In this document: one piece after another, positions 1-60,795 of the stretch | How the letters are laid out: each line of letters starts with the position of its first letter | Position numbering within the stretch: position 1 is the first letter of the stretch | Assembly: GCA_048885325.1 (NCBI GenBank) | Contig: JBHLPZ010000002.1 | Location: 1-60,795 of the forward strand | Source of the DNA: Candidatus Odinarchaeota archaeon | GTDB lineage: Archaea > Asgardarchaeota > Lokiarchaeia > Sigyniarchaeales > SOKP01 | Direction of reading: 5' to 3' | Length of the DNA: 60,795 bases | Position numbers and translations under genes: made by a program | Notes under the pieces: generated by a model | Told to the model about the DNA's origin: nothing | The model's input: only the letters and a program-made list of their open reading frames with translations | The model's database searches: none

Positions 1-3000
1 CCGCCTTGTAAACAACTCATAATATTAGGTTCCATTCCGTATTCATGGACTTTATAAAGTCGTACGGCTTCAATTCCATTATTGTTTAGAGCTACTTTTG
101 TATCTTCAGTTGCAAATATGGTAAATCCTAACTCCCTAATTTTTTTAGCTAAGGGTATAACCTGTTTTTTTAATTGTTCTCCACCGACCGAGATTAAAAT
201 ATTTCCCCCTTCAATAGGTATTTCTTGTTCTGTTGCTTCTAAAGCTTTTATTAGTGCTTCGGGGAAATCCTTACCCATACAGGCTATCTCCCCTGTGGAA
301 GCCATTTCAACGCCTAAAATAGGATCTGCTTTATCTAATCTCATAAAAGAGAACATAGGAGCTTTAATAGATACAAAATTTCCGTAGGGGAGGTTTTTCA
401 ACTTATTAGGAACCAAACGTCCCATGATAACTTCAGCCGCAAGTTTCATGAGATTAATTCCCCTAGTTTTAGACACATAGGGCATACTTCGACTAGATCT
501 TAAATTACATTCAATAACAAATACTTCTCCGTTTTTAACCAAGTATTGGACGTTAAAGGGCCCTTGAATTTTAAGAGCAAGCGCAATCTTATTTGTATAT
601 TCTTCAATTTTTTTAATTATATTCTCTGAAATGGTTTGAGGGGGGATTGCCATGTTTGCATCTCCAGAATGAACACCAGCGTTCTCAATATGCTCAACTA
701 TTGCTCCAATCAATACAGTTTCACCATCACAGACCCCATCACATTCAATTTCCCTCGCATTTGTAAAAAATTTTGTTATTACAACAGGATATTCTTTTGA
801 TACTGATGCGGCAAGATCAAGGGTATTTTTTAAAGTTTTTTCATCATAAGAGACTCTCATAGCAGCTCCACTTAATACATAAGAAGGTCTTACTAAGATC
901 GGATATCCTACTATTTTAGCAAAGTTTAGCGCATCTTCTTTTGTTGTTAATGCTTTCCATTCTGGTTGTCTTATACCTAATTGATCTAATAATGCACTGA
1001 ATTTACTTCTATCTTCTGCCATATCTATCCGTGTTCCATGAGTGCCAAGAATCTTCAAGTTTGTTTTCCGAAAGAATTCTGAATATTTTGCAAATTTAGC
1101 TGCTAAATTGTTAGCAATTTGACCTCCTGCTGAAACAACAATGCCCATAGCTTTTTCTAATTCACAAATATCGAGAACTCTCTCGCCAGATAATTCTTCA
1201 AAATATAATTTATCTGAGACATCATAATCAGTAGAAACCGTTTCTGGATTATAGTTTATCATAATTGCCTGATCTATACCTAATTTCTTCAAACCCCACA
1301 AACAATTTACTGATCCCCAATCAAATTCTACTGATGCCCCAATACGATATGTTCCAGAACCTAAGACAATTACTTTTTTAAGATTAGATTTATATTCTTG
1401 CTCAAAATCGATGTCATGTTCTGAAGCACTATAAGTAAGATAGAGATAATTTGTTTTTGCTGGCCATTCTGCTGCTAAAGTATCGATCCTCTTTACAAAC
1501 GGATGGATATTTAATTTTCTACGCATTTGTCTGATAAAAATAGTATCTACACCCATTATTTTAGCAATTTGACCATCTGAAAAACCAAATCTTTTAGCTC
1601 TTTCTAACCAATATTTTTTTTCATCATCACTAGATTCTAATAAACCAAGATCTTGTATTTGACGTTCAATATCAATAATATGTTTTAATTTGTAAAGAAA
1701 CCATTTATCAACTCTGGCCAAACGATATATTTCTTTCATTGAAATACCCCTTTTTATAGCCTCTCCGATTCGAAAAAGTCTTAAATCAGTAGGATTTCTT
1801 AGTTCATATTTTAATTCATTAATATCTTCAATAGGCTCCAGATCATTCGCTACAAATCCTTTCATTCCGATATCTAACATCCTTATAGCTTTTTGTAGAA
1901 CCTCTTCGAATGTCCTACCTATCGCCATTACTTCTCCAACGCTTTTCATCTGAGATCCAATTCTTCGATCTACTTTCTGGAATTTTGTCATATCCCATCT
2001 AGGGATTTTTAATACTAAATAATCCAATGCTGGTTCAAAGCAGGCTGTTGTGATATCCGTTATTTTGTTTTTTAATTCTGGTAAGGTATAACCGATTGCT
2101 AACTTAGCTGCTATGTATGCTAAAGGATATCCAGTTGCTTTTGAAGCCAGTGCTGAGGATCTAGAAAGACGGGCATTTACTTCGATCACACGAAATTCTT
2201 TAGAGAAAGAATCTAAAGCATATTGAATATTACACTCTCCAATTATTCCTAAACTTCTTATTACGCGGATAGAAGCTGAACGTAGTATATGGTATTCTTC
2301 ATTTGTTAATGTTTGAGAAGGAGCAACTACAATACTCTCTCCTGTATGAATACCCACTGGATCAAAATTTTCCATATTACAGTTGATAAAGCAATTATCA
2401 GCCGAATCTCTCACTACTTCATACTCAATTTCCTTCCAACCCCAAACAGATTCTTCAATAAGAATCTGGTTAATTCTTGATTGAGCTAAGCCCCTTCTTG
2501 CCATTCTTTCAAAATCTTTCATATTTTCGACAATTCCTGATCCTCTCCCCCCCAACGTATAAGCAACTCTAATCATGAGAGGGAACCCAAATTCTTTAGC
2601 CGCTTTAATGGCATCTTTATATGAATTAACAGCTTTACTTCTACAAACTTTAGCTTCAGCTTTAATCATTGCTTGAACAAATAAATCACGATCTTCAGTG
2701 GCTTCAATAGCTTCTATTGGAGTTCCTAATACCCTAACCTTATATTTATCTAAAAGACCTAATTCTTTTAATTCAACTCCGACATTAAGAGCCGTTTGAC
2801 CTCCAAAAGCTAATAAAATTCCATCAGGTCTTTCTTTATTAATTACTTCTTCAACATACTTTACATTGATAGGAAGTAAATATACACGATCAGATAATTC
2901 TGGGTCAGTTTGGATTGTTGCTATATTAGGATTAATCAAAATAGTCTCAATTCCTTCTTCTTTTAGAGCTTTTAGCACTTGACTGCCAGAGTAATCAAAT

Positions 3001-3074
3001 TCTCCTGCTTGACCAATACGTATACCTCCAGAACCAAGAACCAACGCTTTTTTTATTGTTCCATCTAAGGGCAT
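1..3074 (-). CDS. carB: carbamoyl-phosphate synthase large subunit; the C-terminal end runs off the window start
   Basis: My translation from the ATG at 3074-3072 gives MPLDGTIKKALVLGSGGIRIGQAGEFDYSGSQVLKALKEEGIETILINPNIATIQTD. The frame stays open to position 1, which explains the missing ORF-track entry. An MGS-like tail GFTIFATEDTKVALNNNGIEAVRLYKVHE lies near 60-150. The start is 2 nt after the carA stop. Confidence 0.9.
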   Translation of the reverse strand, partial: MPLDGTIKKALVLGSGGIRIGQAGEFDYSGSQVLKALKEEGIETILINPNIATIQTDPELSDRVYLLPINVKYVEEVINKERPDGILLAFGGQTALNVGVELKELGLLDKYKVRVLGTPIEAIEATEDRDLFVQAMIKAEAKVCRSKAVNSYKDAIKAAKEFGFPLMIRVAYTLGGRGSGIVENMKDFERMARRGLAQSRINQILIEESVWGWKEIEYEVVRDSADNCFINCNMENFDPVGIHTGESIVVAPSQTLTNEEYHILRSASIRVIRSLGIIGECNIQYALDSFSKEFRVIEVNARLSRSSALASKATGYPLAYIAAKLAIGYTLPELKNKITDITTACFEPALDYLVLKIPRWDMTKFQKVDRRIGSQMKSVGEVMAIGRTFEEVLQKAIRMLDIGMKGFVANDLEPIEDINELKYELRNPTDLRLFRIGEAIKRGISMKEIYRLARVDKWFLYKLKHIIDIERQIQDLGLLESSDDEKKYWLERAKRFGFSDGQIAKIMGVDTIFIRQMRRKLNIHPFVKRIDTLAAEWPAKTNYLYLTYSASEHDIDFEQEYKSNLKKVIVLGSGTYRIGASVEFDWGSVNCLWGLKKLGIDQAIMINYNPETVSTDYDVSDKLYFEELSGERVLDICELEKAMGIVVSAGGQIANNLAAKFAKYSEFFRKTNLKILGTHGTRIDMAEDRSKFSALLDQLGIRQPEWKALTTKEDALNFAKIVGYPILVRPSYVLSGAAMRVSYDEKTLKNTLDLAASVSKEYPVVITKFFTNAREIECDGVCDGETVLIGAIVEHIENAGVHSGDANMAIPPQTISENIIKKIEEYTNKIALALKIQGPFNVQYLVKNGEVFVIECNLRSSRSMPYVSKTRGINLMKLAAEVIMGRLVPNKLKNLPYGNFVSIKAPMFSFMRLDKADPILGVEMASTGEIACMGKDFPEALIKALEATEQEIPIEGGNILISVGGEQLKKQVIPLAKKIRELGFTIFATEDTKVALNNNGIEAVRLYKVHEYGMEPNIMSCLQG

Positions 3075-3076
3075 TT

Positions 3077-4210
3077 TTATAACCCCAAAAGTTCAATAAA
3101 TTTATCAAATAAATATTGAGAATCTAAAGGCCCTGGTGAAGCTTCTGGATGGAATTGGACAGCAAAAATGGGTTTATCTTCAGAAATTAAACCTTCATTT
3201 GAATTATCATCGATATTTTCAAGAAATCCTTTAAAACCCCCATTTTCAAAATCTCTAATACAAAACCCATGATTTTGTGAAGTTATATAACATTTTTTTG
3301 TATTAAGATTAATAACGGTCTTATTACCACCCCGATGCCCATATTTTAGTTTATAAGAAGATCCACCTGCAGCTAAACCAATAATCTGATGACCTAGGCA
3401 TATACCCATAGTGGGAATTGCATTTTTAATTAATTTTTGAGCCACTTCAATCGCATTTCTATAAATGGCTGGATCTCCGGGACCATTTGAAATTAATACT
3501 CCATCTGGGTTAAATTCCATAATATCTTCATAGGTATAGTTATATGGAACTAGAATTACAATTATTCTCCTTTTTACAAGATTTCTGAGTATATTATTTT
3601 TTACACCTAAATCTAATACTACTACTTTTCCTTTAGGATTAGATGGAGTAAAATATTTTGTTTCTTTCGTTGAAACTTCACTTGCTAAGTGCCTAAGGTT
3701 AGGATCTTCTATTTTTTTAACATTTTCTTTTAATTCTTCAATATTTGGGATTTCCCCCGGATTAAAAACAGCAAGTAAACCAATTTGTACTCCTTCTTCT
3801 CTTAAAATTTTAGTAATTGCTCTTGTATCAACCCATTCTATTCCAGGAATATCTTCTTCCAGAAGAAATTCATTAAGAGTTTTAATACTTTTATAATGAC
3901 TTGGACTTTTACAGCATTCATTTACTACAAAGCCACTTACTTTAATTGAATCTGACTCAAAATATTTATAAATGTTATATATATCTTTTTCCCAAGCAGG
4001 AACTCCATAATTACCAACTAAAGGATGCGTCATTACAACTATTTGACCCTTGTATGATGGATCTGTAAGAGTTTCATTATATCCTGCTCCTGTTATTGTA
4101 GTAAATACAATTTCTCCTCCTATTTTTTTTGTCGCTCCGAAACCAATCCCTTGAAAATAGCGACCATCTTGAAGCATTAATATAGCAGGTCTTTCTTTTT
4201 TATAAAGCAT
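3077..4210 (-). CDS. carA: carbamoyl-phosphate synthase small (glutamine amidotransferase) subunit
   Basis: 377 aa. It has the N-terminal CPSase small-chain region (DGRYFQGIGFGA, LTDPSYKGQIV) and a class-I GATase with the GICLGHQ nucleophile elbow and FHPE. It lies directly upstream of carB. Confidence 0.9.
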   Translation of the reverse strand: MLYKKERPAILMLQDGRYFQGIGFGATKKIGGEIVFTTITGAGYNETLTDPSYKGQIVVMTHPLVGNYGVPAWEKDIYNIYKYFESDSIKVSGFVVNECCKSPSHYKSIKTLNEFLLEEDIPGIEWVDTRAITKILREEGVQIGLLAVFNPGEIPNIEELKENVKKIEDPNLRHLASEVSTKETKYFTPSNPKGKVVVLDLGVKNNILRNLVKRRIIVILVPYNYTYEDIMEFNPDGVLISNGPGDPAIYRNAIEVAQKLIKNAIPTMGICLGHQIIGLAAGGSSYKLKYGHRGGNKTVINLNTKKCYITSQNHGFCIRDFENGGFKGFLENIDDNSNEGLISEDKPIFAVQFHPEASPGPLDSQYLFDKFIELLGL

Positions 4211-4409
4211 TGACTCTTTTGTAAGGTACTTCTTTATTCTCTTTAAAATAAAGATAGCTAATCCTTTTTTTTAAGATTATTTATTAACTAGTTAAATAAA
4301 GTGTAATATAGATAGAACTGTTTTACAATTTGATATATAAATGCTATAGTTTTAAAAAATTCATATTTGGTGTTTCCTATAGCTTGAATAAGAAACCTTG
4401 AAGAAAACT

Positions 4410-4419
4410 AAAAAAAAAA
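4410..4419 (-). terminator. oligo-T tract (T10 on the minus strand) downstream of the Fe-S subunit gene
   Basis: An A10 run on the plus strand about 19 nt past the stop at 4438. Archaeal terminators are typically oligo-T. Confidence 0.4.
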
Positions 4420-4437
4420 GATTAATTAATAAAAATT

Positions 4438-4995
4438 CTATTTATTTTTTGGCTTAAAAACAATTGAGGGTTTAGTTCTCTGAGAATAAGTGAAGTTATC
4501 GGCATTTATGATCTTTCCATATTTTGATTCCAACTCTTTCAATATACCCGAATCTAACGCTCTTGTGCGACAAGTTTCAATACATACAGGTAACTTGCCT
4601 TCTAAATGTCTGTCCAAACAGAAGTTGCATTTTTGCATTTTTGCTCCTTTTTCAGGCCCAAATTGAGGGGCATCATACGGGCATGCTTTTAAACACTTTG
4701 AATCACATTCTTCATTACCTAAACATTTATCACTATCAACAAGAACAATTCCATCTTCTTCTCTTTTAATGATTGCCTTCACAGGACATACTGACATACA
4801 AACTGGATCTTCACAATGAAAACAAGGATTAATAAGATAGCTTACAAATACATTAGGAAATTTTCCTTTCTCATTATAAAGAATTCTCATCCATTTTTCT
4901 GAACCAGCGGGAATATCATGCCAATCTTTACACGCTATAACGCATGCAGAACATCCAATGCATCTAGTTTGATCAAAATAAAAACCAAATTGCAT
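4438..4995 (-). CDS. 4Fe-4S ferredoxin-type electron-transfer subunit of a DMSO-reductase-family oxidoreductase (DmsB-like)
   Basis: Multiple CxxCxxCxxxC-type motifs are present (CIGCSACVIAC, CFHCEDPVCMSVCP, CLGNEECDSKCLKACP, CNFC..C). I prefer the ATG at 4995 (MQFGFYFDQTRC), which sits 4 nt after the alpha-subunit stop and follows a G-rich SD. The track start at 5028 would overlap the alpha gene. Confidence 0.8.
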   Translation of the reverse strand: MQFGFYFDQTRCIGCSACVIACKDWHDIPAGSEKWMRILYNEKGKFPNVFVSYLINPCFHCEDPVCMSVCPVKAIIKREEDGIVLVDSDKCLGNEECDSKCLKACPYDAPQFGPEKGAKMQKCNFCLDRHLEGKLPVCIETCRTRALDSGILKELESKYGKIINADNFTYSQRTKPSIVFKPKNK

Positions 4996-4999
4996 AATA

Positions 5000-7237
5000 T
5001 TAGCCCCCTTTAAATTTTTTAAATTCAACTAAACATGAGTTTAAGGCAGATGCACCACCGGGAGAATATGCATCTTTTGTTAAAATATTAACACATCCAC
5101 CTCTATCAATACCATTATTATCCGGATCGTACCATGATCCTTCAGAAATACTAATTACTCCAGGAATTATTCTTTCTGTTAACCATGCTTTAATTGTGAG
5201 TTTTCCTCTATCATTGAATACTAGTATTTCATCTCCATCTTTCACTTCTCTTGCCTCAGCGTCAATAGGGTTAATCCATGCTACATGATCTTCAACTTCT
5301 TTAAGCCATTGAACTAAATATAATTCTGAATGAACCCTATTTTTAGGATGTGGTGATATTAACTGTATAGGGTACTTTTCATTTAAGGGATCATATCGCC
5401 CTTCCCATCTTTCCATGTATTTAGGAATTGGAGGATTTTCAGGATCATTTAAATCTGCAATTCTTTGAGAAAAAATTTCAATCTTGCCAGAAGGAGTACT
5501 AAATGGTTTATTTTCAATATCTTCAATCTGTTCCTTAAATGCAATATAAGGTTCTTCGAGTTTAAGACGATATATTCCATCCTTCCTGAAACTGCTTATA
5601 TCTCGTATATTTTTCCTAGTATCTTCCCGTAATTTTATTAAAAATTTTAAAGCCTTTTTCTCATCTGGATATTTTTCAAATTCTACTAATCCAAGCTTAT
5701 CTGCTAATTCTTCAGCGATTCTTAAATCAGACTTGCATTCTCCAATAGGGTTAATTACTTGGTTCGCACATAGAAAGTATGGACCAGAGGGCCAAGGTCT
5801 TACTAAATCGCTTTTCTCAGCTATACTAGTAACAGGAAGAATTATATCAGCATATCTTGCTGTTGGTGTAAGCCATAAATCAGCTATGACCATGTAATCA
5901 AGTTTTTTCAGGGCTTCTGCAGATTTATTAGTATTTCCCAGTTGGTTTAAAAAGTTATTATTCACAAACCATGCAAATTTGACATCAAAAGGATATCCTC
6001 CCTCTTTGCCTTTTAATATAGCATCAAATATTTTATTTGTATGGCATCTTGACTGAAATCTAAGTTTTAAATCTAAAGAACCTCGAACTGATTTTAATCC
6101 TGTTTCAACTGGATTTCTGTAAGGAGGAGGTATTCTAGAAGCAAAAAACATATGACCATAAGGGATTCCCATTAATCCTCCTGCAGCACTTCCTCCATGT
6201 TTACCTACATTTCCGGTCATTGCAGTTAAAGTCATAGCACATCTATTATATAGTTCTCCTACAGCACTTCGTGCAGGACCTTGGCAATCCATCAATGCAG
6301 CAGGTTTAGTTCTAGCATACTCACGAGCAAGATCAGTAATTGTTTCTGCCGACACAGAGGTAATTTTCTCTGCCCATTCAGGAGTTTTAGGTATTCTATC
6401 TTCGTTGCCCATAAGATAATCTTTGAATTTCTCAAATCCCACGGTATATTTATCTAAAAATTCTTGATCATAAAGGTTTTCTTTGATCATAACATAAGCC
6501 ATAGCAATCATCATCGCTGTATCTGTACCAGGTATAATCGGGATCCATTGATCTGCTAAAACCACGGCAGAATCACTATATCTTGGATCAATACATATGA
6601 TTTTTATTCCCTTCTCTTTAGCCTTAATTAAGTTAAATATTGTATCTGTACCAGAGATCATTCTTGCTGGATCCCACCCCCACATGATAATCAGCTTAGA
6701 ATTTAGTAAATCTGTCCGACTGTGTCCAACAAAGGGAGAAGTATACTGAGTCTGTGTTGCATAGACTGCTCCTTCAGAAGACACATTACCATAATGAGTT
6801 GAGTATCCCCCAAATTGAGTTAAAAGCCTTATCATCGCGAACATCCCATCATGATAAGCGCCTTGATAACCACCACCCATAGCTAAGAATATACTTGAAT
6901 TTCCATACTTTTCTTTAACTTCTTTAAGTTTTTCGGCAATCTCAGTTAATGCATCATCCCACGAAATACGTTTGAATTTACCAAGTCCTTTTGGGCCATC
7001 TCTCTTTAAAGGATACTTTAAACGTTCTGGATGATATACATATTGTCTAAAAGCCCTACATCTTAAACAAGTTCTAAGTTGCTCATCTTTTTCTTCATAA
7101 TCATCTCCTTCTACTCTAATAATCTTACCTTCTTTAATATAGATTTTAAGAGGACACCTTCCTCCACAATCGAACGTAGATGTAGTGCGGACAATCTTAA
7201 TATCTTCTTCACTTATACTTTTTTCTTGATTTTCCAT
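5000..7237 (-). CDS. molybdopterin (bis-MGD) oxidoreductase catalytic subunit, DMSO reductase family; no Tat signal
   Basis: 745 aa with an N-terminal Fe-S motif FDCGGRCPLK...TCLRC. Molybdopterin oxidoreductase core segments (IDPRYSDSA, PGTDTAMM) and a C-terminal dinucleotide-binding barrel (AWINPIDA, GDEILVFNDRG) are present. The N-terminus MENQEKSISEED has no twin-arginine motif. Confidence 0.8.
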   Translation of the reverse strand: MENQEKSISEEDIKIVRTTSTFDCGGRCPLKIYIKEGKIIRVEGDDYEEKDEQLRTCLRCRAFRQYVYHPERLKYPLKRDGPKGLGKFKRISWDDALTEIAEKLKEVKEKYGNSSIFLAMGGGYQGAYHDGMFAMIRLLTQFGGYSTHYGNVSSEGAVYATQTQYTSPFVGHSRTDLLNSKLIIMWGWDPARMISGTDTIFNLIKAKEKGIKIICIDPRYSDSAVVLADQWIPIIPGTDTAMMIAMAYVMIKENLYDQEFLDKYTVGFEKFKDYLMGNEDRIPKTPEWAEKITSVSAETITDLAREYARTKPAALMDCQGPARSAVGELYNRCAMTLTAMTGNVGKHGGSAAGGLMGIPYGHMFFASRIPPPYRNPVETGLKSVRGSLDLKLRFQSRCHTNKIFDAILKGKEGGYPFDVKFAWFVNNNFLNQLGNTNKSAEALKKLDYMVIADLWLTPTARYADIILPVTSIAEKSDLVRPWPSGPYFLCANQVINPIGECKSDLRIAEELADKLGLVEFEKYPDEKKALKFLIKLREDTRKNIRDISSFRKDGIYRLKLEEPYIAFKEQIEDIENKPFSTPSGKIEIFSQRIADLNDPENPPIPKYMERWEGRYDPLNEKYPIQLISPHPKNRVHSELYLVQWLKEVEDHVAWINPIDAEAREVKDGDEILVFNDRGKLTIKAWLTERIIPGVISISEGSWYDPDNNGIDRGGCVNILTKDAYSPGGASALNSCLVEFKKFKGG

Positions 7238-7346
7238 TAAATTTTCTCCCTAAACATCAATAATTTATATTCTATTACTAAAAAAAATCAGAATTGATAA
7301 TTTACACTTCTTTTTTATCTTTTTTTAATAACTGTTTCTGTTTTTG

Positions 7347-8387
7347 TTATTTTAGCATCGAATAATTGTTTTGAATTGCAGTTTCTGCTTCTTTCATTAT
7401 TCTTTCAATAATATCTTTAACATCGTCTATACTATCAATAATTCCAATAGATTGTCCAAGTAATACTGCACCAGTTTGAGTATCTCCATTATAAACTCTA
7501 TCATATGCTCCTAAATCACGTTCTCTTTGCTCATTAGTTATAGATTGTTCATATTTTATCATTTCCTCTTTAGAACTTGGCGCTGGATGTGATAACGCAT
7601 ATTCATTTCTATATAAGCGAATAGGTCCAAATGCCCCTGTGAAAAGTCCTGTATCTTGTGGTGTTCCTGGTGGAATTAATGATTTATACTTTTCATGAAA
7701 TTCGCTTTGTTTTGATGCAATAAATCGCGAGCCCATAGCTATTGCTCCTGCACCTAAAGAAAGTGCTGCTGCCAATGCCTCTCCCGTAGCAAATCCTCCA
7801 CATGCTATTTTGGGTAAATTAGGGAAAGTTTTATTAATTTGCTGCAACAAGACGAGCGTTGTAACTCGTTCATAGGATTGATGACCTCCTCCTTCAGTAC
7901 CAGTAACCACTAACCCATCCACACCAGCATCTACGCATTTCTGCGCAAGCCATACGGCAGGTGCTACATGAAAATGTTTAACTTCCGAATTTTCCCTTAA
8001 TTTTTGGAATGATTTAGACATAGGCAGAATTTTTGAAGAACCTGCAGAAGTTAGCCAATATTTACATTGTTCCCTCATTTTTGGATTTTCCATTACTATT
8101 TTGGGTAATTCACTTACCATTTCTTGAACTCCTGGATTATTACGAGATGTAAGAATATTGAGACCAAAAGGTTTATCTGTGTGTTCGATCATATATTTCA
8201 CACTTGAAATATGTTCTTCAACGGGATCTGTTCCCACTATGTTAACATTTGATAAAACTCCTAAACCACCAGCTTCGCATACCGCAAGAGCTAAATCTCG
8301 TGTAAAAAAGGGTCCCATAGGGGCATTAAATATAGGATATTTTATCCCAAACATTTTAGTTATATTTGTTTCTATCATTTTTTTCAT
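7347..8387 (-). CDS. nitronate monooxygenase / FabK-like FMN oxidoreductase (NMO family)
   Basis: 346 aa. FGIKYPIFNAPMGPF and GGLGVL at the N-terminus, and GTEGGGH plus AGAIAMGSRF later, are typical NMO/2-nitropropane dioxygenase TIM-barrel motifs. Confidence 0.7.
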   Translation of the reverse strand: MKKMIETNITKMFGIKYPIFNAPMGPFFTRDLALAVCEAGGLGVLSNVNIVGTDPVEEHISSVKYMIEHTDKPFGLNILTSRNNPGVQEMVSELPKIVMENPKMREQCKYWLTSAGSSKILPMSKSFQKLRENSEVKHFHVAPAVWLAQKCVDAGVDGLVVTGTEGGGHQSYERVTTLVLLQQINKTFPNLPKIACGGFATGEALAAALSLGAGAIAMGSRFIASKQSEFHEKYKSLIPPGTPQDTGLFTGAFGPIRLYRNEYALSHPAPSSKEEMIKYEQSITNEQRERDLGAYDRVYNGDTQTGAVLLGQSIGIIDSIDDVKDIIERIMKEAETAIQNNYSMLK

Positions 8388-8438
8388 CTTTTTAAATTTT
8401 AAAACAAAATTTTATTTGAAATATTAAAAAAATATATT

Positions 8439-9611
8439 CTACAAATATTCTACAAATTTGCCAGATTTAAATAAATCACAAGGTTTTAAATAAGATTTGT
8501 TTAATTTTTCAGCAGTTTCTTCTAAGAGTTTAGCCAATTGTTTGTAATTCTTAGCGGCATATTCCATTGGTCCTAGAAAATTCATGCCTGCTAAGATTGC
8601 TTCATCGATTTCTTTCCAGCTCGTTACAACTCCTTCTTCTAGGATTCTACATCCTTCATTAGCATTAATCGCATTAAAAATATCCTGATTAACGAGTCCT
8701 GCCTTTTTAGAGAGATCAGGTTGAGGTCTTCCCTTTGACCAATCATAGAATCCTTGTCCAGTTTTTTTCCCTAAAGTTCCCTTTTCTATTTGCATGGTTA
8801 AAACTTTGCCAGGTTTATAATCTGATGAAAGTTTTTCGCCATAGTAAAGTTGACCGTGATAAGATATATCTCGCCCTGTAAAATCTGATAATGTTAAAAA
8901 AGACATTGGACTATTTGGTCCAGTTAGATCTGCATCTACTTGTTCCCAAGGAATACCCTTCTCATAAGCTAAATCAATAATGTAATTAAAATAAATACTA
9001 CGTGGCGAAAGTACACGATTAACAATAAAACCTGGACGATCCTTTAGTACACGAGCAACATATCTTTCTCCTCTCAAGCATGGTAGTGATTTCGAAACTT
9101 CAACTCCTATATCCATAGATTCATCAGAACTCTTTTCACCCTTAATTACTTCAATGAGGCGCATTAATGGAGCTGGATTAAAAAAATGCATTCCAATTAC
9201 ATTTTCAGGCTTATTACATTTCTCAGCAATCTCAGTAATACTCATTGTAGAAGTGTTCGAAGCAAAAATACAATGATCAGGAGAATTTTCAATAACTTCT
9301 TTACAGAGATTTTGTTTTATATCTAATTTTTCTACAACTGCTTCAATTACAAAATCTGCATCCTTAACAGCTTCAATGATATCTCTAGATGTTTTTAATT
9401 TTGCTAAATAATCTGTCGCACTGAAGCCTTCAGGCAACTTGCCTTTTGATTCCAACTTCTCAAATCCAGCTTTTATGTAATCCAAACCTTTTTCAATAAT
9501 ATCATCACTTATATCAACTGCTGTGACATCGTAACCTGCCATTAAACAAACTTGGGCAATACCTTTACCCATATCGCCAAAACCAAGCATAACAATATGC
9601 TGAACATTCAA
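8439..9611 (-). CDS. 3-hydroxyacyl-CoA (3-hydroxybutyryl-CoA) dehydrogenase
   Basis: 390 aa. It has an N-terminal Rossmann motif GFGDMGKGIA, the 3HCDH core NTSTMSITEIA and HFFNPAPLMRLIE, and a C-terminal 3HCDH_C domain. Confidence 0.85.
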   Translation of the reverse strand: MNVQHIVMLGFGDMGKGIAQVCLMAGYDVTAVDISDDIIEKGLDYIKAGFEKLESKGKLPEGFSATDYLAKLKTSRDIIEAVKDADFVIEAVVEKLDIKQNLCKEVIENSPDHCIFASNTSTMSITEIAEKCNKPENVIGMHFFNPAPLMRLIEVIKGEKSSDESMDIGVEVSKSLPCLRGERYVARVLKDRPGFIVNRVLSPRSIYFNYIIDLAYEKGIPWEQVDADLTGPNSPMSFLTLSDFTGRDISYHGQLYYGEKLSSDYKPGKVLTMQIEKGTLGKKTGQGFYDWSKGRPQPDLSKKAGLVNQDIFNAINANEGCRILEEGVVTSWKEIDEAILAGMNFLGPMEYAAKNYKQLAKLLEETAEKLNKSYLKPCDLFKSGKFVEYL

Positions 9612-9828
9612 TATTTATTTCGACTTCAGTTTTTTTTTTTAATATAAGTTATAAGTATACATTACACTTTAATAAGGTTTAACAGAATCCACTTAAGGTT
9701 TAATTTAGGGGAAATTAAATAGGATATATGCTTAAATTTTTCTTAAATATTAAAAAATTAATTTTAAAAAATTAATAAGTAGCTTAAGATTGTACAATTT
9801 AATTCAAAATAGAAGGTGAATATAAAAA

Positions 9829-10656
9829 ATGTCTAAAGAGAGAAAATTCGAACATATTAATGTAGATAAAATAGCCGATGGAAATTATAGTGTAATAGAA
9901 ATAAACCGGCCTGATAAGTTGAATGCTCTCCAAAACCAAACATTAAGAGAGATTACTGAAGCATTAGAAACTATGGAGGTTGATCAAACTATCCGATGTG
10001 TAGTGCTACGTGGAACTAAAAACTATTCAAAGAAACCTGCTTTCTCTGCTGGTGCTGATCTCTCAGATAGAGGAAGTGCTGATCTTGATCCAGATAATTT
10101 AAGGCATCAAAGTCATGCAATGTATAGAAGACATAAATATTATGATTTAATTGAGGCATTTCCAAAACCAATCATAGCTGCTATTGATGGATATGCTTTG
10201 GGCGGAGGTTTTGAATTAGTTTTAGTCTGTGATATATCTATTGCTTCTAAACGCTCAATATTTGGGTTTCCTGAAATTCAACGCGGTATTTTTCCTGCCA
10301 ATGGCGGAACTCAACGATTAATAAGAAATCTTGGTAAAATGAGAGTAAAAAGATTGATGTTTTTTGGTGAACATTATACTGCTGAACAAATGTTTGAATG
10401 GGGTGTTATTTCTTTCATGGTTGATGATGATAAATTTGAAGATTTCATTCATGAGAGGGCATCTTGGTTAGGAAATGCGGCCACAAACAGTTTATTTTTA
10501 ATTAAGAAAAGTATTGACTATGGAACTCAAACACCACTAAATATTGGTTTACAATTTGAACAAATGGGTTATGCAATTAACTCTCGAAGTAAGGATGTAG
10601 CTGAAGGTGTCAATGCATTTTTACAAAAAAGAACACCAATATTTCAAGGTAAATAA
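9829..10656 (+). CDS. enoyl-CoA hydratase/isomerase (crotonase family)
   Basis: 275 aa. Crotonase signatures are NRPDKLNAL, FSAGADL, IAAIDGYALGGGFEL and the C-terminal EGVNAFLQKRTPIFQGK. An AGGTGA SD lies 9 nt upstream of the ATG. Confidence 0.85.
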   Translation: MSKERKFEHINVDKIADGNYSVIEINRPDKLNALQNQTLREITEALETMEVDQTIRCVVLRGTKNYSKKPAFSAGADLSDRGSADLDPDNLRHQSHAMYRRHKYYDLIEAFPKPIIAAIDGYALGGGFELVLVCDISIASKRSIFGFPEIQRGIFPANGGTQRLIRNLGKMRVKRLMFFGEHYTAEQMFEWGVISFMVDDDKFEDFIHERASWLGNAATNSLFLIKKSIDYGTQTPLNIGLQFEQMGYAINSRSKDVAEGVNAFLQKRTPIFQGK

Positions 10657-10669
10657 ACCATAAATTCAC

Positions 10670-10679
10670 TTTTTTTTTT
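10670..10679 (+). terminator. oligo-T tract (T10) after the crotonase gene
   Basis: A T10 run begins 14 nt after the stop at 10656. Confidence 0.4.
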
Positions 10680-10813
10680 ATTATAGAAGATTCATTATTT
10701 TGTATATTAATTCATTTTTCTTATTTAAGATAGTTTAATGACCTCTTCAATAAATTTTAAAATAAATGAAATTTTCTACAATAAAAATATCATAAATTAA
10801 GAGTGAAAATAGA

Positions 10814-12094
10814 ATGAATTTAAAAGAAGTCTGGTTAATTGATTATGTTCGGACAGCTTTTTCACGCTCCAGACCAGAACAACCTATAAGAGATGTTTTT
10901 GGTGATATTCGTGGAGATGAATTGCTTGCTGAATTATTAATGAAATTTTTTGATGGAAAATTAGCTGATAAGGGTATAACTAAAAAAGATATTGAAGAAG
11001 CATCAATAGGGATTGCCTCTGGAGTACTAGAAAATTGGACTTATGGAGGAAAAATTCCTCTCTTTTTATCAGGGTTTCCAAATGAAGTGTCTTCATTTAT
11101 GATTGACAAACAATGCGGTTCAGCAGGAGCTGGGATGCATACATTGATAATGCATATCATGACAGGTAATAGCAAAAGAGTATTAGCGACTGGTTTTGAA
11201 CATATGACAAGAGTTCGAAGAATCGGTATTAACCCTGAGTGGGAACGATTTACCGACAAGAATAGCAAGTTTTATAATCCTGATATTGATATAATGAATT
11301 CGATAAATATGTTACAAACAGCTCAAAGATTATATGAAGAAGAAGTGCCACGGTTTACAAAAGAAGATTTAGATAAATTTGGGGTAAGAAGTCATAATTT
11401 AACTGTTGAAAGTCAAGAAAAAGGGTGGTTTAGAGGCGAAATAATTCCGATTAAAGGTCATGTTGAAGGAAATGCTGATGAGCCAATGATAATTGATAGA
11501 GATATGGCAGCAAGAAAATCTACTTTAGAAGTAGTTGCAGGATTGCGTAGAATATCTACACCATTTTATTTAGAAAAAAATGGTGGAAAAAAGGGATATA
11601 TTGAAAGAGAAGGAACCGAGGAAGGTGTAATTACTGCGGGAAATTCATCTCCTTTAAATGCAGGTGCTACAGCAGCAATTCTTATGGAAGCAGAAGAGGC
11701 AAAAAAAAGAGGATTAGAACCAATGGCAAGAATTGTTTCAATTGGGTGGGCAGCAGTAGATCCAAGAGTTATGGGGCGAGGACCGGTTCCTGCAACTCGA
11801 AAGGCATTAGAATATGCAGGATTACAAGCAGATGATATAGATTACTGGGAAATAAATGAGGCTTTTTGTATAGTTGCATTAAATTGTATGGATAAATTCA
11901 ATATATCTGAAGAGAAAGTCAATGTAATGGGTGGTTCCACCGCAATTGGACACCCATTAGGATCAACAGCGATTCGTCTTACGGGAACTCTAGCACGCAT
12001 ATTGAAAGATAAAAAAGCAAAGTATGGGGTAGCTAATGCTTGTGTGGGAGGAGGACAAGGAATAGCAACTGTAATTGAAAATCTAGATGCGTAA
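10814..12094 (+). CDS. acetyl-CoA C-acetyltransferase / thiolase
   Basis: 426 aa. It carries the nucleophile region DKQCGSAGAG, GHPLGSTA, and the C-terminal NACVGGGQG motif. Confidence 0.85.
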   Translation: MNLKEVWLIDYVRTAFSRSRPEQPIRDVFGDIRGDELLAELLMKFFDGKLADKGITKKDIEEASIGIASGVLENWTYGGKIPLFLSGFPNEVSSFMIDKQCGSAGAGMHTLIMHIMTGNSKRVLATGFEHMTRVRRIGINPEWERFTDKNSKFYNPDIDIMNSINMLQTAQRLYEEEVPRFTKEDLDKFGVRSHNLTVESQEKGWFRGEIIPIKGHVEGNADEPMIIDRDMAARKSTLEVVAGLRRISTPFYLEKNGGKKGYIEREGTEEGVITAGNSSPLNAGATAAILMEAEEAKKRGLEPMARIVSIGWAAVDPRVMGRGPVPATRKALEYAGLQADDIDYWEINEAFCIVALNCMDKFNISEEKVNVMGGSTAIGHPLGSTAIRLTGTLARILKDKKAKYGVANACVGGGQGIATVIENLDA

Positions 12095-12173
12095 TTTCAG
12101 ATTTTAAAGAAAATTATTATTTTACAGTATATATTCAAAATAAATTAATTATATAATTAAAGGTGATAAAATA

Positions 12174-13013
12174 TTGTCAGGATTAAATTTTGATGTTATT
12201 GAAAAAAAATTTCCTGAGGTTACTTTTAAATATGATTGGAAAGATGTGGTACTTTATGCTTTAGGGATTGGGGCTCAGATTGACGAATTACAATTTTTAT
12301 ATGAGAACTACTCTGAAGGGTTAAAGGTTTTCCCAAGTTTTGCTTGTATTGCTGGAGGGGCTGGACTCCAACTAAAAAGACTTGGTAAAATTGATTTTTC
12401 ACATTTTGTTCATGGGGAACAATTGATTAAGCTTCACAAACCCTTTTCATCATCAGATGAAATAATATGCAAAACAGAAGTTGAAAATATTTTTGATAAA
12501 GGTAAAGCAGCTGTTATTCATATGAAAGTATCGGGTTACAATAAAGAAATGGAACCCATATTTGATACAAAATGGGTATTTTTTTATCTTGGTGGTGGTG
12601 GATTTGGTGGGGAATCTGGTCCAAAAACTGAACCATTAAACCCTCCTGAAGGAGCTAAAGCTGATTTTAGTATTACATATAAAACTAATGAAAATCAAGC
12701 TGCTTTATATAGGCTTAATGGCGATTTAAACCCTTTACATATAGATCCTGAATTTGCCGGTAGAAGCGGGAGATTTAAGGGACCTATACTACATGGGTTA
12801 TGTACATATGGTTTTGCTACTCGAGCCATAATTTATGGTTTATGCAATGGAGATGTAGGACGCCTTAAAGAATTCAAAGCACGATTTACAAGTGAAGTAT
12901 ATCCTGGAGAAACATTAATTACAGAAGGTTGGAAAGATAATGAACGCTATATAATTCAAGTAAAAACAGAAAGAGCAGTAGTTCTTGGAAATGCCTATAC
13001 TGTAGTAGAATAA
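12174..13013 (+). CDS. MaoC-like (R)-specific enoyl-CoA hydratase, double hot-dog 'hydratase 2' type
   Basis: 279 aa. The hydratase-2 motif is present as YRLNGDLNPLHIDPEFA. An N-terminal degenerate hot-dog is joined to a C-terminal catalytic hot-dog by a Gly-rich linker GGGGFGGESG. TTG start with AGGTGAT upstream (8 nt from the GGTG core to the TTG). Confidence 0.8.
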   Translation: MSGLNFDVIEKKFPEVTFKYDWKDVVLYALGIGAQIDELQFLYENYSEGLKVFPSFACIAGGAGLQLKRLGKIDFSHFVHGEQLIKLHKPFSSSDEIICKTEVENIFDKGKAAVIHMKVSGYNKEMEPIFDTKWVFFYLGGGGFGGESGPKTEPLNPPEGAKADFSITYKTNENQAALYRLNGDLNPLHIDPEFAGRSGRFKGPILHGLCTYGFATRAIIYGLCNGDVGRLKEFKARFTSEVYPGETLITEGWKDNERYIIQVKTERAVVLGNAYTVVE

Positions 13014-13058
13014 CATTTATAGATCAATTTTAAAATAACAAGAAAAAAATTAATTTTT

Positions 13059-14195
13059 TTATTTTATTTTTGGAGGGAGCATTCTTACTATTCTTGGACT
13101 TTCAATAAGAGAGATCGCATTTTCAGGGCAAAAGTATGCACAAACACCACATCCGACACAAAATTCTTCGAATCTTTCTGCTTTATTATCATCATTTAAT
13201 TCAATTGCTTTATTATAACATTTCTCAACACATGTCCCACATCCTATACATAAATTATGATCTATACTGGCTAGGTAATTGGTTGCATTAGCTGTGGGGA
13301 AAATTAAGCTCTCTCTAGCAGTTAAACAACAACAACTACAACAATTACAAATTGCTACTTCCTCTTTTTTAGTATCGCCATGTAAATGATATGCCTTATG
13401 AACTAATCCAGCTTCTTCACACCTCTTCAATATTTTTAATGCTTCTTCCTTGGATATTAAAGTTGAGAAGCCATGATTTGAAGTATGTCTAGCAGACTTG
13501 CCTAGAGTAAAACAACTTGGTGTAAGTTCAATTTGTTTGCACGGATTACCTAAAAACTCATTATGTTGTCTGCAATAACAATAACCTACTGCTATATCAT
13601 CATATTTTTCAATTAATTCTTTAATTCTTTGAGTAGGTAATAGTTTTTCTATAGGAACTTCTAATTCTTTATTTACAATTATATTAAGTTCTTCACCGGT
13701 TTCTTGGTTTTCCAAGATTGGAACAGTTCTATCTGTAGGTGGCAAACCATCTATAGTTGATTTAAAGCTCTCGTAATCTGACTGAACAAGATCTTTTATT
13801 TCTTCATTAAAATTATGAAATAATTTTGCATACTGATTATTTTCCCCTGTTTTATCAAGTTTTTTCATGAAAGTATATTCAAATTGTCTTGCAATTGGAA
13901 GTAATCGATAAACCATAATGCCTTTGCTACTTGGTTGATTAAATAATACACCTTTCTTCGCAAGAGTATCAGCCTTTTTTAAAATTTCTTCCTCAGATAA
14001 TCCACTACTTTCTTTAAGTTGTTCCATTGTCTGTGAAATATTATCCTTGAATGCTATCACGAGATCCAAGTTTTCTTCTTTTATATTGAACTTCAAAATA
14101 TCAAGCATTGTTTTTGTAATTGGATATGGAAATCCTGCTGCTTTATTTATAATATTTGCGGCTTTCCGGTATTCTTCTTCAAAGTCATGTACCAT
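13059..14195 (-). CDS. Cys-rich iron-sulfur protein with a C-terminal 2x[4Fe-4S] ferredoxin domain; function unknown
   Basis: 378 aa. Motifs are YCYCRQH, the cluster CNCCSCCC, then CIGCGTCVEKC and CVGCGVCAYFCP. It lies directly downstream of abfD on the same strand. Confidence 0.6.
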   Translation of the reverse strand: MVHDFEEEYRKAANIINKAAGFPYPITKTMLDILKFNIKEENLDLVIAFKDNISQTMEQLKESSGLSEEEILKKADTLAKKGVLFNQPSSKGIMVYRLLPIARQFEYTFMKKLDKTGENNQYAKLFHNFNEEIKDLVQSDYESFKSTIDGLPPTDRTVPILENQETGEELNIIVNKELEVPIEKLLPTQRIKELIEKYDDIAVGYCYCRQHNEFLGNPCKQIELTPSCFTLGKSARHTSNHGFSTLISKEEALKILKRCEEAGLVHKAYHLHGDTKKEEVAICNCCSCCCLTARESLIFPTANATNYLASIDHNLCIGCGTCVEKCYNKAIELNDDNKAERFEEFCVGCGVCAYFCPENAISLIESPRIVRMLPPKIK

Positions 14196-14391
14196 ATTTA
14201 AAACCTGAAATATTTTTTTTCTTTTGTTTGTTTGTATTTGTTATAGTTGTTAATAAGTATTTTATTAAACATGAATTTAAATTGATTGCGATTCAATTAT
14301 TATTATTTTTAAAAAGCTGAACGTTCTTTTAAGAAAAAAATTGGGTTAGAATAAGAAAGATTGGGTTATTAAAATGAAATTTAAAAAAGAT

Positions 14392-15837
14392 TCATTCAAT
14401 TTCAAGTATCTTTTTTACTAACTTCTTTTTCTCTTCTAAATTCGCTTGTCTAGATATCATAATCCTTTGTGCTTGAGGCGATCCTGCACCATGCATTGAT
14501 TCCGTTCTATAACTAACTGATGCAACACCCATGGTTAGGTTCTCAATAAAGCGCAATACTTTATATCTATCTTCAGCACAAATTGTCTCACATGTAGTCA
14601 AATACTTTTCAATTAATGGTCCTATCTCCTTTGATTTAAGATCAGCTTCAGAAGGCATAGTACAAATAATTCCTCCTGCAAGATCTTCTGCGAGTCTTCC
14701 TATTTCGTAAGGAAATCGTGTGACATTCTGTTTACATACATTTGCCAATAACATATCCATTTCATAATTCCCAGCTTCTCTTTGAAAGCCTAATGAGCTA
14801 CAAGCTATGCCACAACTGTATAAGGTTTCATTTAAGTGTGTCATCTCAACAAGTTTATCCCTTACATGAGATGCTTTTTCAGTTCCATTGTATTCTGAAA
14901 TTAGAGCTGTAGCTCCTATAAGCACATCTCCAACTCCTACTTTACATCCTCCATAAGATTGTCGATGAAATCCTGCAAAACGATTTACTAATTCTCCAGA
15001 GAATTCAATTTCACCTTTCATAAAGATATTATCTCTAGGTACAAAAACATTATCAAACACTACAAAAATTTCTTGTCCACCATACTTAAAATTCCCAATA
15101 TCTAATTTACCTTCTTCAATTTTTCGAGTATCACAGGATTGCCTTCCATATATTAACGTAATTCCCTTTTGATTTGTATCAATACCAAAACTAACGGCAT
15201 ATTCTTCTTCACCAGTCCTTAATGAGAGAGTGGGCATAATTATAGCTCGATGAGAGTTAAGAAATCCTGTCTGATGAACTTTTGCACCCCGTACTATGAT
15301 ACCATCATCATTCTCATCAACAATATGCAGATATGCGTCAGGATCAGGTTGATCTTTAGGTCGTTTACTTCGATCTCCCTTTGTATCTGTCATTGCTCCA
15401 TCTACCATAAGATCTTGCCTTTGAACTTCGATCCAATACTTTTTAAACCTTTCATGATAATTAGTACCATATTTTTTATCCATTTCATATGTTATACTAT
15501 ATAATGCATTTGCAGTATCGAATCCAACACAGCGTTGAAAACAACAAGCGGTATGTTGCCCTAATAATCTTTGCATCTCAACTTTTTTAATTAAATCATC
15601 TGTAGATTGGTGGATATGGGTAAATCGATTTATAGTCTCCCCAGTAAGGTGGGATTTAGCAGTCATCAAATCTTTATACTCTTCCATTTGGGCTAATTCA
15701 TAAATTTTCATTACAGTATTAATTGAGGGTTTTACAATTGGATGATTCCAAAATTCCTCAACTTTTTCGCCAAATAAATATAAATTTACTGGACGTTTTA
15801 TGCTTTCTAAATATTCTTTAGGGGTTTTTAATGGCAT
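14392..15837 (-). CDS. abfD: 4-hydroxybutyryl-CoA dehydratase / vinylacetyl-CoA isomerase family
   Basis: 481 aa, HpaB/AbfD fold. The pattern known as [4Fe-4S] ligands in AbfD is present: C-x3-C in ACCFQRCVG and H-x6-C in HRQSYGGCK. Confidence 0.75.
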   Translation of the reverse strand: MPLKTPKEYLESIKRPVNLYLFGEKVEEFWNHPIVKPSINTVMKIYELAQMEEYKDLMTAKSHLTGETINRFTHIHQSTDDLIKKVEMQRLLGQHTACCFQRCVGFDTANALYSITYEMDKKYGTNYHERFKKYWIEVQRQDLMVDGAMTDTKGDRSKRPKDQPDPDAYLHIVDENDDGIIVRGAKVHQTGFLNSHRAIIMPTLSLRTGEEEYAVSFGIDTNQKGITLIYGRQSCDTRKIEEGKLDIGNFKYGGQEIFVVFDNVFVPRDNIFMKGEIEFSGELVNRFAGFHRQSYGGCKVGVGDVLIGATALISEYNGTEKASHVRDKLVEMTHLNETLYSCGIACSSLGFQREAGNYEMDMLLANVCKQNVTRFPYEIGRLAEDLAGGIICTMPSEADLKSKEIGPLIEKYLTTCETICAEDRYKVLRFIENLTMGVASVSYRTESMHGAGSPQAQRIMISRQANLEEKKKLVKKILEIE

Positions 15838-15970
15838 TTTTACATGAAATTAAAATTTTTAATTTATAATTATTTAATAAAAAATCGATTAGCTATTAAA
15901 AATAACTCTAATAATTGTAAATTATAACTCTCTAAAAATCTCTAAATTTACTTAATAATAGAGTAGGTAT

Positions 15971-17662
15971 TCAATTAAAACTACTATTCTTTTTCTTATA
16001 AGCAATGCATGCATTTATATAATCAGTATAAATGGGAGAAGGTGTATATGGACGGGATTTAAACTCTGGGTGAAATTGTGTACCTACCATCCAGTGATCT
16101 TTCCGATTCAATTCAATACTATTCACTATTTTTCCAGTCTCATCTCTACTTGAAACAACCATCCCTTTTTGTTTTGCTTCTTCTGTTATAAATCTTTCTT
16201 TTATATGAAATCTGTGCCTGAATCGTTCAAATATCTCTTGTTGCTTATAAGCATTAAAAAGTCTAGTGTCAGGATTTATGATAATTTTTTGAGCACCTAG
16301 TCTCATACTACCCCCTTTTTCAGTCACCCCCTTTTGACTTTCTAGCAAATCAACTACTGGATAGGGTGTATTTGGATCTATTTCTGTTGAATTTGCTCCT
16401 TTCAATCCAAGATATTTTCTACAAAAGGCAACATACATCAACTGAGCCCCAAAACATATCCCGAGAAACGGGATTTTCTTTTCCATGGCAACTTCAGCAG
16501 AACTAATCATTCCTTCGACTGCTCTTTCTCCAAAACCAGGAGTCAGTAGAATACCATCACAGTCGTTCAATTCATTTTCAATATCAGTTTCCTCTGTTAT
16601 GTTTATCATTTTAAGTTCAGGCTTATATCCTTGATGAGCTGCAGCGTGTTCTAACGCTTGATTTATAGAAATGTATGAATCAGAAATGTTGAAATATTTC
16701 CCGGGCATTCCAATTTTTATTGTTTTAGTAGCATTCTTATACATCTCAACCATTTTTACCCATTCAGAATAATTTGTAACCTCACTATAAGAGACTAGTT
16801 TTGCTTTTAAATCAATTAGTTCACATATAATATCTCCTAATCCTTGTGCTTCAAATAGAAGAGGTAATTCATAAATAACTTCTAGATCAGGGTTAGAGAT
16901 TACTGCATTTTCAGGAACATTAGAATAGAGTGAAATTTTTCTTCTTATATCATCATCAAGCGGCTTTTCACTCCGACCAATAATAATATCTGGTTGTAAC
17001 CCCATACTTTGAAGCATTTTTACGGAGTGTTGCGTCGGTTTTGATTTTTGTTGTCCTACAGCTCTCGAATAAGGTACGAGGGTTACGTGAACAAATGCTG
17101 TACGTTTAGGATATTCTAATTTAAGTTGCCTAAATGCCTCCAAAAAGATACTTGATTCTAAATCACCGACAGTACCTCCACATTCAATCAATAATACATC
17201 TAATTCTTCGCTTTCAGCAATCTCCATTAATCTCTCTTTTATTATGTCTGTTACATGAGGGATTAATTGAACTGTTTTTCCTAAAAACCTACCCTTTCTT
17301 TCACCTAGAATGGTGGAAAGGTAAATTTGACCAGATGTTATGTTATGAGAAGGATGCATTTCTATGCCAAGAATTCTAGAATAGGTTCCAAAATCTTGAT
17401 CTATCTCCGAAATCCTATAGCTTCTTTCATCTGATTCGAATACTGGCTTAAAATTCCATACATCTTCCGTAATAAAACATTCTCCGTGCTCAATTGGATT
17501 TAGTGTTCCTGGATCTACATTTAAATACGGATCTATTTTAACAACAGAGACTTTAAATCCACGAAATTGAAGAACTTTCCCGATGCTGGCAGTTACTACC
17601 CCCTTCCCAATTCCGGACATGACCCCTCCAGTGCAAAAGCAAAATTTGCAGTTATTACTCAT
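15971..17662 (-). CDS. pyrG: CTP synthase
   Basis: The synthetase domain has FCTGGVMSGIGKG and LIECGGTVGD. The GATase domain has GICFGAQ and FHPEF. I prefer the ATG at 17662 (MSNNCKFCFCTGG) over the track start at 17701. Confidence 0.9.
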   Translation of the reverse strand: MSNNCKFCFCTGGVMSGIGKGVVTASIGKVLQFRGFKVSVVKIDPYLNVDPGTLNPIEHGECFITEDVWNFKPVFESDERSYRISEIDQDFGTYSRILGIEMHPSHNITSGQIYLSTILGERKGRFLGKTVQLIPHVTDIIKERLMEIAESEELDVLLIECGGTVGDLESSIFLEAFRQLKLEYPKRTAFVHVTLVPYSRAVGQQKSKPTQHSVKMLQSMGLQPDIIIGRSEKPLDDDIRRKISLYSNVPENAVISNPDLEVIYELPLLFEAQGLGDIICELIDLKAKLVSYSEVTNYSEWVKMVEMYKNATKTIKIGMPGKYFNISDSYISINQALEHAAAHQGYKPELKMINITEETDIENELNDCDGILLTPGFGERAVEGMISSAEVAMEKKIPFLGICFGAQLMYVAFCRKYLGLKGANSTEIDPNTPYPVVDLLESQKGVTEKGGSMRLGAQKIIINPDTRLFNAYKQQEIFERFRHRFHIKERFITEEAKQKGMVVSSRDETGKIVNSIELNRKDHWMVGTQFHPEFKSRPYTPSPIYTDYINACIAYKKKNSSFN

Positions 17663-17907
17663 TTTCTTAACCTTTAATGTTCTTAAATACCTATTATTCA
17701 ATTTTTCAAAATAAAAATATTAAATATCAAACACATTTAATAAGGATTTCGAGATATTAAAAAATTGCATTATTAATTTTATATTAAAATATAGTTATTT
17801 GCCTTTAAAAACAGGATCTTTATTTTGACTTAAAGCCTTTAATGATTCTCGAAAATCATGCAATATATAACATCTTGAATGTCCTCAACGTTCATTTTTA
17901 TGACTCT

Positions 17908-18807
17908 TTATTTATATTTATCAATATCTATTCCATATTTTAAAAAGTGCCTTCTAGTATTCTCTTCATTATTTTTATTGAGATCTTTCAGAAATTCTTC
18001 AAACTGGGGTTGGTTAGTTCCTTTTAAAGCCAACACACTTAATACTGCTTTACTATCATATATATAAAGTTGGTTATTTTTAATTCCTTTGATATATTTA
18101 TTGACAGCTCGATGAGGGAGGATTGCTTTACTATGCATTTCTTTCATGAGTGCTTTAGAAATTTCTCTTAATTTCTCCTCAGAAACATCATCAATAAGTT
18201 TTTGAGAATATTTAATTTTGCAACTCTCAAAAATGTTAGTTCGGACATATAAGGGTAAAATAACAGATACAGTTATTCCATAACTGTTTAGTTGTCCAAA
18301 TAACGCTTCCGATAATCCCACAACTGCAAATTTAGATGCAACATAGGGAAGCGGTTCTGTGGCTCCAATCACTCCTGCTGCAGAAGCAACGTTAACAATA
18401 TGACCATCACCACGATTAACCATTTTTGGGAGAAATACATTTAAAGAATGGATAATACTCCATAAATTAACGTCTAATAAATCTTTCCAATCATCTAATG
18501 TGATTTCAAAAATACTCCCTCCTATAACGATTCCAGCATTATTAATTAAAAGATCTAATTCTCCTAATTTCGAATCAAATTTTTCAGCTGTGATTTGAAA
18601 ATCTTCAACTTTCGTAACATCACATTTAGTAGAATAAACTTGGGCTCCAATGCTTTCTACTTCTTTTTTCACCTTTTCGAGGTTCTCCATGTCACTATCA
18701 GTGATAAACAAATTCATGCCTTCTTGTGCCAATCCTAATGCGAAAGCCTTTCCTAACCCATTAGCGGCACCAGTTATTAGACAATTTTTATTTTTTAAAT
18801 CTTTCAT
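17908..18807 (-). CDS. short-chain dehydrogenase/reductase (SDR)
   Basis: 299 aa. It has the TGAANGLGKA cofactor motif, NNAG, and a catalytic YVASK (YxxxK). Confidence 0.8.
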   Translation of the reverse strand: MKDLKNKNCLITGAANGLGKAFALGLAQEGMNLFITDSDMENLEKVKKEVESIGAQVYSTKCDVTKVEDFQITAEKFDSKLGELDLLINNAGIVIGGSIFEITLDDWKDLLDVNLWSIIHSLNVFLPKMVNRGDGHIVNVASAAGVIGATEPLPYVASKFAVVGLSEALFGQLNSYGITVSVILPLYVRTNIFESCKIKYSQKLIDDVSEEKLREISKALMKEMHSKAILPHRAVNKYIKGIKNNQLYIYDSKAVLSVLALKGTNQPQFEEFLKDLNKNNEENTRRHFLKYGIDIDKYK

Positions 18808-18957
18808 TTAAGTCCCAATTTAGATAGTTTCATTAGCGAATTTTCTAATTTAATATTATATAGAGTTTAATTTTGGATTTTATAATACTTTCTAATAGAG
18901 TAAAATTCGGAATTTTATCAAAAATGAAAATAAAAAGAATTGAAGGATAAGTTAAAG

Positions 18958-20238
18958 TTATATTGCCTTAAATAACGCTCTCAAGGCGTAACTCATAATA
19001 TAACTCATAATTTGCCGTGTTCCTCCTCCAATCTCCTGAATTCTAGTTATTCCTAATAAATCGTGCATTAAGGTATTGTCACACACTCCGGCACCCCCCA
19101 TAAGATTAGCACACTCGTAAGCAACACGCTGGCATAACTTAGAACTGATAGACTTTAATTGAGCTGCTGTGGCTCCAAGAGCTAAGTTAAACTCTTTAGG
19201 GAGAGTACCGTGCTCTTTCAATTTATTGTCAATCATCTGGGTTATATTTAATGCAGCTAAAGTTAAACTCATCGTTTCAGCCCATAAATCTGCTAAAGGA
19301 AACCCTACTCCTTGATATTTTAAAATTACTTGATCAAATTGCTTTCTCATATTAGCATAAATGAAAGCATGAGTGATAGCATTCCAAGCTTGAGCGGTAT
19401 TAAGGCAAACAATTCCTAATCTTTCCAAATTTAATCCTTCAAATAAATGGGATCTTCCATCTCCAGGTTTACCTAAAACGCAATCGGCTGGAACTCGTAG
19501 ATTAGTAAAAGTTTCTTTACCAATATGTATTCTAGGAGTCCAGGGAATATTTACTCTTTCTGCTTGCCAACCTTCCCAGGTAGTATCAACAAGGAATTGA
19601 GCCATTGTATTTCCATTATTTTTTTCACTTACTGCATACATTACGGCCCAATCGGCCTTGGCACCATTAGTTTGAAATATTTTTTCACCATTTACTATAA
19701 AACTTCCATCTTCTTGCTCCTCACATGTAGTAAGCATATGAACAGCATCTGAACCTCTTTCTGGTTCGGTAATGCATATACAGCCTATTTTCTCTCCCAT
19801 TACCAATTCTTTTAGTGCTTTGAGTCGAATCTCAACATTTTCATTATGCAATATTAAGGGACTTATAGCTAAAATACTAGCTCCCATACCCATAGTAAGT
19901 TGAGGATCAAAAAAGTCAGTAGCAAGAGCTCTCATAAATTCAATTGTGTGGCCATACGGTTCATAATTCAAATCCAAATTTTCAAAATTATGTATTCGAG
20001 TTACCAAACCTGCTTTACCGAATTCAGGAATCCAGTCATAGAAATCTTCATTATGGGTAATATTATTCTTCTTTTCAAAATTAATGAAAAATTTTTGAGT
20101 TTGTTTGAGGAAATCAAAGTGCTCCTTACTTAAATAGGTCATTAAATTATAATTCAAGAATTTATATCTATTTTTTAATGAGAGTTTTTCTAAAATCTCA
20201 TCATTAATGCATTGAACTTCTCCTTTTTTATTTTCCAA
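18958..20238 (-). CDS. acyl-CoA dehydrogenase family protein
   Basis: 426 aa. The ACAD middle domain has GCICITEPERGSD, and the C-terminal helical domain has RIQEIGGGTRQI, which contains a candidate catalytic Glu. TTG start. Confidence 0.75.
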   Translation of the reverse strand: MENKKGEVQCINDEILEKLSLKNRYKFLNYNLMTYLSKEHFDFLKQTQKFFINFEKKNNITHNEDFYDWIPEFGKAGLVTRIHNFENLDLNYEPYGHTIEFMRALATDFFDPQLTMGMGASILAISPLILHNENVEIRLKALKELVMGEKIGCICITEPERGSDAVHMLTTCEEQEDGSFIVNGEKIFQTNGAKADWAVMYAVSEKNNGNTMAQFLVDTTWEGWQAERVNIPWTPRIHIGKETFTNLRVPADCVLGKPGDGRSHLFEGLNLERLGIVCLNTAQAWNAITHAFIYANMRKQFDQVILKYQGVGFPLADLWAETMSLTLAALNITQMIDNKLKEHGTLPKEFNLALGATAAQLKSISSKLCQRVAYECANLMGGAGVCDNTLMHDLLGITRIQEIGGGTRQIMSYIMSYALRALFKAI

Positions 20239-20328
20239 TTAATTCAACTCCTTTCTTTTAAAAAATAAAATTTTATGGTTATAGTATACAATGGATTTCT
20301 TAATATAGTTTTTTAAATCTTAAGTTAT

Positions 20329-20338
20329 AAAAAAAAAA
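20329..20338 (-). terminator. oligo-T tract (T10 on the minus strand) after the acyl-CoA ligase gene
   Basis: An A10 run on the plus strand about 33 nt past the stop at 20371. Confidence 0.4.
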
Positions 20339-20370
20339 GAATTAAAAAATAAATAAAAATCAGCATAATT

Positions 20371-22098
20371 TTATTTATTTGATTCTTCTCTAAGTGCTCG
20401 TTTTAAAACTTTACCTACAGTAGTCAACGGTAAAGATCCTCTAAATTCCCAGATCTTAGGATTTTCATATTTTGAAAGATGATCTGCTGCATACTTTTTC
20501 AAATCATTCTTCACTGAATCCGTAGGTTGAACTCCTTCTTTAAGTTGAACAATTGCCTTAACAATTTCACTTCCAGGGCGATCAGGGTCTTTTAGTCCGA
20601 TAATTGCCACCATCTCGATATCAGGATGCTTTGTTAAAACATCTTCAACATGAACGCTATAGACTTTATAACCAGAAACAATTAACATATCTTTTGTTCT
20701 ATCCACAATAGTAATATATCCATCTTCATCCATTACGCCTACATCTCCAGTATGTAACCATCCATCAATTATTGTTTTGGCGTTAGCATCTGGTTTTTTG
20801 TAATAACCCCTTGTAACATGGGGTCCTTTGCAAATTATTTCACCAGGTTTGCCGAGCTCTACTTGCTCTCCAGTTTCAACATCCACTATCCGAAGTTCTG
20901 TATCAGATACAGGTAATCCCACGGTTCCAATTTTCTTTTTTCCATAATACGGATTTCCAGTAAGGATAGGTGAAGTCTCTGTCATTCCATATACTTCCAT
21001 TAGTTTATTTTTTGCTTTCATAGAATTTTCGAAGTCTCTAATTGCTTCAGCGGGAAATGGAGCTGCTCCAGATATGTAGACTTCAAGTCGATCTAAAGCA
21101 GAATCTGGAACCTTATTAATCATAGGATTATTTTTAATTGATAAATATAGAGTTGGTACATTTACCATTAATCTTGGTTGTTTATCAATAACTTCTTCTA
21201 TTATATGTTTAGTATCTCTCGGATTAGCAATTAAAATTTGAGGGGCGGATGTGTAAAGAGTAGTCATGCACATTTGTAAACCAGCAAGATGAAACATGGG
21301 AAATGCGCTTAGATTTATCTCTCCTTCCTTTGCTATTTCTGTATCAATCCAAGTAACAATTTGGGTCATATTTGAAATAATATTTTTATGAGTTAATTCT
21401 GTACCTTTAGGTAATCCTGTAGTTCCACCTGTATATTGAAGTAGAGCCAAGTCATTTTCAATATCGATGGTCACTTCTTTAACACCAGGTGTTGTTTTCA
21501 TTACCTCTTGAAAATCTAAAACTAATTTTCCCGGAAAAGGTACTACTTTACCTTTTGGTATCTTTCCAATTAATTTACCAAGGAAGACAATCGGCTTTCC
21601 GAGTCCCATATAATCCGAAATATTTGTAGTAATAACACAATTTAATTTAGGAACTTTTTCTAGGATTTTAATTAAAACTTTAGCATAAACTGCATCAAGA
21701 GTAACAAAAAATTTAGATTCACTGTCATTGATCTGGTAGGCTAACTCAGTAGGACTTAGAAGAGGAGAACATCCTGATGCTACTCCTCCAGCCAATAGAG
21801 TTCCAAAATGAGCTACCATATATTGAGGACAATTTGGTAAATTAATAGCAACTCTATCTCCTTTTTCTAACCCATTTTTTTGTAAAAATGTAGCGAACCT
21901 ATTTACCATATCCCTAAATTCTTTAAATGAAAATTCTCTTTTCATAAAATAACAAGCAGCCCTATCTGGGAACCTCCTCATTGCATTATCAAATAATTTT
22001 CCAAGGCTCTCCTTAGGATACTTTAGGGTAGGTGGAACATGTTTATCATAAGATTTTAGCCATATTTTAGCATCATAGGGGCTTTGTTGAGTTTGTAT
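20371..22098 (-). CDS. AMP-forming acyl-CoA synthetase (fatty-acid--CoA ligase); proposed ATA start
   Basis: The AMP-binding motif YTGGTTGLPKG and the segments GYYKKPDA and GWLHTGD are present. The frame stays open for 39 codons upstream of the track ATG at 21981. It encodes the family-typical N-terminus IQTQQSPYDAKIWLKSYDKHVPPTLKYPKESLGKLFDNA, bounded by a TAG at 22099-22101. Confidence 0.8.
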   Translation of the reverse strand: MQTQQSPYDAKIWLKSYDKHVPPTLKYPKESLGKLFDNAMRRFPDRAACYFMKREFSFKEFRDMVNRFATFLQKNGLEKGDRVAINLPNCPQYMVAHFGTLLAGGVASGCSPLLSPTELAYQINDSESKFFVTLDAVYAKVLIKILEKVPKLNCVITTNISDYMGLGKPIVFLGKLIGKIPKGKVVPFPGKLVLDFQEVMKTTPGVKEVTIDIENDLALLQYTGGTTGLPKGTELTHKNIISNMTQIVTWIDTEIAKEGEINLSAFPMFHLAGLQMCMTTLYTSAPQILIANPRDTKHIIEEVIDKQPRLMVNVPTLYLSIKNNPMINKVPDSALDRLEVYISGAAPFPAEAIRDFENSMKAKNKLMEVYGMTETSPILTGNPYYGKKKIGTVGLPVSDTELRIVDVETGEQVELGKPGEIICKGPHVTRGYYKKPDANAKTIIDGWLHTGDVGVMDEDGYITIVDRTKDMLIVSGYKVYSVHVEDVLTKHPDIEMVAIIGLKDPDRPGSEIVKAIVQLKEGVQPTDSVKNDLKKYAADHLSKYENPKIWEFRGSLPLTTVGKVLKRALREESNK

Positions 22099-22283
22099 CT
22101 AAATCACCTTTTATTTAATAATTTAAAATACATTATTTACGAAATTCGTAAATAACATTATTATTGATAGAAGAATTTATAAATATTTTCAAAAGTTTTT
22201 GAAGAATTCCTTTAAAAAAGTAAATTTTTTTTCTTATTTTGATCAAATACATGTAAAAAAAGAATATTAAAAAAGTTTAGAGT

Positions 22284-23297
22284 TTAGTTAATTTCCACTT
22301 GGATTTTAATATCATCATGCAAACCACTTGATAATTTATTAAAAGCTTCAGGTACTTGGTCTAATTTAATTTTTTTAGTTATCAGCGATTTGACGTTTAC
22401 TTTTTTCTGCTCTAATAAACTTAATGCAGTCTTAAAGGAATCTTGATCAGCTAAATACATTCCCTTTATAGCAATATTTTTCGACATTAATTGTAGTATC
22501 CCTTTCATTTCAAAAGGTTCTGAATGTATCCCAATAACCATTATTAAACCTCCTCTTTTAATAAGCTGGAGAGAAGTCATTATTGTTTCTGGTATTGCTA
22601 CACAATCAAAAATAAAATCTGGTCCAATTTTATCAGTAAGTTTAGTAATTCTACTCCATTTATTAGGTGTGAATACTTTATCAGCTCCAAGTTCTAATGC
22701 TAATTTGTGTTTAGACTCAACAGGTTCTATTGCATAAATACTACTTGCTCCTGCTATCTTAAGTACTTGGATAACTAATAAACCAATAGTACCGGTTCCA
22801 AACACCGCGGCATTATCACCAATTTTAAAGCCTGAAACCTTAACCGCTTGAATTGCATTTGTTAAGGGTTCTACCATTGCGCCTTCTTCAAATGAAACTG
22901 AATCAGGCAGTCTATGAATTCGATCTGCTCTTATTTTTACAAACTCTGCTAAAGCTCCGTTATGAGTGATTCCTATTGTATTATGGATACATAAAATTTC
23001 TTGTCCCTTTCTACAGTAACTACACTTTAAACATGGAACATTTGGATTTGCTGTAACTCTATCTCCAACTTTTAGATCTTTAATTTCTTTACCGATTTCA
23101 ACAATTTCTCCCGTAAATTCATGTCCCAAAATTATTTGTTGTGATTCTAAAGCCCCAGTTAAGAAGGATCCTATATCAGAACCACAGATCCCACATCTTT
23201 TTACTTTAATTAATACTTCATCAGCTTGAATTTGAGGTTTTGGTAAGTCATCTCTTAGTTCTACCTTACTTACTCGAGTAAAGTATAATCCTTTCAA
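22284..23297 (-). CDS. zinc-dependent alcohol dehydrogenase (MDR family, threonine/sorbitol dehydrogenase-like)
   Basis: 337 aa. It has CGICGSD, GHEFTGEIVEIG, structural-zinc Cys residues CLKCSYC, and a GTGTIG Rossmann motif. TTG start with GAGGTG 7 nt upstream. Confidence 0.8.
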   Translation of the reverse strand: MKGLYFTRVSKVELRDDLPKPQIQADEVLIKVKRCGICGSDIGSFLTGALESQQIILGHEFTGEIVEIGKEIKDLKVGDRVTANPNVPCLKCSYCRKGQEILCIHNTIGITHNGALAEFVKIRADRIHRLPDSVSFEEGAMVEPLTNAIQAVKVSGFKIGDNAAVFGTGTIGLLVIQVLKIAGASSIYAIEPVESKHKLALELGADKVFTPNKWSRITKLTDKIGPDFIFDCVAIPETIMTSLQLIKRGGLIMVIGIHSEPFEMKGILQLMSKNIAIKGMYLADQDSFKTALSLLEQKKVNVKSLITKKIKLDQVPEAFNKLSSGLHDDIKIQVEIN

Positions 23298-23354
23298 AAA
23301 TATACACCTCTTTTTATTAACAAATAAAAAAATTGAAAAGCATTTCAGTACAAA

Positions 23355-25064
23355 TTATAAAATTCCCATAGATGCCATTAATTTTGTCCCATCTGACATT
23401 ATTTGAGCAATTTTTATATTGATTACAGCTGGTTTATTTGAACTTCTAGCTCGCTCTAAAGCGGGCTTAATTTCATTTGGGTCAGTTACTGTTTCTCCAT
23501 AACAATCAAAACCTTCAGCGCATTTTGCAAAGTCAAAATCTGGTAAATCTACATCAATAAATCGCTTCTTCATATATTTACCTTGACATGATTTAATCAT
23601 ACCCCACGCACGATTATTTGCTATTACAAAAGTCATATCTTTTAATCCTAACCTGACAGCTGTCTCTAAGTCTTGGATATTAAAAAGAAAACTACCATCT
23701 CCAACTATAGCAATCACTTGTTTATCAGGTTTAGCTAATTTGGCACCAATAGCATAAGGAATAGATGTACCTAAGTGTCCCATTCCTATTGATATTAAGG
23801 TAGAAAGCGGTGGTCGTGGTTTATGAAGATTCATTTGTTCAACAGTAAAACAAGCAATGTCTCCACCATCAACAACTAGTATTGCATCTTCATCTATGAA
23901 TTCTAAGACCTCTTTCACCATTCTCTGTGGAGTAATTGGAATTTTCTCTTTCAAAGCTTTTTTCATAAAATCATCAATATACTTATGTTTCATTTCAAAA
24001 ACTTTTTCCGTCCAATCTCTTTTTTCTACTTTTCCTATCTTCTTAAACTCTTCAAGCATTTGCTTTAAATATATCTTACAGTCACCCTCAACACCTAGAG
24101 TAATCGGTTTAGCTCTTCCTATAATACTTGGATCAATATCAACTTGTATCATTTTCTGAGAATCTTTAAAGAAAGGCTCATCACCATGGCCTAATGTAAA
24201 TGAAAACTTAGTTCCCAGAGCTAAAATTACATCAGCCTGATAAGAGATTTCTTTACCAAACCCTTGAATTGAAGAATCAACTAGACATTTTGATTTATTA
24301 GAAATTGTCCCAATTCCCATTACACTTGTGATGACAGGTATCTGTAAAAATTCAGCAAATTCCTGTAATTCATTCCATGCTTCTGCCCGTGCAACACCCC
24401 CTCCAGAAAGAATTAATGGCTTTTCTGCATTCATCAATAAATCAATTGATTTATTAATCAAATCATCACTAATAGATGGTTTACTGAGAGATCGATAACT
24501 AACTGGGGGGTTAATTAAAACTCGATCTTCTTCAATTTCACCAAGAAAAGCATCCTCAACTAATTCTAACAAAACTGGTCTAGATCTACCCCCTATAGCT
24601 TCACGAAATGCCTTCTGAACAGCATCTGGGATTTTTTCTACATCTCTAATGCTTCTCTGATATTTTGTAATTGGTTTAAACATTGTAATTTGATCAAGAT
24701 TTCCTTGTAAAGTAAATGAATCATCGAATCTACTGTTTACCTGATTAACTATAGCGACTAGTGGTATATTATCACTCCAAGCAGCTGCTACACCAGGAAC
24801 AAGATCAGTTGCTCCAGGTCCAGCTGTTCCAAAACATACACCTGGAGTATTAGTTAATCTTGCCCATGCATCTGCTGCATGAGCTGCTGCTTGTTCATGT
24901 CTGAACATGACAGTTTCAATACCTTGTTCTCGACCCCATCGATAAATTGCATCAAACATATTTAAAAATTGTCCACCGATAATACCAAACATATATCTAA
25001 CATTTTCTGCAAGGAGACATTTTATCAAAACATCTCCTCCGTTAATTTTTGGTTTTTCCTCCAT
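23355..25064 (-). CDS. thiamine-diphosphate enzyme, acetolactate synthase large subunit / 2-hydroxyacyl-CoA lyase-like
   Basis: 569 aa with three-domain POX/ALS architecture. The TPP motif is GDGSFLFNIQDLETAV...NN. No ilvN-like small subunit is adjacent. GGTG lies 6 nt upstream of the ATG. Confidence 0.7.
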   Translation of the reverse strand: MEEKPKINGGDVLIKCLLAENVRYMFGIIGGQFLNMFDAIYRWGREQGIETVMFRHEQAAAHAADAWARLTNTPGVCFGTAGPGATDLVPGVAAAWSDNIPLVAIVNQVNSRFDDSFTLQGNLDQITMFKPITKYQRSIRDVEKIPDAVQKAFREAIGGRSRPVLLELVEDAFLGEIEEDRVLINPPVSYRSLSKPSISDDLINKSIDLLMNAEKPLILSGGGVARAEAWNELQEFAEFLQIPVITSVMGIGTISNKSKCLVDSSIQGFGKEISYQADVILALGTKFSFTLGHGDEPFFKDSQKMIQVDIDPSIIGRAKPITLGVEGDCKIYLKQMLEEFKKIGKVEKRDWTEKVFEMKHKYIDDFMKKALKEKIPITPQRMVKEVLEFIDEDAILVVDGGDIACFTVEQMNLHKPRPPLSTLISIGMGHLGTSIPYAIGAKLAKPDKQVIAIVGDGSFLFNIQDLETAVRLGLKDMTFVIANNRAWGMIKSCQGKYMKKRFIDVDLPDFDFAKCAEGFDCYGETVTDPNEIKPALERARSSNKPAVINIKIAQIMSDGTKLMASMGIL

Positions 25065-25192
25065 GAATTACACCATTAAATAGATTTCTTTTTTCAATTG
25101 ATAATAGGTTTATCTTTCATTTTATATATAATTATCTGAGATTTAAACTATAAAAGTAAGTAAGGAGAATTAATAATTTAACAGATTAGTCA

Positions 25193-26179
25193 TTATTTAT
25201 CAAAAATTTGTAAAGAACTCAAATAAGATTTCATTCCTTTAGAAATTTTTTGAATGTTATTGTTATTTAATTTTAGAATCCTTAAATTTTTAAGATTCAT
25301 GATAGAAGCGGGGATTTCTCTTATAGAATTATAACTTAAATCTAATTCTTGAAGACTCTCAATTTGCGTTAAAAATTCAGGAAATTTCGCGAGATTATTT
25401 CTTTTTAATTTTAACTTTTTTAGAGAATCTAGATAGATTAATGATTTAGGAATAGTTGTTACATTGGATTTTCTCAGTTCAATCTTTTTATATAAATCAA
25501 GAAAAGTATCTAAGTCTCTTATTTCGATAAAAGAATCTATTATATCTTGATTAATCTTTAAGAAATACCAATTGAAATAATTAAAATTAAGCATTTCGAC
25601 ATGTTTATTATTAATAAGAAGCCAAGGGTTACCATTATTTATGCAACTTATCTTCTTATAATAAATATAAGTTAATGGTGTAATTTCATAATTATATTTA
25701 TCTTGAGCAAAGAACACTTCTAAATCTAAAAAAAATCTAGATTCTTTTGGTACGACACCTAAATGAGTGGAAAAGCCTTCAATCCATTTAGAAATCGCTT
25801 TTTCAATTGATTTAAAATGATAATTAGTTTCATTTTCAGCCATATTAATTATTGTGTGTATCACAATTGGCGATTTATCATGTTCTATTACCCATAATAA
25901 CGTTTTTAATCCGTATTTGAGATATGTTTGTCCTATTAATTTAGCAGCAGCACTTCGGATAAAATGATTTTCATCAGATAGTAAGCAATTCTCAAGTATA
26001 TTAAAGATTTTTTCATTACTACCTTTTAATCTTTCGAGAGCCAGAATACTGTTTCTTCGTACTTCAGGATTATTACTTTTTTCTAAGAGGGATATTAATA
26101 AATCTGCTGCTAATGCAAAATTCAGTTTGCCACTTAAAAAATCTGATATAATTGCCTCTGGAGTAAATGAACCTTTCAT
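25193..26179 (-). CDS. HEAT-repeat plus leucine-rich-repeat protein
   Basis: 328 aa. The N-terminal HEAT-like units include NPEVRRNSILALERL and DENHFIRSAAAKLIGQ. The C-terminus has about four 23-residue LRRs, for example LQELDLSYNSIREIPASIMNLKNLRILKLNNNNIQKI. Confidence 0.65.
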   Translation of the reverse strand: MKGSFTPEAIISDFLSGKLNFALAADLLISLLEKSNNPEVRRNSILALERLKGSNEKIFNILENCLLSDENHFIRSAAAKLIGQTYLKYGLKTLLWVIEHDKSPIVIHTIINMAENETNYHFKSIEKAISKWIEGFSTHLGVVPKESRFFLDLEVFFAQDKYNYEITPLTYIYYKKISCINNGNPWLLINNKHVEMLNFNYFNWYFLKINQDIIDSFIEIRDLDTFLDLYKKIELRKSNVTTIPKSLIYLDSLKKLKLKRNNLAKFPEFLTQIESLQELDLSYNSIREIPASIMNLKNLRILKLNNNNIQKISKGMKSYLSSLQIFDK

Positions 26180-26314
26180 GTTTTTTTAAATTCCTATAAT
26201 AATAAGTAGAATAACACAAAATTAACTTCTTTATTTATATAATTTAATTAAATGATTAATTAAGCCTTTTACAAAGTTTTAAGTTAAAATTTATTGAAGT
26301 TGTTTAAAAATTTA

Positions 26315-26397
26315 ATATTTTCAAAGATTCATATTAGGATTTTTTAAAAATTAAACGCTCTCTGAACTATAATTATTGGTGAACAAAATTTGAAGGT
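26315..26397. repeat. 83-nt intergenic element, copy 1 (pairs with 28994-29076)
   Basis: The sequence is atattttcaaagattcatAttaggattttttaaaaattaaacgctctctgaactataattattGGtgaacaaaatttGaaggt. It differs from copy 2 at 4 positions by my alignment and contains a TATA-like TTTTAAAAATT. Confidence 0.85.
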
Positions 26398-26570
26398 AAA
26401 TTGGTTATTTTTACCACCAAAAATTCGATTTTGCATGTTAAAATTGTTAATACATTTAAATATAATAACAACCTAAATAAATAGTACCAAGAAATAATAG
26501 GTTGGTAAAGACAAGAAAAACCAACGTATTTGCTTGGATTTAACCAAAAATTAATAGAAGGGTGAGATTA

Positions 26571-28793
26571 ATGAAAAAAGGAATGTTAATTTGCTTTAGT
26601 GTTTTAGTTGCAATATTAATGCTCTTTGCTGTTAGAGCAGAGATTAATGCCCCGAAAAGTATAGGCTATAATTTAAAAACTTCTAATTTATGGTATTTGT
26701 CTAATATTTCAATTGATGATACAGGAATTGAAGGTATGACATGGGAAAAAGCTCTTGATGAACCTTGGTGTAGTGGAGGTGATGGATCATCTATAGATTA
26801 TCCATATATCATTAGTAATGTGATCATCGATGCATCAGATTATGGAAAGGGTATTTTTATTATAAAGTCAAATAAATACTTCATACTCGAGAATTGCATT
26901 GTTAATTATGCTTATGATTCTGGTATTTGGTTAGGGCATGTTACTAATGGGAGAATCAGAGGAAACGATATCTCGAATAATAAAATGGGAATAACTTTAG
27001 ATCCATGTTGTACGAATAACGTTATTGAACAGAATAACGTTTATCAAAATACGGAATTCGGAATAAACATCTTTGAGAGTGATCATAATTATATTCAAGG
27101 CAACATTGTAAATGACAATGGAGTTAAGGGAATAAATTTGGCACCTAGTAGTACCTATAATGAAATTTTTGATAACACCGTAAATTTTAATGGATGGCTT
27201 GGAATACACATAACAGCTGACAGTTCAAATAACCTGATTTTGTCAAATACAGTAATGTATAATGGCGAAGGTATCTTGGTGGAAACACCCTATAACACAA
27301 TTTCAGAAAATCACATTGAGTATAATGGACGTGGGATCCATCTTTCGAGAACCGAAACGGGACCCAACTCTAATCATAATATCATTGCTGATAATTATGT
27401 TTGTAATAACGACGAATACGGGATAGGATTAGATCGTTCAAGTTGCTATAATGAAATTTTTGATAACACCGCAAATTTTAATGGAGGGTATGGAATACAC
27501 ATGCAAGAAGACAGTTCAAATAACCTAATTTTGTCAAATACAGTAATGTATAATGGTGAAGGTATCTCCCTGAGAACATCCTATAACGAAATTTCAGGAA
27601 ATCACATTGAATATAATGGACGTGGGATAAAGTTTTATAGATATGATTTGGAAGATGACAACTCCCATAATACCATTGCCGATAATTATATTTGTAATAA
27701 CGCAGAGATGGGAATAAAATTAGAGTCGAGTTCTGATAATCTTATCGAAAGAAATGAGGTAATTAACAATTATCGAGGTATTTATTTAATAGAAAGTCAC
27801 AACAATTATATTGGGGAAAATGACGTGAGTAATCAAAGGTTCGGAATTGCGACCTTATTTGATAGCGATAACAATTATGTGGAAAATAACGAAGTTCATG
27901 GTTGTGTTTTTGGGATTCACACCAATTATTATTCTGACGGAACTCAAGTCATTGGAAATATAGTTTATCAAAACTTTCTTGGTATGTCCATCTATCAAAC
28001 CACTGAATACAGTGTATTCAAAAATACAATAAAACATAATAGTTACGGAATCTGGGCGTGGCAATGTTATGATTCCGAAATCACAGAAAACACTTTCTTA
28101 GAAAATGGAGACGAAACTATTACGGAGATATATGGAGACGCAATTACAATTGAGGAATGCAGTAACGTTCAATTTTCTTTTAATACAATTAAGGAATCCT
28201 TGAAAAACGGAATATATCTATTATTATCTTCGGATATTGCTATCTCAAACAATATAATTTCTGAGAATGGCTTTTATGGCATTTATATTGACTCTAATTC
28301 AGTTGATAATAAAATAGAATGGAATGATTTTATCGACAACTGTAAAGTGCAATTTGAATGTCAGGCATATGATGCTGGAGTGAATAATATTGTTGAATAT
28401 AATTCCTGGAGTGATTGGACTAGTCCCGATATTAAAAATCCTATTGGTATTGTAGATCTTCCATATCTTATTGATGGTGATGCTGGTAATGAGGATCCAT
28501 ATCCGCGCACTACCGTACTTGATACCCCCATACAGAAAATTCAAAGTCTTACAGACTTAGTAAATGATATGGTTGATGAGGGAATCTTGAGAGAAGGTCA
28601 AGGAAAATCTTTGACATTAAAATTGGATATGTCAAGTAGGGCAATAGCAAATGGGAATTTATTGGCAGCTCGCCAACTCCTCGAAGCATTCATCAATCAA
28701 GTGAACGTTTTCATCAATAGAGGAATTATTTCAGTTGAAGAAGGAGAGTTATTGATTAGCAAAGCACTTTTCATAATAAACCAAATTTCTTAG
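26571..28793 (+). CDS. secreted right-handed parallel beta-helix (PbH1/NosD-like) repeat protein
   Basis: The signal peptide is MKKGMLICFSVLVAILMLFAVRA. Many ~22 aa units follow, such as NxIxxNxxxGIxL. A helical C-terminal module ends the protein. I prefer the ATG at 26571, with GGTG 6 nt upstream, over the GTG at 26562. Confidence 0.75.
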   Translation: MKKGMLICFSVLVAILMLFAVRAEINAPKSIGYNLKTSNLWYLSNISIDDTGIEGMTWEKALDEPWCSGGDGSSIDYPYIISNVIIDASDYGKGIFIIKSNKYFILENCIVNYAYDSGIWLGHVTNGRIRGNDISNNKMGITLDPCCTNNVIEQNNVYQNTEFGINIFESDHNYIQGNIVNDNGVKGINLAPSSTYNEIFDNTVNFNGWLGIHITADSSNNLILSNTVMYNGEGILVETPYNTISENHIEYNGRGIHLSRTETGPNSNHNIIADNYVCNNDEYGIGLDRSSCYNEIFDNTANFNGGYGIHMQEDSSNNLILSNTVMYNGEGISLRTSYNEISGNHIEYNGRGIKFYRYDLEDDNSHNTIADNYICNNAEMGIKLESSSDNLIERNEVINNYRGIYLIESHNNYIGENDVSNQRFGIATLFDSDNNYVENNEVHGCVFGIHTNYYSDGTQVIGNIVYQNFLGMSIYQTTEYSVFKNTIKHNSYGIWAWQCYDSEITENTFLENGDETITEIYGDAITIEECSNVQFSFNTIKESLKNGIYLLLSSDIAISNNIISENGFYGIYIDSNSVDNKIEWNDFIDNCKVQFECQAYDAGVNNIVEYNSWSDWTSPDIKNPIGIVDLPYLIDGDAGNEDPYPRTTVLDTPIQKIQSLTDLVNDMVDEGILREGQGKSLTLKLDMSSRAIANGNLLAARQLLEAFINQVNVFINRGIISVEEGELLISKALFIINQIS
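27156..27737 (+). repeat. in-frame tandem duplication, 2 x 291 nt (97 aa), inside the beta-helix gene
   Basis: Unit 1 runs 27156-27446 and unit 2 runs 27447-27737. Both begin tataatgaaatttttgataacacc. About two thirds of residues are identical by hand count, and a stretch of more than 55 nt (gacagttcaaataacct...gaaggtatc) differs at only 2 positions. Confidence 0.85.
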
Positions 28794-28809
28794 TAAAAAA
28801 TTAAAAAAC

Positions 28810-28819
28810 TTTTTTTTTT
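28810..28819 (+). terminator. oligo-T tract (T10) after the beta-helix gene
   Basis: A T10 run begins 17 nt after the stop at 28793. Confidence 0.4.
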
Positions 28820-28993
28820 CAATTGGAAATAAGGTTTAGATTTATACTTTATCAATGTTCACTAAACAAATTTTATAACTAAAATCAAAATATTACCTCT
28901 ATAATTGGAACAAATCTTTATTAATGAGATCCATAAAAATACTCCTCAACTAGAAGCATTTTATAGTGAAATTGAAATGAATGTGAGGTTTTC

Positions 28994-29076
28994 ATATTTT
29001 CAAAGATTCATCTTAGGATTTTTTAAAAATTAAACGCTCTCTGAACTATAATTATTGCTGAACAAAATTTTAAGGT
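28994..29076. repeat. 83-nt intergenic element, copy 2
   Basis: Near-identical to 26315-26397 in the same orientation. It ends 100 nt upstream of the 29177 start. Confidence 0.85.
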
Positions 29077-29176
29077 TCCAGAATTTATTATTTAAATATT
29101 AAAAATTTATATATACGTATTCGTATTATTTTCATCAACATTTAATACAAAATTAAATGTATCTAGTGGAAAAAAA

Positions 29177-29605
29177 ATGAGCGAAGGTAAAAAAAAAGAT
29201 TCTAATGAATTGTTAAACATATTATTGATAATCATCGGTGCTCTCTTTGTCTTTGTAGGTATACTCAATCTCTTAGCGTGGGGAGGAATTAGTCTAGGTA
29301 TTGATCTATCAAATCCCTATGTTGCAGCAGCACTTACTATTCTTGGACCTTCTGGTTTACTTTCAGCAGTACTAGGATTTTGGGCTATAGTTTCTGGAAT
29401 TGGCATGTTTCGAGAAGAGGAATATGCCATGGGTATGGGTCTAGTTGTTTTAAGTGTTATGGCGGTTCAAACGCTCTCAGTAATGTTATCATGGTTTGGT
29501 ACTCCTTGGTATGCAATTTGGCCCAATTATATAATCTTAATTGCATTTATAATAGGAGTAGTCGGCTTTTTCTGGTTAGTCTTTACGTATAAAAGATATG
29601 ATTAG
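29177..29605 (+). CDS. small integral membrane protein (about 4 TM helices), unknown function
   Basis: 142 aa with four hydrophobic stretches and a basic N-terminal cytoplasmic tail. A T-rich tract follows the stop. Confidence 0.55.
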   Translation: MSEGKKKDSNELLNILLIIIGALFVFVGILNLLAWGGISLGIDLSNPYVAAALTILGPSGLLSAVLGFWAIVSGIGMFREEEYAMGMGLVVLSVMAVQTLSVMLSWFGTPWYAIWPNYIILIAFIIGVVGFFWLVFTYKRYD

Positions 29606-29771
29606 ATCCAATAAGAAATTCAAAACTAAATTATAAATTTTTTTTCTTTTTTTCTAACTGAACAGTTATTTTAGTGAATTCTTCTAAAACAATATTAAAG
29701 AAAATAGGAGTTTTATTTATTAATCGAAAAAAATTATTTTTATTAAAAATTATAATTTAAAGGGTTATAAA

Positions 29772-31313
29772 ATGAAAACTTATGAAGATTATATCCAAAG
29801 ATTATATAAAATGAAACCCAACGTCTATATCGGCGAAGAAAAAGTTGGTCGAGACGATCCTCGTTTAAAAGGGGGAATGAGAATTATAAAAGAAACTTTT
29901 GATAAAGCCCATGACCCGGAGTGGGAAGATGTCTGTACTGCTACGAGCCATTTGACGGGTAAGAAGATTAATCGATTTTGTCATATTCATCAGAGTGAAG
30001 ATGATTTATTAAAAAAACAATTAATGACCAGACAACTTTGTCATCGTTGTGGGGGATGTATCCAGAGATGTATGGGAATTGATGCACTTAATGCACTCTC
30101 AGTAATTACATACGAAATGGACCAAGCCCTTGGAACAGATCACTATATAAGATTTAATAAATATATGGAATATTTTCAAGAAAATGACCTTGTGGCTAGT
30201 TGTGCTCAAACTGATGCTAAGGGAGATCGTTTGAAAAGACCACATGAACAAGAAGATCCAGATCAATATCTAAGAGTCATCGAAACAAGAGAACATGGTA
30301 TAGTAGTTAGGGGATGTAAAGTTAATATTACAAATACACCCTATGCTGATGAGATGATAGTTGTTCCGTGTAGATATATGGGACCTGAAGATAAAGACTA
30401 TGCTGTAGCTTTCGCCTTACCAACAGATTGGGATGGTGTAAAATTACTTACGCGCCCTGCGAATTTCAGAAAAAGCAAATATATTGAGGCTCCTGGTATA
30501 GAGATTGGAGATTGTGAAACTTTTATCATTTTTGATGACGTTTTTGTGCCAAATGACCGTGTTTTCTTGAATGGTCATGGTGATCCAAGACAAACTCCTT
30601 ATGCTGGTTTTTTAGCTCTTATGTTTGCTCATTATCATCGCCATAGCTATACTGGTTGTAAACCAGCAGTATCTGAAGTAATTGCAAGTGCTGCTGCATT
30701 AGTGGCAGAATATAATGGCATTGAAAAGACTTCTCACGCGAGAGATAAAATATCTCATATTATAGGTACAGCTGAACTCGTATTTGCTGCTGGAGAATCA
30801 AGCGCAAAACATTCTGAAAAAGCACCCTCAGGAACCCAAGTACCAGATGAGGTTTTAACAAACGCTGGAAGAAGACTTGCGGGAGAGATGATTTATGAGG
30901 AATTTAAAATATTAGCGGATCTTTCTGGTGGCTTAATTGCAACATTACCTTTTGAAGAATCTTTTTTTAGTGAAGAAGTAGGTGACCTTGCCATGAAATA
31001 CTTACAACGAAATCCTCGGGTCAAACCTGAGAATATTTTAAGGTGTTTTAAAGGGATTGAGGCAATGGCAGTATCAGATCTCGCAGGAGTGGTTCAGGTA
31101 GCAGGGTTACATGGAGGGGGGTCACCACAAATGGAAACAATAACAATGATGATGCGTTATGACGTAGAAAAACTGAAAAATATAGCGAAATATCTATTTG
31201 GAATAAAGAAAAATCTAAAACGGTATGAACGTCCTACAGTAACCCCAAGAAAACAACTTGAAAAATTCAGAGAAACCATGTTGAGAAAGAGCAATCAAGA
31301 ACCAAAGTTCTAA
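29772..31313 (+). CDS. abfD: 4-hydroxybutyryl-CoA dehydratase family paralog
   Basis: 513 aa, alignable end to end with the ORF at 14392-15837. It retains C-x3-C (CGGCIQRCMG) and H-x6-C (HRHSYTGCK). Confidence 0.7.
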   Translation: MKTYEDYIQRLYKMKPNVYIGEEKVGRDDPRLKGGMRIIKETFDKAHDPEWEDVCTATSHLTGKKINRFCHIHQSEDDLLKKQLMTRQLCHRCGGCIQRCMGIDALNALSVITYEMDQALGTDHYIRFNKYMEYFQENDLVASCAQTDAKGDRLKRPHEQEDPDQYLRVIETREHGIVVRGCKVNITNTPYADEMIVVPCRYMGPEDKDYAVAFALPTDWDGVKLLTRPANFRKSKYIEAPGIEIGDCETFIIFDDVFVPNDRVFLNGHGDPRQTPYAGFLALMFAHYHRHSYTGCKPAVSEVIASAAALVAEYNGIEKTSHARDKISHIIGTAELVFAAGESSAKHSEKAPSGTQVPDEVLTNAGRRLAGEMIYEEFKILADLSGGLIATLPFEESFFSEEVGDLAMKYLQRNPRVKPENILRCFKGIEAMAVSDLAGVVQVAGLHGGGSPQMETITMMMRYDVEKLKNIAKYLFGIKKNLKRYERPTVTPRKQLEKFRETMLRKSNQEPKF

Positions 31314-31357
31314 TTTTAATTAAATTTTTATATTCTTTTATTTAATTTTTCAATTTT

Positions 31358-32320
31358 TTATAAAAGGCATAAAACAAAGTTTTGCTTTGCATTAAGTGGT
31401 TCAATGCCTAAATCTTTATTTTCATTTATGAAGTTATTAATGGGGATCCCCTTTACAAACAATTCGTTAAATTTTTCATGGAAGATTTTATAAATACTAC
31501 TATTTCTTGAGATATAAGCCCCAATTAATTTATTTGTGGGATCAAAACTAGGTTGTACCAATTCATCATCAGTGAGACCAAAATTGCTAAAATCATCATA
31601 TGTAACGTGGACATCAATACTTTTAAATTCTAAATCATATTGATTAATATGGTTAGTTAAAAGTTTGAATTCTTCGCTTATTAATAAATCCTTGACTACC
31701 TCTGCATTAAAGATTACTTTAATATCTAAGTTTATCACATTATCTTTAATTTTGATCATTCCATTCTTCATAGGTTCTCTTATATCTTCAGGTAGGTGAG
31801 CTGGTCCTGGTTGTTTAATCATGGTCATTAATTCATTGTCATATCTTATACCTATTGCAATTCTACATTCACTTCTAGCTGTAAAGGTATAATAAGTTTC
31901 ATAAATATTATTTAAGTCATATTTTATGAATTCTACAAACTCTTGGCTAATTTGGTCAGTAAGATTATACGATTTTAAAAAATCCTCCAATGCAATTTCC
32001 GCTTTTTCCTTTTTTTCTTGAAATTCTTGCGATAATTCTTCTATCCGATTATTTATTACTTTCTGCCATATTGGTATTACAGGTGTAGCCAAGTGAATTT
32101 TCATTGGGCGATCATATATTTGGACAAGCTCTAAATCATTTAATACTGAGCAAATTTTATAACCTCTTTTTAAAGTGAGACCAAATTGAGAAGATACGTC
32201 TCTTAAATTATCGATTCTAACATTTTTTAATAAATAATGATATATTTTCTCAATGCCTTTTTCGATAACACCAATCGCATCAAATAAAGAACTGAGAGGT
32301 AAAAATTCGCTTTCTTCCAT
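31358..32320 (-). CDS. TrmB-like protein: N-terminal winged helix, coiled-coil arm, C-terminal domain
   Basis: 320 aa. The wHTH-like region is YHYLLKNVRIDNLRDVSSQFGLTLKRGYKICSVLNDLELVQIY. A helical segment IEELSQEFQEKKEKAEIALEDFL follows. Size and layout match TrmB-family regulators. This call comes from pattern recognition only. Confidence 0.5.
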   Translation of the reverse strand: MEESEFLPLSSLFDAIGVIEKGIEKIYHYLLKNVRIDNLRDVSSQFGLTLKRGYKICSVLNDLELVQIYDRPMKIHLATPVIPIWQKVINNRIEELSQEFQEKKEKAEIALEDFLKSYNLTDQISQEFVEFIKYDLNNIYETYYTFTARSECRIAIGIRYDNELMTMIKQPGPAHLPEDIREPMKNGMIKIKDNVINLDIKVIFNAEVVKDLLISEEFKLLTNHINQYDLEFKSIDVHVTYDDFSNFGLTDDELVQPSFDPTNKLIGAYISRNSSIYKIFHEKFNELFVKGIPINNFINENKDLGIEPLNAKQNFVLCLL

Positions 32321-32322
32321 AA

Positions 32323-32330
32323 GATCACCT
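32323..32330 (-). promoter_or_regulatory. Shine-Dalgarno AGGTGATC for the TrmB-like gene, embedded in the GTPase stop region
   Basis: The minus-strand sequence AGGTGATCTTATG contains the GTPase TGA stop inside the SD. There are 5 nt from the GGTG core to the ATG. Confidence 0.6.
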
Positions 32331-32852
32331 ATTTTTCATCTTTTCTAGAGTCAATTCTGTAAGTACTTCAAACGTTTTATTGACATTTTGTCCAGTTTTG
32401 CTTGAAATTTCTCCAAATCCTGAGAAATTATTTCTTTCAGATATTTGAATCCCAAAATCTCTTGATATTTTGCGTTGAGTATCTAAATCTATTTTTGATC
32501 CAACAAGTATTATCGGAATTCCGCCTGCTTTTTGTCTTACTATACTTACCCACTCGGGTATATTATCTAAAGTGGGAGGACGAGTAATATCATAGAGAAG
32601 AAAAGCGGCATTTGCCCCCAAACAATATGTGGGTAGTAAAAATCTAAACCTTTCTTCTCCTCCTACATCCCAAATCTGTAATTTTATCTTCTTACCATGT
32701 AATTCTATGGTCTTAACAAGGAAATCTACTCCAATTGTTAATCGCTCTGCAGGATTAAAAATATTATAACAATATCTTTTCGAAAAAGAAGTTTTCCCTA
32801 CAGATGCGTCTCCCAATAAAAGAATTTTAAAAGTATAATCATATGTTGGAAT
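32325..32852 (-). CDS. Rab-like small GTPase (Ras superfamily); proposed ATT start
   Basis: G1 is GDASVGKTS, G2 is TIGVDF, G3 is WDVGGEE, G4 is GSKID and G5 is SSK. Rab-family motifs IGVDF, KLQIW and LLYDIT are present. The frame is open upstream of the track TTG and encodes IPTYDYTFKILLL, which is the beta-1 strand. Confidence 0.8.
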   Translation of the reverse strand: MPTYDYTFKILLLGDASVGKTSFSKRYCYNIFNPAERLTIGVDFLVKTIELHGKKIKLQIWDVGGEERFRFLLPTYCLGANAAFLLYDITRPPTLDNIPEWVSIVRQKAGGIPIILVGSKIDLDTQRKISRDFGIQISERNNFSGFGEISSKTGQNVNKTFEVLTELTLEKMKNR

Positions 32853-33107
32853 ATTATAACACCTTTTTAAAAATGATTTATATCCTCAACCAAATTAATT
32901 TTTTGATTCTATTGTTTTAATCTTCATTTCTGTAACGTCGCTGAAATAGTGCTTAATATATCTATTAATAGTTCTTTGATATTAGCTTATTATTATAATT
33001 AAAATTGTCTTTTTTAATTCTTTACTTTTCAAAATAAGTTACTGATATTCTCGACTACTAAAAGATGAACCCTTCTAGTTGAGTAAATTAAAAAAAGTAA
33101 AATGAGA

Positions 33108-33644
33108 TTATTCTCCCAAAATATCTCTTAAGTTTTCATAAATAATTGGATTTAGCTCTTTGTCTAAATGATTATTTAATTCATTAATAATAATAGGATT
33201 ATCTCTAAAATTGGCAAGGTATCTAATTATACTCCAACGAACTGAATCATCCGGATCCTCCAATAAGGGTAATAAAAATTTAATGTATTTAATATCATTA
33301 TTTTCTTTAATTTTCATAACTGCTCGAGCACGTATAATGAAATCAGGATTGTACAACTGAGGTAAAAGATGGTACTCAACAATTCCATTTTTTGTAAAAT
33401 TTAATATGAATTGAAATAATTCTTTTTTAAAATTATGGGTTTGGTCCAATTCTTTAATGATACTTTCGATTGTGTATTCTGGAATTTTATTTCCTAATTT
33501 TAATAGACTCTCAAAGGAAATGAAAAAATTTTCCGAAATATCATACTTAAGATAATTTAGAAGCTTTTTAATAATTTTGTCGTTAACCTTTGAGACTTCT
33601 ATTAAATCCCAGTTATCATCTTCCTTGTAATTTTTATTATCCAT
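33108..33644 (-). CDS. HEAT-repeat (PBS-lyase-like) protein
   Basis: 178 aa. Units include NPDFIIRARAVMKI and LLEDPDDSVRWSIIRYLANF. Confidence 0.5.
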   Translation of the reverse strand: MDNKNYKEDDNWDLIEVSKVNDKIIKKLLNYLKYDISENFFISFESLLKLGNKIPEYTIESIIKELDQTHNFKKELFQFILNFTKNGIVEYHLLPQLYNPDFIIRARAVMKIKENNDIKYIKFLLPLLEDPDDSVRWSIIRYLANFRDNPIIINELNNHLDKELNPIIYENLRDILGE

Positions 33645-33888
33645 TGAATAATCTACAGTATCTTTAATTAAAATTTTTAAATTGATTATAATAAAATTTA
33701 CGTTATCTTATTTAATTAATTTATTATTAAAATGAAAATAATTAACTAGTTTACAAAAAATTTTAATTTGTAAATTCTTTGAATTTCTACATTTAATGAT
33801 ACAATACCATATTAGAAAAATTAAAGTTAGGAACAGTTATTTTAAAAAAAATTCAAGCAGTATCATGATAATTTGGAATGAAAAAGTT

Positions 33889-34755
33889 TTATTGCCCAAA
33901 TAATGAAAAACTATTGTTATAGAAAATATCTTGTTTTTCTTCATTTGTGATTGGTAAGCATAAAATTTTATCAATTTCAAGCCGTAGAGGATTCGTCACG
34001 GGCGAGTCAGAGCCAAAAAGAATTCTTTTACTCCCAACATTTCTAATTAGATTTAGAATTCCATATGGGATTGAACAAGAAGTCTCGAAAAAGACGTTCT
34101 CATATTTTTTCAAACTTATGGATAAATCAATAGCTAATTCCATTGCTAAAGCTGCATGTCCGATAATAATTTTAAGATCTGGATATTTTGTTGCAAGTTT
34201 TGAAAGATTATAGCTACTAATTCCATCAAAAACGGTGAATTTTGGAGTGAAATGGATAAAAAGTGGAAAATTTTGATTATAATTCTGCATAAAATCCACT
34301 AATTTCAGTATATCCCTTGGAATTTTTATTAAATGAATACCAGAATGAATTTTTACTCCACAGAAACCTTTTTTAAAATGAGTTTCTAAAATTTTATAAC
34401 TCTTGTCTTCATCTTCGGGAGGTATATTTGGATTAAACCAGAAAAATTTATAAAATCTTTTCGGAGCCTTTTTTGCAATATTTATAACATCTTGATGATC
34501 TAATTGACCTTTTGGCATATTATTTTTCATGCGTTCAAACACCTTGGATAAATTATTATCTTCGTAATTCATTATACTTATTCCTTCGATTTCTTTTAGA
34601 AAAGTTTTAGAACTTACTGCTCTGTTTATTGTTGTTAAAACAGCTTTTTCAACATTATGTTTATCCATATAACTAATTATATCGTCATTCTTATCTAAAA
34701 ACGTCCCAAAGGTATGTATATGAGCATCAAAAATCTTAAATTTTGATTCTTCTAT
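33889..34755 (-). CDS. metal-dependent amidohydrolase (amidohydrolase_2 / TIM-barrel family); proposed ATA start
   Basis: The track ORF begins at MDKHN, but the frame is open for 29 more codons encoding IEESKFKIFDAHIHTFG. That segment holds the family's HxH metal motif. Downstream motifs include GVKIH, IIGHAA and LFGSDSP. Confidence 0.7.
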   Translation of the reverse strand: MEESKFKIFDAHIHTFGTFLDKNDDIISYMDKHNVEKAVLTTINRAVSSKTFLKEIEGISIMNYEDNNLSKVFERMKNNMPKGQLDHQDVINIAKKAPKRFYKFFWFNPNIPPEDEDKSYKILETHFKKGFCGVKIHSGIHLIKIPRDILKLVDFMQNYNQNFPLFIHFTPKFTVFDGISSYNLSKLATKYPDLKIIIGHAALAMELAIDLSISLKKYENVFFETSCSIPYGILNLIRNVGSKRILFGSDSPVTNPLRLEIDKILCLPITNEEKQDIFYNNSFSLFGQ

Positions 34756-34817
34756 TTTAAAACACCGAATTTTTTAATTGATAATAAAACACTATTTAAA
34801 ATAGTATAAGAAAATTA

Positions 34818-35735
34818 CTACTGGTATTCATTAGCCATTGGATTTTTATCCATACAAGGAACATCAAACTGGCAAAAAGCACAACCAACAGGATAAACTT
34901 CAGGTCTTAATTTCCCATTTACTCTTCTTATGTGGGGTTTTAGGATTGGACCAATTCTTTGAATCATTTTTATTGCGATTTTTTGACCGTATTCATAACA
35001 CTTTATTTTATCATGTCCAGCTTCAGTTATAGCTTTACCTGGACATTTTTTTTCACACTCTCTGCAAAGATTTTTAGCATAAAATAGACAATTTTTATAA
35101 GGTTCATCCGTCTTTCTACTAGTTACCTTAAAAGGAGCGTTTGTTATAATTGAAGCAAGTCGGACATTGCAACCTAAATCTGTTATCAATCCTTCATGTA
35201 AACTAAAGGTTCCCAATCCAGCGGCAAACGCTATGTGTCGTTCAGACCATGTTGAATAAAATCCACCTCTTACAATGATACTAAATGATTCACTTAACAT
35301 TCCAGCAACAGCTCTATATCCCCTTTTCAGAAGAAATTTAATTGTCTGTCTTAATGTTTCAGCTTTAAAAGCATTGGCATAATTTCGACCTAGTGAATAA
35401 ATTTCAGCAGGTAATTTTATTCGTGATAACTGTGTAGAATTTCTACTTTCTTTTCGAATTTCGTCACTAAATGGAAAAACTATAGATATTATGCGCAATT
35501 TTGATGGGGATATACTATCCTGTCCAGAAGCTAACCACATTTCAATCGGAGTTAAATGTTCAGGGCCAACTACCACTTTAAATTTTTTGAATATTGGATC
35601 ATTACCACTGGCAACTCCTATTATTGGAGATGAAAAAATTCTTCCTCCGCCATATGTTTCATGAAGTTTATTTAAATCATTAATGGAAAAAAAATCCACT
35701 AAAAAATCTAATAGATCGTTATTGAGCATTATCAA
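34818..35735 (-). CDS. iron-sulfur protein, epoxyqueuosine-reductase / reductive-dehalogenase-like
   Basis: 305 aa. It has CRECEKKCPGKAI and a second cluster region CAFCQFDVPC. The N-terminal region resembles the QueG/RdhA-superfamily substrate domain, but this is weak and from memory. Confidence 0.4.
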   Translation of the reverse strand: MIMLNNDLLDFLVDFFSINDLNKLHETYGGGRIFSSPIIGVASGNDPIFKKFKVVVGPEHLTPIEMWLASGQDSISPSKLRIISIVFPFSDEIRKESRNSTQLSRIKLPAEIYSLGRNYANAFKAETLRQTIKFLLKRGYRAVAGMLSESFSIIVRGGFYSTWSERHIAFAAGLGTFSLHEGLITDLGCNVRLASIITNAPFKVTSRKTDEPYKNCLFYAKNLCRECEKKCPGKAITEAGHDKIKCYEYGQKIAIKMIQRIGPILKPHIRRVNGKLRPEVYPVGCAFCQFDVPCMDKNPMANEYQ

Positions 35736-35890
35736 ATGAATTCTTCAGAAATTTAATAATAAATATTATTTAGTTTTATCAGATAAAACATTATATCCTT
35801 CTAATAGATATTGGAAAATAAAATATAAAAGAAACTGTTATTTAAAGGATTACATAATCCAATTGTTTTTGAAAAAAGGTTAAAAATATA

Positions 35891-37288
35891 ATGGAAAGAT
35901 TTAAAGAAATTGAACAGAAAGTAGTAGATTTAATGAGAGATTTTAAAATTCCCGGACTTTCGATTGGAATTGTTGAGCATGGAAAACCTATCTATGCTAA
36001 AGGATTTGGAGCAAGAAATATAGAAAAAAATCTTCCATTTACAGAAAATACATTATTTGGAATTGGTTCTATATCAAAGTCATTTACAGCTCTAGCTTTA
36101 TTACAACTTGTACAAGAAGGGAAAATAAACCTTCAAGATCCTGTGAATAAATATCTTAATTTTAAATTAGGAGATAATAAAAATCCAATAAAAGTTTGTC
36201 ATTTATTATCACATTCCTCAGGAATTCCTGAATTAAGTGGTAATGTGGTAGCCCTAGTACGTCAACTTGGGAATTCTGATGTCACAGTTCCTATGAGTAG
36301 CTGGAATGATTTCTTTCTCCATATTAATAACGCAGTTACAGAAATTTTTGATGAACCTGACAAAAATTTCTTCTATAATAATGATATGTTTACTTGTGCT
36401 GGCCTTATCATTGAAAAATTAACAAACATGAAATTTGAAGCGTATATTAGGAAATACATACTTGAACCTCTAAATATGTATAGGTCCATTTATTTAAAGG
36501 AAAAATTTGAAAGAGATAATGATGTATTAACAGGTTATATTCCTTCTAAAGAAAAAGAACAATATAAAGAAGCTTCTCATCCATTTGATAAGATTATTTA
36601 TGCTCCTGGAGGATTAGTAAGCTCAGCAAGAGAAATGCAAAATTATTTAATTACCTTGATTAATGGAGGTGTATTTAATAACTCGAGGATTATTCACCAA
36701 TCATTATTAGAACAAATGTGGACTCCTTATATAAAAATACCAAAAGAAACACTTGGATGTAAAGATGCTTGGTATGGCTTTGGTTGGGTAATAGAAAAGG
36801 ATTTTTTCGGACATAGATTAATTCATCATGGAGGGGATGTAGGATCTTCTACTGCATTTTTAGCACTACTTCCTGAAGAAAAAATGGGAGTTATAATCGG
36901 AGCAAATTGTAATGCTTCAATAGTTTTAAGCTCTTTAGCTCATTTATTTCTTGGATTTCTATTGGGAATAGAAATCAATAAAGCAACTCCTGCACTAAAC
37001 ATATACAAGAAATTGAAGTCATTAACAGGGAAATACTCCACTTATAAAAACCTTGAGAATATAAATATTTCATTCGAAAATGATATTCTTTATGCTGAAA
37101 TTAAAGAATCTTTAGATTTTTTTATACCCATGAAATTACCACTTGTCTCTGAAAATATTGATCAATTGAAATTTTATGTACCAATTGCATATCCAAATAG
37201 AAAAATAAAAGTTCAATTTTTTATAGAAGAAAATACAGAAAAAGTTTATTTTACTTTTGATAGATATTATTTTCATAAAAAAAAATAG
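35891..37288 (+). CDS. beta-lactamase-fold serine hydrolase (class C / esterase family VIII-like)
   Basis: 465 aa with the SxxK nucleophile motif in GSISKSF and an HHGG region. No signal peptide is evident. Confidence 0.7.
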   Translation: MERFKEIEQKVVDLMRDFKIPGLSIGIVEHGKPIYAKGFGARNIEKNLPFTENTLFGIGSISKSFTALALLQLVQEGKINLQDPVNKYLNFKLGDNKNPIKVCHLLSHSSGIPELSGNVVALVRQLGNSDVTVPMSSWNDFFLHINNAVTEIFDEPDKNFFYNNDMFTCAGLIIEKLTNMKFEAYIRKYILEPLNMYRSIYLKEKFERDNDVLTGYIPSKEKEQYKEASHPFDKIIYAPGGLVSSAREMQNYLITLINGGVFNNSRIIHQSLLEQMWTPYIKIPKETLGCKDAWYGFGWVIEKDFFGHRLIHHGGDVGSSTAFLALLPEEKMGVIIGANCNASIVLSSLAHLFLGFLLGIEINKATPALNIYKKLKSLTGKYSTYKNLENINISFENDILYAEIKESLDFFIPMKLPLVSENIDQLKFYVPIAYPNRKIKVQFFIEENTEKVYFTFDRYYFHKKK

Positions 37289-37299
37289 ATTTATACATC

Positions 37300-39222
37300 A
37301 TGTCGCTTAAAATTAAAAAGGAATGGTTTATTGATGAAAAAGGACGAACTGTACTTTTAAGGGGAGTAAATTTGGGTGGGAGCTCAAAAGTCCCATTTAC
37401 TCCGAATGGAGCAACACATCTTAAAACAAATTTCACTGATCATCGAAAAGTTTCATTTGTTGGTCGTCCTTTTCCAATAAAAAAAGCTAATGAAAATTTT
37501 AAAAGATTAAAACATTGGGGGTTCAATTGCTTACGATTTTTAATTACATGGGAGGCAATTGAACATAAAGGTCCAAAAGAGTATGATAAAGAGTATCTTG
37601 ATTATATAGAAGAAGTTTTAAATATTGCAACTGAATTTGGTTTTTACACTTTTATTGATCCTCATCAAGACGTTTGGAGCCGCATGTCTGGTGGAGATGG
37701 TGCACCAGGATGGATTTTTGAGAAAATTGGTCTAGATTTTACGAAATTTGATGCCTCTGAGGCTGCGTTAGTAATGCAGTATAGATATGATTCTAAAAAT
37801 CCTAATACATATCCTCCAATGCACTGGTCCAGTAATGCTATGAGATTTGCGAATGGAACTATGTGGACATTGTTTTTTGGAGGAAAAGATTTTGCACCAT
37901 CATGCATCATTGATGGAATCAATGCTCAAGATTATTTACAACAACATTACATTAATGCTATTAAACAAGTAGCATTAAGAGTTAAAGATAATCCTTTAAT
38001 AGTTGGATTTGATACCTTAAATGAACCTGAACAGGGCTGGATTGAAAAAAGGGTTGACGGCGTTGGAGCTGAGAAGTTAAGCGAGGAGTTAGGTTATATT
38101 TTTACACCTTTTGATGCAATGTTAACTGGCTCAGGTTATACGAGAACAATTGGATTTAACGAGGTCAAACGATTTGGTATAAAAGAAACAAGAAGAGATG
38201 AATTAAATAAAGGAAAAATTTCATGCTGGCTCGAGGGTGCTGAAGATATTTGGAGAAAAGAAGGTATATGGGAATTAGATGAAAATAGAGAACCTATAAT
38301 TCTAAATAATGACTATTTTGTAGTTAAAGATCATAAAAAGGTCGACTTTTATCAAGATTATTTATCACCATTTATAGAAAAGTATACCAAAAATATTAGA
38401 GAAATTATTCCTGATTCAATTATATTTTTTGAAAGTCATCCAATAAGAATGCTAAAAGGGGAAGGATTAACTTTTAAAGTACCAGAAAATGTTGTACATG
38501 CAGGACATTGGTATGATGCAGCCACTCTGGGTACAAAACGCGCTATGATAAAAGCAAATTATGATCTTCCAGAAGATAAAATAATTATGGGAAAAGGAAA
38601 TGTCCAAGAGATGTTTATTCGGCAACTGAGTAAGATTAAAAGTATTGCAAAATCAGTCCATGGAGGGATTCCGACTTTAATAGGGGAATTTGGTTTACCT
38701 TTTGATCTCAATAATAAAGAGGCCTATCAAAAATTTAAAACTGACCCAGATATCGCTTGGAAAAAGCATATCAAATTGTTAACAATGTACTATAATGCCT
38801 TGGATGTAAATCTATTACACTCAACCCAATGGAATTATACTGCAGATAATACAAATGATTGGGGAGATCAGTGGAATTTAGAAGATCTTTCAATATTCAG
38901 TAGAAGCCAACAACTTAATACTGAAGATATAAATAGCGGTGGTAGAGCAATTGAGGGATTTTGTCGACCGAGAGTTGTTCGATGTGGAGGTACCCCTATA
39001 AAAATGGAATTTGATATTAAAGAAGGCACTTTCTATTTTGAATTCGATGGTGATTCTTCAATTAGAGCTCCAACGACTTTATACATTCCAAAAGTACATT
39101 ATCCAAGAGGTTATGAAATAAAAGTATCTAAAGGAGATATTGAGAAAATAGAAGAAGAACAATTAATTTCGATACAAATAAAAGAAGATGGAGTTCATAC
39201 TTTAAAAATAACGAGAATTTAA
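37300..39222 (+). CDS. glycoside hydrolase family 5 (glucosylceramidase/endoglycoceramidase-like subfamily)
   Basis: 640 aa. Segments are RGVNLGGSSKVP, GFNCLRFLITWEAIEH and IDPHQDVWSR. The acid/base Glu lies in DTLNEPEQGW and the nucleophile Glu in LIGEFGLPFD. Confidence 0.7.
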   Translation: MSLKIKKEWFIDEKGRTVLLRGVNLGGSSKVPFTPNGATHLKTNFTDHRKVSFVGRPFPIKKANENFKRLKHWGFNCLRFLITWEAIEHKGPKEYDKEYLDYIEEVLNIATEFGFYTFIDPHQDVWSRMSGGDGAPGWIFEKIGLDFTKFDASEAALVMQYRYDSKNPNTYPPMHWSSNAMRFANGTMWTLFFGGKDFAPSCIIDGINAQDYLQQHYINAIKQVALRVKDNPLIVGFDTLNEPEQGWIEKRVDGVGAEKLSEELGYIFTPFDAMLTGSGYTRTIGFNEVKRFGIKETRRDELNKGKISCWLEGAEDIWRKEGIWELDENREPIILNNDYFVVKDHKKVDFYQDYLSPFIEKYTKNIREIIPDSIIFFESHPIRMLKGEGLTFKVPENVVHAGHWYDAATLGTKRAMIKANYDLPEDKIIMGKGNVQEMFIRQLSKIKSIAKSVHGGIPTLIGEFGLPFDLNNKEAYQKFKTDPDIAWKKHIKLLTMYYNALDVNLLHSTQWNYTADNTNDWGDQWNLEDLSIFSRSQQLNTEDINSGGRAIEGFCRPRVVRCGGTPIKMEFDIKEGTFYFEFDGDSSIRAPTTLYIPKVHYPRGYEIKVSKGDIEKIEEEQLISIQIKEDGVHTLKITRI

Positions 39223-39224
39223 AC

Positions 39225-39241
39225 TTTTTTTCGCCTTTTTT
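39225..39241 (+). terminator. two oligo-T tracts right after the GH5 gene
   Basis: tttttttcgcctttttt begins 3 nt after the stop codon. Confidence 0.4.
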
Positions 39242-39324
39242 AATAACATTGGTTAAACGAGATGTGAAATCCTAAAAGAAATTTTTAAAGAGAAAATTAA
39301 AAATAATAATGAGCTAAATCATAT

Positions 39325-40455
39325 TTACCATTTGATATGCTCATAATTTTTTTGTACTACCTTATCTAATCCTTCTAGAATGCTTCTTGTGCCTGTTGTA
39401 TTGTAAATTTTCATTAAATCATTCATTGTTGCAATATCTCCTTTTTTAGCTGAAAGATAAGAAAGAAGTACTATAGCAACTCCTTGTTTGGCTTGTTCAG
39501 GAGTGAACTCAGGAGTTTTATCCTCCAAAATACATTCAGTAAAATAGGCATCTTCATAGCCCATCGATATTTTGTAGTATTTCGGAAATGGTCCATGTTC
39601 TATTATTGGAGTATAAAATTCTCCCTTAACCTCCGCATCTAAATGAGAAGAAAAAACTTGCACTGGTTTTTCCCAAGAATGATCCTCAAGGATAGTACCC
39701 TTGGTACCGTGTAACTCAGTTCTATTAGTTAGAGGATGGATTGTCAAAGATGATATATCAACCGTAATCATTGCCCCGCTTTTATATCGTAGAAGTACAA
39801 TTGCAGTGTCCTCTCCTTTATTAGAGGGTGAGTTTATAGCTTTTCCTAGCCAAGCTTGCGCAGAATAAACCTCACCCAAAAGCCAGTTCAAAAAAGTAAA
39901 TTTATGAATTCCTTGATCTGCAACAACCCCACCTCCCCCTTTGTCATAGGTAAAATTCCATCTATCGGGATCAAGAAATTGATCAGCTGTAACAAATGCT
40001 CCCTCATAAGACCGTCCAAGGAAAACGTCTCCAATAAGACCACGATCTATAACATTTTTCATATATTGATGAGCTGGAAGAAAGCGGTGATTCTCTGCAA
40101 TCATAAATTTAATTCCTGCTTTCTTAGTCGCCGCAATCATATCATCGCACTCTTCAAGCGTGGTTGCCATCGGTTTTTCACAAATAACATGCTTTCCAGC
40201 TTCAGCTGCCGCAACAACAATATCTTTATGAAGATAATGAGGTACCATCACAAGAACAGCATCAATATCACTTTTAAAAAATCTATCCAATTTTGAATAA
40301 GTTTCCAGCTTAGAAAATTTTGCTGCTCTATTTAAGTTTCTCTCATTGGTATCATATGCTGAAATAAACTTTATTTTTGGATTATTCTTAGCACCAAGCC
40401 GGTGATAGCCCCATACAGCGCCAGTTCCAATTATACCAAATTTTACAAAATCCAT
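39325..40455 (-). CDS. Gfo/Idh/MocA family NAD(P)-dependent oxidoreductase
   Basis: 376 aa. It has the N-terminal Rossmann FGIIGTGAVW and the EKP motif in VICEKPMA. Confidence 0.8.
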   Translation of the reverse strand: MDFVKFGIIGTGAVWGYHRLGAKNNPKIKFISAYDTNERNLNRAAKFSKLETYSKLDRFFKSDIDAVLVMVPHYLHKDIVVAAAEAGKHVICEKPMATTLEECDDMIAATKKAGIKFMIAENHRFLPAHQYMKNVIDRGLIGDVFLGRSYEGAFVTADQFLDPDRWNFTYDKGGGGVVADQGIHKFTFLNWLLGEVYSAQAWLGKAINSPSNKGEDTAIVLLRYKSGAMITVDISSLTIHPLTNRTELHGTKGTILEDHSWEKPVQVFSSHLDAEVKGEFYTPIIEHGPFPKYYKISMGYEDAYFTECILEDKTPEFTPEQAKQGVAIVLLSYLSAKKGDIATMNDLMKIYNTTGTRSILEGLDKVVQKNYEHIKW

Positions 40456-40512
40456 AATGTTAGATATTACTTTTTTATTATTAATAAATATCCAGAGAAG
40501 GAATTATTTTGT

Positions 40513-41637
40513 CTACTTTACGAAAATGTTTTTATCTAAACTAGAAAGTCTTTCACAACCAGATTTAGTAATCCTATAGCAATCTTCTATTCCAATCAAT
40601 CCTTGATTCTTGAAATTCTGCCAAACTTCAATATCGAATACCATATTCATTTCGAATAACCTCTCAAGTTTTCTCATTGGACTGAAAAGATGGATTTCTT
40701 CAACTTCTAACCCAATACTATGCGCAGTGATAAAACATCTCCCTCGTTTAGTTAAGGATTTATGAAAATTATTCGCATTAGTATATACTTCTTTCATATT
40801 CACTCCTGGTCGAATATTGTTGGCGCAAAATTCTTGGACTTTAATCATTCTGTCCATGGTTTCCTCAGCACCTTCAGGTATTTGTCCAATTACCATTTCC
40901 CTACTAATATCAGAAACATATCCTTTCCAAATTGTTCCAATATCAAATCTATTAAGATCTCCTGACTTCATGGAAATCCCAATTCCTGGAGCCTCAGGAT
41001 CAGAAGGTCCAAGATTCATAGTGAGGTGATCCCATCCTTCTGCTCCCTCATCAACTATGGTTCTACGGGCTATTTGCAATAATTCAATATCAGTTAAACC
41101 TTCTCGAGCTGCGTCTATCATTGCTTCTATTGCCTTTTCGGAAATTTCTGTTGATTTCTTTATACGTCTTACTTCTTCTTCTGACTTAATCAATCGCATA
41201 TCTAATAGTGCTTGATCTCCATTAATAAAATTGGCATTAGGAAATCTTTTTCTTAAGAATTCAGATTGATAGGACGGCATTAAAGATTCGTACGCAATTT
41301 TTTTTTCTGATAAACCCCATTTTTCAATTCTATCCGAAACCTCTACCATTGCTGCCTTAGGAGACGCAATTCCACTAACATCTTTAACCCACGAGAATTT
41401 GTCTACGCTATTGTATGTTATCCAAGTAATTAGACTTTCTTCACCATTCCTTTTTACCAAAGAGAGGCTAGGGAACTGATTATATAACACATAAAGGATA
41501 GGATTAGGTGCCACGTGTAATGTAGGCAAACCTGTAGTATAAAATACATTAATAGGACTTGACACAACTAAAACGTCTATATCTTGCTTTTCTAAAACAT
41601 CCTGTGCCTTTTGTTTACTAAAACCAATTGGTTCCAT
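40513..41637 (-). CDS. M24-family metallopeptidase (Xaa-Pro dipeptidase / creatinase-like)
   Basis: 374 aa with a creatinase-like N-domain and a pita-bread domain. Metal-ligand pattern: FDIGTIWKGYVSDISR, HSIGLEVEE and IEDCY. Confidence 0.75.
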   Translation of the reverse strand: MEPIGFSKQKAQDVLEKQDIDVLVVSSPINVFYTTGLPTLHVAPNPILYVLYNQFPSLSLVKRNGEESLITWITYNSVDKFSWVKDVSGIASPKAAMVEVSDRIEKWGLSEKKIAYESLMPSYQSEFLRKRFPNANFINGDQALLDMRLIKSEEEVRRIKKSTEISEKAIEAMIDAAREGLTDIELLQIARRTIVDEGAEGWDHLTMNLGPSDPEAPGIGISMKSGDLNRFDIGTIWKGYVSDISREMVIGQIPEGAEETMDRMIKVQEFCANNIRPGVNMKEVYTNANNFHKSLTKRGRCFITAHSIGLEVEEIHLFSPMRKLERLFEMNMVFDIEVWQNFKNQGLIGIEDCYRITKSGCERLSSLDKNIFVK

Positions 41638-41676
41638 TTTTTATCATATTCTTTCTTTAGATTATTTATTTTAAAC

Positions 41677-42018
41677 CTAATCAATGTCCATAAAGATTTC
41701 TAATCTTTGTAATGCATTCATATCTCCTTTAGTTTTAAGTTCCCCTTCCATGAATGCTTCCATAGGATCAATCTCTCCAGTAGCAATGCCTACAAAAAGG
41801 TCAGAGGTGGTTTCTAAACCCATTTCAGCATTTTCATCGAAGCCTTCTTCTATTTTAACTGTCTTATTCTCAAAAATCATTTTTAATTTTAAATCAATAT
41901 CAGCAAATACAAATTGCATTGTCTTATTGAACCCTTCAAATTCTTCTGCAATCTCGGGGTCATCCAATGCTTTAGCCCATTTATTGAGAGCTTCTTTAAC
42001 TTGCTCAATTGTTGCCAT
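41677..42018 (-). CDS. SCP2 (sterol carrier protein 2) domain protein
   Basis: 113 aa. The typical SCP2 C-terminal segment is EAFMEGELKTKGDMNALQRL. AGGTG lies 6 nt upstream of the ATG. Confidence 0.65.
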   Translation of the reverse strand: MATIEQVKEALNKWAKALDDPEIAEEFEGFNKTMQFVFADIDLKLKMIFENKTVKIEEGFDENAEMGLETTSDLFVGIATGEIDPMEAFMEGELKTKGDMNALQRLEIFMDID

Positions 42019-42096
42019 TAATTACACCTTTTACATTACTTTAATTTCTTTTTGTAATTTCTTATTCAGATTTAGTTAATAATAAAGTTAATAAAA

Positions 42097-42909
42097 TTAT
42101 AAATAACTCTTTTTTTTAATCTTTTTTTTCTTTTTTAGATCTTTCAATATATATTCTGGATACTGGGCTTTAAACCATGGCCAACAAGAAAACCAGTGGC
42201 TTAAAATCTTTATTATAAATGAAGGCTTATTTTTCTCTAAATTTCTTTTCTTAAAATAAACCATTCGATATTTTTCAGCATATTTACATTCCCTTATTTT
42301 TAATCCATTTAACCTTGTTGAGAGTTTATAAATTCTCATTAATCTATTAATTAACCAATATTGAGTCTTATGACAAGAGAGTAAATTTCTAATTAATACA
42401 AAATCTTTCTTTCTAAATCCAAAGAAGAAATTCGGATTTAAAGATCCATAGAAATATAATTTAGGGGTAAAATCAATTAGTTTCTTATAAATAATATGAA
42501 AAATTGCTTTACCGGGATTGATATGATCCATATGATAATACCATGTATAGATAGCTTCAGGAGCAAAAATTATATCAGGCTTTTCTTCATTTAAGTAATC
42601 CACAATTTTCATTATAATTTCTCTTTTAAATTCTACAAATCCATCTATGTAACCAAAAAAGTGAATATCTTCGGGATTAATTCCATGGATAGATAAAGCA
42701 GCGTATAGCTCTTTTGTTCTTATTTTTGCTAAAAAATCACCCTTAAACTTATCATATTTAAATCCTGGAAGTCCATATTCTCCTTTAGTAATTGAAGCAA
42801 TTTTAATAATATTTTTTTTTTGACTTTTAGCAGCAAGATAATGAATCAAATGCCCGCACTTTAATTCTAAATCATCTGGGTGAGGTTGAAAGAATATTAC
42901 TTTTACCAT
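42097..42909 (-). CDS. PIG-L / LmbE family N-acetylglucosaminyl deacetylase
   Basis: 270 aa. The N-terminal signature is VIFFQPHPDDLE (HPDD motif), with a later HxDH-like MDHINPG. Confidence 0.65.
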   Translation of the reverse strand: MVKVIFFQPHPDDLELKCGHLIHYLAAKSQKKNIIKIASITKGEYGLPGFKYDKFKGDFLAKIRTKELYAALSIHGINPEDIHFFGYIDGFVEFKREIIMKIVDYLNEEKPDIIFAPEAIYTWYYHMDHINPGKAIFHIIYKKLIDFTPKLYFYGSLNPNFFFGFRKKDFVLIRNLLSCHKTQYWLINRLMRIYKLSTRLNGLKIRECKYAEKYRMVYFKKRNLEKNKPSFIIKILSHWFSCWPWFKAQYPEYILKDLKKKKKIKKKSYL

Positions 42910-42972
42910 GATTATCCCATATAATTAAATTTTTGAATATAGTATAATTTATTAGATAATCTGATTAATAAT

Positions 42973-43860
42973 TTATTTTATGCTTTCTATTTGGGTCTGT
43001 CTCTTTCCAAGTAAAAAGGAACTTATTATAACTAAACCAATACCTATAATTAGAAATAATAGAGAATATACACCAGGAATAGGAAGAAAGTAAACAATAA
43101 GGAAATAAAAGGGTGGCGCTATTTGAATTGGGATTTGCTGAATAGGAATTAAATTACTTGCCTGACCTACTCTGAATGATTTTTGAATTGTTATTATACC
43201 AAATATAGTAGTAAACGCCAAAACTATTAATGAAATTATAAAAATTAGAATTTCAGTTAAAACTGCTGTACCTCCAAATACATGAGCAAGTACACCCATT
43301 AAAGGACTTATCCAAAAATTCGATAATGCAAACATAAATCCAGAGAAAATTGCCAACGATATACCTTTATTAATCCCTTTAATTTGTAATAAATAGAAGG
43401 CTCCCGCTAGAATAAACAAGATTATAGTAAAAGTCATTATTCTTAATATCAGCACCCAATCTAAAAAATTCTGTGCTTCTACATCTATTGCCATATTACT
43501 CAATCCAATAAATGCGATTGCAATAACCATTAAAAGAATTCCCACTATTTCTGAAGATTCTAATTGTTCTCCTATAATTTTTACAGATCCTATTGCCAAA
43601 ACTATTAATCCAGCTCCCATAAGGCCTGGAATTAAAGTTGGGCCTATATAAAATTGAGCTATAAAATAAAGGATCCCGCCAATAATGTTTTGCAATATTA
43701 ATCCTATTAACCATAACGGTTTCTTAACAATTGTCCTCATAAATTTCGAATTATCTTTGAATTTATTAACAACTTTCTTTTGTAAGACCGTTCCATAATT
43801 ATTTGAAATACCAGATAATATTGCCATCAATATTCCTAACCAATAAAATTCTAAAATCAT
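42973..43860 (-). CDS. DMT-superfamily membrane transporter, NIPA-like (DUF803 Mg2+ transporter-like)
   Basis: 295 aa with about 9 TM helices. The segment KKPLWLIGLILQNIIGGILYFIAQFYIGPTLIPGLMGAGLIV...GEQL follows the NIPA pattern WW.G...nF.AY.fAp..lV.PLG....E.L. Confidence 0.5.
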   Translation of the reverse strand: MILEFYWLGILMAILSGISNNYGTVLQKKVVNKFKDNSKFMRTIVKKPLWLIGLILQNIIGGILYFIAQFYIGPTLIPGLMGAGLIVLAIGSVKIIGEQLESSEIVGILLMVIAIAFIGLSNMAIDVEAQNFLDWVLILRIMTFTIILFILAGAFYLLQIKGINKGISLAIFSGFMFALSNFWISPLMGVLAHVFGGTAVLTEILIFIISLIVLAFTTIFGIITIQKSFRVGQASNLIPIQQIPIQIAPPFYFLIVYFLPIPGVYSLLFLIIGIGLVIISSFLLGKRQTQIESIK

Positions 43861-44033
43861 AAGAAATAATTTGTATATTATAATTCAATTTTAATGTAGT
43901 ATATTTTGCTCTTTAATAATTTAAAGATTAGTAGTAGTATTTTTTCAAAAACTCTTAAACTGATTGTGAGTTATTTTTTAGGGGAATTTCACTTATTTTT
44001 ATGTATCAAGAAAGTACTTTTATTTTATGAGTT

Positions 44034-44438
44034 TTAATCTCCTTGAATTTGTATAAACACTTTTCTATTTCTTGGACCATCATATTCAGCAAACATTAAT
44101 CCTTGCCAAGTTCCTAAAACTAATCTTCCATTATGTATTATTATATCTATAGAAGGCCCTGTTAAACTCGATTTTATATGAGCATCAGAATTTCCCTCCA
44201 TATGAGCGAATCTCGCACCTTGTGGAATCAGGCTTCCTAAAAAATTTATAATATCTTTCATTACTGCGGGATCTGCATTTTCATTAATGGTTATTCCAGC
44301 TGTTGTATGAGGTACAAAGATTCGACAAACACCTTCTTTTACACTAGATTCACTTACGATTTTACTCACTTCACTTGTAATGTTTACCAGCACTTCCCTT
44401 TTTGGAGTTTTTACCTTAAAATCTTTAAATAATATCAT
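44034..44438 (-). CDS. YjbQ/UPF0047 family protein (secondary thiamine-phosphate synthase-like)
   Basis: 134 aa. It has VPHTTAGITINENADP and the NSDAHIKSS motif. Confidence 0.75.
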   Translation of the reverse strand: MILFKDFKVKTPKREVLVNITSEVSKIVSESSVKEGVCRIFVPHTTAGITINENADPAVMKDIINFLGSLIPQGARFAHMEGNSDAHIKSSLTGPSIDIIIHNGRLVLGTWQGLMFAEYDGPRNRKVFIQIQGD

Positions 44439-44658
44439 AAGATATTATAGCATACTTACATATTTTAATTTTAAATTTATTATTGGAATATATTCCAGAA
44501 TGAAATTAATTGAAGAAATTATTCATAAATTTTTTTTAATTTTGTAAAAATATTGAAAATTTATTGAATTCGAACTACGAAAAAGAAAATAATTAGAAGT
44601 ATATCATTTATATACTATATTATCTTATTTTCCTTATATATATCTTATCGGAAATCAA

Positions 44659-46185
44659 ATGAAAGCTAACTATTTAAATATTTCAGAAAAAAAGAGAAGG
44701 ATATACTCTTTTATTTTGTTGTTCTTGCTATTACCTACACTCATGATTATAAACTATAATTTGCTCGGGTTTCATACTAATCAAGATAGGAAAAATATTA
44801 TTATCAATAACGTTCAAGAAAATTTATGCACAAGTAACACTTATCAATTAGTTGATCCTATTAATATTTCGTCATGGAATGATTGGGCTAATTATCCTTT
44901 TATTTCCGGAAATGGTACTAGTTTAAATCCATTTATTATAGAAAATATTGAAATAAATGGTACTGGCGTTAAAACGATACTCTCAGGCAATGATACTCGA
45001 CTCGATTATACATATAGAGGAATCTTTGTTAATGCTAATGGTTCATTTATTATTCAGAATTGTAAAATATCCCATACTTCAATCGGGATATATTTATATA
45101 TTGGCATATCTCCTGGGACTTATCTTATTAGAAATATTGAGATTAATAATTGTAGTATAGGAATTTATAGTTGGTGGCCACATGTTGTAGTAAATATCAC
45201 CAATTGCTATATTCATGATTGCAATTGGGTTTCTATAAAAGCAAAATTAGATTTTCATGACTACTTAGATTACGGTGGAGTAGGAATCTGGGTAAGATCA
45301 AATACAGGTTCTACTATTGATAATTGCAGTATTCATGATTGTGCAATAGGGATGAGCACAGGAAATGTAGAATTTATTCGAAATAATAAATTGATTAATT
45401 GTGGTATAGTTCTTAGCCAATATTGGTCAAATTATGAGAATAGTAATACAGTCAATGGAAAACCGATAGGTTTATTCTGGGGAATAGATAATATGGCTTT
45501 TACCCAAGCTAATGCCTCTCAGTATGGACAATTAATTTTTGTAAGTTGTAATAATCTTACGCTTTCAAATATTCATATTACTGATCCTTCTAGTATTGGA
45601 ATTCAATTATATTCTCTCAGCATTGAACAACAAACGATTTATTTAAATAATGTCGTAGTTGAAAATCAAAAACTAGGTATGTATATTACTGGGCGTAATA
45701 TAATTGGAGATAATCTAAATATTAAAAACAGCAGTGCTGGATTCTATTTTGAACATATTTACCATAGTAAATTTACAAAAATTATGATAGATAATACTTA
45801 TATACCTCTTTATATAACAACACCGATTAACGATGTTACTATTCAAATTGAACGATTTACTAAATTTTATTTAGTTGATGATATGGCTTTGTATGGGGAT
45901 AAGCTACATGTTGAGTCGTTAGATAAATCATATAATGTGTCAATGTCTTATATTCCAGAATTAGGAATGCGAGGTTATGCTACTCAATTTGATGATAATA
46001 ATATCTATCAGCTTAGCCTTGTTTGGTCATATGAAGTTCGAGCTAATTTTACAATCATCTCAGGCTCACCTTATACAAATCCGGAGGGAGAGATCCCAGG
46101 ATATCATCTATTTTGGCTCTGGAGTATAATACTAATAAGCTTTTTAGTAATGATTGAATTTAAGCGGAAGTTGTATCAAAAATAA
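44659..46185 (+). CDS. membrane-anchored beta-helix repeat surface protein
   Basis: 508 aa with an N-terminal TM/signal anchor and a C-terminal TM followed by a basic tail (FWLWSIILISFLVMIEFKRKLYQK). Repeated units include NCSIHDC/NCYIHDC, and there are many N-x-S/T sequons. Confidence 0.6.
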   Translation: MKANYLNISEKKRRIYSFILLFLLLPTLMIINYNLLGFHTNQDRKNIIINNVQENLCTSNTYQLVDPINISSWNDWANYPFISGNGTSLNPFIIENIEINGTGVKTILSGNDTRLDYTYRGIFVNANGSFIIQNCKISHTSIGIYLYIGISPGTYLIRNIEINNCSIGIYSWWPHVVVNITNCYIHDCNWVSIKAKLDFHDYLDYGGVGIWVRSNTGSTIDNCSIHDCAIGMSTGNVEFIRNNKLINCGIVLSQYWSNYENSNTVNGKPIGLFWGIDNMAFTQANASQYGQLIFVSCNNLTLSNIHITDPSSIGIQLYSLSIEQQTIYLNNVVVENQKLGMYITGRNIIGDNLNIKNSSAGFYFEHIYHSKFTKIMIDNTYIPLYITTPINDVTIQIERFTKFYLVDDMALYGDKLHVESLDKSYNVSMSYIPELGMRGYATQFDDNNIYQLSLVWSYEVRANFTIISGSPYTNPEGEIPGYHLFWLWSIILISFLVMIEFKRKLYQK

Positions 46186-46292
46186 GATTTAAACATTTTT
46201 TTTAACTTTAATTAAATTTTTCAAATTAAAGGTATTGGCTATAAGAAAACGGCCAGTTTCTATTTGTTTAAAAAGGTTTGATAATTTTATTG

Positions 46293-47054
46293 TTAAAATT
46301 TGCCATGTTTGCCCTTCCCTTGAGTGAAATCCCTACTCCCTTGAACAAACTCACCACTTTCTAATGTTTTTAGGCCGAATTCAAATTCTTTTTTCATTGC
46401 TTCTTTTAAATTCATACCAAATTGTTCATAAGTGGATAACCTATCATTTTGCATACAAATTTGGGGAAATGATGCAATCTTGCTAGCTAATTTTTCAGCT
46501 TCTTCTCTCGCAGTTCCATCTTTTACAATTCTGTTTGCTAAACCCCAATCTAATGCTTCCTGAGCCGTTACTGGACGACCAGTTAAAATCATATCTAAAG
46601 CTCGACTTAAACCAATTAATCTTGGGAGTCTTACCGTTCCTCCATCAATTAAAGGAACGCCAAATCTTCGACAAAAAACACCAAAAATAGCACTTTCTTC
46701 GACCACCCGTAAATCGCACCATAAGGCAAGTTCCAGACCACCAGCAACGGCATAACCTGCTACAGCAGCAATTATGGGTTTAGAAAGCATCATCCTTGTC
46801 GGTCCCATTGGACCATCTCCCCCTTTTCTTATTCTATTGGGTCTTCCTTCAGTAATTGCTTTAAGGTTTGCGCCCGCACAAAAAACTCCATTTGCACCCC
46901 ACAGAACAGCAATAAGCGCTTTATTATCTTGTTCGAATTTTCTAAATGCATTAGCAAGCTCTAATGCTGTAGGACCATCTACAGCATTTTTCACATCAGG
47001 ATTATTAATAATTATAACGTAAACAGGATAATTAACTTCTATTTGTATTGGCAT
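46293..47054 (-). CDS. enoyl-CoA hydratase/isomerase (crotonase family)
   Basis: 253 aa. It has FCAGANL, IAAVAGYAVAGGLELAL and a C-terminal FTQGKGKHGKF tail. Confidence 0.8.
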   Translation of the reverse strand: MPIQIEVNYPVYVIIINNPDVKNAVDGPTALELANAFRKFEQDNKALIAVLWGANGVFCAGANLKAITEGRPNRIRKGGDGPMGPTRMMLSKPIIAAVAGYAVAGGLELALWCDLRVVEESAIFGVFCRRFGVPLIDGGTVRLPRLIGLSRALDMILTGRPVTAQEALDWGLANRIVKDGTAREEAEKLASKIASFPQICMQNDRLSTYEQFGMNLKEAMKKEFEFGLKTLESGEFVQGSRDFTQGKGKHGKF

Positions 47055-47151
47055 AAGAAAAGTAGATTTACAAAAAAAATAAAAGTATGTTTTAAATAAA
47101 AGAAAGAAATAGATCCTTTTAGACTTCTTAAATTAAAAAAATAGGTAAAAA

Positions 47152-48240
47152 TTATTTTTGGTTTGCTAAATATTCATTCATTTCAACAAAACTACTTGTT
47201 CTTATTAAAGCTGCTTTGAGAAATTGGAATCCAATATCATATGTGGAACCATCTCCTCCAATATGAATGACCCATGGTATTTCTCTATTATATAAGCCTT
47301 TTGCTTTCATTATCTTTTTTGCTGTAATGATTCCATCAGCAACAGTAGCTCCTGATTCGAATAAGTGGTGAACCCAAGGCACGTTCCAAGAAGTCACATT
47401 ATCTTTTGAAGTAGAGACTTCAGAGCAACTTGTATTATTGATATAAATAATGTTATTTCCCGAAACAGCTTGAGCTGCTGTGGCGAGTTGATTAAGAACC
47501 ATGCCTGCTCCACAACCAGGACAGAGTCCATGACCTGGCTGAAGATGTTTTTGAGGCTCTAAACTTTTGCGATTCACACGATAGAAGTCTATTGGCTTTT
47601 CTGCACCAAACTTTTCAATAAGTCCTTTTAGCTTTTTATTTCTCTGTTCGGTAAGATAGATGATTTCGTCAATTTCTTTTTCCATAAATTTAGGTTTAAA
47701 TAAATGTCTAAATCTTCCCATAGATTTCAAATATTCAACAAACTTTTCCTTATCGATATCTAATCCACGATAATAAGTAAATATTGGAATACCATCTTCT
47801 ACTCTTATGGTATATAAAGGCCAATAGCCACAATCTGTAGCCAATTTTGATATTTCCAGAGCTGCTGAAGCTCCATGTCTCCAACCTCTCATGCAATCTG
47901 AGTATGCTTGAATAAATGCAGAGCCATTTGATTTCAAAGCATCTGCAATTTTTCCCATGAAATCTGCCGGATAAGCAGGATTAACTGTTGCTAGGAAAAG
48001 TTTTTTAGTTCCATAAAAAGCAAAGGGAGTAACCAGATCTTGTTTCACTCCAATTTTTCCTGGTATTTTTTCTCCCGCAGGTCCAGTAGTGGTAGAAGCA
48101 TATGGTGGAGTTCCACCGCTTTCTTGAATTCCAGTGTTCATAAAAGCTTCATTATCATAATTGAAAAATAACACATTAGATTTTTCTTCTCTACTGAGGA
48201 TATCTTCGAAATTAATCACATTTCTTTCTGGTTTTGACAT
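47152..48240 (-). CDS. 2-oxoacid:ferredoxin oxidoreductase beta (TPP-binding) subunit with its canonical halves in swapped order
   Basis: 362 aa. YDNEAFMNTGIQ is at residues 28-39, SDCMRGW around 116, and GRFRHLF at 175-181. PGHGLCPGCG follows at 235-244, C272, and GGDGSTYDIG at 328-337. The start is 4 nt after the alpha-subunit stop. Confidence 0.8.
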   Translation of the reverse strand: MSKPERNVINFEDILSREEKSNVLFFNYDNEAFMNTGIQESGGTPPYASTTTGPAGEKIPGKIGVKQDLVTPFAFYGTKKLFLATVNPAYPADFMGKIADALKSNGSAFIQAYSDCMRGWRHGASAALEISKLATDCGYWPLYTIRVEDGIPIFTYYRGLDIDKEKFVEYLKSMGRFRHLFKPKFMEKEIDEIIYLTEQRNKKLKGLIEKFGAEKPIDFYRVNRKSLEPQKHLQPGHGLCPGCGAGMVLNQLATAAQAVSGNNIIYINNTSCSEVSTSKDNVTSWNVPWVHHLFESGATVADGIITAKKIMKAKGLYNREIPWVIHIGGDGSTYDIGFQFLKAALIRTSSFVEMNEYLANQK

Positions 48241-48243
48241 CTC

Positions 48244-49470
48244 TTAATCCACTCCATAAATTTTTTGTTTAGTTTCTCTAACACCTAAGTATTGATAAAG
48301 CTCTCCTTTCATATCCGTAACAGAGGCCATTTTCTTTTTAGCTATATCAAATTCGTCTCTAGTCACATCTCTACCCCCTAAACCCACAATAAAACTTCTA
48401 AAGAGCGTTCCGAGAGGGTACAAGGCTGATGCAATAGACATTGAAAATGGCGGAAGCATACCATTTAATGAATCTGACTTCTCTAGTATGATCAATTTTT
48501 CAATATTATGCTCTTCAATAATTTTTCTTAACTCTTCGTAAGGAAATGGTCTATAAGCCCGAACTTTAATAAGCCCAATATCCTTGTTTTTTGTCATCCA
48601 ACTAATAATATTTCCACACATTGAACCCATTGTACAAAAGGCTATTTTTGAAGAATTATCCAAGTTATATGTTTCAATCAAGTTATAATCTCTTCCTGTT
48701 TCCTTCCTAAATGTTTTAAAAACTTCCCTCATTTGACTTAAAACTGGTTTTTTAGCTTCATCTAAATTCTTTCTCCCTTCCATAAAATAAGAAGGTGTAA
48801 CGATTCCACCCCAAGTACCTGGATTTGATGGATCAATTGTATCTCTTAGCTTTTTTGGAGTCATTTTTAAAACAGTTTCATCTGGAATAAGAGTTAATTT
48901 TTGAACTGAATGTGAAATAATAAAACCATCATGTACGAACATCGTTGGGAATAAAGAATCTTCAGAAATCATCACTGAGAGAATTGCAGCATCATAAGTC
49001 TCTTGAACATTTTCTGATACGATGCAATTCCAACCCATTTCTGAATTAGTTTCTGTAAATTCCCAAGCATTCCAAATGCTTAAATTAGGGCTATTAAAGG
49101 CTCTAGCACTTATCATCATAGTTAATGGGAGTCTCCAGCCTACTGCCATAGGTAATGCCTCAGTCATTAATAAATATCCTTGGCTAGCTGTTGCAGTAAA
49201 TGCTCTTGCTCCAGCTGCGCAGGCTGCTGTCGAGAAACTAATAGCTGCTAATTCTGATTCTACATTAACAAAAGCTGCCTTTAATCTTCCTTGATGAACA
49301 ACGTCAGATAGACCTTCTACTGATTGGGTTTGTGGTGTGATAGGAAAAGCACAAATTACATCTGGATCTGTCTGAGTCACACCTCCAGCGACGGCATAAT
49401 TTCCAATCATCGTAGTTGTTATTGGTTCTTTTATCTCTTTAAAAAATAATCTCATAGGTTCTATTGACAC
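48244..49470 (-). CDS. 2-oxoacid:ferredoxin oxidoreductase alpha subunit
   Basis: 408 aa. It has GNYAVAGG, FPITPQT, ESELAAIS, GARAFTATASQGYLLM, and a domain II. Confidence 0.85.
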   Translation of the reverse strand: MSIEPMRLFFKEIKEPITTTMIGNYAVAGGVTQTDPDVICAFPITPQTQSVEGLSDVVHQGRLKAAFVNVESELAAISFSTAACAAGARAFTATASQGYLLMTEALPMAVGWRLPLTMMISARAFNSPNLSIWNAWEFTETNSEMGWNCIVSENVQETYDAAILSVMISEDSLFPTMFVHDGFIISHSVQKLTLIPDETVLKMTPKKLRDTIDPSNPGTWGGIVTPSYFMEGRKNLDEAKKPVLSQMREVFKTFRKETGRDYNLIETYNLDNSSKIAFCTMGSMCGNIISWMTKNKDIGLIKVRAYRPFPYEELRKIIEEHNIEKLIILEKSDSLNGMLPPFSMSIASALYPLGTLFRSFIVGLGGRDVTRDEFDIAKKKMASVTDMKGELYQYLGVRETKQKIYGVD

Positions 49471-49472
49471 TT

Positions 49473-50474
49473 TTAACTACCTCCTTCTTGATCTTCTGGA
49501 ACAGCACAAGACGCTGGACCTTGTTTTAATCTTTTACTTATAGCATCTACTGGGCATACTTCAAGGCAATTTTGACATGACTTACAATGGAATTGGTCAA
49601 TACCTTTCATGTGCCATAGTCCATCTTCTCCCTTTTCTCTAACTATAGCAAAATCAGGACAAATATACCAACATTGAGCACAGTCAGTACATTTTTCTTC
49701 ATCCCAAATCATATCCCATTCTCCCCAAGAACCAGTATTAACCTGTTCACTTCCCATTTCTATAACATTTTCATCACAATACCAAACTCCTGCTTTATCA
49801 ACTTCTTTATATCCTGGCAATCCAGGGAATACTTGTTGCCAAGGTACTTTTGTATCAATCATAAAGTCGGGATCTAAACCAATATCGTAAACACATGTTT
49901 CCTCAATCGCTTGTTTTATTGCAGCAATATTTTTAGCCGCTAATTCTCCTTTAAAACGTCTCATTATAGCATCTGCTAGAGCTTCTATCGAAAATATAGG
50001 CATAACACGGATAATGCCACCTAAAATAATGGTATTAGTTATATTTCTACCCAACACATCTAATGCTATTCTGGTTGCATCGATTGTGCCAATATTAATA
50101 TCTTTTCTAGCAACAACATCTTGAATTTCTACTTGATTTAAAACTGTATTAATAATCAACCACCCTCCCTTAGCTAATCCAGCAGTTACATCTATTTCTC
50201 CTAAAAGAGAAGGATCTAATACAGCTACAACATGAGGGGCATACACTTGTTCATTTGTTCTAACTAGATCCTCATTAGCACTCAATCTCACATAACTTTC
50301 CGTAGGAGAGCCCATACGTTCCGCTCCGAACATAGGTTGACAAACACCATAACCATAAAAGGCTTCTACACATAAGTTTGAAGCTGTTACACCACCTTGC
50401 CCGCCTCTCGCATGAAATCGAAGATTTATGACATTCTCTTTTAATATTTCTTTTAATTGTTCAGCAGTTAACAT
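49473..50474 (-). CDS. 2-oxoacid:ferredoxin oxidoreductase gamma-delta fusion subunit
   Basis: 333 aa. The N-terminal gamma domain has RFHARGGQGGVTAS. The C-terminal delta ferredoxin has CTDCAQCWYICP and CKSCQNCLEVCP. Confidence 0.8.
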   Translation of the reverse strand: MLTAEQLKEILKENVINLRFHARGGQGGVTASNLCVEAFYGYGVCQPMFGAERMGSPTESYVRLSANEDLVRTNEQVYAPHVVAVLDPSLLGEIDVTAGLAKGGWLIINTVLNQVEIQDVVARKDINIGTIDATRIALDVLGRNITNTIILGGIIRVMPIFSIEALADAIMRRFKGELAAKNIAAIKQAIEETCVYDIGLDPDFMIDTKVPWQQVFPGLPGYKEVDKAGVWYCDENVIEMGSEQVNTGSWGEWDMIWDEEKCTDCAQCWYICPDFAIVREKGEDGLWHMKGIDQFHCKSCQNCLEVCPVDAISKRLKQGPASCAVPEDQEGGS

Positions 50475-50678
50475 TTTTTTCGAATCTTAAATTTTTTTTC
50501 TAATTTTTTTTGCTTTAAAATAAACACTAAGAAGAATATTCTTAAAAAATTAAGGTTTATCCAATTATTTCATAAATTTTAATTCTGAAATGAAAAAAAC
50601 TCGTCTAAGTAATGTTAATATCAGAAATCTATAATTAATTCCAATTATAATAAATTCAATTAATCTATATTATTAATT

Positions 50679-51164
50679 ATGAATTTTCAAGAAAAGTCAA
50701 ACATATCTAATTCAGAAATCAATGAGGAGGCTATTTTTAAATCATTGAGCCATGAAATACGTCGAGATATTATTAGATATATTGGAATTAAGAAGGATTC
50801 GACTTTCACCGACATTAAAAAAAATATTATGACAATTGATAGTCCAACTTTATCATATCACCTTAAAAGTCTAAATCCTCTCATAATCCAAAAAGGAAGT
50901 ACATATAATTTATCAGAAATAGGAAAAGCTTCTTTTAGGTTACTTGAGAAAATAGATCAATCTGAACGAATTCAAAAGGGTAAGAAGCGGTTTTTAGAAG
51001 CTTACTTTACAACTGTAATTTGTTGGATATCTGCCAGCACCATTATTCCTCTGGTTTATTTATATGCACCTTTGGATTTTCTAATTCCAATAGTTCAAAT
51101 TGTCATTTCTATTCTCTCCACAGTAAACTACATAATTATTTGGAAATTGAGAAAATCTTTTTGA
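50679..51164 (+). CDS. ArsR-like winged-helix protein with C-terminal transmembrane helices
   Basis: 161 aa. The HTH region is FKSLSHEIRRDIIRYI...SPTLSYHLKSL. Two hydrophobic helices follow at the C-terminus. Confidence 0.55.
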   Translation: MNFQEKSNISNSEINEEAIFKSLSHEIRRDIIRYIGIKKDSTFTDIKKNIMTIDSPTLSYHLKSLNPLIIQKGSTYNLSEIGKASFRLLEKIDQSERIQKGKKRFLEAYFTTVICWISASTIIPLVYLYAPLDFLIPIVQIVISILSTVNYIIIWKLRKSF

Positions 51165-51239
51165 GAAAATTGATTAAATTTTTTTGATTTTGTTCTTTTC
51201 TCAATTTATTAATATCTAACCAGTTTACAGGATTTTCAA

Positions 51240-52553
51240 ATGTTAAAACGAAAAAAAACTAATTCAAACGAAGAGAAGGTAACTCCAGATTTTAATCCTA
51301 TGATCAAAATCATATTTTGGAATAGTTTAGGTTTTTTCTTTTTTTCATTTATAATACCGTTATTCACAACTCAATTGTTAGGAGCATCAGGCACAGAATT
51401 GGGACTTTCTTATGCAAGTCAACTATTTGGTGCATTATTAAGCACTCCAATTGTGGGATATCTTACCGATAGGGTATCGAAAAAAGTATTAGTGCTAATT
51501 GGTAGTTTTGGGCGAGGAGCTGGGTATATAATAATGTATTTCGCTATAATATATTCTTCTCTTCTTATTTTTAATATAGGTTTATTTATCTTGGGATTCT
51601 TTGTTGGAATATTTTGGAGCCCATTAGATGCATTAATTTCTGAAAAATCATATAAAAAGCATCGATCATATGCATTTGGAAAAAGGGGGGCGATGATGGG
51701 ACTAGGAAATTTAGTTGGAACCGTAATTAGTTTTGTAATTTTTGGATTAACAATTATTTTCATTCCTGAATTTACGCTTTTGGTATATAGCCCATTAATT
51801 TTGTTTGGCGCTTCTAACGTTTATGCTGGCATTATTTTTAACCGAAATGTGGATGAAGCCTTAACATTTGAAGATCACATTACTAAACTGAGAGAAATAA
51901 GAGATGATTCTTTTGCGATACCTCAAATAACCGAAACAAATTCACAAATTGAATCTAAGGCAAAAATTAGCTACATTTTTATTTTAGGATTTATAATTTT
52001 AATGTTTGCATTTCTTACAACTAATATGAATCAAATGCTTGCTCAACCCTTTCTTCAACCTTATTTAATTGAAGATTTGCATATTGATAATATCGCAATT
52101 GTTATGTTAATTCAGTTTCCTAGCCAAGTTTTAGCTTTATTAATCGCTCCAAAATTAGGCAAAATTGCTGATAATATCAATGCAATTATAGGTATTATAG
52201 CTGTAAGCAGCCTAGGTTCCTTGGTAACTTGGTTCATTATAAATTCGCCAACTGGTTGGATCTTTGGGTTGATATTAATTTTGGATTCCACTTTAGCATG
52301 GAGTGGAATGTTAATACTGCAAAATATCTTAAGTCGCATCTCAAAAACCAATCGTGGAAAAATTTTTGGAGCAACCCAATGGATAAGTATTTTAGGAGCA
52401 ATAGGAGGGCCAGTATTAGGTGGCTTTTTATGGGATGACTTTGGACATACAGCTCCTTTTATTCTTTCGATTTTTGTAGAATTATCAGTAATACCTTTAT
52501 ATTTAATAGCAATAAGGGTTTTAAAGCCCTATATGGCTGAAAAAATAGATTAA
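51240..52553 (+). CDS. major facilitator superfamily transporter
   Basis: 437 aa with about 12 TM helices and the MFS loop motif GYLTDRVSKK between TM2 and TM3. Confidence 0.75.
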   Translation: MLKRKKTNSNEEKVTPDFNPMIKIIFWNSLGFFFFSFIIPLFTTQLLGASGTELGLSYASQLFGALLSTPIVGYLTDRVSKKVLVLIGSFGRGAGYIIMYFAIIYSSLLIFNIGLFILGFFVGIFWSPLDALISEKSYKKHRSYAFGKRGAMMGLGNLVGTVISFVIFGLTIIFIPEFTLLVYSPLILFGASNVYAGIIFNRNVDEALTFEDHITKLREIRDDSFAIPQITETNSQIESKAKISYIFILGFIILMFAFLTTNMNQMLAQPFLQPYLIEDLHIDNIAIVMLIQFPSQVLALLIAPKLGKIADNINAIIGIIAVSSLGSLVTWFIINSPTGWIFGLILILDSTLAWSGMLILQNILSRISKTNRGKIFGATQWISILGAIGGPVLGGFLWDDFGHTAPFILSIFVELSVIPLYLIAIRVLKPYMAEKID

Positions 52554-52827
52554 TTTTTTTAAAAAAATTAACTGAAATAATCATAATTTTCTTGATAACG
52601 CATTTCTTTTTTTCCACTTGGGTAGTTCCACGAGGCATCCATTTGTTGTTTTTCAAGTATTTTTTGGGCGCCCTCTAATTTCCATAGCTGTTTTAAGGAA
52701 TCAACATCCTCTTCTAAAAGATTATACCGAATAAAATACAATAATGCCTTACTTTTCGTTAAAATAAGAGGAGGTATGGGATTAAATTTAAATTGCTTTT
52801 TCTATTCATCTAAATAATCTTCACCAT

Positions 52828-53754
52828 TTATACTTTGATAAATGATTCGAACCAATCTATAGGAAGTTTATCTTTAACTTTTTCAATAAACTTTTTAACT
52901 GGCAGGATTCCCAAGTCAGAAATTACTCCATCTATATATTGGGGAGGAGTTATATCAAAATAATAATTATGTACTTTAAGCAATTTCTGCTTTTTTTTCT
53001 TATTATACACTTCCTTTATAGGTTTTTCTTCAATTTTAACTTCATATCCATAATGGCTTAATAAATTATATTTAAAAGAATCACATATGGCATAAACTTG
53101 CGCATTTATGGATTTTGTTAGCACAGCTAGAGGATAAGTACCTATTTTATTAATAATAGAACCATCTTCTAATACACTGTCAACACCAATAAAAACAAAA
53201 TCAATTCTATCTATAAATTTTCCCATTGCAGCATCTATTATTAAATGAGTTTCATAACTTTTTGATAATAATTCAGCAACACGATAGCCTTCGAAAAGTG
53301 GACGAGATTCTAATATGTAAATAATTAGGTTATTCTTTTCATAATTATTTAATAGATCGGTTATTGTAGAACTGTATGAAAGCAACATAAGTTTTAGAGG
53401 TTCCTTTTGGAAATTTTTAAGAAATGATAGGAAATTTAAAGCTAAATTGGAAGTCAATTTTTCTCTTTCTTTTTCTAACTGATGAATTTTTAATAGAAGT
53501 GATTTTTTATTTATAATTTCTAAATCATGAATTAAAAAACCAATTGTATTAATTAATGGTGCCATACTAGGTCTGGAAGAGAAAATTTTTCTCGATAATT
53601 CCAAAATGGGAACTGTTATATCTTCATTTTGATCTTCAACATATTTTAGCTGAGAGATAATAATTTTTAGAGTCTTATCTATGAATTCATTGGCACCAGA
53701 TTTATTATCCCTTTTTAATTTATTAATTTCCTTTAAAATTTTCTTGTTAATCAA
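52828..53754 (-). CDS. eIF-2B alpha/beta/delta-related family protein (ribose-1,5-bisphosphate / MTR-1-P isomerase-like)
   Basis: 308 aa. The C-terminal core is FIGVDSVLEDGSIINKIGTYPLAVLTKSINAQVYAICDSFKY. TTG start. Confidence 0.7.
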   Translation of the reverse strand: MINKKILKEINKLKRDNKSGANEFIDKTLKIIISQLKYVEDQNEDITVPILELSRKIFSSRPSMAPLINTIGFLIHDLEIINKKSLLLKIHQLEKEREKLTSNLALNFLSFLKNFQKEPLKLMLLSYSSTITDLLNNYEKNNLIIYILESRPLFEGYRVAELLSKSYETHLIIDAAMGKFIDRIDFVFIGVDSVLEDGSIINKIGTYPLAVLTKSINAQVYAICDSFKYNLLSHYGYEVKIEEKPIKEVYNKKKKQKLLKVHNYYFDITPPQYIDGVISDLGILPVKKFIEKVKDKLPIDWFESFIKV

Positions 53755-53817
53755 TTTGGAATCAAATTCTCTTATTAAAAATATTTAATCGATTATGAAA
53801 TTAAAAGTAACCAAAAA

Positions 53818-54318
53818 TTATATCTCTTTTACTTTATCCGCATTTTTCACATAATCGGGTATAAATGTTGTTTTAAGTAGATTGGAATTTCCAGTAGAGA
53901 TTAAGTTTCCATTTAAATCATAAATCTCCGCAATGGCATGGATTATATTTCGACCCTCACGTATTATCTTTCCAATAACTTTTACTTTTTCACCGACTTT
54001 TACTTTTCCTAAGTAGTCAACATGGAAATCTATTGAAATAGGAAAACCTTCATAACCTAAAGTTGCTGTCGTCATACCTATTGTATCATCCATTAATCCG
54101 CATTGCATTCCTCCATGTAATAAACCAGTAGGATTTGCCATCTCAGGTCTTACTATAAATTCCAATTCTATCTTTCCATATTCTGCATTAATAAGCTTAC
54201 CATTTAGCCATTTTGAAAAAGGAGGTACAGGAAAATCTTTTAACTCTTGATTTTTAAAAGCATTAAATAATTTTATCATTCTTTCTGAGCGTTCCTTTAT
54301 TTTATCCATCTCATCCAT
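53818..54318 (-). CDS. PaaI-family hot-dog thioesterase
   Basis: 166 aa. The segment NPTGLLHGGMQCGLMDDTIG is typical of PaaI/4HBT-type acyl-CoA thioesterases. Confidence 0.75.
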   Translation of the reverse strand: MDEMDKIKERSERMIKLFNAFKNQELKDFPVPPFSKWLNGKLINAEYGKIELEFIVRPEMANPTGLLHGGMQCGLMDDTIGMTTATLGYEGFPISIDFHVDYLGKVKVGEKVKVIGKIIREGRNIIHAIAEIYDLNGNLISTGNSNLLKTTFIPDYVKNADKVKEI

Positions 54319-54439
54319 AAATTATTTCAATTCTATCAATACAATAAATTAATTTAATAAGATTTTACATGTTATAAAATTATTTTTATTATAATTATTT
54401 AAGATCAAGGAAAATGAACTTGCTTCCTGAAATTTATCT

Positions 54440-54736
54440 CTAAGATACTTTACCCAAAACTTGAGTTAATTTTCTTCTATATTCTGTAAAAGCTTCTCGT
54501 CCTTTTTCGGATAAATAGAGCAGCGTTTGAGGCTTTTTTCCTTTAAATCGTTTCTCAACATTCACATATCCTGCTTCTTCAAGTTTGGTGACATGCGAAG
54601 ATAAATTTCCCCATGTTAAATCTGTTTGATTTTTTAAAAATACCATATCTGCACTTTCTACTACGTATAAATAGGCCATAATGCTAAGACGAGCAGGTTC
54701 ATGAATTAATTTATCGATATCTGTAATTGAAGTTAT
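54440..54736 (-). CDS. small winged-helix transcriptional regulator (HTH_34/MarR-like); start uncertain
   Basis: The core is GNLSSHVTKLEEAGYVNVEKRFKGKKPQTLLYLSEKGREAF. The frame is open upstream of the track ATG and encodes ITSITDIDKLIHEPARLSI, which is helix 1 of this domain. No ATG, GTG or TTG lies in that stretch. Confidence 0.6.
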   Translation of the reverse strand: MTSITDIDKLIHEPARLSIMAYLYVVESADMVFLKNQTDLTWGNLSSHVTKLEEAGYVNVEKRFKGKKPQTLLYLSEKGREAFTEYRRKLTQVLGKVS

Positions 54737-54788
54737 TTTATCCTTATTATCTTTTTTTTTGCTCGTCTTAAATCCACCTTTGGATTTT

Positions 54789-55439
54789 TCAATCTTTTTT
54801 TGGCTTTGGATATTTACGCAAGAATTTTATGAAAAATATTAATCCAATAACCACTATAATTCCCCCAGGGACTCCAAATCCGAGTATGCTATCTAATGGA
54901 CTTCCTAGAATAGAATAAATTATATCCGAGAGGAAAAAGCTGAAGCCTCCCATAAGAGCATAAATATAAAGCCGATTAAATTCTAAGAAATAAGCTATAA
55001 TTGTAAAGGGAAAAGTATATGAAATTAAACCAATTAACAAAGGGGTTAACGATCCCCCTATAGCAAGAAATTCTAATAACCCAAAAAATGTCAGAATAAA
55101 AACAACAAAACCAAATAAAATATTAATTAAGAGGAATATTTTTAATTTTTTTTGTCGAGCTTTTCTTTTTTGTCCGAATTTAACAATTCCAATTCGGGGA
55201 ATGGTTATAACTTTCTTACCTAAATAAAATATTAAAAACGTTATAGTGTTCCAGATAATTGAAATTATCATTATTTCCAATGGTTCCAATATATCAAAAA
55301 TTATTCGAGTCCAACCCAAACTGAAACCTAATAATAACATACCAATAAAAATATCCCAAAAACCATCTTCAAAGAAAGATCTATACACTTTCTTTTCTAA
55401 AGATTTTATGTCTAATACATTACTATCAATATCATCCAT
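54789..55439 (-). CDS. polytopic membrane protein, tandem paralog B
   Basis: About 216 aa counted from the internal ATG (MDDIDSNVLDIKSLEKK). It is colinear with paralog A, including the C-terminal FIKFLRKYPKPKK. Its ATG overlaps the stop of paralog A (ATGGATGA). Confidence 0.55.
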   Translation of the reverse strand: MDDIDSNVLDIKSLEKKVYRSFFEDGFWDIFIGMLLLGFSLGWTRIIFDILEPLEIMIISIIWNTITFLIFYLGKKVITIPRIGIVKFGQKRKARQKKLKIFLLINILFGFVVFILTFFGLLEFLAIGGSLTPLLIGLISYTFPFTIIAYFLEFNRLYIYALMGGFSFFLSDIIYSILGSPLDSILGFGVPGGIIVVIGLIFFIKFLRKYPKPKKD

Positions 55440-56082
55440 TTGAAATATCCTCCTTTTTTGGTAATGGATAGTTTTTAAGAAATCGAACAAAAATTATAAT
55501 TCCCATAGAAAGAATTATAATTCCAATGATTCCAAACGAGAAAAGCCATCTAATTCTGTAATCTATTGACCGGTTTAATGTTTCATTAATGATAATACCC
55601 ATCCAAATAAGTACTCCAATTGCATAACACCTTGGATATTTTAATAAATAAGCTATAATCGTGAAAGGGGGTATGATAAAAACCAAGCCAATAATCAATA
55701 TAAAAAGAATACCCTCTACTTTTACTCCAGATGTGATTCCAATGAAAGGTAAAAGAAAGATTGTTAATGTGAATATAACTTGGATTAGTGTAATAATAAT
55801 TATTTTTTTTCCAACAGATTTTATTTTCGGTCCAGGTTTTACATATCCCATTCTAGGTCTGATGACGTATATAGTAACGATAAATATTACTACAAAAACT
55901 ACACACAAAAGAATTAGTGGCCATAAAAAATATCTATAAGGTTCAGGTAAAGCCTCACGAAAAATGGGACCAAATGCCATTCCTGTATAAATAAAACCGA
56001 TTGACATGTCGAAAAGCCCATGTTGATGAGCAGTTTTTATAATCTTCTTTTGTATAGCTTCTAAATCAATATCTTCAACCAT
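55432..56082 (-). CDS. polytopic membrane protein, tandem paralog A
   Basis: 216 aa. It starts MVEDIDLEAIQKK, has about 5 TM helices, and ends FVRFLKNYPLPKK. Confidence 0.55.
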   Translation of the reverse strand: MVEDIDLEAIQKKIIKTAHQHGLFDMSIGFIYTGMAFGPIFREALPEPYRYFLWPLILLCVVFVVIFIVTIYVIRPRMGYVKPGPKIKSVGKKIIIITLIQVIFTLTIFLLPFIGITSGVKVEGILFILIIGLVFIIPPFTIIAYLLKYPRCYAIGVLIWMGIIINETLNRSIDYRIRWLFSFGIIGIIILSMGIIIFVRFLKNYPLPKKEDISNG

Positions 56083-56214
56083 GTAATAAACTAAATCCTC
56101 TTTTTATTACTTATAATGTATATCTTTTTTCCTCCTTTCATAAACTTTTTTTATTTTTTAATTAATAATTGAAAAAAATTTTAATTTTAATTTTAGCCCT
56201 TAATTATGTTAAAC

Positions 56215-56637
56215 TTATTCTATTTTATTTCCACAATTTGGACAAAAAATTGCATCTGAAGTTGTTTTGGCACCACAATAAGGGCAATACATTTCATATG
56301 ATCTTTTAGAGTCTTTTTGGGGTTTTACTTGATAATCATAATCTTGGGATTGTAGTTCATGTTCATGGCTATATCTTGTTATTATTTCTTGACGCGAATT
56401 TTTGCTTTTTATCAATACAATCATGAAAATAGCAAAAAATCCACAGATAGCTAGTGCAATAATTATCGTAAGCAAAATTCGAATTGAGCCAAGTTTAGAA
56501 TTATAATGCTCTGAGGAATAAAAAAAGGCTAACATCATAATAAACATTCCAACTAACACTAATAAACCTACTATTATGCTAATTCCTTTTCTCTTATTAT
56601 TATCCTTACCTGCTGAGATAATTGGAATATATGCCAA
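56215..56637 (-). CDS. membrane protein with a C-terminal zinc ribbon
   Basis: 140 aa with two TM helices, then CPYCGAKTTSDAIFCPNCG. TTG start preceded by AGGAGG. Confidence 0.5.
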   Translation of the reverse strand: MAYIPIISAGKDNNKRKGISIIVGLLVLVGMFIMMLAFFYSSEHYNSKLGSIRILLTIIIALAICGFFAIFMIVLIKSKNSRQEIITRYSHEHELQSQDYDYQVKPQKDSKRSYEMYCPYCGAKTTSDAIFCPNCGNKIE

Positions 56638-56698
56638 CTATATTCTTCCTCCTATCTTTTTTTAATAAAATTATGAAAAAAATTGAGTTTTAATATTT

Positions 56699-58330
56699 CT
56701 ACTCTATTTTATTTAATTTTTTCATCCCAATATATAGTAATATTGTTCCTACTACGATATTGAAAGCAAAAACGGGAGTTAACATTACAATTCTCATCAT
56801 TATTACTGTCTTTGGATTGAAAAATATTAACATGAAGATGGGCATCATAATCGCTGGCTGCATTATAAGCATAGAAATCATAGAATTAGATTTCATATTT
56901 GAATCTTTTTCTCCAAAAGCGGGATTCAAACATTGTAGACCTATTGATTGAAGCATAGAAATTGGAATATTTGCTAGAAATAAAGAAAAGAATATAATTG
57001 CATCAAGAAGTCCAATTTTAGCGAATAGTGAGTGTAGAATAGTTATAAATAATGATATAAATAAACCTATTACTAGCATATTCATTATATAAGAATAAAC
57101 CAATCCCTTAATCCCTCTTGGAGATTTCTTATAAACCCATATAATGTCTTTTGAATTGATGAATATAAGATGACCTAACATTATACTTGACATTAATCCT
57201 CCTAGTACAATTAATATTGAGGAGCTCAGTATTATTCCTTTGTAGTCTTCCATTGTTGAAGATGTAAACCATGCCATAAATCCAACTAATCCTAATACAT
57301 AGGCTATTCTTGCGAGATTAGCTTTTTTCCTTAGAAATAATTTCATTTGAACTATCAATAATCCTCCGAATTTGCGTCCAGCAACTTTATATAACATTGA
57401 ATAGAAATAGTTTTCTTTTTTAGCTATCGAAGTGCTTTTTACACTTACTCCTTCTAAAGAGTAAAAAACATGCGCTTTCTTATATGAAAAATATAAAACT
57501 GTTAGAGGAATACAAAGAGCTAAACCGATACTTAACCAAATATTTAAAATGTACGAATTAAGTAGCAAAGGGTCAATTGCATGTAATATAATATTAGAAA
57601 ACCAAATTGATGGATAAAAACTTAGCCAATTCTTTAACTCCGGATTCATTAGTATCTCGTTGATAAAAAATATCACCGCATACATCATTATGACCATAAC
57701 AATCGTAAGAATCATTATTAATGCTTTTCCCCAATCTCGAGCACTTTCGCTTTTTGAGATTTTATGCTCTAACCAGCTAGAAATTATAGAACCAATTAAA
57801 TTAGCAAAATAAACAAGGCCAAATGTACACGTATATATAATAATATACTGAATTACCGTTAAATCTATAATAGGATTTATCATTCCAACTACTATTGGCG
57901 CGAAAATCAACACTGCAAAAGTATAGAGGGGTAACTTACCTAAAAATTCTCCAAGAAAGATATCGCTTGCTAAGACAGGAGAGGCTACCAATGATTCTTT
58001 AATTCCTGTTTCATCTTTATTATAGACGTTATTTAAAGGAAGCATTAATATGATTAAAAATAATATCATCATGAAAGATTCAGTTAAGAGGGCAATGACT
58101 GGTTTGAATATAACTCCGTATTGAGCTACTATAGTTGGCATGAATGAATCGAATAAGATTGGAGCTATAAAAAATGCCCATAGTATTAATATTAAATAAG
58201 AAAAAATAAAAAATCGTTTTCTATTGTTTCGAAAACTACTAGTTCTTAGCTTGATTTCGTTTTTAGCTATTGTTAGCCATAATTTTCGCTTATTTGCTTG
58301 ATAATCATATTCAGGTTCTAAGATAAGAAT
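56699..58330 (-). CDS. ABC-2-type exporter permease; proposed ATT start
   Basis: The protein is polytopic with more than 10 TM helices. The frame is open for 63 codons upstream of the track ATG at 58141 and contains an extra TM helix (RFFIFSYLILILWAFFIAPILF). The ATT at 58330-58328 lies 1 nt after the ATPase stop. Confidence 0.65.
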   Translation of the reverse strand: MLILEPEYDYQANKRKLWLTIAKNEIKLRTSSFRNNRKRFFIFSYLILILWAFFIAPILFDSFMPTIVAQYGVIFKPVIALLTESFMMILFLIILMLPLNNVYNKDETGIKESLVASPVLASDIFLGEFLGKLPLYTFAVLIFAPIVVGMINPIIDLTVIQYIIIYTCTFGLVYFANLIGSIISSWLEHKISKSESARDWGKALIMILTIVMVIMMYAVIFFINEILMNPELKNWLSFYPSIWFSNIILHAIDPLLLNSYILNIWLSIGLALCIPLTVLYFSYKKAHVFYSLEGVSVKSTSIAKKENYFYSMLYKVAGRKFGGLLIVQMKLFLRKKANLARIAYVLGLVGFMAWFTSSTMEDYKGIILSSSILIVLGGLMSSIMLGHLIFINSKDIIWVYKKSPRGIKGLVYSYIMNMLVIGLFISLFITILHSLFAKIGLLDAIIFFSLFLANIPISMLQSIGLQCLNPAFGEKDSNMKSNSMISMLIMQPAIMMPIFMLIFFNPKTVIMMRIVMLTPVFAFNIVVGTILLYIGMKKLNKIE

Positions 58331-58331
58331 G

Positions 58332-59162
58332 TTAAACCACCACTTTCTTTCCTTTTTTGACTTTTCTTTTTATTGTAATTTTCTTATTCAATTCGTCATT
58401 TTCTCTCCAACTTAAAAGATCTTCCATTTTATTAACTCCCATAACTTTAAGATACGCATCTTCTAAGTTTTTCGCTCCCATATTATCTATAATTTCTCTT
58501 GGGCTCCCTTCAATTTTCAAAATTCCATTGTTAATTATGCCAATCTGATCACATAATTCTTCAGCAACATCTAATTGATGAGTACAAATAAAAATAGTCT
58601 TATCTGCCCTCATAACAAGTTCTTTTATTAAATCTTTAACCATCCTTGCAATCGCTGGATCAAGATTTGAAGTTGGTTCGTCAAGATATATTATTTGTGG
58701 ATCTTGGATGAGAGCGGCACATAAACATACTTTTTGCTTCATACCTCGGGAATAGCCTTCTAAGAGATCATTTGCTCTTTCAGTTAATCCAAATAATTCT
58801 AAGAGTTCTTCAACTCTAGAGATTATAATATTTTTAGGTAAGTAATATAATTCTCCAATAAAGATTAAAAATTCTCTCGCACTAAGTTTTTGGTATAACC
58901 CAGGACTCTCTGGTAAGAATCCACTTATCATCTTCACATATTTCTCATGAGATTTAATATCCTTATCCGCGATGTAGATTTTACCTGAAGTACTTGAAAT
59001 AATTCCGTTTAGCATTCTAATTGTAGTTGTTTTGCCCGCTCCATTAGGACCTAATAATCCATAAGTCTTACCGTATGGAATTTTTAAATTTAATTTATTT
59101 ACTGCTAGAACACTACCAAAACTTTTAGTAAGTTCATGGGTTCTTATAGCATAGCTTTCCAT
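58332..59162 (-). CDS. ABC transporter ATP-binding protein
   Basis: 276 aa. Walker A is GPNGAGKTT, the signature is YSRGMKQK, and Walker B is IIYLDEPTS. A GGAGGT SD lies upstream of the ATG. Confidence 0.85.
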   Translation of the reverse strand: MESYAIRTHELTKSFGSVLAVNKLNLKIPYGKTYGLLGPNGAGKTTTIRMLNGIISSTSGKIYIADKDIKSHEKYVKMISGFLPESPGLYQKLSAREFLIFIGELYYLPKNIIISRVEELLELFGLTERANDLLEGYSRGMKQKVCLCAALIQDPQIIYLDEPTSNLDPAIARMVKDLIKELVMRADKTIFICTHQLDVAEELCDQIGIINNGILKIEGSPREIIDNMGAKNLEDAYLKVMGVNKMEDLLSWRENDELNKKITIKRKVKKGKKVVV

Positions 59163-59437
59163 TTTTTTCTACCTCCTTAATTTTATTAAAAACACTCTAT
59201 CACTTATTTCTACATTTTTACCTAAATTGAACTAATTACTATATTGTGAATTTGAATATTTTTCTCCTATTTAGAAGGATTTTCTCATAACCCTTCCAAG
59301 ATATAATTATAAAACAAAGTATTTAAATGTTGCGGAGTACTTTGCCAAGCAGAGTTAGATCAAAATTAATAAATAGATAGAAAAAGCTATTTTTTGATTT
59401 AAAAACTATTAAACTTATCTTTAATTTTATAATATTG

Positions 59438-60795
59438 ATGGAACGACAAGAGAATTCAGACTTAAATGTAAAGGATATTTCATTTATTAACAATATTAAA
59501 TCAATGGCAGTTATTGGGATTTCAAAAAAAAGGAATTTTTTCTTTTTAAAAAATCATCAAGAAAGTTTTAAAGGTGACTTATTTGCTGTTCATCCAAGTA
59601 TAAAAGAAATTCCAGACTTTCCAAAACAAAACATCTTTGCGTCACTTAAGGATATTCCAAATAAAGTTGATTTTGTTTTTATAGCTGTTCCAGCAAATAA
59701 AGTTCTAGGAGTTATTGATGATTGTGTTGAAAAAGGAGTGAAGTTAGCCAGTGTTTTTACTGCAGAATTTTCAGACGCTGGTACAGAAGAAGGGATTGCT
59801 TTAGAAAAAGAATTAATAAAAAGAGCTCAAAATAGAGTAAGGATTCTTGGACCTAATGGAATGGGGATCTTTTACCCTAAAAAGGGAATTACTTGGCGAA
59901 CAAATTTTCCAACTACTCCCGGAAATATTGGATTTATTGCTCAATCAGGAGGGATATGTAATATCGCCATTTATACAGCTAAAGAGTATGGTCTTACTTT
60001 TTCTAAGGTTTTTTCTTTTGGTAATGGAGCAGATTTAGATTTTATAGATTTATTTCATTTTTTGAGCAACGATCCTGATACAGATATTATTTTATCTTAC
60101 ATAGAAGGAATTAAACAAAGTAGAGCGAATGATTTAAGAAGAATTTTATCCAATAATAAAAAACCAACTATTGTTCTAAAAGGCGGAAAATCAAGGAGAG
60201 GTGAAATTGCTGCTAAAACACATACAGCTTCAGTTTCAGGAAATAATCATATTTGGAGTTCATTATTCAAACAATATAATTTGATTGAGGTAGATACTTT
60301 AGAGCAACTACTTAATGCTGCAAGAGTAATAGATTTTTATGGAATTAATAAAATAGAGAATATCGCAGTGTTTAGTATAAGTGGTGGTTATGGTGTTGTA
60401 TTAGTAGACTTAATTGAGAATGCAGGCATGAACGTCCCAGATTTCAGTCTCGAAATTCAAGAAAAATTAAAGAAAGAATTTTTCGTAAATGGAACTAGTC
60501 CTAGGAATCCTTTAGATGTAGCTGCTCAATTAACATATAGTGAGTCTGTTAAAAAAATAATCGATATTGCTCTATCAGATAAAAGTATTGATGCATTGAT
60601 AATGGATTTTCCAAGTTGGTATTTTAGTTATGATTTTTTTATATCTCCTGATAAGAACTATGAATCAAATATTATTGAAGCTTTAAGTTTAGGTCATAAA
60701 CATAAAAAACCATTAATTCCAATTATTCAACTCGCAAATACGCCAGATGATCAAATTCGAATTTCAAGATTATTAGCAAATAAAAAAGTTCCTGT
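59438..60795 (+). CDS. ADP-forming acetyl/acyl-CoA synthetase (NDP-forming, alpha region); runs off the window end
   Basis: My translation gives MERQENSDLNVKDISFINNIKSMAVIGISKK...ILGPNGMGI...GFIAQSGG...AKTHTASVSG. This matches a CoA-binding domain plus a succinyl-CoA-synthetase-like fold with a candidate phosphohistidine. The frame is open to 60795. Confidence 0.75.
   Translation, partial: MERQENSDLNVKDISFINNIKSMAVIGISKKRNFFFLKNHQESFKGDLFAVHPSIKEIPDFPKQNIFASLKDIPNKVDFVFIAVPANKVLGVIDDCVEKGVKLASVFTAEFSDAGTEEGIALEKELIKRAQNRVRILGPNGMGIFYPKKGITWRTNFPTTPGNIGFIAQSGGICNIAIYTAKEYGLTFSKVFSFGNGADLDFIDLFHFLSNDPDTDIILSYIEGIKQSRANDLRRILSNNKKPTIVLKGGKSRRGEIAAKTHTASVSGNNHIWSSLFKQYNLIEVDTLEQLLNAARVIDFYGINKIENIAVFSISGGYGVVLVDLIENAGMNVPDFSLEIQEKLKKEFFVNGTSPRNPLDVAAQLTYSESVKKIIDIALSDKSIDALIMDFPSWYFSYDFFISPDKNYESNIIEALSLGHKHKKPLIPIIQLANTPDDQIRISRLLANKKVP

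Follow-up and report, generated by a model that had tools for sequence, protein, structure and literature searches.

The window (the whole 60,795-nucleotide stretch of DNA analysed here, from contig JBHLPZ010000002.1 of the Candidatus Odinarchaeota archaeon assembly GCA_048885325.1) carries three tightly packed genes on its reverse strand, in the order gamma-delta, alpha, beta, whose products are related to the subunits of 2-oxoacid:ferredoxin oxidoreductases (OFORs). The first encodes a fused gamma-delta subunit of 333 aa (49473..50474, minus strand; domain III and the two-[4Fe-4S] domain V, recognised by Pfam POR and two 4Fe-4S motifs), and the second an alpha subunit of 408 aa (48244..49470, minus strand; domains I and II, Pfam POR_N and PFOR_II), for which the nearest solved structure is Methanosarcina acetivorans PorA. 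A sequence-only reading of this DNA had described both upstream genes as normal, and their domain content agrees with this. The beta gene comes last (47152..48240, minus strand; 362 aa, stop codon TAA), and its ATG lies 3 nt past the alpha stop codon. At window positions 48238-48246 (minus strand) alpha and beta share a reading frame, with a gap made up of the TAA and one codon (GAG). Fusion of gamma and delta, as in oxalate oxidoreductase, is conserved across all related operons seen. No further OFOR genes were found within the window. Downstream, and on the same strand, lie genes for an enoyl-CoA hydratase of the crotonase family (46293..47054) and for a UPF0047 (YjbQ-like) protein (44034-44438). 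Of 82 related loci, 44 have the hydratase close to the operon; the two genes recur in its vicinity in ~44 of the 82, and a link to acyl-CoA metabolism is possible.

In OFORs, TPP is bound between domain I of the alpha subunit and domain VI of the beta subunit, the proximal cluster site lies in domain VI and the other two in domain V, and domain III is the CoA site (PMC12337175). In the beta subunit encoded here, domain VI begins in what is canonically its middle. We delimited its parts with phmmer and with a canonical-beta HMM built from 47 stand-alone canonical beta subunits. A new N-terminal head (residues 1-17; 48190..48240, minus strand) is poorly conserved and is without significant match to canonical PorB; it is modelled as a short strand (6-10) and a helix (11-15). 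Residues 18-202 (47635..48189, minus strand) then correspond to the canonical C-terminal half (PorB profile positions 117-289), and hold the strand and NYDNEAFMNTGIQ, the TPP loops, the CxxGW cysteine, the GRFRHL motif and the native C-terminal helix. Within this half, YDNEAFMNTGIQ at residues 28-39 (48124..48159, minus strand) is the second half of the Mg-TPP motif, SDCMRGW at 114-120 contains Cys116 (47893..47895, minus strand), by alignment the fourth ligand of the proximal [4Fe-4S] cluster, and GRFRHLF lies at 175-181. A junction of ~22 residues (203-224; 47569..47634, minus strand; placed with the canonical HMM) connects the former C- and N-termini, and is modelled as the end of a long helix (187-211) followed by a strand (212-221). 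Residues 225-352 (47185..47568, minus strand) are the canonical N-terminal half (profile positions 6-123), with PGHGLCPGCG at 235-244, including the cluster ligands Cys240-x-x-Cys243 (47512..47523, minus strand), NNTSCSEV at 268-275, including the third ligand Cys272 (47425..47427, minus strand), both assigned by alignment, and GGDGSTYDIG at 328-337 with the helix that follows it. The first half of the Mg-TPP motif, G329-D330-G331 (47248..47256, minus strand), is thus placed 31 residues from the C-terminus, the stop codon lies 25 aa beyond GGDGSTYDIG, and the new C-terminal tail (residues 353-362 and the stop codon; 47152..47184, minus strand) is the least conserved part of the protein. The open-reading frame, its strand, its length and all motif positions of the sequence-only reading were correct when rechecked.

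Our comparisons confirm that the product of the open-reading frame at 47152-48240 is an OFOR beta subunit of the PorB type with its halves swapped, a genuine circular permutation, as had been proposed from the letters alone. In a phmmer search against all PDB sequences, two separate pieces matched M. acetivorans PorB (9bt4_C) in exchanged order, query residues 229-347 aligning to PorB 6-115 and query residues 22-193 to PorB 118-282, and the beta subunit of oxalate oxidoreductase gave the same two-piece swapped pattern. The NCBIfam models for PorB, OOR-beta and VorB each matched in two stretches, all far under cut-off (PorB scored 210.5 bits where 405 are required, and its two stretches were swapped), and the canonical-beta HMM again placed the halves in exchanged order, so that three independent comparisons support the permutation. 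The earlier prediction that a profile scan would return hits in swapped order was borne out by the NCBIfam beta models, whereas Pfam TPP_enzyme_C covered residues 18-111 only, equivalent to the second half of its profile. No collinear full-length match above cut-off was found among curated Pfam and NCBIfam models, and a BLASTP self-comparison of the protein revealed no internal repeat. Canonically, GDG is followed ~25-30 residues on by (D)N(E); in the permuted beta, GDG and DNE stand at opposite ends of the chain and in reversed order. The break therefore lies inside the Mg-TPP motif, between the helix after GDGxxxDIG and the strand with DNE at its end.

A chimeric join or a rearranged contig could mimic such a permutation, and we therefore looked for the same order elsewhere. 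A search of 5.8 billion clustered proteins listed 120 matches, among them at least 105 homologues of ≥350 aa with 52-90% identity, drawn from NCBI, JGI, ENA and Logan. Where the listed homologues carry an organism name it is always Asgard (Promethearchaeota, Lokiarchaeota, Thor-, Hel- or Hermodarchaeota), and every one named in NCBI is a 'hypothetical protein'. A scan with one genome per GTDB species found a relative in 141 genomes; the best 80 of these 141 were near full-length, in the same order, and 79-98% identical, the nearest being the MAG Yap2000.bin6.138 (98% identity in the GTDB scan, 97% by tblastn). When canonical PorB was used as a tblastn query, the C-half preceded the N-half on one strand in 84 of 84 fetched loci, so that the order sought in related genomes was present throughout, in independent assemblies. 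Order, length (~360 aa), junction and termini are identical across these 84 loci, which stem from many independent samples and assemblers. Their contigs reach 959 kb, and one permuted beta lies on a complete 3.34 Mb chromosome. The segment from residue 194 to 228, which contains the junction, has zero indels in 53 sequences, and dN/dS is ~0.03. Misassembly is ruled out by this recurrence at 84 independent loci, and we regard the chance of any assembly or gene-calling artefact as negligible. The gamma-delta, alpha, beta order was kept in every locus with enough flank, including those of homologues at 60%, 53% and 48% identity. Far from being a one-off, the permuted order is fixed throughout an Asgard clade.

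Apart from one oddly labelled MAG, the homologues and genomes found with the permuted order all belong to Promethearchaeota. The exception (L041, DATKTW010000155.1) is titled 'Candidatus Nanopelagicaceae bacterium' and carries an Asgard-type gamma-delta/alpha/permuted-beta operon, with a beta 84% identical to that of the window; the contig is probably a contaminant of the MAG or mislabelled. Among loci L003-L082, betas 79-90% identical to that of the window occur in MAGs under the names Hod-, Hermod-, Thor- and Odinarchaeota, surprisingly close for labels so different, so that the labels may be unreliable or the gene may have moved between lineages. The most divergent permuted lineage, at 48% identity, is locus L084 (ena:ERZ25039471 contig_49297), where the operon is called in short open-reading frames, with gamma in two pieces and beta as 278 + 40 aa, a pattern that resembles frameshift errors of that assembly rather than real decay.

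Conservation across the family is highest in the two cores and lower in the head, junction and tail. Among 53 diverse members, the four cysteines C116, C240, C243 and C272, which align to the canonical cluster cysteines (CxxC, TGC and CxxGW), are invariant, as are G329-D330-G331, N27-Y28-D29-N30-E31 and, in the NTG.Q motif, N35-T36-G37 and Q39. The claim that the catalytic residues are retained therefore holds beyond the window for all four cysteines and for both halves of the Mg-TPP motif. The permuted beta is under strong purifying selection, with a dN/dS of 0.024-0.034 (Nei-Gojobori) between the beta of the window and those of the three closest loci (L003-L005). An AlphaFold2 model of beta alone, made with the family alignment, has a compact fold (pTM 0.85, mean pLDDT 79.9) whose strand-helix pattern is that of an alpha/beta domain drawing on both halves, and model confidence is low only at the TPP loops (31-70) and at residues 275-281, both of them regions to which cofactor and partner give order in real OFORs. 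Foldseek against the PDB returned PorB 9bt4_C as the top match (E 5e-10, TM 0.42/0.51, 211 columns); since this aligner works in chain order, coverage was partial, and the comparison cannot probe the permutation itself. Together, the selection estimate and the invariant residues support the view that the protein is probably functional rather than a wreck.

To place the permuted proteins among their relatives, we searched 1.84 billion representatives clustered at 50% identity with HMMER and examined the best 150. Only two of these showed the C-then-N order (P0121 and the partial P0122), the other 130 two-half matches were in canonical order, and five short fragments matched the permuted family at 60-85% identity. 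The closest canonical relatives among the 150, at 43-44% identity, were an Altiarchaeales fusion protein and a Bathyarchaeia PorB. When 14 permuted sequences were cut and re-joined in canonical order, they became collinear with canonical betas, with the sole exception of a 35-residue insert composed of the new tail and the new head. The 14 de-permuted betas formed one clade among the canonical betas in 40 of 40 neighbour-joining bootstraps, and we infer that the permutation arose once. One Helarchaeota MAG encodes two diverged permuted betas, P0104 and P0121, and P0273, from the cluster of P0121, again lies in an operon ordered gamma-delta, alpha, beta, which implies that the permutation is older than the operon duplication. 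Among the canonical-type representatives, P0206 (413 aa) is a PorB-type fragment whose first ~215 residues are LAGLIDADG homing-endonuclease- or intein-like, and this insert sits exactly at the GDG / xFDIG TPP motif.

Both forms of beta can coexist in a single genome. In Promethearchaeota Hel_238_bin105 (L031, JABXKD010000022.1), a canonical-order PorB-type gene occupies positions 3-857 of the locus, upstream of the permuted operon and ~5 kb from it. The gene is truncated where the contig ends and shares 57% identity with a Bathyarchaeia PorB. In at least one genome the permuted enzyme is thus a paralogue, and its role could differ from that of a classical POR. Taken further, the permuted protein might be dead or repurposed, for example as a scaffold, with the canonical paralogue doing the POR work; the nearby canonical gene in L031 would fit this, as would the scores of alpha, beta and gamma-delta, all well under the NCBIfam equivalog cut-offs (alpha being nearest to PorA). 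We consider it very unlikely, as all Mg-TPP- and cluster-binding residues are invariant in members down to 52% identity, purifying selection is strong, and beta is always encoded with its own alpha and gamma-delta, in the paralogous copies too.

We are instead fairly confident, from the sequence comparisons, that the permuted beta serves as the working domain VI of a three-polypeptide POR-type OFOR in a Promethearchaeota clade. The chain starts with the beta-strand that has the DNE half of the Mg-TPP motif at its end, passes through the canonical C-terminal half with the fourth cluster cysteine and the GRFxHL tail, crosses the fixed-length junction of ~22 residues into the canonical N-terminal half (CxxC, third cysteine, GDG), and closes with the helix that canonically precedes the starting strand. 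Such a protein would be expected to fold into a normal PP-domain. By the usual alpha/beta topology, the GDG and DNE loops would lie at the C-terminal ends of neighbouring parallel strands, and the new termini in a helix-to-strand loop on the face of the sheet opposite the cofactor. Despite the ~300 residues between them in sequence, the two motif halves would then come together around Mg-TPP and, as canonical OFORs do, bind it against the alpha subunit. The predicted reaction is the conversion of pyruvate or another amino-acid-derived 2-oxoacid into acyl-CoA, CO2 and reduced ferredoxin. Enzymes of the OFOR class have been given a central place in Asgard catabolism, and in cultured archaea of the Lokiarchaeia type they are proposed to power the breakdown of amino acids (PMC7015854).

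How the halves came to be exchanged can be approached through the termini. The sequence-only reading had seen degenerate leftovers of one segment at both ends, and took them as the footprint of an in-frame tandem duplication followed by erosion of both ends. Part of this stands: N-terminal EEKSNVL (18-24) and C-terminal IRTSSFV (346-352) map to the same canonical positions, 117-123, with both HMMER and hhalign, and a terminal overlap of this kind is predicted by duplication with loss of the outer ends and not by a clean cut. The longer resemblances did not hold. We compared 106 family members with a sub-HMM of the canonical GDG...NTGIQ segment against 200 column shuffles, and neither the tail (NEYLAN against DNEAYMN, z = 0.69) nor the head (z = 0.13) scored better than the shuffles; greedy hhalign recreates the earlier relic alignment, at zero confidence. 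We therefore rejected the extended relics (NEYLAN/DNEAYMN, and the head against the GDG strand and helix) as no better than chance, and what is left of the proposed footprint is the seven-position overlap.

The same functional enzyme could have reached its present order by another route, either through a beta gene split at the helix/strand loop, with the pieces swapped and re-fused, or through the joining of halves from two beta genes. That head and tail, past seven residues, lack significant similarity to the segments supposedly duplicated speaks for such a route, and the length of the junction, approximately a native tail plus a native head, suits it, though this length fits duplication as well. 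Intermediates were looked for on both sides: neither a beta-beta tandem nor a naturally split beta was present among the best 150 of the 1.84 billion representatives, and the representatives with a C-half only, which we had considered as split genes, proved to be contig-end fragments, miscalled starts and one intein-bearing fragment. The missing split forms and tandems, and the overlap of both termini at canonical 117-123, count against these alternatives, as do the high scores of both halves against the same full-length canonical proteins (P0125, P0127, P0128 and P0129); a half-by-half score correlation is confounded by fragments and by top-match selection, and only these shared full-length top relatives are informative. 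We put an origin by either alternative at well below even, and tentatively favour in-frame tandem duplication with loss of both outer ends, for which the terminal overlap is the main pointer.

Among characterised enzymes, the nearest is the four-subunit archaeal POR, PorABCD, exemplified by that of M. acetivorans (PDB 9bt4), whose chain 9bt4_C is the best match for beta in both sequence and structure and whose chain 9bt4_B is the best match for alpha. The window's enzyme shares with it the TPP motif halves, the four cysteines, the GRFxHL tail, the POR_N/PFOR_II alpha and the POR gamma domains, and differs in that beta is permuted at the loop between the GDG helix and the DNE strand and in that gamma and delta are fused. 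Scores against the Por models are correspondingly low (PorB 210 vs. 405 bits; PorA_Arch 303 vs. 550 bits, score vs. cut-off). Oxalate oxidoreductase of Moorella thermoacetica (5c4i/5exd/5exe) likewise consists of three polypeptides with domains III and V in one subunit, and its beta is the second-best match, but its chain order is canonical. The window's subunits score far under the OOR models (alpha 136.7 vs. 500, beta 182.8 vs. 590, delta 68.6 vs. 230 bits), and nothing in the sequences suggests oxalate as the substrate. The single-chain bacterial PFORs (Desulfovibrio africanus 1b0p, M. thermoacetica 6cin) likewise use domain VI to bind TPP pyrophosphate and the proximal cluster, and it is detectable at E ~1e-9, but all domains are fused as I-II-III-(IV)-V-VI and domain VI is itself in canonical order.

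Rearrangement as such is not foreign to ThDP enzymes. The order of PYR and PP domains varies by family, a split-gene transketolase exists, and natural circular permutations and whole-domain re-ordering are known. The varying PYR/PP order and the split transketolase move or split whole domains, whereas in the permuted beta the break falls inside the PP-domain and separates one half of the Mg-TPP motif from the other; a break at this point of an OFOR appears to be new. The sequence-only reading knew of no described permuted OFOR beta; we likewise found neither a family model in Pfam or NCBIfam nor a paper, in a full-text literature search whose coverage excludes most subscription journals. A 2025 study of OFORs gives one common domain architecture for the whole superfamily, with permutation unmentioned (PMC12337175). 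Conceivably, this genuine arrangement has been described before, or is the norm in an OFOR subfamily that already has a name: JGI pipelines label members 'pyruvate/2-oxoacid:ferredoxin oxidoreductase beta subunit', and the reach of the literature search just mentioned leaves room for this. We think it unlikely, given that the protein in its full length is matched by no Pfam or NCBIfam model, that the named NCBI members without exception bear the name 'hypothetical protein', that full-text searches combining permutation with OFOR, PFOR, TPP, Asgard or Lokiarchaeota returned nothing relevant, and that PMC12337175, with its single superfamily architecture, makes no mention of permutation. On balance, we lean slightly towards a broader reading of the comparisons, that this may be the first recognised natural circular permutation inside a ThDP PP-domain, with GDG...NN split across the termini, in an Asgard-specific OFOR clade that has several paralogous operons and is possibly a major 2-oxoacid oxidiser of the Lokiarchaeia type.

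It appears that the TPP-binding domain of OFORs can withstand interruption of the chain midway through its signature cofactor motif, and an arrangement kept across many species and paralogues provides nature's own template for designing split or permuted OFORs. Profile pipelines see in these proteins half a domain or two sub-threshold pieces, and the NCBI name is 'hypothetical protein', so that metabolic reconstructions of Asgard archaea may score the OFOR as incomplete or miss it. This gap in annotation is of consequence, since the oxidation of 2-oxoacids is regarded as the chief source of energy in Asgard archaea (PMC7015854). The permuted order is also an easily recognised marker of one OFOR clade, which could help trace its history in Promethearchaeota, and, if the proposed model is true, the new termini and the fixed-length junction may form new surfaces that alter partner or substrate use.
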